DNA of 63,311 nucleotides, counting the filler, from Intoshia linei (Eukaryota; Animalia; Orthonectida), in NCBI GenBank assembly GCA_001642005.1. It is 6 parts of 6 records of this genome, joined end to end, with 100 filler letters (N's around TTAATTAATTAA, not from the genome) between each part and the next. Parts side by side here need not be neighbours in the genome. Positions count along the whole stretch, not along the records: positions 10,906 to 13,527 come from LWCA01002265.1; 5 more parts are not named here. One strand, given 5' to 3'. The position numbers were made by a program, and so were the translations under genes. Below, piece after piece: positions 1 through 63,311 of this stretch. Below the pieces are notes generated by a model. The model was not told the origin of the DNA. It was given only the letters and a program-made list of their open reading frames with translations, and did no database searches. Numbering within the stretch: the stretch's first letter is position 1; each line of letters begins with the position of its first letter.

Positions 1-94
1 AACTAATTATTTTATTAATGTAATTAAAAAAAATTGAAAATAGCTCTGTGCACCTTCAAAAATTGATTATGCACCCCCAGTTAAGAACCACTGA

Positions 95-234
95 TTTAAA
101 GAATTGATAATAGTGGATAGTAACATTTTTAATTTAGATTTTCTTATTCAATTTATTTTTTTGGTAGAATTAAAAATGTCCGTCCTCAGCAGAGCTAGGT
201 GCTGTTTGTACGTAGTACAAAATAATCAACCTAG
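95..234 (+). mobile_element. 3' end of non-autonomous Helitron-like repeat family
   Basis: Conserved family terminus ...cagagctaggtgctgtttgtacgtagtacaaaataatcaacCTAG|t (CTAG at 231-234), the same as at 13775, 16152 and 62065 and as reverse complement at 8123, 33949, 44479 and 52568. Confidence 0.75.
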
Positions 235-299
235 TTTTATATAATTTTTGAATTTTTTTTGGTAAGTAAATGATATAAAAAGGCTAGATTAAAATATCA

Positions 300-690
300 A
301 CCTAATTTAGAAGGATGGGGAAAATCCATTTGTTGTTTGTATTTGCATATTGTGACAATAATATAAAGTTACGCGGCCGTATTTTGTGCATCCCGGAAAC
401 AATTACATACCGTCGTTATATCAAACTTTGGAAATCAATGATATGTAGTGTTTAACCTTATTAGAAAAGCCCATCATTTTTTTTATTTAGGTTTGTTCAG
501 TGTTCACCATTGTTTCTCAACGGATACGCTCAAATGTCCACCAAAATCTAAGTAATTTCATCAAAAAATAAGGGACATGGCATGACAGAAAAATTTGTTA
601 TACAGCAATTTCAGCAAAACACTATATATTTATCATCAAAAACGTTTTTAGGGTCAATACTCAAAAATTTAAGGCGACTGATAGTCTAAA
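300..690 (+). pseudogene. Decayed Ran-like small GTPase copy
   Basis: In Ran order across frameshifts: P-loop-like EGWGKS (313-327), FVHP (Ran EVHP), VQCSPLF (Ran AQCAIIMF), HDRKICYTAISAK (ISAK at 608-619; Ran HRKKNLQYYDISAK). Confidence 0.5.
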
Positions 691-3228
691 AAACAAACAA
701 CTAATAAGTAAACTTCAAAAATTTTAAAACTGATTATTTGGTTTTTCTTTTTCCTACTTCACATTAAAAATTATAATTTGCATTCTCAACTACAGTACAC
801 TACTATACTGTAATTCATTTGATTAAAATATTATTTGTTTCATCAAAAGACTACTTGATCCCATTGCCAATATCATTCAAAATATTTCATTGATAAGTGA
901 AAAACTTTATTTATATAAAAGTAGGATTTTGTATTGACAATGAATGAAAGTAATTTAGCTCTGACTCAAAGTTTTTGAATTTGAGTTGAAATACTGTTAA
1001 TTGCATTATTCTGATGTACGCTAGAGGCATTGATAATTGCCAGACATGTCTCGATTTAATTAGTGCATTTTAATCAAACAATTAATACGACCATGGGAGT
1101 GACAAATGTACTAGGTGAACTAGCTTTCAACAGTTTCGTGTGAGGTCTGATTGTAATATTGATATTGCGCACAATTGGCGAGAAGAGGTTAAGCACCACA
1201 AAAACTGAAAAGAGTATCTAAAATTTCACTAATAAAAATAAGGCTAGAAATATCCAATTTTTATTCATCGATAGCTGCTGCTTTGAGTATCGTGCATTTA
1301 TTATCAGCGTGAAAGCAATAGTTAGTAAAAATTAATAGAAATTAATTGAAAATGTCTGCTTGTTGCGCAATATACAATAATCACCAGTAGAACAATGTCA
1401 CTCTAAGTATATATTGTCCTTTAATTACTGTAGCAGCTATACGTCTATATCACTAGAAAGAATTGTATAATTGTTCGAGTTAGACAAAATAATTATAATT
1501 TGTTACTCCATTCGATCTCCATCATTTGTATAAATTATAAATATTCCTCTTATCAAAATCAATTTGGGTTTAAATTATAATTTTCATCTTAATTTCATTC
1601 TAGGATATGATATATTCTGACTAAACGGAAAACGACTGATAGTAATTCCTGTCAAGTAAGTTTGAGCGATATTCAATGTAATTTAGGGTTTGAAAGTTTG
1701 TTTGATTTGTTTTATCAAAATTGTTAACCTTAATTTCTGTTGTTCCAACAGGGTACATATAATTAATCGAGAATTGATTAAAATTGAAATATATAGGATA
1801 TTTAAAATTGGATACATAGTTGAAGGTATCAAGTAAGACTCATTAATGTTAAGAATCTAACATTACACCATATGTTGGTTTACTGCGCTTGAATTTGAAT
1901 AATTAACAGCCTGAAATTGAGTTTTGTAAGTTATGCAATTTATTCCATCTTTATTTTTATGTAATTTTGAAATTTAATATTGCGCTAATTTCACGACTAT
2001 TAATTGCGTTTAATACGTAATCGATAATTTGGATGAACAATCTTTCGTTCATTAACCTGCTAATTAAATATTCTATTTGCATCGAGTCTCAAAATTAGCG
2101 TTTTTTATCCACAAGTAAAACTAATTTCACTAAACTACTCTACATTGAAACTGATTATTAATTATTTGTCTATTCATAAAATGTTCTCAATATTGCTTAC
2201 CGAATTAATACATGCCTTGCAATCTATAGCTTTCAAATAAAAATTAAAAATTTAAGCCAATTTTATTTAATGGCTTAATTGTAACTACACTTTCAAACAC
2301 TCCTTCAATGTTATATACATCTTTATATAATTTTTTTAAATTACTCAACTTTCATTTAATCAGTATCATTAGGTTTTCATTTCAATTTACAGAAATATAT
2401 TTCTGTGACCAGAATTGCCATCAATTTAAAGGTTTTTCATGTTTATATATTATAGCAAAGTAAATTTGTAAATTACTTTTTTTTGTGGTTACTTTGCCTT
2501 TTTTCATTTTATTTTATTCATTATTATTAAATTATGTCATTTGGTCATTTTTTTATTCTTTTGTAAATGCAATGCCTTGAATTGATATAAACCATTGTTA
2601 TTTAAACTGTTTTGGAGTATATTACTTAATTGTATTTTTAATTACATCCAAATTTCTAAAAATATTATTGATTTTTACAATTTATAAAATCATTTTTTAA
2701 ACGACTTTTTACGTAAAATTGAATATTGTGTAATGCACAAAATATATAATTCAATACGACTATGTAAATTATAATTTGTATAATTACAACCAAATTAGAT
2801 CGATTTTAAATTTTAGTATTTCTAAATTTGTGTTTCGTTAAAATATTTGTATTTCATAATTCAGATATTAATTAAATTATTGTATTTTTGCAGCATAATA
2901 CAACATAAACAGTCTCTAATTTTGTCGAATTTAAATTTCCAAAATTATCATGTATTGTTAATTCTTATTTTAAGAAATGTATATTTAGATACATTTTTTT
3001 TTATTTGGGCTACGGTTATTTTGCTTTGGAAATTTTGATATTTGTTTGACAATTTAAATTTTAAATTCATAAGTATGTAAATATATTAATTAAAATTTGT
3101 TAAATATTGATATATTCGATTTTTCAATTTTTATTTGAAAAAATTTTTGACAGAAACTTTAAAATATGAACTAAAATATTAATCTTATTTGCTACAAAGA
3201 ATGATATACAAAAAGTAACCCAATATAT

Positions 3229-3438
3229 TAAAAAGGATATTTTTAGTTTTAGGTTTCTTATTATAGATATTCTCTATTTATATAGTCATGTTTGCATTTA
3301 ATATGGTCATATTTGAATTTAATATAGTCATTATGTTTATTATTAGTCATAGTAATTATGACTATATCAAATACAAACATGACTATATAAATAGAGAATA
3401 TCTATAATAAGAAACCTAAAAAGAAAAATATCCTTTTT
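3229..3438. repeat. Foldback / MITE-like long inverted repeat
   Basis: aaaaggatatttttagttttaggtttcttattatagatattctctatttatatagtcatgtttg pairs almost perfectly with caaacatgactatataaatagagaatatctataataagaaacctaaaaagaaaaatatcctttt (~65-bp arms). Confidence 0.85.
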
Positions 3439-5004
3439 TTTGAATATTATATGCTTATTTTTTAAAATTGTTACCATTTTGATAATGGCAAACATTCATA
3501 GGTTTTGTATGCAAGTATGGAATGCTTTATTTATTTATTAGATTATATAACTTAGCTGTGCAAAATAAGCATAATATAAAATTGTTGACACCACTGATAT
3601 AAAATATTATTATTTGCAGTAGCTGGGTACAAATCGATGTGATTATACCAATATCCTATTTTTTATTTTAATTTATGTTAATGATACCTATAAAAATATT
3701 TATAATTTTAATTCTTTTGATCAAATTTTTTAATTGGAACAAGACAAATTTTATTCAGATTCAATTCCGTCGATACTTATTTATTCACATTTTTTAGTGT
3801 TTAGAATATTTAAATAACATTTTCTATAGATACATTAGTATTTATGTAACGTATTGATTTTCCAATACAATGCAACATGCATTTTTATACATGTTAGTTT
3901 TGCTTGATATTAAATTGGCATACCCTCAAATTATCTGATTGAATTAATTCAATTAGTGCACAATTTTCTCAAAATAATTCAAATTGTAAAAACTGTTGGG
4001 ATTTTTGCTAACTAGAGATGCGTTCTCTCTAATGTATTTAATATATGAACTCTTTCAAATATTTTATTTTAAGGACATCACTAATTTTATTAATTTTGAA
4101 CGAATATGCTTAATTTTGTATGGATTAATACTGTATTTAATAATTTAAATTTTCTCAGTTTTGAATTAACGGTTAGCTATTTATTTCATAGTTCATACCC
4201 TTGAGGTTACAATAATAAATTATTGCAATCATTCATAATTATTTTACTAATATCTTATTCATTTTCCCAAATATCATCACTTATTTATAAAGACTGTTAA
4301 TTTATTCATTTTAATAATTAGTTCAATCACCGTTTATTAATTTTTTGGCTTTTATTTTGATCTGCATTTTAATGAAATGCTATATCACGTCGAATTTTTT
4401 TAAGTACAAAATTATAATGAGACTTAATTTCATCATTAATTTTATATGCTGATTTCATCACTATTTTATGGACTTTAGTAATGTTAACTTTAATTTTAAA
4501 ATTCTCTAAAATGGTCAGCTCAATTGAATGTACTGTTCTATAAAAGAATAACATGAAAAATATAAAATTTTATTATAATATATAGTTTTTATTGAGTACA
4601 TCATTAAGTACATCATTGCCACTTATTCTGTAGAGATTTTCATTAAATCTTATTTTTACATGAAAATTTGAATGCATGAAATTACACTGTATATTAACAT
4701 ACAATTTTACAACATGATCAATCCAGAATCTATATTAAATTATGTTTATTGAAAAATTGATTGTATAACCAACTTAATTGTTGTTTCCGTATATCGTAAT
4801 TCATGTATATTGATTTTTGATTTTTAAAAGTTTTCACGTTTGTATTTGTATTAGTACAATGTTAATTGGCAATATCGCATTGATTAAGGTAGGTTTTATT
4901 TCTATCATTATTGTTCTTTGTTGGGTTATAATCTAATTTGAATGTATTGATATATAATGTGATGCGGACAACTGGAAAGTTTAAAAAGGGACAAATGTAT
5001 GTAG

Positions 5005-5420
5005 ATGAGTGGTTCTTAATAGAGGGAATTTTACTATTTGAAGGGGGAATTGAATATTCACAAATTAATCCATTAAAAATATATTAATGATTCGTGGGCG
5101 ATCGATGCATAGTATACATTGTATTTATTGAAGAATCAATAATTAAATTTTGGTCTAAGATATGTAATTTATACCTGAATCTCGGAGAAAAAATTATTAG
5201 AATTCTGTTACTTTTCGCATCAACGTACTTATGTGAATGTGGATTTTCTACTCTATTAGACATAACAAATCAAAAAATAAGCAGATTAAATGTTGTTGAC
5301 GATTTACGTTGTGCTCTTTCTTCTACTCAATTTCGTATTTTTAAATTAACAAAAAATAAATCTGGTCAAAATTATCATTGATTAAAACTAATCATTGTAA
5401 ATCAGGGGTAATCAGTTTTT
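5005..5420 (+). mobile_element. hAT (Buster/Charlie-type) transposase C-terminal dimerisation-domain fragment
   Basis: ORF 5094-5381 contains FW...RILLLFASTYLCECGFSTL...K.SRLNVVDDLRCALS, the typical hAT dimerisation motif. A hAT-like end (agtggttcttaa) lies near 5008. Confidence 0.85.
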
Positions 5421-8122
5421 TTTAGACTAACGCTTCTAAACATGAGTGATATGATATGAAAATGATATTGTGTACATGGATTAATAATAAAATTTACTTA
5501 ACACAATTTAAAATTGAATAGATAACTTTTCGGGTGTAACTTACATAATTTGAAAATTTTTTATATGATAAAGTAAATATATTTTTTTTATAAATTTTAT
5601 AACGATATATCGATTTTATGTTCTTTGTTTTCCACAATTTTCGTATTGTATCGAATCACTTGAATTTTTAAAAACTACGTTCACGTTAGATTTTTCCATT
5701 GCATCAAAGCATCAAGCAGGTCTGTAGAGAGCCAACAATAGGACAGGGCAGATGGAAATTGTAGACCCTTATTAAAATTTTTTAAAAAATCGGACCGTTA
5801 TACATTGCTTAAGCTATCGTTCATTGTCTAAAAATTAAAAATAACTATTCAAAATTGCATTGGTTATCGAAATTTTGGTATACTTAAGAAATTTTCCAAC
5901 ATTACCTATTAATATATTAAAAAAGTAGGTCCCTCATGATTGTAGGCCCGGGCCCTTATTGCACAACAGTGATAATGAGTATTTTATAACATTGGAGCTT
6001 TATAAATTAATTAATTATACCTACTAATTTTTAATTCAGGTTATTTTAATCGATGTTAACCTACATAAATTTAATATCCATCGAATAATAATATATATAT
6101 TTTATTGTTATTTTTGTTTATTCTAAAAAAATTCAATTAAATTATCATTACAATATGTAAAATCAATTTTAAATCTAAAAATATATATTTAGTTAATTTC
6201 TGAAATACACATGTATTGCAATTTTAATAATACAGTACTGTACTTCTTAAAAATATTTTTTATATTAATCACATTATTTTTTTTTGTTAAAATTCTAAAG
6301 ATATGGATGTATTAAGTTATTATTAGAATAAATGAAATTTACGTTTTTGTTATAATGATAGTTATCGATTCGTGTAGTGAATGTTTTTACTAACATTTTG
6401 ATTTCATTACTTTTTCATATTAAAGTTCAAAATCGTTATGTTCAAAATGTATATATTTTATCCCTCAATATAATTAAGAGGATATTTCAAAGAAAACATT
6501 CATTTTTATTTCAACTGTCTGTAAATTTAAAATTCTGTAATTGTGAATCAGTTTTTTTGGGTGCCGTGAAAAAAGTGTGGGAACCACTGATCTATATGTT
6601 AATTTTTGATCAACGAATTTGTATAATACTGGAATTTACTTACCCTATTTTCTATTATTATTATTCTTAAATATAAATATAAAATATTACAATATTTTAT
6701 AATTTTTTTAAGGGATGCAGCTGAACATCAGAAAAGTCATTATAATTAGTTATTAAAAATAAATACGATTTTGAAATTAGCAGTTTTGAAAAACTCAATT
6801 ATAACTAAACTATAACTAATGAATAAGTTAATAGTTGTTTAATTTCATTATTTATTGGTCTTAATTTTTTTCTTTTTGATTAATACATCTATTGCCATCA
6901 CTGACAATCATTTCAGTTTTTATCTAGAGTGGTGAATGAAATGTTTTTTGATGAAAATGCTAAAATTTAAAAGGTTCCTCTATCATGGAATTTAAAGATT
7001 TTTGACTTTTGAATTTAAGGATTAATTTATCCAAATTGCCTTTTTTAGCTGATATTAAAGTATAATTTTTAATCAAAATCTCGCACCACCTAGATAATAT
7101 CGACATTTAGAAACAGTAAAACATTTAGAATATCTTAGAATGTAATTTTAAAACAGAATGGAAAAAAAGCAAAACGCATACCTGTAAATAGTGACACCAA
7201 AATTTGTTATCTTTTTATGTACTTAAAAATAATATATTTAGTTTTTGAATTTTTTTAAGGGTTTATTATTATTAATGAATTGATTGCAAATCAATTAGTT
7301 TCTTCCATTTAATTTAAAAATTAAAACCCTGCTTTCGACTTTTTAATATTTTTTCATTGTTTAATTTTTCAAAAAATATAATTAATAGTTTTCGTTTCAA
7401 TTAATTTAAATTCCTGATGTTAACAGTATATATTCCTAAAATCTGGAGTGACGGTATAGAATATAAGTTTGGAAAAAATTTGTTTACTCCACATCAAAGA
7501 TCATTCGTAAGAAAATCAGGTTGAATTTTAATCAATACATATTATTCTAGATATGATTTAGGGTTTGGTAACCACGCGATCACTTAATTTTATTTTTTAA
7601 ATAATTTTGAATTTATTTATTTTCTAAAACAATATAACTCTTGTGATACGGTTCACGAAAATGTTGTATTATTAAAATGGGATCGCATGTAAGGCTAATA
7701 TACACTGCATGATCTAGGGCTGTATGAAATTTTAATGTAACATAATATTCATTATACAGTTACGACTAGCTGAAATTATAGCAAACATAATCGAATTAGT
7801 GCAATGTACACGATAAATTTCCGTTGGTGTCATATTTTAATCATTGGTGTAATTATACATATAAACATGTGTTTTAATGGTATATGATTCTAATCATTAC
7901 ACTGTTCAACAACATGCAATATTGTTTCGACCTCCCAGGATATTGTTGATTCGACCGACAGATAAATTGAAAAAATCAGAATTACAAAAAAAATAGACAT
8001 TTTGATGCATGACAATTATGAGGGCTTTTTAAAAAAAGTGTTAAAAAAGTATTGTCCAAATATCATCATCATTATTTACTTTATCGTTATTATATCGTTA
8101 TATTTATTCGTTGTATATATAA

Positions 8123-10085
8123 CTGGGTTGACCGTTATGTACTACGTACAAACAGCACCTAGCTCTGCCGAGGGCACATTATTATACCAAAAAAATAAAT
8201 TCACGTTGAACATCTAACTTAAAAATACTACTTTCACTATTATCAATTCTTTAAAGGAGTGGTTCCCAAACTTGTTTCAGGTGGAACCATCATATCACAT
8301 TACTTTTTACTTTAAAGTGAATTATTCCATCTTAATTTTTATTGTTAACATTTGCGTAAAGAATTTTAAAAACAATTGTTATCCGATTTTTTTAATTTAT
8401 TAGACAGAATGTATGTATAATATTAAAAATAAGGTAAAAACAGTCCAATCCTAAAAATTGTCATAAATAGTATAAATTCCAGAAAAATAAATTATAAAAA
8501 CCTATTTTGTCATTTTCAATGTGATGATATATATTCAGTACCAATTTAATAAATAGTTAAAAATACCAATTATGTATCAATAATTAACCGAATCTTCACT
8601 TTATAAACATATTTCAGGTGAATTTTACCAATATTGCAAATGATTGTAATAAATATAAAAATGATAATATAAATTTGTATTACTTTTAGTTTTGTTGTTG
8701 TAGTTTAAATTTGAAACAAAATGTTTTGAAAATAAGAATTTAAAAATTGCGAAGGAATGAATTATATAGATTTTCATTCATATTTCTTTATTAGAAATAT
8801 ATAGACGTTTAATGCACATTTTTTTGAAATTGTAGGATCAATATTTTATTTCAGTTAATACAATTTCAATTTTTATTTTAATCGAAATGTTTGAAAAATT
8901 ATTTTTCACCAGGAATATGTGGATTTATGCGATTCAAATTTGTATTTGTATCAACTGGAATAAGCTCTATCAGAATATTTATTTTTTTTTTAATTTTCGG
9001 ACCGTTAATTATTTCACAATTTAGTTTTAATAAAATATTTCGAAAAAATACAATTCAATTTTTTAAATTTAGGGCATAAATGTAAAGTGAAAAAAATTTT
9101 GTATTGAAAATTCAATCGTTGATAAAAATCGAACTAAGACAGCTAGAATAAAAATTAAAAAACTAATATGTTTAATTATAAACGGTTATTAACATAATAC
9201 TCTGTAAACCATGACAATTCACTATAACACTGTTTTAAAAAAATAAAGTTATATTTTAATTTTATTATAAGATTTGTAATGATTGATTTAAAATGTTAAA
9301 CCCACAGCGAGTAGATATTTTTGTCAAATAAAATTGTATATTAATTGGTTTTTCCCTAAAATACACCATTTGCAGGCTAAGCATTAGGGATGTTCCAAAA
9401 TTTTATAAATTAGGTCCAAATACTGATAAAGTTGCGTGTGATAGTTTTTATGATAATCGTTAAAAGAAGAAAAATTTTTGAAAATTTTTGATTATCATAA
9501 AACTATCACACGCGACTTTATCAGTATTTGGACCATGAAATTTTGAAAAAAAGTATATAAAATCATTCTTACTAACCATCCTTGATTCTTTGATGGGTGT
9601 GACACCCTACTGTATATGGATACTAAAATGCTTTTTTGACAGTGAAGGCGTCACTTATTCAGATTGAAATTTTTTATGTGTGTTAACAGGATGCAACTGT
9701 ATCATCTGTGAATTTTTTGAAATTCTAGGGCTGTTTTTATTAAAAAAAGAAGGATAATTTGTGGTTTTGGCCCTGAAGATATAATTTAATATAATAGATA
9801 TAATTAATAGATATAATTTTTTTAAATTTAAATTTATGATAATGTTTATGATTTTAAAATCCACATCAGCGTGTATATTTTTTTAAATTCTCCAACTCGT
9901 TTGATTTTCAAAAAGAGGGACAACTAGGGTTTTTGACCCGTAAGATGTGAAACTGGGAGGTTGAAATTATGTTTGCGCACACCCGGAAAAAACTGTAACT
10001 GAAATGTGGACTTTATAAAATTCTAAAACGGGTAGTTATTTAAATACAGCGTAACACACACAAACAAAAATAGCGTAGCATATTA
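8123..10085 (-). mobile_element. Non-autonomous Helitron-like element (~1.9 kb) with nested MITE at ~9385-9610
   Basis: Extensive identity to 44479-46156, 52568-54187 and the reverse complement of 14950-16152. The hairpin/CTRG end is at 8123; the other end is interrupted by a CAC-terminal element at 10086. Confidence 0.8.
9385..9610. mobile_element. hAT-type MITE (TAGGG termini) with internal ~50-bp-arm inverted repeat at 9413-9534
   Basis: ggtccaaatactgataaagttgcgtgtgatagttttta...aaaactatcacacgcgactttatcagtatttggacc. The end cttgattctttgatgggtgtgacacccta is shared with elements at ~54804 and 56100. Confidence 0.7.
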
Positions 10086-10805
10086 CACTGTCTGACATTG
10101 AAAAATTGATCTCAGATAAAATTATATATTAATAATCCTTATTTTTTCACGGTTACTATGATATGCTTCGTATCAAATATACCGCTCGCAATCGGGAATA
10201 ATTCCACTAATCCTTTTTACATAATAGGATTATGTTGCCTATGATATTTACTAAATATACTTTTATTTATTTATTGTTTATTTTTGATTATAAAAATGAA
10301 TTGTAATTATTTTAAAACAAAACACATTTTGTCACATATGTGGTGTTTATTTAATTTTAAAAAATAAAAAATACGAATTTTCTGAAAATTTGATGAACTT
10401 AACCATTTAAAATATGAATGCATTGTGGAATTAAATGATTGGACACCTTACTTTATGTGTTCAAGCTGTCATGCGTCTTTATATCAAAAAAATAATAAAT
10501 TTGCGAAGCCTATAATATGGACAAAAATTTACATGTGATTTTGATTGTTATTATTGCAGTTGTAATCAATACCTAAAAATAATTGCACAAATTGATCCAA
10601 ATATCCAAATCTACTATCATCGACAATTTTAATTTCTCGAAAATTCATCGTGGAGACTAATCCATCAGATGCAATAGATGAATCATCGCAATCATTAATT
10701 AAATCTAGTTTGGAGTTTGAACTTTCTCAGAATTCTCAAAAGGTTTTAAACACCAATCTCAATTGGATGAAATAATTGTTTCAATGAGATTGACAAAAGA
10801 TAAGT
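10086..10805 (+). mobile_element. Chapaev3-like (CMC) DNA transposon 5' part with frameshifted transposase
   Basis: TTA|CACTG terminus. Translation FCHICG...WTP..MCSSCHASL...KFAKPIIW...DCYYC matches the FCYICG/WAPH..C..C/PMVW/DCYFC N-terminus of this family. Near-identical to 39314-39719. Confidence 0.7.
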
Positions 10806-10905
10806 NNNNNNNNNNNNNNNNNNNNNNNNNNNNNNNNNNNNNNNNNNNNTTAATTAATTAANNNNNNNNNNNNNNNNNNNNNNNNNNNNNNNNNNNNNNN
10901 NNNNN
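10806..10905. other. Assembly gap with artificial TTAATTAATTAA linker (also ~13528-13627, 35063-35161, 39720-39819, 50522-50621)
   Basis: An identical N-run/TTAATTAATTAA/N-run cassette occurs five times. Confidence 0.97.
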
Positions 10906-11700
10906 CTGAATCAAATTGGGTACCTTGATCGGTGTGAATTTGATTTGGAACACCATACCTTGTGACAATATTATTTAATATGTTATATGCAACACAATCC
11001 GCCGTTTTTTCTTCAATAAGAAAGATTTCAGGCCGACCAGTAAAATGATCGACCATGACCAATAAATAACGATTTCCGTTTTTGGAAGAGTGTAATCAAT
11101 GACGATGACAAAGGTGTTCGACGTAATAATCGTAATATAAACGGTTTCAACGGCAGACACAACGGATTTTACTGTTAAGAAATAACTCAGTAGTCGACAC
11201 ATCCACAAAAGAACATTCAATATAAACAGATATAAACGAACGCGTGACTTAACTAACAGAATTTCGGGACAAATGCGACGTCTAAATTTAGTTTTTAAAG
11301 ATTACAGCAATTTCATAGATACATTGAATGATTACATGTCATCTGCAAAATTACCTTAACCACTTAAAATCGGTTAATGCTATCATCGATTCTGCAAAAT
11401 TAAATACAACGAAAATTATTATCGAGTCATTCTATTAAATGACCTTGTTAGAAACTTATGTAATTCTGTATTGTTACAGGATTTAACAGTTTAACATTTC
11501 AAATACTTATTTACTAATAAACCCGGCACAGCTGGAAGTTTTTGAAGCAATAATAATAATGGAAAAAGTAAACATTTCAATACACCATCCAGCATTCGTT
11601 TGCAGGTTGCTGGTCCGTTCATTAAACCATATGGCATTACTTTAAATTGATAAAGGAATTTGCCAGAAACCTGAGCAAAAGTCAAAGGTAGAAAAATATT
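10906..11700 (-). mobile_element. Decayed Ty3/Gypsy pol (RT fragment and integrase core)
   Basis: RT motif YQFKVMPYGLMNGPAT (11491-11685) and integrase VMVDHFTG..E...TA..VA...RYGVPNQIHTDQGTQF (10906-11062). The RT-then-IN order is Gypsy-type. Confidence 0.88.
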
Positions 11701-11839
11701 TATGTCCTTTTAAGCTATCAAAGACATGAGTTGTTTTGGAAACAGGATAAATGTCTTGTTTGGTGTGTACATTTTTACGTACCGTAATTTTTATTCTATA
11801 TATATAGCATATATTTCTATTCTTAAGTCCTAGTAGTTA

Positions 11840-12660
11840 TATGGAACAGAAAAAATCAAAACCGGAGATCCCAAACAATTTGAAATTACAAATTCCAATC
11901 TTTGATAATTCAGATATTAAGACGTGGTGTAATCGCATTGAACTATGGTCTAATTGTACAACCGGCTCTCAGTCCGAATAGGTGATATTAATAATATTTT
12001 CATTAAAAACAGAACTACGAAAAATAATTTTACATAAAGATGAAACACCAAAAAAAGTCAATAATTTGCTAGCCATTATCACACAATCTTTTGGTATTAA
12101 GAATTTATCAGCAGTAGAAGCTTGTAACAAAATCTGTCGTTTATTTTAGTCCCAAATACACTCTCAAATACTTTTCTCCTCCTCGACTATTTATCTCGAA
12201 AGTTAAATGATTAACAAAAATTGCTTTCAAAAATGAAAAAAACATATCACGATTGACATATAAGTTTGCCTTAGACGCGGTCAAAAATGTAAATTTAAAT
12301 GTTTATACGAGTATACTGCATCTATCAACCAATGTCAATTAATTTATTCAATTGATAAAATTAAATCCACCTTTAGAACGACCTTAAAATTATAATGATA
12401 AACATCTGGATAATATCAATAAAAGGTTTGAAATGAGATTTAATAAAGCAAATAAACAATTTAGAAATAATAATCATGATCGCACGTTAAATAATGTGAA
12501 TAAATTCGATGCTCTGAAAGAGTATGTTAATAATAAACAAGATGATCAAAGCAATGATAAAGTATGTTGTAACTGTGGTACGCGCTACGCGGTACACAAG
12601 CTGAAAAAAAATGATAAAACAATCAATCAACAATGTGAATTTACTAGTACGCAGAGATAA
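11840..12660 (+). mobile_element. Decayed LTR-retrotransposon gag-like region
   Basis: MEQKKSKPEIPNNLKLQIPIFDNSDIKTWCNRIELW... resembles a capsid-like start, carries internal stops, and ends in a degenerate zinc knuckle CCNCGTRYAVH. Confidence 0.55.
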
Positions 12661-12883
12661 CTATATTAAAGGTATATTCTGGAATCTTTCTTCGCAACGT
12701 CATTACAAATGTTCTTACTGGGTAACACTGATTCATTTATATCATTTCTAATAAATATATCACCCTTGTATGTATATATGGCTTTTACACAAGGAAAATT
12801 AATCATACCCAATAGAATTCGCAAATTATTGAGTGTTAGTTACTGATGTCAACAAACATATCGCAAACATTAAGGAAAAATAA

Positions 12884-13414
12884 GTGTTCGAGAAAAAGAT
12901 CGGCTCTAGTATTGACAGACAAGTTAATTTAAATAATTTATTGGTAACATATGGTAAAAACGTCAACGATGTCAACATGCCTAATGCAAATGTAGCGGAT
13001 AACGTCGATGATTTGAGACGTGTGGCTGTTGATAATGGTAATGTTAATCAAAATTTTCAACATCAAAACGGGTCATACTTGGCTGTAGTAGATAGAAATT
13101 TCTTAAATGAATGTGCGGCAAGATTTAATACTAACAGACCTTCGGATATATTGATAGTGACCACAAAATTATTGGAAAAAGAACAGAATTACATGAATAA
13201 AGCATTCAGTAATATCAAAATCATTTACGACGACACTGGGTGTAAAACTGGACACGCTTTCGCTCGAGTAGCATCTATGCTCACTCGATTAAGAATTAAT
13301 CATATTTTGATAACATCTAACGTTTCAAACGACACGGTACTAAATATCGCATCTTCTAGATGGTTGATAAGGTTGAAATTTTTCACGAATTACACTAGGC
13401 TTGTCTTAAATTAG
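12884..13414 (+). other. Endogenous viral element: N-terminal capping methyltransferase fragment of an alpha-like (virga/nege-like) +ssRNA virus replicase
   Basis: RPSDILIVTTKLLEKEQNYMNKAFSNIKIIYDDTGCKTGHAFARVASML..DTVLNIAS aligns by eye with tobamovirus [52 protein letters not shown], including the invariant His. Intronless and less AT-rich than the flanks. Confidence 0.65.
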
Positions 13415-14949
13415 TGCGACTATAAGTACGTTATTTTAATTTTAACGTTGTTTTAACAAATAATTGGTGTAGTAATCAGTAATTGCTAAAATTAAAATAT
13501 TATAAAATATTAAAAATATATATTTATNNNNNNNNNNNNNNNNNNNNNNNNNNNNNNNNNNNNNNNNNNNNTTAATTAATTAANNNNNNNNNNNNNNNNN
13601 NNNNNNNNNNNNNNNNNNNNNNNNNNNACATGTGACATTGTATTTATATTTTAATTTTCAAGTAAATTTAAAATTTAAGTTGGATTTTCAATTAATTTAT
13701 TTTTTTGGTATAATAAAGATGTGCTCTCGGCAGAGCTAGGTTCTGTTTGTACGTAGTACATTACAGTCAATCTAGTATTTTATATATTTTTAAATGATAA
13801 TTTTGGGTTTTCACAAATGGTATTAGAAATCCGTTGATGAATATACTCAATGTTATCTATATTCACATTAAAAAGCTGAGGGCTCGTACCCACATAATCT
13901 GTCAAAATTGGATTACAGTATTCATTTTTGGTTCTAATTCACGCTACTCCCCAAAAATACAAAAGTCAACATTTTTATTACCTTAACTTTTGTGTTTTGG
14001 AAAGATATTATCATACACGACCCATGAATTATTCCGTGTTAAATAAATATGGACACACAAAATAGGTCGAGAATTCCTCGTTTAAATTTAAAAAAATGGT
14101 ATATATGAAAATTGCTAAAACCGGCAATGTATAATCTTCCAAAATCGTAAAACATGTTAAAAGGGCATAGACCTCTATTTTTAAATATTCAAAATTTGGG
14201 TAGCAATAAAACAAACCATAGGATTCAATTTATGAGATTTTCACCCATATTTCTTTATTGAAAATGTGGAGACGTTCAATGCACATTTTTTTTGAAATTA
14301 TAGGATGCATATTTTTAATTTTAAAAGTCATTTTTCATCGGGAATGCGTATATATCTAGGGTTGATATTTTGTATCTATATCAAGTGGAATAAGCTGTAC
14401 CAGCATAATCTCTTTTTTTAATTATAGACAGTAATACATTTTTTTTATTATTAATTGCGTTTTTTGCATTAGACTAATCAGTTTTTATTTATTTTGTGAC
14501 GGAATTTCGGTCTTTTTTAAAATTTAAATATCTACAAGTATACTTTTATATTATACTCAATAAACAAATTGGACAATCTGCATAATAAAAATAAAACTTA
14601 AAAATAAAAAATTTTAATGTATCTATAAACCATTTATAGTAATCTCGTATTTTTTTGAAAATATAACGTAACTGAACGAATTATATAATTCATAAATTTT
14701 GGACATTATTTTAAATAATATAGAAGTCTTTTATAGTTGCATAATAAAAATTACGGGGTATATACTGGTTTTCAATTTTCCAATCACACTCTTAACATAA
14801 GTTAAGGTAACAAAAGGAAAGAATCGCGTTTAATTTGTGAAAATTGACTCAAAAATACTATGAAAATTATATTTTATGTTTAATTTTTTATTATCACATA
14901 TTATTAACATTTTCATTATTAAAAAGGTTCAGTATCAAGTTAAATATTA

Positions 14950-16152
14950 TTTTTACTTATATAATATGCTATGCAATATTTGTTTGTTTGTCTGCGTGTT
15001 ACCGTTTATTTTAATAACTATCAGTCTTAGAATTTTATATAGTCCACAATTCAATTACAGTTTTTCCAGGGGTGTTAGCAAAATAAATTTCAACCTCCCA
15101 AACTCACATCTTATAAATCAAAAAGCCTAATTGTTCTTTTTTTGAAAATCAAACAAGTTCGAAAATTTAAAAAAATATATACTTTGATACGGATTTTAAA
15201 ATAATAAATAATATTGTAAATTCAAATTTAAACAAAATATATCTTCAAGGCCAAAATCCCAAATTACTCTATATTTTAATGAAAACAGCGCTAGAATTTA
15301 AAAAAATTTACAGGTGGTACAGTTGTATTTTGTTAACACACATAAAAATTTTAATCTGATGCCTTCACGATTAATAAAGCATTTTAGTATCCATATATTT
15401 TTTTTCCGAAATAATTAAACTGTCCGAATATTTAAAAAAAAAGATTATTCTGATAGAGCTTATTCCAGTTAATATATATACAAAATTTCAACCCCAGAAA
15501 TCTACGCATTCCCGGTGAAAAATAAGTTTTAATATATTATCAACCAATATTTTTGAAATATTTCGATTAAAATAAAAATTGAACATGTAAATATTGATCT
15601 TACAATTTCAAAAAAAATATTCATTAAACGTCTACACATTTCCAATAAAGAAATATGAGTGAAAATCTATATAATTCATTTCTTTGGAATTATTTTTATT
15701 GCTACGCAATTTTTCAATCTCAAATTCGCATTTTCAAAACATTCTGTTTGAAATTTAAATTAAAACTACAACAACGAATTACTAAAAGTAATACACATTT
15801 GTTATTATCATTTTTATATTTATTGCAATCCTTTGCAATTTATATTTAATATTATATACACGTTCTATCTAATAAATTAAAAAAATAGGATAACAATTTT
15901 TTTTTAAAATTCTTTATACAAATGTTAACAAAACAAAATTAATATAAAATAATTTAATTTAAAGTAAAAAGTAGGTTGATATGACGCTTCCACGTCAAAC
16001 AAGTTTGGGAACCACTTCTTTAAATAATTGATAATAATGAATGTAGGATTTTAAGTTAGATTTTCAACGTGAATTTATTTTTTGGTAGAATAAAAATGTA
16101 CCCTCGGCAGAGTTAGGTGCTGTTTGTACGTAGTACATAACATTCAACCTAG
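14950..16152 (+). mobile_element. Non-autonomous Helitron-like element, internally deleted (~1.2 kb)
   Basis: 5' end (t)tttacttatataatatgct..tgtttgtttgtctg; 3' hairpin followed by CTAG at 16149-16152 and then T. No TSD or TIR. Confidence 0.8.
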
Positions 16153-17930
16153 TATCTGTATATGTAAGGATTAAATTTAAATAGTACAATCTACAATAAT
16201 AAATGGAAAGCAAACTGTAATATAATAACGTTGCACAGTAAACATTGATTTAATTTAATTCCGACTTTTTATTTTATTTAAATTTCTCTTAAGTGGTGAT
16301 ATAATTATATCATCTGTATTAGAAGGGTATTTTTTTACAAGTGATATACAGTATATCATATACTGTATTTGAAAATGACGATTCATTTAGAGATCAATTT
16401 ATAAATATAAAGTTGTATGATTATAATAAGATAGATATTATAAAAATTATTATATAGAATAGATAATATTAAAAATTTAATGATTAATTATGATATCAAG
16501 TCAAAATTTCCATATTATTAAATAATCGATGCATTTTAAATAGATATGTCATTTTATATATTTAATCATATGCATCATATGTATAAGACAAAAATGAATC
16601 TAATTTAAATTTTCGTGGCTACATATGTATTAATATTATAATATTATAATACATTATAAATATTCAAAAGTTGTCGTCACAATAATTATATTCCCAAGAG
16701 ACATTGAATCTAATTAAAAATTTAGATGCATATAATTCGTAATGTATTTATGTATCTAAAACGACTAAATATCATAATTATTAAAATAATTAAAGGATTT
16801 CCTATCAGTTTCGAATATAACATACCCGAGATTGCTCGTCCGGGTTCGACACAATTTTTGTAAAATGGCGGATTAATTTTTCCAAATTGAGCATTAAAAA
16901 ATTTATTCTTGAATATCATAACTATTTTGTAATTAAATTTAAAATGTCGAGTCAATAACACTAGAGAGGTAGGTATGGCTAGACCTGTTCATGATTTGGT
17001 TTGGTTCAGAACCATAAACCATTTAATCGGTTTACTAGCTGGTTTAACCATTTATTAAATTTATTCATAGATAACATTTAAGAAAAATAATTAAATTATA
17101 ATCGTTAACAATTTAAGTCTTTGAAATTAATTAATTTAATTAATTTAATTCAAAATTTTGACAATTCGATTAGGGATTATTTTTTGATTGTATTAAATTT
17201 AAATGTTATTAAATTTGTTGACAAATGTACTAAATTATGTCACAAAAATTAATAGTAATATTTATTTGTAAGTTTTTAGTAGAGTAATTATAAATACACA
17301 ACTCCCATCAATTGTCCCTATAATGTAATTTATCTTTTATAAAAATATTTGTATACTGTTAAAAAGGTTCGACAAAATTTTTTGTATTGAACCACTGCTC
17401 TATAAAATGGATGTCTTCAAAAAGTATCATTAAAATTTTAACTTGAATTTTATTGATACTTTTTTCAAATTTAACATTTAAAAATTTGTATATTTTTCAA
17501 TATCATAAATAGAGCCGAATCTACCGTACTCCAATAACTTTGGAGAGGTTACTAGGGGCTATATGACACTACGCATCGTTTGTGAAAATATTTTTTATTT
17601 GAAGTGGCCTCGGGCTTGGTACGCTCGTCTCTGATCATAATCGTCAAGTGGCCTCTTTGTAGAACATTGCCTTTAGAGAAGGATCATGCTTCAACATTAC
17701 GCATAGTTTGCAAATTGCAACAATAACTACAATGTATACTAGGGATGTGAATTTCAGTAGTGTTTTAAAAATTTTATGGTGAAGGAACGGATAAAGTTGC
17801 GTATGACAGTTTTATGACTACACTGAAAAAAATGATTTTGGAGAATTGTTTGCTGAGACGCTTGCCATTTTAAAAATTTCATACAAAAATGTTCTACAAA
17901 AACTAAAATATAACTTTATTTACTGGAATG

Positions 17931-18198
17931 TTATGATGAGAAGATACTGTAGCTATGTTTTGAGTGGTCTTGTGTTGATTTTCATGTTTGGTTGTTCCCT
18001 TTGCATCTTTAAATTCAATTTTACCTCATTTATTTTTGTTTTTAGAGAAAAATTTTATAAATTTATAAGAATTTTAAACATCGATAAAATAAAAAGTAAA
18101 CGAAGTAGATCTGAATTTAAACATGTAAAGTAAACAACCAAACACGACGATTAACACAAGACCACTCAAAACATAGCTACAGTATCTTCTCATCATAA
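17931..18198. repeat. Foldback inverted repeat (perfect 46-bp outer arms, ~90 bp imperfect)
   Basis: ttatgatgagaagatactgtagctatgttttgagtggtcttgtgtt pairs with aacacaagaccactcaaaacatagctacagtatcttctcatcataa. Confidence 0.9.
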
Positions 18199-20068
18199 AC
18201 AAATGTGAAACAATGTATACAATCAATCACAAAAATAACTATTAATTGTATAATTATAATTTCAGCTCATTTTGTTTAATTTTAAATTTTAACTCTAAAT
18301 TGTCATGTTGGAATAATTATAATTTTATGCGGCACTGATAATTATAATTATTTATCAAGTTGTTACTGTTATAGGCCAGCTTTACAACTCATTTGTGATT
18401 AAAATAAGAATTTAACAGTGCCATTATTGTCATATCAATAAAAGTATATTATCTATTAGATTAGAGTCAAATGAAAAGGAATCTCAAAATATAAAATAAA
18501 TATTCATCTTTTAAATTGATTTAATAAGATACATCGTACATATTCTAGAAGTAACAAAATACAACGGTAACTTTAAAGTTTAAACTAAATTATCTTATAC
18601 AAAGTTACATATTGTTTTATTATGTTAAAAATATTATAAATGACTTTACATAAAAATTATAAATGTAAGAATTAAAATGTGCCATATTAAAAACAATTGA
18701 TTTTAAAATACAAAGTATTTTTTTGTTGAAATTTCAATGAAATGATTAAATAAAAATAAACAGCTAAAGGGATTGTGATCACTGATCATAGACGAGTGAT
18801 CACAATATTCATTATATTAAACTTGATATGTGTAACACATAATGAACATTATGTGCTGTACGAACCTATATTAGTAATTGAAACATGTACGATTAACCCA
18901 AATACATATCGATATTTAATTAGAATAATTAAGACAAATTTTCTTTAGCGTCTATTACACATATCGATATAGTTGGTAGACAAAATTTGCATTACAGGTT
19001 TTTTATAATAATAATAAAAGTGTACACTGTACCAAGTCCATTGTACATTAATACATTGTATAACTTGAGATTTAAAATGAAGAAAAGTTTGAATTATTGT
19101 TCTACATTATTTTGTTTTGATAAATTGGAGATATTGACAAGGGCACATGAATGAATTAAACTAAATTATCTATATATAGATTAGTTTATCAGTTGTAAAT
19201 GGTATAAAATTGTATCAATTGATAATTGTTAGACACGAGTTACGCAAGTGAATATACATATAAGAAATTAAATACTGAAACGCGACATAATCTGGAATTA
19301 ATAGCATGAATTGATTCAAAATAGAAACTCTAGCCGGTTCAGAAAATATTATTTTACAGTAATAACTGATCAAATTTCTCATTAAATTTACATACTATCA
19401 TTTTCATGAAAAACGAAGGCTAAAAAAATTAATGTATATTTCATGTTAATAGTTTCAAAAGAGAATTGTTATTTTTTAGTAATCGATATATTGATTGTCT
19501 AAATTTTGAGGGGCCTAATTGACACTGCGGTTTTTATTATGACAAATCTAATCGATACTTGGTAAACAATAATAAAAGATAACATACTAGCATTATAATT
19601 TTATTTTCTAGTGCCAAGACTTATTTATGTGGGATGCAAATGAATGTTGAGTGAATGTCTAATGTTTACTGTAGACTGGGACAAGATTTTATTCTTTACA
19701 TCCCACATTTCAATTAGTTGTACAGAATTAAGTTTTTTTTCGATTAAATATAGTGATCAATAAATTATTTTACATGTTACATATCGCATTTGTAGACAGA
19801 TAAGAGTTTCTGAAACACTAATATATTCCACATCACATTTTATATAATGTGAATCAAGAGAGAATAGCAATACATAATAAATAGTACGTTCAATTCTACT
19901 TTTACAGTTTTGTTTATTAATTTTACTTGATATAAACTATTTATTCGCCATCAGATTTCATTTATTCAAAAATCTTATTTTACCACGTAATAAAAGTGAA
20001 TATAAACAAATTTATATTGTACATGTTTACATTTAAATTTTTATAAAAACTAATCTTACTTTTATAGT

Positions 20069-23000
20069 TCAAATACTACAAAACCGCCCATACCGAATAT
20101 ATCTATTGATAATACATGTACGAACCAAAAATTCAAACTACAACTCAATTTTACGAACATTGTAATTTATAACGTAAACTTTTCATTTTAAAATAAAAAA
20201 AGGTTTAATTTTTTAATCACGTTTAAACATAATAAAATTTGTATCTTTCCATACTATATTTTGATTATATTTATTGTTATTTTAAAATAATTTTAATTAC
20301 AAATAAAATCAATTGCACCTGTATATAATCTATACTTTCTGACTGAGATTCGACTTTAATTATTGAAATTAATAAATACTATTCGTTTAATAATTTCACA
20401 ATTACTATTTATTATAAATTTTTATCAGTTAAATTAAGAATTCTAGTTCAAACTCCAGTATTAATAAAAATATGATACTACAGAAAAATTTTAAACATAC
20501 AAGGATATAGTTGTTCAATGTACATAGTTGTAATAGTATTTCAATATTTAAGTATTTCGAGTAGACTAATCTAGTTTCAGATAATTTAAATTTAAACTCA
20601 TAATCAATGAATTTTATTATCAGTGTATTAAAGCTGACTGAAAATTGGAAAATTATACAATGTTTATTATAGATTGGTGATTGTGAGTTACGCATAAATA
20701 ATATATACAAAGGCATTTAACTACTGGTCGTATTTGAGGATTTATATTTATTTTCGAAAATTCACATAAAAGTAATCAAGATTGAGTTTAATGGTAAAAA
20801 AAGTAAATTTAATAATAAAATGTTTTAATTAGTTTTGTCAAAGCACACTTTCCCCAATTCAACTCAAAATATTAAATAGTACATTAATTTTAAATTTTTA
20901 AAGTCAATTTTAATAAAATTCAAATTTTAGGTACAAATAATAAAAATATCGATATATCAGAAAATTCTTTTCAAGTAGACAAGGAAAGTTCTCTACTAAC
21001 TACAAATGAAAGTTCTCTAATCGATCTTAATGAAAGTCTAGATTTTGAAAATGATGAAAAAGAAACAGAAATTAATGATATTGACAGTACACCGATGCAA
21101 GCACAAGCAACCATCAATTATTTAAAAACTACAAATGATAATGAAGAAAATATTAAAAGAATAGAAATAGCTGAAACATATTCAAATGGTATTCCAGTAA
21201 AATTTATTTATCTTGCTATAGATAAAAATTTGCCTCAAAATCAATCTATAAATATTACACATTGTAAAGTTAAAACTGAATTAGAAACTGAACTTGAACT
21301 TGAAACAGAAAACTCAACTTTAAATGTTGATTCCACATTAGAAATTAATAATTTAAATAATTTTGATACAATTAGTTGTGACGAAAAAAAAGTGAATGAT
21401 AAAATACAACAATTGGAGGACAGTGAACGCTGTTCACAGGATAAAAACGACATGAAAATTGTTAATAAAATATGTAAAAATATTAAAATGATAGAAAAGG
21501 CTGATGAAACTAAATCTAAAACTGAAATTACTACTGAACCATCAAATAAATTTAACAAAAAACAAGAAAAATGTGATATAAATTTCAATGATAAAAAAAT
21601 ATATGTTATGTACAAAAATTTAAATGTAAAATATTTTGATAAATCATCGTCACAAGAATGCAAAAAAAAAATTTGCATAAAAAAAGATCGAATAGAATGT
21701 GATAAAATTCAATCTTCAAATAGAAAACGTCGTTATAAGGATACAACACAAAATGATGAAAAACTTTTAAAAACTGTTATTGAAATTATAGGAGAACAAA
21801 TGAAAAAAGAATTGGGTTCGTCAGTTTCAACCAAAAAATCTAATTTAAAAAAAAACGTGACACAAAAAAATATCATTTCAAATAAAATTAATCATAAAAT
21901 TTGTAAAAATTTTTCCTCTGATAATATAACCATTTTAACTGAAAATAGAGAACCAAGGATTAATATCAAACCTGTTAAAGCTGTTCACAAGTATGTTAAT
22001 ACTAGCATCATTTCAAATTCAAAAACTTTAAAATTGACTAAAAATAAATTGTTACAATCGGAACAGCATATAAGTTTTATACCTGTTACAAATATGAAAC
22101 AAATTGAATGGACTAATAAACAAATTGTAGATACTAAACACAATATTCCTCCTTTGGATAATCTCAATTTTAATAAAAATAATGATTCTATCTTATCAAA
22201 GCAAAAAAGTATGTTTTTATCATAATTTAGTTTTTAATTTCATTTTCCATCTTTTGGGATATATACTTCGACACCAAGCGTGGCCACTTAAAATTAAAAA
22301 TAAGCCTTGTAATTTCCTCGAACGATGCGTATGACAATCTGTCATATATCCCTAGCCACTTCTCCAAGGATCAGAAACTTGACTTGCCATTTTTAATAGT
22401 TATGATATTCAAGAATATAATTTTTTTTATTAACTGGAGATTAACTAATTTTTTTTAAATTCTAGGACTATTTATATTTTTTAAAATGAGATATTTGGGG
22501 TTGTGGCTCTGAAGATATACCTTTTAAAAATTATGATAATGTTCATGATTTTAAAATTTGTGTCAGTGTATATTTTTTTAATTTTCACATTAAAAGAAAG
22601 AAGGATATTGGGGTTTTTAACCGGTAAGATGTAAGTTTCTGAGATTGAAATTTATCTTACTTTTCCATGGAAAAACTTTATTATTAGAAATATGGAATTT
22701 TTAAAATTCTAGGACTTCGGTATTCAAATTAACGATAAGAGACCAACAAAGAGTTTATATAATTTTGTATTGTGTGTTAGATGTGAATAAAAAATTAATC
22801 ACACGGAGCCATCTGCACAGTTTGAACTCATAGGAACATTTGGACATGAATTAGAATCACTGGATTATTTTATTATAAAAAATTTTTGCCTTTTTGTATT
22901 GATAAATTGTGACTAATTTACATTTTTATATAGTTTTAATTTATGATTATGATTTTGTTTGTTGTAGGATTTTTATTTTTAATGTGGTATTAATTAAACT

Positions 23001-26000
23001 CTTTATATGGAAATAGCTTATATATTAAGACTATGTAATACATAATATTGATGAAATTAATTTGCTTCTTATAGTACATTCTATATTCTAAGTCTTAGAA
23101 TCAAAGAAGTAATATTATGTATATTGTGTTTATCCAGATTAGCCAAGTATTCGTTACCCGTTGATCCGATTATTGACATTTATTTAATTGTATACCGCTG
23201 TGACGTTTTGATTAGAATCTTGGCTTTTGATACAATTATGACAATTCTTTAGTGTTTGATCGCTTGTTTTTTATTTTTGTACCATTTATTATTTTTTCAT
23301 TGTACCGTTATTAACGGATAGTTAACATAATATATACAATGTACATAATAATTATAATTAGTATTGGCACTGTTAATTGAAATCAATAATCGTTAGTAAG
23401 TTTAATTTTTGAGAAATCGGTATTGGAAGTATTAAAATTTTGTGGATTTCATGACGTTACTGAAATATTCAATAATCCTTAATTATATAAAGTAAAATGG
23501 TCACATATGTTGTCTAATTATTTATTTGTTCCAGTTTATTTAAGAAAGTAAGGGGAATGCAATTTTAAAAATTCTATATTTCTATAACAGTTTTTCCAGA
23601 GTGATGTTTTATCGCAAATTTCAATTTCAGAAATAGAGTCCTTCAAGGTTAAAAACCCAAATTGTCGTTTGTTTTTAAATTCAAACCACTCCTAGAATTA
23701 TAAAAAATACATACTCTAATACAGTGTTTCTCAACCTTTTTTACTGCGTGGAACCCTTATGAAATTTCAAAAAATCGCGGCACCTAAAAGCATGATCAAA
23801 AATTTTTTTTTCGCATGTTGCATATATAAAACAATTTGATTTTTAATTAAAAATTACCCTTTTAATATTGAAAACATAAATTTTTTAATAAAGAAATTTA
23901 TATTTTCTTCTCAATGAGAATGGTCCTTAAAATATATCTAAGAGCTTTTTCATTTCAATTTTCTTATAACTTTCTAATTAAAAAAAAATCTATTTTATTT
24001 ATATTTGGAAAACTTCTTCGCCACTAAAATTCAAATACTCATAATTTCCCGGGAAACCCCTAATCATACCCTCCTCGAGATATGATTATCAGTGGTGGAT
24101 GTTACACTTATAAGTAACATCCTAAATTTTTTCAAGTCCTTTTTTTGAAGAGTTAATAACGCTCTTTGCCAAGATCCCCATCTCCCCAGAAGGAGTAAGG
24201 AACACACGGAATTTAGCCGGTAAAATCAGTTGACTCCCTCACACTACAAAGAAGCATCCAGGCCCGTGAGAGATAACTTTTTAGTTAAATATCATTATAA
24301 AGAGGTAAGTAACTTATTTAAATTATTTCAAGAGAGTTGGGCCAGTAAAAACCCACCTTCTTTACAATATTTCTCATAAAGATAATCTGAATTATTACTT
24401 TTGAACATCATTTTTCAGGTTCCCATACTCACAACGTATAATACTTTTTTGATTTAAATTTCAAAATGATGTTTCATTGCATACAACAGTAATTTAGAAA
24501 AACTTTAAATTGAAAAATATTGCATTTATATTTCACGGAACACGGGTTGAGAACCACTGCTCTAATAAAAAGTTTTAAATTCATCAATATTATGATAATT
24601 TGTAATTTCAAAATCTTATATCTTCACGGTCAAAACCACAAATTACATTTTTTTGTAAAAATTAAAAAAGTCTTATAATTTTATAAATTCTGGAATGATT
24701 TTTGAATTCATAAGCATTATCATAAATGGTAACCTCAAAAAAGGTAATTTTCACGGTCAAAAACCAGATTACCCTTTTTTTAAGAATAAAAAAACCCTAG
24801 AATTTTTTAAAAATTACGGATGAAAGTTTTATCCAGTTAACACACACAAAAAATTTCAATCTGATTAAGTGACGTCTTCATGGTTAAAAAAACACTTTAG
24901 TATTCATTTTCTAATTATATTATTTTATTTTATAACAAAAAATTTAAAATAATTAACGGTCATACAATTAAAAAAAGATTATTCTGATACAACTTATTCC
25001 AGTTGATATAAATACAAAAATTTAAATCCAGAAATCTACGCATTCCCAGTGAAAAATAATTTTTAATATATTATCAACCAAATTTTTCAAATCTTGGATT
25101 AAAATTAGAAATGAAAAAGTAAATAGTCATCCTACAATTTCAAAAAAATGTGCATTGAATGTCTATACATTTCCAATAAAGAAATATGGGTGGAAATCTA
25201 TATACAGTCAAAATCTCATTTAACGAAAATGGGAAAACGTTAAAATGGCACATTCATTAAATGAATTTAACGAAAATATTAGAAATGTAAAAATAACCAT
25301 AGATCACGATCAATTTATTTATATTGACCCATAATATTAACAGAGTTTATCAATTTTTCGACGTTCGTTAAATGAAATATTCGTTAAACAAAACATTTGT
25401 TAAATGAGATTTTGACTGTAATTGATTCCTTCAAGTTTTTTTCATTGCTACGCTATTTTCGATTCTCAAATTTTCATTTTTAAAACATTTTCGTTTAAAT
25501 TAAAGTGATAAGAAAAAATATGTACTATCAATTTTAGTTTATTTGGTGTTAAATGTAAAGCCAAAACTACTTATCCATGATGACGAATAAAAATTTTCGG
25601 CTTAAATTTTAAGTTAAAATTTATTCCAAATAAACTAAAAGTGATAGTACGTATTTTTCTGGCCACTTTATTTAAAATTAAAAAATTTTAATTAAAACTA
25701 CAACAACGAAATACTAAAAGTACAACTTTGTTATCATTTTTATATTTATTACAATGCTAAGCAATTGTATTGAATTGAATATAAATTGTAATTGTATTGA
25801 GTTTTACAAATTCCATATTCTTATAACAGTTTTTCCAGAGTAATGTTTTATCGCAAATTTTATTTTAAGGAATTGAGTCTTACAATGCCAAAAACCACAA
25901 TTGTTTTTTGTTTTGAATAAAAACAAGTCCTACAATTATAAAAAATATAAAATCAGATCAATATTTTCAACATCAAGATTATGATTATTTTCAATTTTAA

Positions 26001-27753
26001 AATCTTACATCTTTACGGCCAAAACTACAAATTAACCTTTTTTGTAAAAGTGAAAAAAATTTTATAATTTTATACAATAAATTCTGGAATATTTTTTCAA
26101 ATCATCAGCATTATCATAAATGACAACCTCAAAAAAGATAATTTTCACGATCAAAACTACAGATTACTATGATTTTTAAATGAAAACTGCCTTATAATTT
26201 AAAAAAAATTACAAATGGTTCAGTTGTATCCTGTTAACACACACAAAAATTTCAATCTGAATAAGTGACACCTTTACGTTCAAAAAAGCACTTTAGTATT
26301 ATTTTTTTTATTTCGAAACTATTTTATTAAAACAAAAATTTGAAATAATTAACTGTCCCACAATTAAGAAAAAAAATTATTCTGAAACTCCTTATTCCAG
26401 TTGATATAAATATAACATTTCAATTTCAGTAATCTACGCATTCCCGGTGAAAAATAATTTTTAATATTACAAATTTATTTATTATGTATCAATCAATATT
26501 TTTTAAATGTTGGATTAATGTAATCTTGTAGATATCATTGAATCACTGAATGACAATATTCAAAAACCTGAATTTAAAAAGAAAAATCGTAACAATCATA
26601 GATGTATAAAATCGCATCTATCTCAAGCGAATCACCCAATACAAAATGTAAATATTAATTCTAAGCCCGTTTACACGACCAATGCAAAAATAGAAACAGA
26701 TAATTATTGCACTTCAGATTCAATATATACTAGTCAAAATGATGAAAAATTTGATCCGGTAGAATATGAAAAGTCAAAATATTACCAACAATACGGTGAA
26801 TATAACCAGAACGCTGGTGTATCAAATATATCTACACCTGCAAAATATGATCAATCCGATAATCATAATTCTAATATAAATCAGTCAAATAATGCATGCG
26901 TTATATCACTTTTAAATTCAACTCTAAATTCGAACGAATGCAGAAATGGCAATCAATTTTCGGAATTTAACTCTATAAATTATAGAAAAAGTTATAATCC
27001 TAATTGGTCTCAAAACTATTATGATAATAATTCAAATTTGAATTTATCCAATCCACAAAAGTAAACTTTGACGAAATTTTAAATTTATTAATAATCAATT
27101 TTAGTCTCTATCAAGTAAACAATGAATACATATATACCGGTTCAAGTACCCAAAAATATCCGAATAATCAGAGTAATTCAGTTCAAAATTGCGTTGAAGG
27201 TAATATCTTGAATATATTTATATATATACTTTATTATAATATTTTTCATATTAACTGTAAAAAAATTTAAGCTGAAATGTCTAATATTCAAAACTCTCAA
27301 AACTTTGCTTATCCTCAAAATGAATACGTAATTATATAATTTATAAATGTTAAATATATTATAGGAACAAAACCATTATACTCAAAATTATGTAAATCAA
27401 ACCAATATATATAATCATCATAATTCTAATCATTACATATCGGTATACTGTGTTTTTTTTAATGTTACAAATGTTTAGGACAAACAAAAGTCAAAAATTA
27501 AAACCGTTATTGCAAATTCATCCCCAAGTCAAGTATAAACTTTTTTTCAAAAATTAATTATTTATAGCATCAAATTCCATATAAAGACAATTATGTGGAT
27601 GTTTACGAATGCAAAGTTTGTGGAAAGTAATTTATTGAATTTAAAATTATTATTATTATACGTATTAATAATGTATTTATTAGATCATTTAAAAAGATTA
27701 AATCCAGAAATGCACACATGAAAATACATAAAAATCAAGATAAAAAGTCTTGA
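20069..27753 (+). CDS. TRERF1/ZNF541/MIDEAS-like C2H2 zinc-finger protein (spliced; 5' end uncertain)
   Basis: Large exon ~20931-22208 splices in frame to 26532-27060, followed by several short exons. The last two exons give YECKVCGK|SFKKIKSRNAHMKIHKNQDKKS* (TGA at 27751-27753), matching the KIKSRNAHMK finger of this family. Confidence 0.7.
22250..22390 (-). pseudogene. Decayed Ran fragment (intronic, antisense)
   Basis: QVKFLILGE...IVIRIVRGNYKAY..VATLGVEVY. VATLGVEV (22264-22287) is identical to Ran switch I. A related nucleotide copy lies at ~17535-17625 (+). Confidence 0.7.
23722..24559. mobile_element. hAT non-autonomous element with 8-bp TSD CTCTAATA
   Basis: TIRs cagtgtttctcaacc / ggttgagaaccactg; ctctaata at 23714-23721 and 24560-24567. 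Confidence 0.9.
25205..25418. mobile_element. Tc1/mariner (pogo/Tigger-like) MITE with TA TSD
   Basis: TA|cagtcaaaatctcatttaac ... gttaaatgagattttgactg|TA. Confidence 0.9.
25503..25668. mobile_element. MITE; second copy at ~54643-54801
   Basis: Inverted arms of ~45 bp and a shared core aaatgtaaagccaaaactacttat..atgatgacgaataaaaattttcggcttaaa. Confidence 0.8.
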
Positions 27754-27838
27754 TAAATCAAATTTTAATTTTAATGGGTCATATTTGTGACAAATGTGTT
27801 ATATTGTTTTTGTTTATATTATAAATAAATGTTCATTT

Positions 27839-29087
27839 TTAGTCTTCGTCATTTTCTCGGATTATTGGAATACCTATGTATGATGCAGATACATTATGTA
27901 TATTGCTGTTTAAGAAATTACCGTCCAATTTTTTTAAATTTTTCAACTTATTTATACTCAAATCTCTCCAATCACCCTCTTCTTTGTGTTTATCTTCAAG
28001 TGGGTTTCCTATTTATATTTTTAGTTGTGATATTATCAACTAAATCATTTACCCACCATCAGCAATTCTTCCAAATTGGGTAAATCAGCCTAAATTCATT
28101 TTTTTAAAAACGAAATATTAATATTTATCGAACCAATTTGTTGAATTCGGCCCAATCTTTCACCAAGTTATTGGAGATGTATAAAATCTACATTTATATT
28201 AAAATATCGATTTCGATAATACAAACTTTTAGCTTTTTGAGCACATTAACTCCTTTTAATTTTTCAATTTGGTTATATGATATCCACAGTTCTTCCAATG
28301 TATCGCCAACAGCTTCCTAAGGTTAATTTATTTTTTAGATGAAGATTTGGTATTACCAAACCAGTCATACTTTTAATGTTGTTTCGTCCTAATGAAAGAA
28401 TTTTTAAATTTTCTAAATTTTTTTATAATTATAAAGAGTAATCAAAATTCATTGTTTTGGCGGGTCAAATTTAAACATTATTTTTGTTACTAATAATAAA
28501 ATGTCAAGATTGTGATGTTCTAGCTAATATTTTATGCCTGGTTTTATATTGTTTTTCAGTGGAATAAAATATTAATTCGTTAAAAATACAAATTAAAACA
28601 CAGAACACAGTTACAAAATGTGAAAACATTTTTATAAATTAAATTATGGAGAACACGTTAACATTCTATAAAGCTTGCAGTAAAATGTGGGATCAGTCAA
28701 TTACACAAAAATTGGTTCACTCGTGGTAGATGGTTTTGACCCTATTTTAAGACATACTTAGTCCATTCAAATTAGCAATTTTTTCTATACAATTTGTCGA
28801 TATGGATAATTTTCTATATTAATTACAATTTATATTTTAAAATTTAATTTTTGTTATACGTGCAAGTTGAAAGAGTAGATAAGGATGCATCCATTTTTTC
28901 GATTGGTGGATTTTGTGCAAATAATGCAATTTCTTCTGATTCTGACGCTTTTAAGCCACTCTGAGCTTCCTAAATTAAATGTACATTTTAAATCTATATT
29001 TAAAGTACCCATTTTGCCAATGCTTCTTTTATAGTTGTTCCTTTTGACTAAAATTATTTTAATTTTATTTCATTTTTAATGTACCAT
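27839..29087 (-). CDS. DNAL1: Dynein axonemal light chain 1 (LC1, leucine-rich repeat), complete, about 10 exons
   Basis: Spliced translation M|[13 protein letters not shown]|[37 protein letters not shown]|[18 protein letters not shown]|[19 protein letters not shown]|[30 protein letters not shown]|[18 protein letters not shown]|[12 protein letters not shown]|[14 protein letters not shown]...KKLD|[11 protein letters not shown]. Nearly colinear with vertebrate DNAL1. Confidence 0.97.
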
Positions 29088-29557
29088 TTTTAATTTATAT
29101 CGGTTTGTTTATATGTGTTGTTATGTTTTATTAAATGTTTTTTTTTAAAAGCAATTTAGAAATACAAATTTATGTACAGTCAAACCGTTTTAATCAAACA
29201 GGTATATCATAAACACTATAACTTTATATTTTTTTTAGTGTTCATAATAGTTTTATATGAATATTAAAACATAATTTTAATACAAGCTAATTCCTCGTTA
29301 AAAATTAATAAGTAACGGTCTGTGATTTTTTTCAAAGTACAAAAATTCTGTTAAATTTTAAAATGACTAACATCATAAATATACTAAATTTTCTTCGGTT
29401 GAAATTAAAAACTTTATATAAGTAAAACATTATATTTTCTTCTTGATTAATTATAATAAGAAAGGTTGATTATTAATATGTTTAAGTTGATTGAAATCAA
29501 AATATTTTACCTTTTTCACTGTTGTAATGCAGTGTTTCCCGGTTCAAATGTTGTACG

Positions 29558-30313
29558 TAGTGATTGTGATTTCCTGGGAAATTAAAAATTTTAGAGACCT
29601 TAATTAATTTTAGAAACAAGAAATTTAATTAATGAAATAACACGAATCTACATTGAAATTTACAAATTTAATTAGAAAAAAATTTATTTATTTTAGATTG
29701 TAGAAAAAGTGTTTCAAAACACACATAATATTGATAGATTCGTCTTTAAAACGCGTTCTACGTTTTGTAACGAAAATAGAACAAGTAGAAATTTCTTTCA
29801 TTTTGTGTTGATGTAGGGTGAACGGTCATAAGGGCTTTCTTTAATTTTAACAATCTTGATGATAGCGTTCTAGTTCGTAAAAATTAATAATATTTTATTA
29901 AAATAATATTGGAAAAAGAGGATTATTCCCTTAAGCGTTAGTAATTTGTTGTTGGAATAAAAGGTTTTTAAAAAAGTATTGGAAAAAGGATATTTTTCCA
30001 TTAAGGGCTGGAAAATTAGATTTTTTAGTTATGGTTTGATGAAGTGGATTTTTTTCATAAGATTTCGTAAAATCGGATTTTTGAAAAGAATATTGGTGTA
30101 AGTCAATTTTTCCTTAAGGGCTTGAAATGGTATTTTTGATTAAATTTTATTAGTAGTAGGATTTTTGAAATGGTAAATTTTCAATATTATAATATTATCA
30201 TATTTTCATAGTAATAACAAACATAAATCAAATAATGGTATGTCTCAATTTTTTTCGGGAAATCCCGGGAAATTATTAAATAACACGGGAATTTTGTCCC
30301 GTCACAATCACTA
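29558..30313. mobile_element. hAT-like element (TIR TAGTGATTGTGA, TSD GTTGTACG) nested in an older hAT MITE (29530-30367)
   Basis: gttgtacg at 29550-29557 and 30314-30321. Outer ends are cagtgtttccc and gggaaacatg. Confidence 0.88.
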
Positions 30314-31432
30314 GTTGTACGGACCCCATTTCAAAATATGTATTTTTTGGAACCCAAGGGAAACATGAAATATAAAACATTGATCAAATAATTAAAGGTT
30401 TTTCATTATAGGATTTATTAAAATCGTGTTTTTTAAAAATATATTGGAAAATAAAAAGTAGTTTTTTTGAGAGTTGGCAAAATTTCATTCTTTAATTTGG
30501 GTTGTGGATTAGGAAGTTGTTGCTCTAAGATTTAGTAAAATCGGATTTTTAAAATAATATTAAAAAAAGAGCACATTTCCGTTAAGCGTTGGTAATATTG
30601 CATTTTTTATGTTGTAGTTGGAATACAAGTGTTTTTTCATAAGGTTTCGTAAAATCGGATTTTTCAAAAAAATATCGGTAAAAGTAAATTTTCCCTAGGG
30701 ATTGAAATGGTGTTTTTTATTAAATTTTATTAATGGTGGGATATAAGTGAATAAATTTTAATTTTTGAAATGTGGTCGTCTAGGATTTGAGATATCTAGA
30801 TCAACATCTACAACTCTGTAATAAATATTAAAAATTCTTCTATAAAATAAACAAAAGTTGATGAAAATTTTCCTATATTTTATTTGAATCTCATGCATAT
30901 AATTTGTAAATATACACTACAAAATGTATAAATGATGGCGTTAAAAATAATAAAAGTATAGTAAAAACTGAAAATATAGTTATAGCAATATTATTTTGAT
31001 AGTAAACTTTATATTTTGTAAAGATGACTGATTCAATGTATTTAAGGGAAAGACGAGAAAAATGTTGGAAATCACGAGATTTATTTCACAAATGTATGTC
31101 TGTTTATGACGAAAAATTTGAAAAATGTAAAACGCAACACGATACCTACAAAAATGGATGTACAAAAACTTGGGTGTTACTAATCAGTAATATTTATTAA
31201 TTTAATAAATTTTAGTATCTTTACTTTGAAAAAGTGAGGGCACGAAAGTTGTTTGAAAAGAAACAAAAATCTCTAGACAAAGAAGAGCGTAGCATTTCAT
31301 TAAATTATAAATAAAATTTATTTTTAACAATTTTTAATTAATTTTATCTGTTTGGGTTTATCGGACCCCTTGTTAAAATCAGTACATTCGAAGAGCTAAA
31401 TTGTAAAATGTATAATATTAAAATATATAGTA

Positions 31433-34400
31433 TCACTCTGTATTTTCATCTTTTTCAACACACGTGTACTGTTGTAACGTTTTGGTTATTGTATCGCTGA
31501 CTTGTTTTAAATCTTTTTTCTTCAAGTTAATGATTGACTTATTTTGTACCAGTGTTTTAATAACTGATTCTAATATCATTGAATTCTTTTTCTTTTCCAG
31601 GTCTTCACATTTTTGTACCAATCTTAGACTTGCTGCAGCATATTTATCCGTTTGTTGGTTTTTTATTAATACAAACTATGGGTAAAAATTGTTATAATTT
31701 ATATCATATACATGTATCTAAATTTAACCTGCATGATATCACCTTCCTTTACATCTAAACTTTCATGAACGTCAGATTTGTGAAAAAATAATTTTTTTCC
31801 AGGTATTGTTTCATAATTTAAAAATCCATACTATCATTAATAAAATTAATATAATATAATTTATTACATAATCTTTAATTGAATATATTGCAGCCATTTT
31901 ATAATCCCTGATTGCTTGTACGTTGGTTGCACGCAATTCATCTGTAGAAATTACTTTCGCAATTTGAAAATGAACAATATCGTTTCTTTGTAGGAAGTCA
32001 TGCTTATCTGCTAAACTTGTAACACCATATTCATATGTTTTGTATTCATTTTCAGAATCTAGAATAATTTTTTTTATATATATTTTTTGTAAAAGATAAA
32101 ATATTTCATAAGTTTTGTTATGAATACTAAGTAAAGTTTATTCTCGAGATTCCTCGAGAAATTTTAAAAGTTTTTGTAGTAATTTTGAGAGTTGTCCAAA
32201 CAATAATGTGTTTAATTAATAAATTAATTTTAAGTTACAATATAATTTCTGTTGAATTACTTTTACTTGATTAATAATGTAATATAATCTATGTATCTTG
32301 TAATAAATGTATATTGATATTGATTATATTGTTACTGTTTTATTATTATTATTAACATTATATTAGTAAATTCATTATCAATGTATAAGGCATAAGTGAT
32401 AGTGTTAGTGTTACATATAAATTTGGAAATGTATCAATTAAGTCATAACTTATAAATATTTCATTCATTTAGCTGTTATGAACGTTTCTTATAATAACAA
32501 TCATAAAATATTAAATTTTAAATATTGTTAATATCACAATATGACCTTATATTATTAATTTATTATAATATTATTAATATTATACTAGGCTATACAAGTT
32601 ATCCCTATTTATTAATTAATTGGCCCGATGTAGAAAATTTTACATTTATAAAATACACAATATATAAATTACCATGTGTCATAATTATTCCAGAATAATC
32701 TTCTTGATTAGGATTTACTGTTCTAATGCATCGCATAACTGTACCAATATTTAGTTTATTGCATATAAACTAAATTTTATATTTTTATATTATTATTATC
32801 TTGGTTGTTTTGTACTTGGTACAAACAGCACTTAGATCTGCCGATGAGGACGTTTCTACTTCCACCAAAAGATAAAATCTTACATAAAAATGCCACTATT
32901 CACTATAACCAATCTTTTAAAGTAATGGTTCCCAAACGTGTCAAGACAATTTTTTATTTTTAATTCTAGGACCATTAATTATATCAAATTTTTTGTTTTA
33001 ATTAACAATTTTTTGTAAATAATTTCCAAAAAAAAGGTAAACCGTAAATTGCTTTTTTGAACATGAAATCTTAACTTAAAATAGAAACTTTTTATATATA
33101 TATTAACTGGAAAAAGCAGTATTAAATGTGATATTTTTATAAATTCTAGGACTGTGAGATTTTTTCAAAAACATTTCCTAAAAAACCCTCTTTAAATTCT
33201 TGAAAAAAAAATTTTTTCTAGAACGTTTTCTAACAATAAATTATAAAAAATTCCCGTGTTTTTCTTGTGTGTTAACTGGAGATAACTGTATGAACTCTAA
33301 TTTTCTTTAAAATTCTAGGACTGTTTTATTTTTTTTAAAACAGTGTAATTTGGATTTTTGATTCTGAAGATATTTTTTTTAAATTCTAGAACAAAAAAAT
33401 ATAATTGGGGGTTTCGAATGGCAATATGTGAGTTTATGAGATTGAAATGTATCTTACTTTCACTCCCGGTAAAAACTATAATAGAAATGTGGAATTTTTA
33501 ATATTATAAGACTCTTAGTTATTGAAATAAACGATAACATATCCACATAGAATTACATAGAATATAATACAAGGAGTTTTATAAAACTTAAAAATAAACA
33601 AATTTTTTTTATTTTTTTTAACTTGTATAACTTGTATAAATATAAGTTATGATTTACGAAAATAGTAATATTACCTCTGGAGAGACAGTACCTTTTGTAA
33701 TTTTTTTTATATTTGTTGCCCCTATTCTATTATCAATTTTTTCTATCTTGTACTCAACTTCATCTCCTATTTTGAAATGACAGCTTGATTTTTTTCTGTA
33801 ATTTTAAATATAGAATTATGTAGTAAATTAACAACACTGTAAACTACAACGCTACAAATAAATATACATATCATGCAAAGGATATTGTTCTTATTCAACT
33901 TATCATATTATATATCATTATTGTATATTATATTACTAATTATAATATACTAGGTTGACTGTTATGTACTATGTACAAACAGCACTTAGCTTTGCCTAGG
34001 GCACATTTTTATTCTACCAAAAAATTTATTACACCATTTTACCATCAAATTGGCAAAAACGCAATTTTATTTTTAAACCGTTAAGTAACGTTGGCATTAT
34101 TTTTTAATCTTTATAATATATCCTGTATTGTTATTTTAATTAAGTAACTAAGCTAAGAAAATAATTCCTCTTTGATTAGCGGCTACACCAAATAAATAAT
34201 ATTTTTTTAAATGAGATGTTGAAACCTAACATAATTATTAATTATGTTTTATGGATTATAACGGAACCAACATTTTATTATAATATATTTATATAACATA
34301 TATAAAGCATAATTATGCTTTACATCGCAAACTTAGTAAAGAGTTCATTATTGTGTTATCATTTTATTTATCAAATCAAAATGTCAATCCAACAGCGAAA

Positions 34401-35058
34401 ATATAAAATTGTTTCTGAAGAAAATAAGCAACTTTTGCTAAATGAAAAAAAGGTAGGAGGTGATCCAATTCTTCTCGCTCGTCGACTTGAAACAAAACAA
34501 CGTACTGCTTACAATATTGAATCATTAAAATTGACTTTATTCTTTATATTACTTCGGTTTAACGTTTATCTTTTTTGTCTATTCCAATTTTGCCAATTCT
34601 ATGTTCCTTTTTGCCAATTTGATGGTAAAATGGTGTAGATCACTAATTTTTTTTAATTTTTTTTCTAAAAATTGGCTTTTGTATGTTCATATAAGACAGA
34701 ATCAACTGTACTTACTAGTTATTAGTTAAGTTAAGTCAATAATTAGACATTAAGACTTTAATTGAGAAAAGTTGAAAATTATGCATTTTTTTAATTAATA
34801 AATATATGATACCCATAATAGAAAAAAATTTCTTTTTTATGATCCGCCATTTCAATAAAACCATATTTATTTTTTAGTACAGCTATGAATCCTAAGTATG
34901 TTTTTGAATCGAACGGAATTAATTCTCGTGGTTTATTATATAATTTATGATTAAGAGACAGTAATTTTTCCTGCATTTGTATACTAATACAACCTTTTGT
35001 TACTCTTTTCACATTCAATGCTATTGTGTCATTACTACTGTCAATTTCAAAAGATACC
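31433..35058 (-). CDS. CSDE1: Cold shock domain-containing protein E1 (Unr), 3' half; 5' part lost at the gap
   Basis: Exons TYLGFIAVLKNKYGFIEMADHKKEIFF, FKIGDEVEYKI, GTVMRCIRTVNPNQEDYSGII, YEYGVTSLADKHDFLQRNDIVHFQI, YGFLNYETIPGKKLFFHKSDV and FVLIKNQQTDKYAA follow the CSD5-CSD7 order of human CSDE1. Confidence 0.92.
32800..33570 (-). mobile_element. Diverged Helitron-family copy in a CSDE1 intron (a further 3' end at 33949-34025)
   Basis: gtacaaacagcacttagatctgccg terminus variant plus internal family blocks. Confidence 0.65.
34032..34635 (+). mobile_element. Internally deleted Tc1/IS630-like element with TA TSD
   Basis: TA|caccattttaccatcaaattggcaaaaa ... tttttgccaatttgatggtaaaatggtg|TA. 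Carries a transposase HTH start MSIQQRKYKIVSEENKQLL...LARRLETKQRTAYNI. Confidence 0.88.
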
Positions 35059-35899
35059 TATANNNNNNNNNNNNNNNNNNNNNNNNNNNNNNNNNNNNNN
35101 NNNNNNTTAATTAATTAANNNNNNNNNNNNNNNNNNNNNNNNNNNNNNNNNNNNNNNNNNNNGAGCTTTCAGAATCTGAGGGCCGCACATTTAAGAAAAA
35201 TTTTAAATTTAAATTAGAATTTTTAATATTAATTTGATCTAGTATTTGATATTTAATTAATATATTATTAAAATACGGACTAATTTTGGATTTTAATAAA
35301 TTTAATTTTTATTAACCCTTACGAAACAATAACACGTATATATACAAAAATTAACAATCATAAATTTACAATTGTTTGTATACTAGGGTGTCAACTATAT
35401 TAAATAAAGATTTATAACGAATATAAAACATTTTTTAATAAATGTTATTTTTATTTATACTTAATACAATATTTGTTTGTGTGTCTGTGTGTTCCCGTTT
35501 ATTTCAATAACTACCAGTCTTAGAATTTTATAAAGTCCCCATTTCAATTATAGTTTTTTCCGGATGTTAGCAAAGTAAATTTCAACCTCCCAAAAGCATT
35601 TTAGTATTCATATATTTTTTTTCCAGAATATTTTATTATAACAACACATGTGAAATAATTAATTATCCAAAAATTAAAAAAAAGTTCTTCTGATAGAGCT
35701 TATCCAGTTGATATAAATACAAAATTTCAACCCCACAAATCTACGCATTCCCGGTGAAAAATAACTTTTAATATATTATCAACCTTATCATTTACTGCAT
35801 TATAATTATTTCCTGTTCAGTTTTAATTCAGAATATAAAATGAACTGGATTCAGAATATAGTATTTTTTATTAAAATTATTTGCGTTTAATATTTAGAT

Positions 35900-37150
35900 A
35901 TTAAATGTCAAAGTTCGTAAAATCCCATGGCTATTATTATTTGCCAAATAATTGTACATTTTACAAAAATTGGCTGAAAAAACAAACAGCCAGGTTTTCA
36001 CAAATATTCGTGAAATACATTAAAAAGTTAAAATTAATTTTCAGGGATGGATGATTGTTCATAATTGGATTCTTAACCGGTTGTTGTCAATTTTCTATGC
36101 ATAAAATCATAAATATGTTTCTGGAAATTAAATGGAAAAGATACTTTAACATACTTTCAGAGGTAGTACCATATACTATACATATGTATGTAATTAAAAT
36201 TGAAATAATTAATTTAGTAAAATATAATATTCAGTATCAAATAACTACTGTGTTTTAATATGACATGTACCGCTATATCTAGTACTCTTATATTAATTTT
36301 TGGGCCCCTACTGATATCTTCTGGTATTCCTCAATTTATTTTTTACTTAAATGGCTCTATATTAAATAAATACTTTACTCTTAAAAATTTGATTATAAAA
36401 TACACTTGTTCCGTTTTTACCGTTGTCGCCAGTATGCCATTAGGAGTAGAAGGACCAATAATATTTATCGGGTTTATATTAACATATTTAATCGTATCAA
36501 CAAATTAGAGCCGTTATCGGCAAGCTTGTACATAAACTGAAATTTCACGCTTTTGGACGTAAATTATTTTGGTTTAGTCAATTTCGAAATTCACAAGACT
36601 GGTATTTCATACAAAACAATCTTTTTAATGTAAATGAAAATTTAAATATTTTTAAAGTAGGGATTTTATTACAGCTGGCGCAGTTGCTGGTGTATCAGCA
36701 TTGTTTACAGCACCCATCGGAGGATTATTGTTTGTGATAGAAGAAGTTTCATCGTGTTTTAGTTTCCATTTTTATATTAAAATATACTTTTGCTTCATCA
36801 TATCGGCATTAACAAAAGGAATGTTCACTCATCATCGACACAAGGAAGTAAATTACATCTTGAAATATTCCATGTATATCGATATTTGATTAGAGTAATT
36901 TTTTATTTTACTGTCCTCATTTTAAATTAGGATAAATTAAATAAGGATATCGTATTTATAAATTTACATGTGGTTAACTTATCGAATAGCATTTGTTGAT
37001 TTTTCCGGTTTCTATAGTAATAGGGATTGGAGGAGGAATTTTGGGTGCCGCATATATAAAACTTAATTTTGCTATTTTACATTAAAGAAATGTTAATAAA
37101 GATAAAATCTTTCACAGATTCAATACAATTCTATACAGATTTTTGGTAAT
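35900..37150 (+). pseudogene. CLC-6/7-like chloride channel/transporter, N-terminal half, with in-frame stops
   Basis: Motifs IIGFLTG, SSGIPQ...YLNG, GVEGP and RDFITAGAVAGVSALFTAPIGGLLFVIEE. In-frame TGA near 36052, TAA near 36242 and TAA near 37083. No CBS domains were found before the TE cluster. Confidence 0.75.
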
Positions 37151-37419
37151 TATGTGTCCACTTTTTCTTATAGTAATATTAATATTATAAACTATATAAT
37201 ATATAGTATATATGGTATAATATCATTAATAATATTTTATTATATCCATACCTACAGTGGCGGATCGCAACTATAATTGGAGGGGCTTAAAGAAATTTTT
37301 TTTTGTGTTTCATGTATTAAAATGTGTAATATTAGGGTGTAATAATTACGCTGTTTAATTTGTAACATTCAGTGTGTTCGTTACATACTGAAATTCACAC
37401 ATCTTGGGATGCAAACAGT

Positions 37420-38145
37420 GCAGCACAAAGTTTTTTAATAGAATTAAAAACTCATTGGAGTTTTTAAATGTTTTATATCATTATATCCTAACATAATTTT
37501 TAAATTTTAAATTTTCAAAACATTTTTATTAAAACATTCAAGTTTAAATAAGTAACTAAACAAACTTTGTTAATATCATTTTTATATTACAATCCTTTGA
37601 AATAATGTTAAAATTCGACTGAAATGTTTATAAAGTGAAAATTAAGTGAATTATTGATACACAATTGGTATTTTTCAGTATTTATTGAATTGGTACTATA
37701 TATATGTCATCACATTGAAAATGACAGAATAGGTTTATATAATTTTATTTTTTCTGGAATTTATGCTATTCATGACAATTTTTAGGATTGGACTGTTTTA
37801 CTTTATTTTTAATATTATACACACATTCTGTCTAATAAATTAAAAAAGTTTTAACTTTATTTTTAATATTATACACACATTCTGTCTAATAAATTAAAAA
37901 AATGGGGTAACAATTTATTTTAAAATTCTTTACGCAAATGTTAACAAACAAAAAATTAAGATGGAATAATTCACTTTAAAGTTAATTTTAAATAACATTA
38001 AAAAATAAAAAAAATTTAAATTCTTCACAAAAAGGCTAACAAAATAAAATTAAGTGGGAATAATTTATTTTAAATAAAAAGATAATGTAAAATTCAAATT
38101 TAGGAGTCATTCCTTTAAAGTATTGATAATAGTGGGTGTAGCATA
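37420..38145 (+). mobile_element. Helitron-family segment with ~56-bp local tandem duplication (37796-37902), cut by a TTAA insertion
   Basis: Reverse complement of the 8290-8660 and 44650-45010 blocks. Confidence 0.7.
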
Positions 38146-38149
38146 TTAA

Positions 38150-38350
38150 CCCTTAGACACTACGAGCCGTATTTTTTTGCATAAAACTGAAATGTAAATA
38201 ATTTCAAAAGCAAATGTCATTTATATTAAAACAATAAATATTTTAAAAATCAAGAATTTAAATTTAAAAACACGCCTATATAGCAAAATATAAGGCTCTA
38301 AGTGTGTATTGAGCCTTATGATAAGGTACTCATGTATTTTTGTCTAAGTA
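38150..38350. mobile_element. piggyBac-like terminus (TTAA|CCCTTAGACACT); matching opposite terminus at 51371-51386
   Basis: ttaaCCCTTAGACACT and AGTGTCTAAGGGttaa. Related ends at ~35312 and ~38353. Confidence 0.6.
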
Positions 38351-38549
38351 CATTAATCCTTACGAGACTATGCTGATTTTCAAAATTGAAAGCAAAAAAT
38401 TTCACTTTTGAAATATTAAAAAACACCAAAATTTAAAGCTCAAAATTCACAAATTTGAAATGTCATTGATTTGTAAAGTTAACTTAAATTTGGCTTTAAT
38501 ATTTGGCTAAGAATTACCAATAAAATATATTTAATTTATGACACGCAAT

Positions 38550-39233
38550 CAGAGTTGCCAGATTAAAAAGTTCATATTGCGCAGAATAGTGCGTTGGAAA
38601 ACTTTATTAAATTAATTTCAAATTGATTTACTAGAAATAATCATTTACATTGTAAATATAAAATTGTTAATTTTAAATATATTTTTTAAATTCAAAATTT
38701 ATTATTTATTTCACTTGGGCTAAATAATTTAAAAATATACAATTATATTTAACTTTCCCGAAAGAAAGATATACAGAAAAATACATGCTCGGAAAAGCCT
38801 ATGAGTCAATAGTGACTAAAATAAGTAGGTTTTGATGAATAGTTTCCTTAATATCTAAACAATTCAAATATTCGAAATTACTTGATAAAAATAACAAGTA
38901 TTCGGTTTATTTCAACTGTTAAAATGCAAACAAAAAATAGACGGACACAGAATATTTTAAAATTTATTGAGTTTTTTAGTGATATTAAAATAAAATAAAT
39001 AATTTAGTAAATAAGAGAGTAAAAAAGTAAATATCAAAATAAAACAAACAATTGTAAACGAGTAATAATTAAAATATTACAACAAAAAACTAAACTTTTT
39101 ATTTTAAAAATATAATTGAACTATAAAATTGCATAGTTTATAAAAATATATAAGCGTGGAAGTTAAAGAAGTGCGTTGGAAAATGTACATAACCAATGGA
39201 AATGTACGATGAATGCACTTTCTGGCAACTCTG
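38550..39233. mobile_element. Non-autonomous TIR element (TIR CAGAGTTGCCAGA, 8-bp TSD CACGCAAT; hAT or P-like)
   Basis: cacgcaat at 38542-38549 and 39234-39241, with a perfect 13-bp TIR. Confidence 0.9.
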
Positions 39234-39313
39234 CACGCAATTACAATCACGTCGCGTCTATTATATTTCAAATATAATTTATTTTATTGTTTACACAAAG
39301 TAAACATTGATAA

Positions 39314-39719
39314 CACTATCTGACATTGAAAAATTGATCTCAAATAAAATTATATATTAATAATCCTTATTTTTTCACGGTTACTATGATATGCTTCGTA
39401 TCAAATATACCGTTCGCTATCGGGAATAATTCGATTAATCCTTTTTACATAATAGGATTATGTTGCCTATGATATTTACTAAATATACTTTTATTTATTT
39501 ATTGTTTATTTTTGATTATAAAAATGAATTGTAATTATTTTAAAAAAAACACATTTTGTCACATATGTGGTGTTTATTTAAAGTTAAAAAATAAAAAATA
39601 CGAATTTTCTGAAAATTTGATGAACTTATACCATTTAAAATATGAATGCATTGTGGAATTAAATTATTGGACACCTTGCTTTATGTGTTCAAGCTGTCAT
39701 GCGTCTTTATACCAAAAAA
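39314..39719 (+). mobile_element. Chapaev3-like transposon 5' part, ORF open up to the gap
   Basis: TAA|CACT terminus; ORF MNCNYFKKNTFCHICGVYL...WTPCFMCSSCHASL. Confidence 0.72.
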
Positions 39720-41135
39720 NNNNNNNNNNNNNNNNNNNNNNNNNNNNNNNNNNNNNNNNNNNNTTAATTAATTAANNNNNNNNNNNNNNNNNNNNNNNNN
39801 NNNNNNNNNNNNNNNNNNNTAATGAAAGATATCATTTGATAAATATTTTCCATCATCATTGTTTGTCAACTAGTGCATTTTGTCTGTTATGCTTAAATTA
39901 ATCAAATATATTGGCTCATTTAGCACATTATTGTTATTTTATATAATTAGCAATAACCAATGAATGTATTAATGATAATCTGACAGTTAATTTTTGTAAC
40001 GGTTACAATTCTTAATTACATTATATTAAATTTGATATTACTGTATATTACATTTATTACTTTGTATATGTAGAGGGTAATTCGTGGTTTTGACCTTGAA
40101 TATATAAGTTTCTGAGACTGAGATTTAGGAAAATGTTACAGTGTAATGATTGTGATGAGATTGTGGTTTTTGTATCATCAATATTCCTTATTTTAAAGAA
40201 TCTTTTCGTATCCTTGTACTTATCGGCATCTTTTGTTGTAGTATCATTCAATTTGTTTCTATCATTGTGATCCTCGTTTTTTTGGTATGATCTTTTTTTT
40301 GTACATTGGAATCTGGTTTGTGCTTGGATTCATTTGTATGTGTCTCCAGTAAATGATCTGCTTGTTGAATATTTGAATTATCCATCTTATTTGTTTGATA
40401 ATTTCTGCTATCTTTGACATCCGTGGCTGCTGATTCGGGCGTACTCGTGATGTTTGTATTATCCGAGGGTTTACGTGAGGATTTAAAGTTTTTCTTGTTA
40501 ATGGTTTGATTTTTTCAATTATTTGTATTTGGTTTTTGTGGTATGTTTTTTATTGGAGATACTTGATGATATGTGAATTGAGTTGATAGTGGGTAGTACA
40601 AATGATGTATGTAAATACTCTCAATATTTTCAATTTGGTTTTTATCGGTTTTTTTTAAGGTTTTTAGATTTAATTGATGTTTAAAATTGAGATTTGTTGT
40701 AAAATTTAAAACAATCTATGTGGAAATGCATTGTATTTATTACAGCACATGTCATTTTTTCACTAATGTATGCTTTTGTAGGTATTTTAATGTATTAAGG
40801 CTAAATTACAGAGGAAATTAGAATCAATAAATTTTAGTTTGTTATTAAAAAATTAAGAAAACTTTAAAATAGAATCAACCTGAACAGTTTACGTGCTAAA
40901 ATTCGATATTGTTAATATTTTAATAGATCTTTGGGAATGAATTATTTAAATATTTTATAAAAAATCGTTCCATTTTTGTAAAATTGACGAAATGAAAGTC
41001 TTTGGTACAAAATGTATATGAAATACTGTTCGGTATGTCAATTCCAAGCATTGTGATATACAGTACTCCATAATTGACATATGTTACTTTTACTCTGTTA
41101 ACTATGCCTTTCAGCTTATAATAAAACTAATGTAA

Positions 41136-41410
41136 CACTTGTTCATTCAAATTTTGATATATACCATATAGCCCAAAATGGGTACTTTATGCTGTATAAA
41201 GAATGAAATGCTGGTTAGATTTCAATAAAAATTTATCTACAATAAATTTATGACAATTTGATGATTTCTGTGTACCACACCTAATCTTTATTTTCTAATT
41301 AATCTAATTTGTGGCGAATCTTTCTTCAAAGTTGGATGGAAGCGTTCCCCATGTTCATTAGAATGTAGATGTGTATTGGGTAATTTATTGAAATGATATT
41401 GTAACAAATG
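41136..41410 (-). mobile_element. Chapaev3-like transposon 3' remnant
   Basis: HFNKLPNTHLHSNEHGERFH resembles the family motif HLDFFP.NLG.VSDEHGERFHQ. Terminus TAA|CACTTGTTCATTCAAATTTTGAT resembles the left end CACTGTCTGACATTGAAAAATTGAT. Confidence 0.55.
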
Positions 41411-41839
41411 AATTGCCTCCAAATCCCTGAAATCTGAAACTCTTTTCTGTAGTGTACGAGGGCAATTTCTACTTACTGGAACCGGAACCAGTGCTTTTAG
41501 AGTATAATGAAATTTCTGTAAACAGCGATCAATTGTGCTGATATTTAAATTTACATTATACTCTAGAAGCACTTTTTCTTGTAATTGTTTCAATTTTAAG
41601 ATGCAATTATCATCAATCCTTCTTTTGGTTGCCTCCTTCTGCTGTTCGATAAATTTACCTCTTGTATTGCCACCACATAAACCACATTTAACAACTCCAG
41701 TTTTCAGGAATTTGTTCACTATATTCGACACGGTTATCCGAGGCAATGACAACAAATGTGCAATAGCCGTTACTGATATCCCTTTCAGGCATTTGTTAAT
41801 TATTATTTCTCTTTGTATTTCCGAGATTTGATTAGCCAT
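41410..41839 (-). mobile_element. Tc1/IS630-family transposase N-terminal (HTH) fragment
   Basis: ISEIQREIII...GISVTAIAHLLSLPRITVSNIVNKFLKTG...GG...LKQLQEKV...STIDRCL..FHYTLK. The catalytic DDE region is missing. Confidence 0.8.
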
Positions 41840-41910
41840 GTATTAACTGATTTATGAAAATTTAATTTCATTTCTTGGTTTAAATGTGTCATAATAAGAT
41901 TCTCACAATT

Positions 41911-41995
41911 ACACAGTTTTTGTTGTTCATTCTTGGCGATTTTCACGTGGGAAAGGGTTCACTTTATAAGAGGTGTGATTGTATTTGTTTATAAT
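41911..41995 (+). pseudogene. Small GTPase (Ran-like) P-loop fragment
   Basis: TQFLLFILGDFHVGKGSLYKR versus Ran [21 protein letters not shown]. Confidence 0.55.
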
Positions 41996-42038
41996 CCTAA
42001 TAATGTCTTACTATATTATATTAAATATATTTTTATAG

Positions 42039-45000
42039 ATGAAAAACAAAGAATATGTTGATTTAAATGGAAATAAAAGATCATTGGATGATTTGATATG
42101 TCGTATTATTTTATATTTATTTTTAAACATAAATCGTTTTCTCGCTTCTTTGACAGAACTCCGCTTTTTTTAAAGCATATGTACTGTGAAATTTTAAAAT
42201 TTATGTAAATTAATATGCTTTGTTCTAAAATGTAGAAATATCTGAATATATTAAGTTGACTAACCAAGTAAACCTGATTTTTGAAAAATAACTACATATT
42301 TTGTCATAATGTAGCATTTTATCATTTGACTTCTAAAACTATTTTTGATATTTGTCATCCAGTTTATATATAGATAAAGAAAAAGTAAAAAATGATGAAA
42401 TAAAAATATCTGACTTTGTATCAATATTAAAGAATTTGCATTGTATAATAGAGTCTGATCGACAAAGTTTTCCGGATATGGGGACTATGATTGAACTTTA
42501 TGGAAAGGTAATACTGAGTCCGTTAATTATTGATACAAAATATTTTTTCACATTTCTACATCACATTTCATTTTTTACACTCATACTCTAATATAGTGGT
42601 TTTCAACTTTTTGTGTTCGCGACCCCCTTATAAACATAAAAAATTTTCGCGACCCAAAAATTTTTATATACTTCAAACATCTTATCAATTCACATAAATG
42701 AAAATATTAAAAAAGCATATTCAGTTTTATTTATATTTTATACTGTGTTCAAATTCTCACGACTCCCCTGATAAATTTCGCGACCCCCCGGTTGAAAACC
42801 ACTGCTCTAATAAATTAAAAAAAGAATACAAAATTGTTTGTTATAAAAAGCTTTCCACTTCTGGTTCCCATTTTAATAACGAGTGTAAATGTGTAAATGT
42901 CTGAAAATGTTCTATGGAATGCTGACTTAAGCTTCATTTTTTAATTATAATTAATAGATGGCTCTGAATTCTGTAGCTATTCAACTGGAATCTTTCATTG
43001 ATGATTTCAATGTAGGATCAGGCTTATATATATGGTATGTATTTGAAATCTGATTTAAAATTTAAATCCTTATATAAAGTAATTTAGTTAAAAATGTGTG
43101 TCTGTTCCAGTTTATTTAAGAAAATAAGAGGATTCGAGATTTAAAAATTGCATATTTCTAATATTGTTTTTCGAGGTTAATGTTTTAGTGCAAATTAGAT
43201 TTGGAGAAATTGAATCTTTCATGGTCAAAACTTTAATTATACTTTTTTTTCAAATTCAAACCAGTCCAGAATTGTGGAAAATACACTTTGATCAAGATTT
43301 TAAAATCATCAACATTATGATAAATTGCAATTTCAAAATTTACATTTTCACTATAAAAACCACAGATTACCCTTTTTTTAAAAAATGAAAATAGTTCTAG
43401 AATTTTCCAAAAAAAACACAGTTGATACAATCATATCCAATGAATACATAAAAAATTTCAATCTGACAAAGTGACTCGTTCATGGTCAAATTTTATTAGT
43501 AATTTTTTTAATTTAGAAACTATTTTATTAAAACAAAAAATTTGAATTAATTAACGGTTCTACAATTAAAAAAAGAAGATTATCAGATACAGTTTATTCC
43601 ACTTGCTATAAATAAAAAATTTCAACTTTAAAAATCTACGCATGGGTTTTTTTCATTGAATTGGTCCCAGTATATTAATGTAATATTTAAATCTTAGTCA
43701 CCGGTAAAATTTTTTCGAACCACATTAGTGCTCTTGTTTAACTATTTTAATTAGTTTATCAAATCTTAATCATGAATGTAAACCTAACGCTGTATGCATA
43801 TTTGACGGTCAAAATATAAATTTATTTGCTTCAAGAAATATTGATATCGGAGAAGAGGTTTAATCTTTTTTTTGTGAATAATTCTTTTTAATAGATTACA
43901 ATGTCCTACGATTTAACCACTGCATATAATGATAAATATAAAAAAGTTTTGGAATGTCAGTATTATTTTAAATGCAGTTGCTCATTTTGTACTGATTATC
44001 ATTATGTATATTTTATTTTATATGCACTCCATCCACTAATTTTACTTTAATCCCTTTTACAAATATTTTTTAAATTTTTCCCCCATCATTATGTCATTAA
44101 TGACCAAATATTAATACATCCTATCTGTCGTAGTTTTCTAACTATCTGGAAATTATCCATACTTCAGTTTTTAATCCTATTTTAATAAATTGTAATTTTC
44201 CTATAATACCATTATTTCATATATGATTGCTGAAAACAGTCTCATAGATTGAAAATGTCTAAATTATTATTTTTTATTTAGCCCAATTTATGTACCATAA
44301 CCAAATGTGATTGTGATGGACCTGTCATTTCTAATTCTGGTATATTAAATGTGTAAATATAAATATGTTTTGAATTGGTTGGTACTATTTTTCCATGTTA
44401 AACCCACTGTTCCAGGTATCATTTTCAAATTTATGGTTGAAATACATTTTTTTTCTTTGCAATATTTTTATATTTTAACTAGCTTGGCTGTTTTGTACTA
44501 CGTACAAACAGCACCTAGCTCTGCCGAGGGCACTTATTTATTATACCAAAAAAATAAATTCACGTTGAAAATCTAACTTAATCCTACTATTAACTATTAT
44601 CAATCCTTTAAATGAGTGGTTCCCAAATTTGTTTCAGGTGGAACCGTCATATCACATTACTTTTACTTTAAAGTGAATTATTTTATCTTAATTTTTTTTG
44701 TTAACATTTGCGTAAAGAATTTTAAAAACAATTATTAATCCCCATTTTTTTAATTTATTAGACAGAATGTGTGTATAATATTAAAAATAAAGTAAGAACA
44801 GTCCAATATTAAAAATTGTCATAAATAGCATAAATTGCAGAAAAAATAAAATTATAAAAACCTATTTGGTCATTTTCAATGTGATGACATATATTCAGTA
44901 CCAATTTAATAAATACTTAAAAATACCAATTGTGTATCAATAATTAATAGAATCTTCACTTTATAAATATTTCAGTCAAATTTTACTATTATTGGAAAGG

Positions 45001-48000
45001 ATTGTAATATAAAAATTGGATTGTCTACTAAAAATTTTCCTAAATGTAAATCAGAATGAATACAGTATGATGATTAATTAAAAAAATAATTGTTGTCTTA
45101 ACTATTTCGGATATCATGTTCTTTTTGAGACTCATTGAGACGTATCATCTTCATTATTTTGGACTGTTAGCTACTGAATGTAGTTTTTCTTTTTACCATT
45201 TTATATTAAATTGGTAACAATTATCAATAAAAAAAATAACGTTTCAGTTAGTATAAATTTAATTTTATATTTTATATTACGTTGTTGTAGTGTCATAAAT
45301 TAATTAAAGTTTACAAAATTTTTTGAAAATGAAAATTTGAAATTTAAAAATCGCGTAGCAATGAAAAATCATTCCGAAGGAATGAATTATATAGATTTTC
45401 ACCCATATGTATTTACTGGAAGTTTGTAGACGTACAATCCACATTTTTTTTAAAATTGTAGGATCAATATTTACATTTTCAATTTTTGATTTTAATCGAA
45501 ATATTTGAAAAATATTGGTTGATAATATATTAAAATTATTTTTCACCGGGAATGCGTAGATTTCTGGGGTTGAAATTTTGTATTTATATTAACTGGAATA
45601 AGCTCTATCAAAATAATTTAATTTTTTAATTTTCCGACTGTTAATTATTTCACATTTGTTGTTTTAATAAAATGATTCGGAAAAAAAAATATATGAATAC
45701 TAAAATGCTTTTTTGACCGTGAAGTCGTCACTTATCAGATTTAAATTATATGTGTGTGTTAACATGATACAACTCTACCACCTGCAAATTTTTTTAAATT
45801 CTAGGGCTGTTTTTATAAAAAAAAGAAGGGTAATTTGTGGTTTTGGTCCTGAAGATATAATTATTTTAAATTTAATTTTATGATAATGTTTTTATGATTT
45901 TAAAATCAGCATCAGCGTATATATTTTTTAAAATTTTCAAACTCATTTGATTTTCAAAAAGAGGGACAACAGGGGTTTTTGACCCGTAAGATCTGAAATT
46001 GGGAGGTTGAAATTTATCTTATTATACGTATGGAAAAAACTGTAATTGAAAGGTGGTCTTTAAAAAATTCTAAGAGTGCTAGTTAAATAAAAAAAGTAAC
46101 ACACACAGACAGACACACACAAACAAAAATCGCGTCGCATTTTATATAAGTTAGGAAGGATTTGTAAATCTTACACTGTAAATATTTAATTATTATTTTT
46201 TAGACAATTTAACGTGCTAATAAACTACTACCATGCTAAAATTTTACTTTTTTAATTTTTATTGTTAGTAACCATATTTGATAGGGTATGAGACGACTGT
46301 TTAAGAATGTACCTTAATTTGTCAAATTCTGTTACCTTAATTCTTACTTTAAACATTTATTAATTATCTATATAGATACAGGCATGATCTGTTGTCAAAA
46401 ATGTGGTAAAATAAATTTTGATAAAAATTTTATTACGAAAAGAATCAATTTTTTGAATTGTTTACACCAATTGTATAATTCAAAGAATCATAGACCTGAA
46501 AGAAAAGGTAATTTTTAAGTTTTTTCATGTGCAATTTATCAATAAGTATATGGGCAATTGGAAGTGTTTCTTAATTTAGTGTTAGTACCGCCGATGTATG
46601 GTGATTTACAACGTCAGATTGGCCATTTAAACCAGGGGTCGACAACCAGTGGAACACAGAATAATTTTGGTGGCCCTTTGAGTAAATATGTAAATTATGT
46701 ATTTTTACATTTTTTAACTTTTAAACACTTTGTTACTTCAATTTATGAATTTTTAGATTTCCCATTTATTATTTTGTTTAATATACTAGAACCGTTTCTC
46801 TTTTGTTAAAATTGAAATTTATCATGTATAAATTTTCAAAAACGGGGCCCATAGATAAATTATGATAAATAAAGTAACCCACGAGACGCAAAAGGTTGTC
46901 GACCCCTGATTTACACTGATGTCTTCGAAACTAACTGTTCGTGTTGGTTGGGTAACTATTATTATTAAGAGTAATTCTTTTTTTTTACATAATTTATTAT
47001 ATAGAAAATCTAAACGGTATAAAAATGTATGTGGAGTTGCTACCTATTAACGCACCATTCCTAGTGCACTTTGGTATTGATGTGCATCCCAAGTTAGGAT
47101 TTTCCAATACTATGAGATATTTACCTTGAAATATATTGACTACTTGATAATAGCGTTGTATCGATTAAATATACTGTATAGTAGGGATCACACGTGTCTG
47201 CTAAACAAGGGTATTTAGTAATCAATGTCTTCAGTTGTACGATATAAGTAAAAAATAAAATTCCTTAAAATCTAATATTGATCATATCTAAATCACTGTT
47301 AGTTTTTTCCAGTGTTGTATCTAACTGAACTGATGAAAGTTTATAAATTATCTACTGCTGGTTTACTTTTTCTTAAATTTAGTGGCAGTTACGATTGTAG
47401 CTAATAAAGATAGGATATTAGTAAATAATTTTTTAAAAAATCATAAACAAGTCATACACGCTAAAAACAATGAAATTTTCTGGTTATTAATGGAATATGT
47501 AGACAATCTGGAAGAAAGCATTTTTGTGTACTATACAGAAAAATTGATTTCTGAATTAGAGTAATTTTAATTTTTTTTTTCTTTTTAAAATTATTTATTA
47601 ATTTTTAATTAGCTTTTATTTTGGTTTAAGAACTGGCGACGTTGGACTAATGAATATGAGACTTGCATTATACTATGTAGAGAAAAAAGAATTTTCTGTG
47701 GCGATAAAATACTATTGCAAGGTAATTCTTAAATATTATTTTTTCGTATTTGCTGTACAATTTTCTGAGTCATTTAAAATTTGGTCAAATTATTTTTATA
47801 AATGATTGGTTTATTTTTAGTATTATTTTCAACTACACAGGTTAATATAGGTTTGAAAAATCAGTTTTCTATTTATGTCTTGTATAACAACATTGATATA
47901 TAATTATTATACATTTTGGTACAATTCACAATTTTGGTTGGATAACTTTTCAATGTGAATATTTGATACAATTCAGAATCTCTGATGTACAATGGAAAAT

Positions 48001-48167
48001 GTACACGTGATACATATAATTTACATGTTTAATTTATGATATTAACCGAATCTTTAGGCAAATGATGGTTTTGATTTCTTATCCATCGACCATTCTGTTC
48101 GTAAAAGAATAAATGAATATATCGGTGTTTGCAGAATACAAAATAAATTGCATAAAGCAGGAATGTG
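42039..48167 (+). CDS. SMYD-type SET-domain lysine methyltransferase (spliced; 5' end and MYND finger not resolved)
   Basis: MALNSVAI...VGSGLY, LSNLNHECKPNA...FASRNIDIGEE|ITMSY...YYFKCSCSFC (NHxC, GEEIT.SY, post-SET CxCxxC), a TPR-like tail (GLMNMRLALYYVEKKEFSVAIKYYCK) and TGA near 48165. Confidence 0.85.
42594..42804. mobile_element. hAT MITE with 8-bp TSD CTCTAATA
   Basis: tagtggttttcaac ... gttgaaaaccactg; ctctaata at 42586-42593 and 42805-42812. Confidence 0.9.
44479..46156 (-). mobile_element. Non-autonomous Helitron-like element, both ends present
   Basis: The minus strand begins TCctaacttatataaa (46156) and ends with hairpin + CTAG|T (44479). Confidence 0.82.
46550..47140 (+). pseudogene. 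Decayed Ran-like copy split by a hAT MITE (~46633-46908)
   Basis: LNLVLV...GHL | TDVFET (Ran FKLVLV...RHLTGEFEK) and FGIDVHP (47070-47090; Ran LGVEVHP). MITE TIR caggggtcgacaacc with TSD atttaaac/atttacac. Confidence 0.55.
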
Positions 48168-48784
48168 AAATTGGATATTTTGCAACTTTGTATAATAATT
48201 AATTAAAAATTTTTAATGATTACTCTATTTTCGCACTACATTTATTGTGTATTTATCGGTAATTTTTTTATACTGAAGGACTCAATTACGGAAACGGTAA
48301 AATAATGGAAATATTGTATTAGAAATAGGGCTTTTTTAAATTCTGCGACTGTTAATTTTTTAAATAAACTTACAACTAGAACTTTTATCAACTTTTTTAA
48401 AGAATTGGTAATATTGAATAGTACATTTTTAAGTTTTATCATTAGAGATTTTATTAAATTTATTTTTTTGGTAGAATTTGCCCTCGGCAGATCTAAATGA
48501 TGTTTGTATGAAGTACTTGACATTTAAGCTAGTTTATTAATAAATTACATCAATGTATAATTATTTAAACAATTAAATTATCTAGATTTTGTTCTATAGA
48601 ATGAATCATATCTTCCATCATTTCACGATCATGAATTAACAATACAGTAACATGAGCCAGTGTTTTCATTACAGTTTCTTCATTTTCTAAATATTAATTG
48701 AATCATAATTAGTATCTAATTTATCAATAACTCTAAAACTTGATACAACCATCTTAAATTAGCAGATAACCTGTTACGGTAGAT

Positions 48785-49528
48785 CAGTGGTCGCCAAAGT
48801 GGTCACAGGAAATTCTAGGTGGTCCATAAGAAAAATTTTAAATAAAATGCGAATAACTTTTGTTTTAACAATAATATTAAATTAGAATATTATTAATTAT
48901 TAATCATTTATTATCATTATTAGTGAACGTAAACATTATTTAATCAAAATAAAGTGAAAATTTACTGAATTACGTGAATAATTTTCACGTGCGTTAAATT
49001 TAATCTATGTAACGATTTAACTTAGTTTCATAGTAGTTCCCGAACGTAATACACTCGTGGCCACTCCTAAAATGAAAAATAACCCCTTAAAAAATTTGTA
49101 AACGAATTATAATGTCATATAACATATCCACCTTTCTAAGACTCTTGATTTGACATTTTAAATTTAACACTCAAATTAGTTAATAGTCAAGATTTTTTTT
49201 AATGTCAATTTAGTAAATTAAAGCCTCCATTTAAAAAAAATTTCGTATAGATTCCTCGGTGAAATGGATCTCGCATACGGTAGATTCGGCACTGCTAGTT
49301 TGCCATAAGTATGTTTGAAATTAATAATTTTTTTAATTACGCCATTGAAGCTACCATAACAAAATTAAAGTAAAATCTTCGATTTAAGGAGGAATATATA
49401 CTAAATAAATATAAATACTACCTTAATGGCAATGTTCAGGATGAAGGGTATTTTTTAATAAATTATGTAGTCCACACACATTTTTTTGTGACCGGTGGTC
49501 GATGGTGGAAAAATTTTGGGAACCACTG
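48785..49528. mobile_element. hAT non-autonomous element, TSD C(G/T)GTAGAT
   Basis: cagtggtcgccaaa ... tttgggaaccactg, flanked by cggtagat and ctgtagat. Confidence 0.75.
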
Positions 49529-49559
49529 CTGTAGATTAATTGTAGTTTCGGGGAGGAAA

Positions 49560-50180
49560 ATATACTATTAATTTATAAAAAACATTATTCAATGAATCAT
49601 TTTATGAATTTGATGAAACGTTCATCAGCTGAGTAGTGAATAACGGTTCCTGTGTCATTTTGCTTATTATCTCAGCAGAATGTTTTTGTACTTAAATTAT
49701 ACTCAGGACCGTCAATATATTTAAAATTATCGTCTTAGAAACCCATACGAAACTTTTATAACTTGAATGGTCGTTATATCCAATTCCCATCGTTCACTTT
49801 ATGGACAGTTTTAATAGACGAAACTTTAAAATCAAAATAAAGTAACTTACCATTTACAGTAGCATTGTCCAAATAATCCAAAATATTTTGATTATGTTCA
49901 ACAAAACAGATTATTGAATCATCAGCATTTATAACTGCTTCATCTAGATTTTTAATAGTTCCATTCATGTAGTTGCAGGTGTGATCTTAATAAATACATT
50001 ATATTTTCAATTAAACCCTCAAAAAAATATAAAATGTGATTAAGGCATTACTTGACAAATCTACTAATTTCTGATTTACAACATATTTTACTTGTTCTAG
50101 CCCTTCTTCCACACATTCATCGTTTACTAGTTAAATTTTTAATATTTCTATTAAAAATTTTCCAATATTATTACATTCTA
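49560..50180 (-). mobile_element. Highly decayed Gypsy gag/protease-like remnant
   Basis: NATVNGKLLYFDFKVSSIKTVHKVN..W resembles the retropepsin N-terminus with the catalytic DTG lost; many stops. Confidence 0.35.
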
Positions 50181-50186
50181 AATATA

Positions 50187-50521
50187 TTAGGTCGTTTCAT
50201 AAGTAATGTCGTTTTTTTAACAAAATTAAAAAGTTTATTTGATTACATTAAAAATAAAGTTATATTATAAAATATTCAACATTGCTTTCCAGTCTTTTTC
50301 CAACGTTCCGGTAGTCTATTTATACTATTAGTATAAAAACTCGCTACTTTATTGGACAAAAACGTTTCTATGTCCAATTTTAACCTTTCATTTGAAGTGT
50401 ATTTTTTACGATAGTAATGGTTACTCATAGCTATAAATAGGTAATAATCAGATGGTGCTAAGTCTGTTGAATACGGTGGATGTGGTAATACTACAAATTT
50501 TAACTCCTTTAGAAGCTGAGA
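50187..50521 (-). mobile_element. mariner (DD34D) transposase C-terminus and right TIR
   Basis: VLPHPPYSTDLAPSDYYLF...FY..SI.RLPERW; terminus TA|TTAGGTCGTTTCATAAGTAATGTCG. Confidence 0.93.
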
Positions 50522-51409
50522 NNNNNNNNNNNNNNNNNNNNNNNNNNNNNNNNNNNNNNNNNNNNTTAATTAATTAANNNNNNNNNNNNNNNNNNNNNNN
50601 NNNNNNNNNNNNNNNNNNNNNTAATGGCAATACAATTATGTTTTAAAATTTATATAACGGTGCTACAGCCGACAAAACCCCAGAAATATTATTATGGCGA
50701 ATAAGAGATGTCATCACTGTTCAGAAAAAAATTTAACGAAAAAAACAAACTACGTGAATTTTTTTTCCAAAAGTTAAATAAATTTGATTTTTAAGTTAAA
50801 TTTTTTTCTTTTTATAGGTTAAAAAAAATCGCCCTAATGATAATATATATGATTTTAAAAACTATCCCAGAATTTATGTTTAAAAAAAATTTGGGACATG
50901 TTTAATTTTTAAAACAAAGGGTAATTTGGAATATTGACCATGGTATGTATCAAGGTGTCAAGGTATGCGTTTTAGAGGCTGGGATTAACGACAATATTCA
51001 TGATTTTAAAACACGTCCCAGAATATATGTTTTATTACATTTTTGGGCTAATTTTTTTTTAAACAAAAAGGAAAATTGTGTTTTGACCTTGTAGAACTGA
51101 AATTAGGAAACTGAAAAATAGATCAAACCACGCTCTGCGAAAAACTGTATTAGAAGTGGGATTTTTTTAAATGCTGCGACTGTCAATTTTTTCAATAAAG
51201 GTTACACACACAAACAGAAACACTCACAGACATTCATTTTTATATACTAAGTAGTAAAATAAAGTAAGTAAACGATTTTGTAGTTTATTTTTACTTAAAT
51301 TAAATACATTTTTGACATTTAGCTTTTTCAATTATTAGCTTTTGTAAAAGTTCATGTAAAAAACAATCAAAGTGTCTAAGGGTTAATTAATCCACAATAA
51401 AAAGTTATG

Positions 51410-54400
51410 TACCTTCAACGAATTCTCCATATAATGTGTATAATTTATTTTTATTGTGAAAAAGTTAGTAATTTTGTTAATTTTTTAGTGCGATGTTAAA
51501 TATACGTTTATTTTTATTGTTTTCTAATGTAGTAACGACACAACTGACATAATAATACATTTTCAAAAATCTTATATATGATTATGAAAATCAATTAAAA
51601 TAAAATAGGCAATTACCACAATATAAAGAAGAAATGTGTTGATCAAGAATGTAATTCCTAATCTCATAATTTTCATTTTAAAAAAATTACGCGTAGCTAT
51701 ACCCTAAATTATTAATTATAAAATATATAATCTTTATCAATATATATCAATGGTTCTTAAAGTCTTGCTCGCCAAATTACTTTGTTTCTCACTCAAGCAA
51801 ATAAAAAAATTCAAAATAGAACAGGAGTGGGCAAGCTATTTTAGTCGGCGAGCAAAATTTTCATTACAAAGAATTAAGCAGGTAATAAAAAAAAAAATTT
51901 TTTTATATTTATGGTATTTTTAGTTTCAAAGGAAAATTCGGTCAAAAATATATATTTTGCAATGTTAACGAAATTAATCAAAAATTCTCAGTGTGTATAT
52001 ATTATATTATTGTGCGCTGAAGACAGTGTTGTCAGATATTTATGAAAGGAAGTAAATGACAATATTTTCAAAATTTACAATGAAATGCAATTTTTATTAA
52101 TTTTTTAATTTAATTTTTAAAGGTAATGTGAAATTTAAGTTTAAGAACCACTACTTTAATTGATAATGGTGAGTGTATCATTTTTAATGATGACTTTATT
52201 ATTGAATTTATTTTTTTAGTAAAATTAAAAAAGGTTGCAGTAAAAAAGTAATAAATACAAGATTAAAAATATTTAAGTAAAATTAGACTTAAATTACCAC
52301 AAGAATCAATATAAAACGACAAAAATAGATAATGAATTCAACAATAAATGCACTTTTAATTTTTTTGGTCAAATTTTCAGAATACTGTATAGATTCAAAT
52401 GATAACATTGATTTAAAATTGATACAAGATCCATAATCGATAGAATAATGACGATACTGATTGTAATACTCCGCAGATAAATGTGTATGTTTAATCATTA
52501 ATGCATAATATCTAATAAGTAAATATAATTAGGTAATACAGTAATATAATATAATAATATAGTATAACAAGCTTGGCTGTTTTGTACTACATACAAACAG
52601 CACCTAGCTCTGCCGAGGGCACTCTTTTATTATACCAAAAATATAAATTCACGTGGAAAATCTAACTTAAAAATTTTACTATTAACTATTATCAATCCTT
52701 TAAAAAAGTGGTTCCTAAATTTGTTTCAGGTGGAACCGTCATATCACATTAATTTTTACTTTAAAGTGAATTATTCCATTTTAAATTTTTTTGTTAACAT
52801 TTGCGTAAAGAATTTTAAAAAAAATTGTTATTTCATTTTTATAAATTATTAGACAGAATGTGTGTATAATATTAAAAATAAAGTAAAAACAGTCTGTAGT
52901 ATTAGTATCATCCCAACACTAAATCAAGATAGAAAATAAACTTCATATTAATTGTAAACCGTATAAAAACGTGTTTTAAAAATTAAACGTTTTTCATTAT
53001 GAATTTTAAATACGACATTACACAGTCCAATTCTAAAAATCGTCATAAATCTCATAAATTCCAGCAAAATAAAATTATAAAAATTTATTTTGTCATTTTC
53101 AATGTGATGATATATATTCAGAACCAGTTTAATAAATACTTAAAAATAGCAATTGTGTATCAATAATTAATCGAATTTTGACCATTATTGCAAAGGATTT
53201 TAATATATAAAAATAATTGATGTTAAAAATGTGTCCATACTTTTGGCCTTTTTTCTTGTGAATGTTACTTTTTTTTTAGCATTTTCATATTAAGTTAAAT
53301 TATGTTAGTATCAAAACTTTTATAAATTCGTTGCCGTAGATGTTCAAAATGTTTGGAAAATGAAAATTTGAAATTTAAAAATTGCGTAGCAATGAAAAAA
53401 ATTTCGAAGGAATGAATTATGTAGATTTTCACACATATGTCTTGACTGGAAATGTGTAGACGTACAATCCACATTTTTTTTGATATTGTAGGATCAATAT
53501 TTACTTTTTCAATTTTTGATTTTAATCGAAATATTTGAAAAATATTGGTTGATAATATATTAAAAATAATTTTTGACTAAAAATGCGTAGATTTCTGGTG
53601 TTGAAATTTTGTATTTATGTCAACTGAAATAAGCTCTATCAGAATAATTTTTTTTTTTAATATTCGGACTGTTAATTATTTCACATTTTTGGTTTTAATA
53701 AAATATTTTGAAAAAAAAATATATGAATACTAAAATGCTTTTTTGACCGTTAAGTCGTCACTTATTCGGATTGAAATTTTTTCTGTGTGTTAACATGATA
53801 CAACTCTACCACCATGAAATTCTAGGGCTGTTTTCAAAAAAAAGGAAGAGAATTTGTGGTTTTGGCCATGAAGGTATAATTTTTTTAAATTTAAATTTAT
53901 GATTATGTTTATGATTTTAAAATCCGCATCAGCGTATATATTTTTTTAAATTCTCCAACTCGTTTAATTTTCAAAAAGAGGGACAACAGGGGTTGTTGAC
54001 GCTTAAGATGTGAAATTGGAAGGTTGAAATTTATCTTATTATACGTCCCGGAAAAAACTGTAATTGAAATGTGGATCTTTAAAAAATTTTAAAAATGCTA
54101 GTTATTTTAATAAAGTAGAACACATACACAGACACACAAACAAAAATCGCGTAGCTGCTACGCCGTATCATATTATATAAGTTAAGATTAAAATGCTGTT
54201 TTGACCGTACAGGCGTAACTTATCCAGATTGAAATTTTTTGTATGTGTCAACAGGATATTTTATATAAGTTAGGATAATATATAGGTATATTCGTAATCA
54301 TACACTTAACAACTCGTTAACCGGGAGGGTTTGTCACATAACTTAAAAATGGTGGCTAAGTTTTTGTAAAATAGAAAAAATTAACAAGAAAAACACTACT

Positions 54401-57400
54401 GTATTAGTTCTATCAAGTTTGTTAATCATTGGAGTTAATTGTGTTATCCTTGTAATATTACTACTTGTCTAACCTGTGGCCTCAAATAAATTTTTTTATT
54501 TAATACAAAAATAGCAGTAGGAGAAACTTAGAATAAACTAGACTATTAATAATTTTTTATTTTAGATGCGTTTACGTTAGTTTTTTTATATCATGTATAT
54601 TTTTTTAGTATTATGTTTATCAATTTTGATATGACTGTTAGGTAGTGTCGCCAGAAAAAAGACGTATTATCAATTTTAGTATATTTGATAATAAATGTAA
54701 AGCCAAAACTACTTATATATGATGACGAATAAAAATTTTCGGCTTAAAATTTATTCCAAATAAACTAAAATTTATAGTACGTCTTTTTTCTGGTCACACT
54801 ATGTTAGGGTGTCACACCCATCAAAGAATCAAGTGTAATTAGCACTAAAAGTGTGTATTTTTAAAATATAAAAACTAATTCGCAATCAAAAACATTTAAC
54901 GCTATCTATTCGAGTTGCGTTTGTCATTTTAAATATCACTTTAAAAATAATATGGAAAAATTATGGAAACTGAACTTTATTTTAACGGAAATTGGCTTTT
55001 GAGCTTTTAAATGTGGTACCGACTTTATAATATTGTTCTCCATGTTTAGTTATACAGTTAATTTTTTTAAACTTGTTTATAGCTAAATTTTTTGGATTTT
55101 ATTAACGATTTAATTACCATAATTCTGGCTATTTACATTATTTAAATTTTATTCAATGCATAATATGAATTGTATATATTTAAGCAGATATGACCATTTA
55201 TAAGAGTAATTTAATAGAAGCTACATCTTCAAAATTAATGCATAATCTTATACACTTGTATATTTCATATTTCATTTTCATATTTCGAATTTTTCGATAA
55301 TATTATTCATTATTATTCTTGAAAATTTAAAATTTTAGAAATATATAATAATATAGAATCGGGAATATTCGCCTCCTTCTTCAATTGAAGGTTTAATAAT
55401 TTTCAGGGTTATTATTAACATTATTAAGTGTATTAACATTATTAACATATAAAATAATAAACCTTCGAATAACGCCACACAGAATTGATATAATTTTGTA
55501 TACGACCTTAAAGCAATAGTTTCTTAAATTCGTGAATTTAAAGTGATGTATAGAATAAATATGTCGTTTTTCATAAAAATTATAAATTTGAGTAAAAAAT
55601 ATTTTAATATGAAGATATCCTTGATATGCACATCGATATATCAAATTAATATTCTTTTCAAAATTAATGCCAGATAAATACAACATAAATCGTGCTAATA
55701 TAATAAAAACAGTACTAATCGCTTGGTTTTTAAATTTTTGATATTTTATTTTCTTTTTATATAATTTTGATGTATGTTGCATCTACATTAATAATTATAA
55801 TTATAAATATAAAAGATAAACTGATAATATTAAAATTAAATTTACTAAATATAGTTTAAAAAATTTTAATTCATAATTACCTGAAATATAGAATTTTCGC
55901 AAAAATCAACGAAAAAATCTAATATATATAAATTACAGAAATCTTTTAATAATACGATTTATTAATGCAAAGTGTAGAGACTAATTATTTCATAGAAATT
56001 ACCTATTTTTTCATTTTCACCTTCGTTATTAGAAACTGCATATAAAAAATCCTTTTTAAAATCCTAATATATAATATTAATGATGTTATGCATGTATATT
56101 AGGGTGTCACACCCATCAAAGAATCAAGGGCAATTAGCAGTACAAATTGCCCATCGAATTCTAAAATTTTCCAAAAAATTTGACACCCTAATGTATATGT
56201 TATATATAATATGTATATATATATAATATGTTATACATAATTTATAATTGATACAATGAATTGAAATGTATATTATGTAAACCTAGGTGTATAAAATCAT
56301 CTATCAAAAAAATAACAACGGCGCTGAATTTGCAAATTTTCATTTTAGTGTCAGTTCAAAATGTCACTTTGACATATTCCCAAAAATAATAATATGAAAA
56401 ATATTAAAATTTTAAACAAAATGTAAAATATTTCGCAATTTATGCAACCATGTTTTGATACAAGTTTGAATGGAGTGAAGAGTTAATAAATATACCCTAA
56501 TTTGCGGTTTTATCCACTGATCCATGTACGTTTGTTTGATTTCGAAGTATACTATTTCAATGTTCCCGTTAACACCGATTATTTCTATTGTACCCAAAAA
56601 GGGAGAAAAATAATTCATTAAATCATGGGCACTATCCGTAAACATCTGCAATCTAAATCAATATCTATTTAGACTAAATTTGTAATTTAAAATATCAAAC
56701 TAATAATGATTATCATAATAAGAAATTATAAATAAATGAAGAAATTCTTACTTTGGCTGATTGGGTAAATGTTCAGATAAATTTTTTAGTAAAAGAGCAA
56801 ATATAAATCCTATAGTTTTAGCTGGGTGATAAAATCTTTCCTTTAATTTTTGTAAATCAATTATTCCATCATTATCTGAATTGATACAGCACATTATGTA
56901 TTCTATTTCATTTCTGTAACATATAATCAAGATGTAAAAATCAAAATATTAAATTACAATATAATATTAATATACAAAACATATATAATAATATAATATA
57001 GTATATAATGTAAAAAATCCACCAAGTTTCTTTTGAGTATCATGGATGTATGTATATAATAGAATATGTTAAGATTTTATTATACTAATAGTAAAAAAAT
57101 AAATTGAAAAATTTAAATATGTTTTTTAAATTCTAATAAGTTTTTTTGATTGAAAACGTTAAAATATAAGATAATACAACTAAAAGTATGATCTTATCTG
57201 AAGAATTGTATCATTCTTAGTTCTTGATCAGGGGTGTCAATTATGCGGCCCTCGGACCATTTGTGGCCCCCAATTATGGAATGTGCGGCCTGCGTTATAA
57301 TATAAATTTTTATTTTTCATAACAATTTTTTACTCATATTTCTTATTTTACAGTTTTTTCATATATTTTGCATGATTTATTTATTATTACAATTTTTACA

Positions 57401-60400
57401 CTTATTCCATTTTTATTGTTTCATATTTCATTTTATGAATTGAATTGAATATTATTATAAATTAATTAAATGTGTTAGTTTTAACATAATTATTTGAGTA
57501 AAGATTTTTTTGTGCGGCCCGCGGAATAATTTTTTTTTCACATTTGGCCCGCCAAAAAAATTGAGTCTGACACCCTGGTTCTTGATGGTAACATGCTATG
57601 ATATTAAAGTATTTATTTGTTAAATAATTATAATTATTAAATAATTCCATGGTAATACTGGGTATAAATTCTTTCATATATTAACGTATTATGGAATTCT
57701 GAAATTGTGACTATACCGTCTTGATTTTCATCAGATAACTAAATTTAAACAATTTTAATTTAAATTTTATTAATATTAAATATAGTTTAATTCAACAATG
57801 TTGTATAGTTAAGATCTAATTCAGACAATTACAACTGTATGGGTAAATCTTACTAATTTTTTAGAACAGTGATCTTCAAACCTTTTTATTTCGCTAACAC
57901 CTATCAATTATATACAATGTACATTGTAACATAGAAAAGTTAACACAATTTTATTATATATTATTATTGTAAAAAAAAACGGTTTAGTGGTACTGTCTTA
58001 TAAAAAAAATTTGTTATTAAGACTGACCACGATAGTAATTTTCGTTATATTTTAATTCGTTAGTCTGGGTTAAAATTCTCAATACAGTAAAGTATAGTTC
58101 ATCTTATAAAATAATATTATTATTCAATCTTTAATTTGTTTCTATTTTTCATATTTTGATTAGAATATCGCTTGTCTAACCTGGTATGCTATTTAAAATA
58201 AATGTTTACCTTGAATACTGACGATTTACATATTTTATGCATTTTCAAAAAAACATCAAAAAATTGAATAATTTTCTAAATATAAACTTTAAAATAAATT
58301 AATTTATGAACATAGTAAACACATTTAATATTCATTTCTATTCATTTTAAATTATCTTTTTAATATAAATATGGTAAAAATTAAGTAGCGAAACTGTAAA
58401 ACACTCCTTAATAATTTAATAATAATAATTCTTAATAAACTATATACAAGTAATTAAAATTAAAATCATTATATAAGTTTTAACCTACACTAGACCACAA
58501 AATAAAACTTTTTTTCGAAGATCTGTATAAAATGCATATCATTAAATAGCTGAAATTTTTGTGGTAACATGATATTTTAGTTTATATTTTCCAATTCGCA
58601 ATCAAAAAATGGATGATTATAATACCATAGTAACTATCATATTTTAACAAATCGCAATTAATTACTTACTATAATATACTATAAATACTATACTATAAAC
58701 TTAATATAAATAATGTATAGATTGAGATATTTTATTTCATTTGTAAATGTAAAAGTACATTGTAGTAGAATGATTGTACTTTGTAATTGGTTGGCTACTG
58801 TAGCAACAAAAATATTTCATTTCTATAAATATCTAACATTAAAGACACAATAAATAGTGAATACGATCACCAATTATTTAATGTTATATATCATCGTAGT
58901 CGCCATTCAATTATCTACAATATGATATCGTTTTTGAGAAAATCTATTTTTGAGTGTTGACTAGTGTTATACTATACCTTTTTAATTTCAAATTAAGAAT
59001 AATACTAAGAGTTATGGAATATGAAAAAACATAAATTCAAGTTAAATGTGTCCGGGGAGTTGGTAAGATAAATTTCAATCTGTTTAACATTCCATATCCA
59101 TTTTATCGCTAGGAATTAATTAATTAACAAAAATGAGCATATTATTAAAATCAGTTAATTAGGTTTAATGAAATTTTTATTTTATGGGTCCACCAGATCG
59201 ACTTGACTGATTTACCCTATATTAACTTAATATCAAATGAAATAATTAGGTGTATTAGTAAAGAGTATTAAAATTGTTATTTTAGTTTAAAAATATACTT
59301 TAACAGATTTTTTAGATTTTTTAAGCATATCAACCATTTTCAGTCCTATTTTTCCGTTAACTTTATTCCCTAGATAAATAAATAATTATAATTTGAATTT
59401 TCATCAAATTGATGTTATGAATATGGAAAGAATAATAATAATTAAATTCAAAATAATGAATCTACATTTTCCTTAATAAAGCTGGCTTCACAAATTTTTT
59501 ATTGTGATTTAAGCCAAAATGTAAAAATTTGATAGATAATCTTTTTTAAACTTTATAGGTTATCCAAACAATAAAATTTTACTTTACAAAATTATACCTT
59601 CTAGTAGAGACAATAACATTATCATATATTCTTTTTGTAGTGATAAGATTTGCTTCAATAAATCATTTTGATTCGTCATCTAAAATTGTTTATGATTTTA
59701 AAAAATGGATGAAAGTTTGGTTATAAAAATATATACAGTATTCTTTCTATAACCCGTCATTCTTGGGATTTAGAAAAAGTTGGCGAGATAGAAAATATCA
59801 AACTATAAAAACAGCATATAAAACCTTTAAATTAAAGGTTAAATTGTAATAAAATTTAAATTGTAATACAAATTGTACAATGTAATACAAAATAACTATA
59901 AACTTATTTTGAAAAATGGTTTTAAAACTTTTAGTTTATACTTTAAATTAATGGCGTAAATAAATTCAAAATTTGATATAAATCGTCAATTTTTAAAAAT
60001 AGCTATTCTATCAAGTTTATTATCTTATATATTTATATATTTTTTATGAAATAACTCATTAAAAAAATATTGAATATTAAAAAGGCAGTCGATTTATTAG
60101 CCATCAAATAAAATGCGTTAACATCAAATTGTAAATTCTATCATCAAATAAATACAATAGCAGTCAATAGAAAGTAATTAGACAATAATTTTAGTTAATT
60201 TGAAGGCAATTTATTACGTCTAGCAACAATACATATATTTGTGCTCAAATTAAATGTTATAGCATCAGTAAAGTTAATTTTCCAATTTAATTTATCAAAT
60301 AATAACATTTAAAGTCAAATTAATTTTATTCAACTTCAAATTATATATAATCAAATTAAATAATTTTGAATTTAACATATTAAATTTCATTTAGCAAGAT

Positions 60401-63250
60401 TAATTTTAATTAACAAAGATTAAAAATTAATATTCAGTAATGAAATTGAACAATATCAAAGGAAAATTGTCCGCTTCAGTGAACATAAAATTTTATTCCT
60501 CATTGTTAACTCATAAAATTTGAAATTAAAATATTGGAAACAAATGAAAATATATTTGATAAATATATAAAAAAAATGTTCCAAGAATATGAAGTATGTT
60601 ATAACAATCAGGAATGGAAGCTATCAACGTGTACTTGTCGATTTTTTTTTAAAAATCTTAAATGTAAACACTTAATATTGGTAGCAATGCATTTAAATTT
60701 ATTGAAAAATGATGATTTATTGGTTGAATTAAAATCAATTTTCATCGGAGAGAAAAAAAGAGGACGTCTCAAAGGAGCCATAGGCTTTAATTTTAGATTA
60801 AATAAACATTAATTAGTAGTAAATTTACTGTTTTCCTCATGTTATTTATATATTTGATACTACACATGCGATTTAATTTGATGTTTATTGTCATTATTTG
60901 ACTGTTCAATCAACTATTTTGATTTAAATTCAATTTTATTTTCTTAAAAATATCTTTATTTTGACTTGTCTGAATTTTATCGTCTATTAAAAATAATTTG
61001 AATAATATTCGATATTAGTTACAAAATCATTACTTGAGAAAGCTTGTGTTGCATATTTGCAACAATATGATTGTATCCTTGCATTGATTCCCAGAATATT
61101 TCATTAGATATGGATTCTTGATTTGGAGTACAAGGACCCTAATAATTTTTTTTATAGAGTATATATAAATGTATCATAATAATAATGTTAAATTCAAAAC
61201 ATTTAATATTAAGTGTCGAATAAGTAAAAAGGCTTTGATGCTGCCTACGAATTTGTGATTTATGGAATATAATAATATCTATAAAATAAATAAAATTAAT
61301 TTAAATAATAGTGACGGCTGCCAGATACACTATTAACAGAGAAATAGCCGTCACTGACATTCCCTGGTTTTTTCTTCACTGATATTATATTAATATTTAT
61401 TGATTAATTAATTAAGTCTAATTCATCAGATGATCATCTTAATTTAAGAGGAATATTCCTTATTTAATTTTAATAACACGATTGCTTGCAACCATAACAC
61501 CATTCTTGGAACGATGGTATTTTGGCTTGAAAAGCTCTATATATAAAAATACTCTTTTATTTAGCTGTACTTATTAAAATATAACTTGTAATATTGTCAC
61601 TATACTGTTGCTTTATGGAATACAACGAAACAATATACCTTCAACATAATTAACCCCTTTATTAATATTTATATTTTTTTGATAAATATCATTATATACC
61701 ATATATCATAAATTCGTAGACAGCATCAAAACCTTTTCACCTATTCGACAGGTAATAATAAATGATTTAAAATTAATTTTGTTTCAGAAAAAATTAATAT
61801 TAATTTAAATATAAAGGGAATTGTAATTAAGTATCGATTTCATAAAAAATATATAAAAACGAGATTAAAGGGAATTATTCATTTTAAATTAAACGTTAAT
61901 GTGAAATTCAAGGGTAGGAATGACTTCTTTAAATGATTGTTAATAATGAGTAACATTTTTAATTAACATTTTATTATTGAATTTATTTTTTTTGATAGAA
62001 TTAGATAAGTTCGTCCTCGGCACAGCTAGGTGCTGTTTGTACATATTAAATAACAGTCAACCTAGTTAAATATAAAAAATTACTTGCATATATTCTGTCA
62101 ATGTTCGAAATATTTGTATAGATACTGCAATACACTTTTTGAATGATTCACACCCTATAATATCAATAGTAGATTTGGTGGAATAATAATTGAATAGATC
62201 CATCATTGATTTTTGTAGTTTTGCCATATAACTGACTGTCACTGTTACCAAATTTATAGAATTTTCACAATTTTGATTTCTCAGATAAGATTGAAAACCT
62301 ATACATAATAGAAACGCAATTTAATTATTATTAAATTATTTAAGGCTATAGTGTCAACTAGTGTATACTGGAGGTGTGTAATTTTTATTAATTTTTTTTG
62401 AAATGTGTTGGTCCAAGCACGGTTAAAATAAATGGTTTAAACTTTTGAACATTATTTACATTATTAGAGATTTTGAACAACATTTACTTTATACTTACTA
62501 AGTAGCTTCAATATTATCTACTTCGTAAAAACAGTATATAGCTCTGTTCAGGGGAATTATGTTAATTTTGTGTTTTATTATTGATTATTTTATAATCATT
62601 AACGCCCCTAATTTTTGTAAAATTGAACAATACTCAATACAATTTGCACACAATAATGTTTGCAATACTTATTAAATATGTTTTGAACTAAAATTATAAA
62701 AATGACACATCCAAGCATACAACGTATCTATGTATGGTAAAATTCATGTATTATGTAAAACTTTGTTTACCAATATTATGACCTTCACAAAGAAGTTGCA
62801 AAAAACGAAATATTTTGATAATAAATTCATAATCTGTAATAATGAAGTCCTTGTCGATGAAATGTAAATTGAAGTCATGATTATCCACTCCCATTATGTC
62901 TAGTGTTTTAGATCGGTAAAAGTTGCTTAACTCGAATTTACTAAATTAAAATTAATGTAATAGCATATTATTATAATGTAACTTCAGATTAATCTGTAAA
63001 CTATTTGAAAAATGCGCTCCAATTTTCCAATAAATTTACTAGACTCTAGTGACTAGAGTGTTTCATATTTTGATAAATCATAATAATATATATACAGTAG
63101 TTTTTGTACAATATGAATGAAAAGGGACCCAATATTTAATAAATTAATATAGTGAAGAAATTTTTTCAATACGAATGATAAATAAATTATTTCAAATGAT
63201 AAATAAATCATTACTGTCAAAACTGTTGAATTTAAAACATTGTATTTCAA
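51410..63250 (-). CDS. RYR: Ryanodine receptor, C-terminal portion (core solenoid, EF-hands, start of transmembrane region); partial
   Basis: Ordered exons IFRFLQLLCEGHN, FQSYLRNQ...IFRTLTEYMQ, GPCTPNQESIS..FWE, MIMLLSLLE|GNKVNGKIGLKMVDML, QFFDVFLKM, DENQDGIVTISEF, ERFYHPAKTIGFIFALLLKNLSEHLPN, YFSPFLGTIEIIG..IEIVYFEI..QWIKPQIR, FVDFCENSIFQ|MQ and the S1 helix ATRNFFKMKIMRLGITFLINTFLL. Confidence 0.93.
52568..54187 (-). mobile_element. Non-autonomous Helitron-like element in a RyR intron, both ends present
   Basis: Minus strand A|TCttaacttatataatat (54187) ... hairpin + CTTG variant|T (52568). Confidence 0.82.
56100..56190. mobile_element. 91-bp hAT MITE (TIR TAGGGTGTCA, TSD ATGTATAT)
   Basis: atgtatat at 56092-56099 and 56191-56198. 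Confidence 0.92.
57229..57578. mobile_element. hAT MITE, TSD (G)TTCTTGAT
   Basis: caggggtgtca ... tgacaccctg with gcggccc subterminal repeats, flanked by gttcttgat on both sides. Confidence 0.85.
60534..60812 (+). mobile_element. MULE/Mutator transposase C-terminal SWIM zinc-finger remnant
   Basis: STCTCRFFFKNLKCKHLI (CxCxnCxH) followed by KKRGR. Confidence 0.75.
61195..61775. repeat. Long imperfect inverted repeat (~110-bp arms) enclosing ~350 bp
   Basis: tgtcgaataagtaaaaaggctttgatgctgcctacgaatttgtgat pairs with atcataaattcgtagacagcatcaaaaccttttcacctattcgaca. Confidence 0.85.
61790..62065 (+). mobile_element. Helitron-family 3' end in a RyR intron
   Basis: cctcggcacagctaggtgctgtttgtac...aacagtcaacCTAG|t (62062-62065). 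Confidence 0.75.
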
Positions 63251-63311
63251 AAAACTGTATATTTAAAATAAATAAATAATAATATATAATAATAAATATA
63301 TAAAATAAACA

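Follow-up and report, generated by a model that had tools for sequence, protein, structure and literature searches.

Within the window, by which we mean the whole 63,311-nucleotide stretch of Intoshia linei DNA analysed here, an open reading frame (ORF) resembling part of an RNA-virus replicase raises two questions: how it came to stand among retroelement scraps, and which virus it records. The preliminary description had read it as the fossil of an undescribed Martellivirales-like virus. Our analysis favors an endogenous viral element (EVE) that derives from a highly divergent virus of Martellivirales type and is fused in the genomic DNA to a disrupted gag-like repeat (probability about 0.8); replicase profiles argue for the viral origin, and the family label holds only in part. 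The ORF lies on a 2622-base contig (10906-13527) bounded by gaps at both ends, on which we distinguish the following features.

10906-11095, minus strand: integrase core remnant (rve E 4.3e-9, 37 bits, over the cut-off), downstream of the reverse transcriptase (RT)
11086-11495, no strand assigned: second non-repeat segment, flanked by the integrase and RT remnants; paralog contigs stop at 11085 and 11496
11496-11770, minus strand: RT remnant of LTR type in two frames (RVT_1 E 7.4e-4 and 5.2e-3, both under the curated cut-off)
11811-12582, plus strand: decayed gag-like repeat, multi-copy and transcribed; in-frame stops at 11979, 12147, 12340 and 12385, frame change near 12140-12210
12583-13473, plus strand: non-repeat insert with the viral ORF; right end approximate; paralogs of the upstream repeat stop at 12582
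12884-13414, plus strand: viral ORF, stop-to-stop, 176 codons (176 aa); predicted N-terminal part of an alphavirus-supergroup (alto group) capping methyltransferase-guanylyltransferase
12977, plus strand: likely start ATG of the viral ORF, leaving 145 codons
13253-13276, plus strand: catalytic His124 with Arg at +4 and Ser at +7, in alphavirus-type spacing
13334-13354, plus strand: last recognisable motif (residues 151-157), 30 aa after the His, used in the block test; homology stops there

The ORF has the 176 codons first reported for it, a frame length that none of 2000 base shuffles of 12583-13527 reached; 145 codons were reached in two. A profile of 13 non-tobamovirus virga/nege-like replicase N-termini scored the ORF at 27.4 bits (E 5.2e-8), rank 1 of the 417 window ORFs of at least 40 aa (runner-up 4.1 bits). 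None of 2000 shuffles matched this score (maximum 10.8), the reversed protein scored -0.6, and a reversed-sequence profile run as a control gave -0.5 bits. Rank 1 was kept in 13/13 jackknife profiles with any one sequence left out (21.1-27.5 bits), and the profile minus a five-member clade still gave 15.6 bits. With tobamoviruses included (23 sequences) the ORF scored 21.1 bits, and with alphaviruses added (25 sequences) 24.4 bits, in both cases at rank 1/417 with 0/2000 shuffles as high; a profile of 10 tobamoviruses alone gave -0.4 bits. This first set derives from 120 IMG/VR loci collected with what we take to be the polymerase motif; of their 28 ORFs of at least 900 aa, 23 were kept and five, lacking a recognisable capping domain at the start, were left out. 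Pfam PF01660 was matched by 4/4 profile members tested. A second, separately gathered set (120 loci from a methyltransferase-motif scan, 98 usable, 54 representatives) scored the ORF at 16.6 bits, again at rank 1/417 with 0/2000 shuffles as high. Alignment of the ORF with the replicase profile by hhalign gave E 2.2e-5 and a probability of 76%. A full-length replicase profile run against 1686 six-frame chunks of the window matched only the ORF (E about 0.002; next 0.7) and placed it at the replicase N-terminus; the same search found no helicase or RdRp pieces.

Because the profiles score the ORF whereas its best pairwise score against any of the 54 viral representatives is only 5.9 bits, we conclude from sequence comparison that the ORF is homologous to the N-terminus of the alphavirus-supergroup capping enzyme and that its source virus stood far from everything sampled. 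The likeness had been placed in the C-terminal half of the ORF; its nature is upheld and its extent is larger, since the HMM match with the 13-sequence profile spans residues 47-141 and residues 151-157 add to it. The ORF would amount to about the first third of the capping enzyme (about 110 alignable residues, at one locus and in one sample). That it is instead a chance or host sequence with a coincidental likeness, as the empty standard searches and its choice for that likeness ahead of testing might suggest, is highly improbable: E 5e-8 over 417 ORFs amounts to about 1e-10 per sequence, which withstands correction for tens of thousands of families, and the signal recurs in two separately gathered sets and in a downstream motif outside the HMM match.

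Standard searches returned little. Pfam gave no family for the ORF at E up to 10, and the family that the preliminary description had put forward for a check, Vmethyltransf (PF01660), failed to match because the ORF sequence is too divergent and too short. With phmmer, 1.84 billion proteins yielded only the ORF itself and one chance match (P0003, a 53-aa repeat protein), which we rejected as a relative. Nothing was returned by PDB sequences, by a word-index search of proteins up to 2000 aa (hence without full nege-like replicases; also run with the alignment) or by an ESM Atlas feature search, whose structure rows derive from a model of pLDDT 0.45 and point to no family; against IMG/VR, the ORF itself gave 0/13 candidates. 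One of 253 metagenome candidates (L267) matched, and proved to be a bacterial membrane-protein gene in a polysaccharide-type cluster that has one short word in common with the ORF, a chance match. The single-sequence AlphaFold model of the ORF has a pLDDT of 41. An alignment-based model (pLDDT at least 90 over residues 91-140) gave Foldseek matches to Martellivirales replicases, which were not counted because the model was built on the same Martellivirales-type replicase sequences and is circular; a PDB fold search with it had no match at E up to 0.001. The RNA fold at the junction was nothing special (z 0.46). The ORF would thus record a virus absent from all searched libraries, one that BLAST and Pfam do not reach, and EVE screens built on RdRp or Pfam pass over pieces of this sort.

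The catalytic His announced for this ORF is present: His124 (13253) aligns with the invariant His of 16/16 viral sequences and is invariant in 17/17 rows. An invariant His before helix A is the likely m7GMP acceptor of the capping enzyme, according to the portion of PMC4392871 used here. The DxxR motif and the conserved Tyr are absent, the ORF stopping before both, and because of this absence the ORF is predicted to encode no working enzyme. A frameshifted continuation beyond the last motif seemed possible by eye but was rejected: reading past the ORF in other frames brought no gain (27.7 vs 26.3 bits), and shuffled tails were as good as other-frame continuation in 17/60 and 8/60 cases.

Four public runs bear on the junction. 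Three of them skip GT..AG introns (mostly 35-72 bases) and are RNA; X1 retains the introns and is DNA, possibly the sample behind the assembly and in that case not independent of it. One X1 contig spans 12433-13473 with 0 differences and bridges 12582/12583, with 150 bases on one side of the junction and about 890 on the other, so the joint between gag-like repeat and EVE, earlier singled out for checking, is present in one DNA contig. We found no paralog of the sequence from 12583 on, and the foreign segment starts there, 300 bases ahead of the ORF, rather than at 12800 as first placed. The ATG at 12977 has an A at -3. Because it lies 92 codons before the His, inside the 79-137 of relatives, 12583-12976 is likely a viral leader of about 300-390 bases followed by the start of ORF1, which would make the insert the 5' end of a viral genome. 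The ORF itself is probably a fossil without coding function, left by the 5' end of a positive-strand RNA virus not yet sampled. The insert was found in a single DNA run of the four, in this contig of depth 24.7; none of the RNA-run contigs among the matches listed carries it, which has no bearing on its expression either way. Of two further X1 contigs from the 12071-12445 region, one, at depth 11.2, matches exactly and the other, at depth 14.2, differs at 14 of 134 bases; each stops at 12331, a little short of the contig of depth 24.7 with the viral ORF. These values hint, weakly, that two loci or alleles carry an identical insert, and a depth of 24.7 against the 5-16 of host unique contigs may likewise reflect two copies, though contig depth is no copy number.

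Upstream of the junction, copies of the gag-like repeat about 90% identical are found in the DNA run as well as in two of the RNA runs, and the RNA runs with the transcribed repeat also contain spliced host genes of this window. Among the RNA copies listed, the match ends at 12582, beyond which one copy runs on for at least 255 bases in other sequence. The repeat (11811-12582) has no Pfam or PDB match, and its gag-like look is a resemblance that we presume. The claim that the ORF lies directly downstream of a decayed gag is therefore half sustained: a decayed same-strand repeat does end at 12582, but its identity as gag finds no backing in Pfam or PDB. An expressed paralog forms a 1287-base X2 RNA contig with about 230 and 270 unrelated bases at its sides; it may represent a short transcript in its own right instead of belonging to a gag-pol RNA.

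At the lesion rate of this repeat, which has several lesions in 247 codons, the chance of a frame such as the 145 codons from the ATG staying open is 0.03-0.17. Because the open frame adjoins the decayed repeat at such a chance, the data suggest that the insert is younger than the decay of its neighbor or, less likely, under selection. The notion that the ORF has been retained by the host as a functional gene, perhaps a dominant-negative decoy of viral replicase assembly, draws on this contrast, on the A at -3 and on the weak hint from depth of two identical copies. We consider it quite improbable, as the open-frame chance is not significant, a recent insertion accounts for the open frame equally well and the protein ends before the SAM-binding motif.

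In the intron-retaining X1, the possible source sample, the ORF exists as DNA and is continuous with one of the organism's own repeat families. A viral piece from a co-sequenced organism, or a misassembly, would place it outside this genome; the contig is linked to host genes only across gaps, its GC is 0.28-0.35 vs 0.25 for the scaffold, and only one DNA run contains the viral piece. This origin is nevertheless unlikely, since the junction contig runs without a difference into a repeat family found in three runs of the organism, and its depth is of the same order as that of host unique contigs (5.3-16.2, 8 listed).

Which virus lineage left the insert is a closer matter. Arg stands at His+7 in 54/54 virga-type representatives, where the ORF has Ser, and the pair Arg+4 and Ser+7 that the ORF carries occurs in 24/24 alphaviruses (26 loci, 2 left out as unrelated). 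Taxa without the +7 residue are given in PMC4392871, in the portion used here, as Alphavirus, Rubivirus, Benyvirus, Tetraviridae and Hepeviridae, of which only Alphavirus was compared with the ORF; the supplementary alignments of that paper may bear on these +4/+7 counts. Over the His block and the 151-157 block, two blocks picked after the likeness to alphaviruses had been noticed, the ORF scored 38.8 against 12 alphaviruses (0/121 window His sites and 0/1500 shuffles as high) and 11.3 against the virga-type set (1/121 and 13/1500 as high), below all 54 members of the latter (leave-one-out minimum 30.0). Residues 151-157, compared with the D-[IV]-G-G-N motif, had a block score of 6.3 in the virga-type set vs 18.1 in the alphaviruses, a contrast inflated by the selection of the virga set on that very motif. 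In a tree of 67 rows and 76 columns, the ORF falls beside 7 alphaviruses, weakly supported (94/85, not starred) and on a long branch (2.25). Elsewhere in the tree, many IMG/VR contigs found by the methyltransferase motif (L151, L184, L203, L220, L221, L227 and others) form clades apart from the tobamovirus/nege-like sequences; judged by these positions, they are unclassified Martellivirales-type viruses.

The leading alternative holds that the insert is an ordinary virga/nege-like EVE whose alphavirus-like motif arose by decay or chance, and we rate it a serious contender at a little under even odds. Significant scores come only from profiles containing virga/nege-type sequences: the alphavirus-only profile gave 4.7 bits (rank 1/417, E 0.55, 2/2000 shuffles as high) and hhalign against alphaviruses E 0.055. 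The distance of 92 aa from the ATG at 12977 to the His falls within the 79-137 aa of the 13 virga/nege-like relatives and outside the 36-47 aa of alphaviruses. One virga-type representative reaches 44.2 on the alphavirus blocks, above the ORF, and the long branch of the ORF in the tree points the same way. Against this alternative stand the two block scores, the +7 Ser codon, which is more than one substitution away from every Arg codon in the standard code, and a frame without stops, which makes heavy decay unlikely. The virga/nege-like label is thus retained for the upstream helices, which fit it, and not for the catalytic motif, which is of alphavirus type (+4 Arg, +7 Ser and residues 151-157).

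A Togaviridae-leaning source lineage is proposed here only tentatively, likewise at a little under even odds and on a par with an ordinary virga/nege-like source. More specifically, the insert could be a fossil of an unsampled sister lineage of alphaviruses, with a long virga/nege-type leader and an alphavirus catalytic motif, from a non-insect invertebrate host with a compact genome; we regard this as possible but doubtful. If true, it would supply a missing link in capping-enzyme evolution and root the Togaviridae-like viruses in a host group new to them. A virga/nege-type leader and an alphavirus-type catalytic motif in one ORF would in any case bear on the origin of the alphavirus capping enzyme.

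Returning to the EVE reading, the remaining retroelement remnants bear on how the viral sequence entered DNA. RT is followed by integrase in order on the minus strand, an order common to Bel/Pao as well, so that Ty3/Gypsy is not the sole fit. The remnants do lie near the ORF, as first noted, on the same 2622-base contig, yet on the opposite strand and back to back with the gag-like piece, which does not make one colinear gag-pol. Among the X1 contigs listed, no exact one crosses the putative inversion between the gag-like repeat and the RT, and at the listed variant sites in 11678-12063 X1 has paralog letters only. LTRs or a target-site duplication around the hybrid were found in none of the best 20 of at least 60 repeat families, and its flanks both end in gaps. 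The 410-base segment 11086-11495 has no Pfam or viral match in six frames, its GC and CpG are raised to the level of the viral ORF, and an X2 RNA contig of depth 2.6 matches 11153-11316 exactly; it may be a second captured foreign piece.

An RNA virus without an RT needs a host retroelement to reach DNA. In the proposed sequence of events, a retrotransposon RT would switch from its own template onto the RNA of a Martellivirales-type virus, probably one that combined a catalytic motif of alphavirus type with a long leader of virga/nege-like type, and copy the viral 5' end into DNA. Given an EVE, template switching by an LTR element as RT donor is the most likely route, at slightly better than even odds. 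The gag-like piece and the viral ORF have the same polarity. In Aedes, 543/614 LTR elements nearest an EVE share its polarity, which the portion of 10.1101/127498 used here reads as copy-choice recombination. A non-LTR RT or repair-mediated insertion into a TE pile would be alternative routes, and in ticks non-LTR elements are the NIRVS-associated class (PMC6580184, in the portion used here). Of the Gypsy template switching proposed earlier, the switching is plausible from the same-strand fusion; the attribution to Gypsy is weakened by an unproven gag, inverted pol remnants and no LTR seen. The locus would be an accumulation of TE and viral remnants on which small-RNA silencing could draw.

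The surrounding host sequence has a scaffold GC of 25% and intron-rich genes, with COX6B-family, cold-shock-domain, CLC channel, SET-domain and IP3R/RyR-associated exons. X1 contigs total 32 million letters and cover 30/30 bins of a 20-kb stretch. Introns of 35-70 bases and the small X1 contig total point to a compact genome, and the host is probably an animal. Two convergent host genes at 26532-29085 have very small introns, of 35-72 bases apart from one of 345. A single RNA contig covers both genes, which means that their ends overlap or abut; the minus-strand gene encodes leucine-rich repeats and presumably resembles axonemal dynein light chain. Long AT-rich exons at 20894-22225 and 26519-27064 (plus strand) are spliced over a 4.3-kb intron in an X3 RNA contig; the first has no Pfam match, and together they are a low-complexity host gene. 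DNA-transposon remnants lie at 41288-41842 (minus), 5091-5381 (plus), 60510-60812 (plus) and 50276-50569 (minus), and include a Tc1/Sleeping-Beauty-type HTH, a hAT dimerisation domain and a SWIM zinc finger; one of the four is what we take to be a mariner-like piece. A 240-base repeat with a Cys/His-rich coding remnant occurs at 10082-10321 and 39310-39549 (97% identity), each copy shortly before a gap, and is a young DNA-transposon-like family. The five gaps (10806-10905, 13528-13627, 35063-35162, 39720-39819 and 50522-50621) each consist of 44 N, a 12-base all-frame stop linker and 44 N; they are assembly linkers, not biology.

Kondo et al. are said to have described virga/nege-like NIRVS of insects in Virus Res in 2019. 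Within the portions of the sources used here, NIRVS of Martellivirales- and Virgaviridae-like type are frequent in Bombus (121 and 29 elements, respectively; PMC12922265) and in arthropods generally (PMC12548735), and nege/kita-like viruses are described from aphids (PMC7154061). Insects are well known to carry Martellivirales EVEs next to retroelements, so the kind of element is ordinary. Like insect Martellivirales/virga/nege-like NIRVS, as partly documented in these sources, the insert is a DNA copy of a positive-strand virus replicase piece, short at about 0.5-0.9 kb, with GC above that of the host and repeat-rich surroundings. Unlike them, it is far more divergent, with no pairwise match, and its host has tiny introns and a seemingly compact genome. 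From virga/nege-type enzymes the ORF differs in having neither the +7 Arg nor DxGGN.

With alphavirus nsP1 (Togaviridae) the ORF shares the His, Arg+4 and Ser+7 and a similar 7-residue motif 26-30 aa downstream of the His; the 76-column tree tentatively adds a sister position (94/85). It departs from nsP1 in its leader before the His (at least 92 aa vs 36-47) and in an alphavirus-only profile that is not significant. No alphavirus-like EVE was found in the literature by title or start of abstract, most subscription papers lying outside that scope. Invertebrate alpha-like viruses are known from nematode and crab, with BMRV1 among the alpha-like viruses (PMC11445058), and from an ascidian (10.1101/2024.12.15.628590), and flatworms carry unassigned Martellivirales (PMC9241645), each as stated in the portion of the source used here; BMRV1 and the ascidian virus are compared with the ORF through these descriptions. 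Unlike Aedes EVEs, the locus shows no LTR, has inverted pol remnants and spans 2.6 kb between gaps. Like the Aedes piRNA-cluster EVEs in the portion of 10.1101/127498 used here, it joins a viral piece to a likely LTR-element fragment of matching polarity, amid other LTR scraps, and like the LTR-associated EVEs described there, it would derive from the 5' part of a plus-strand genome.
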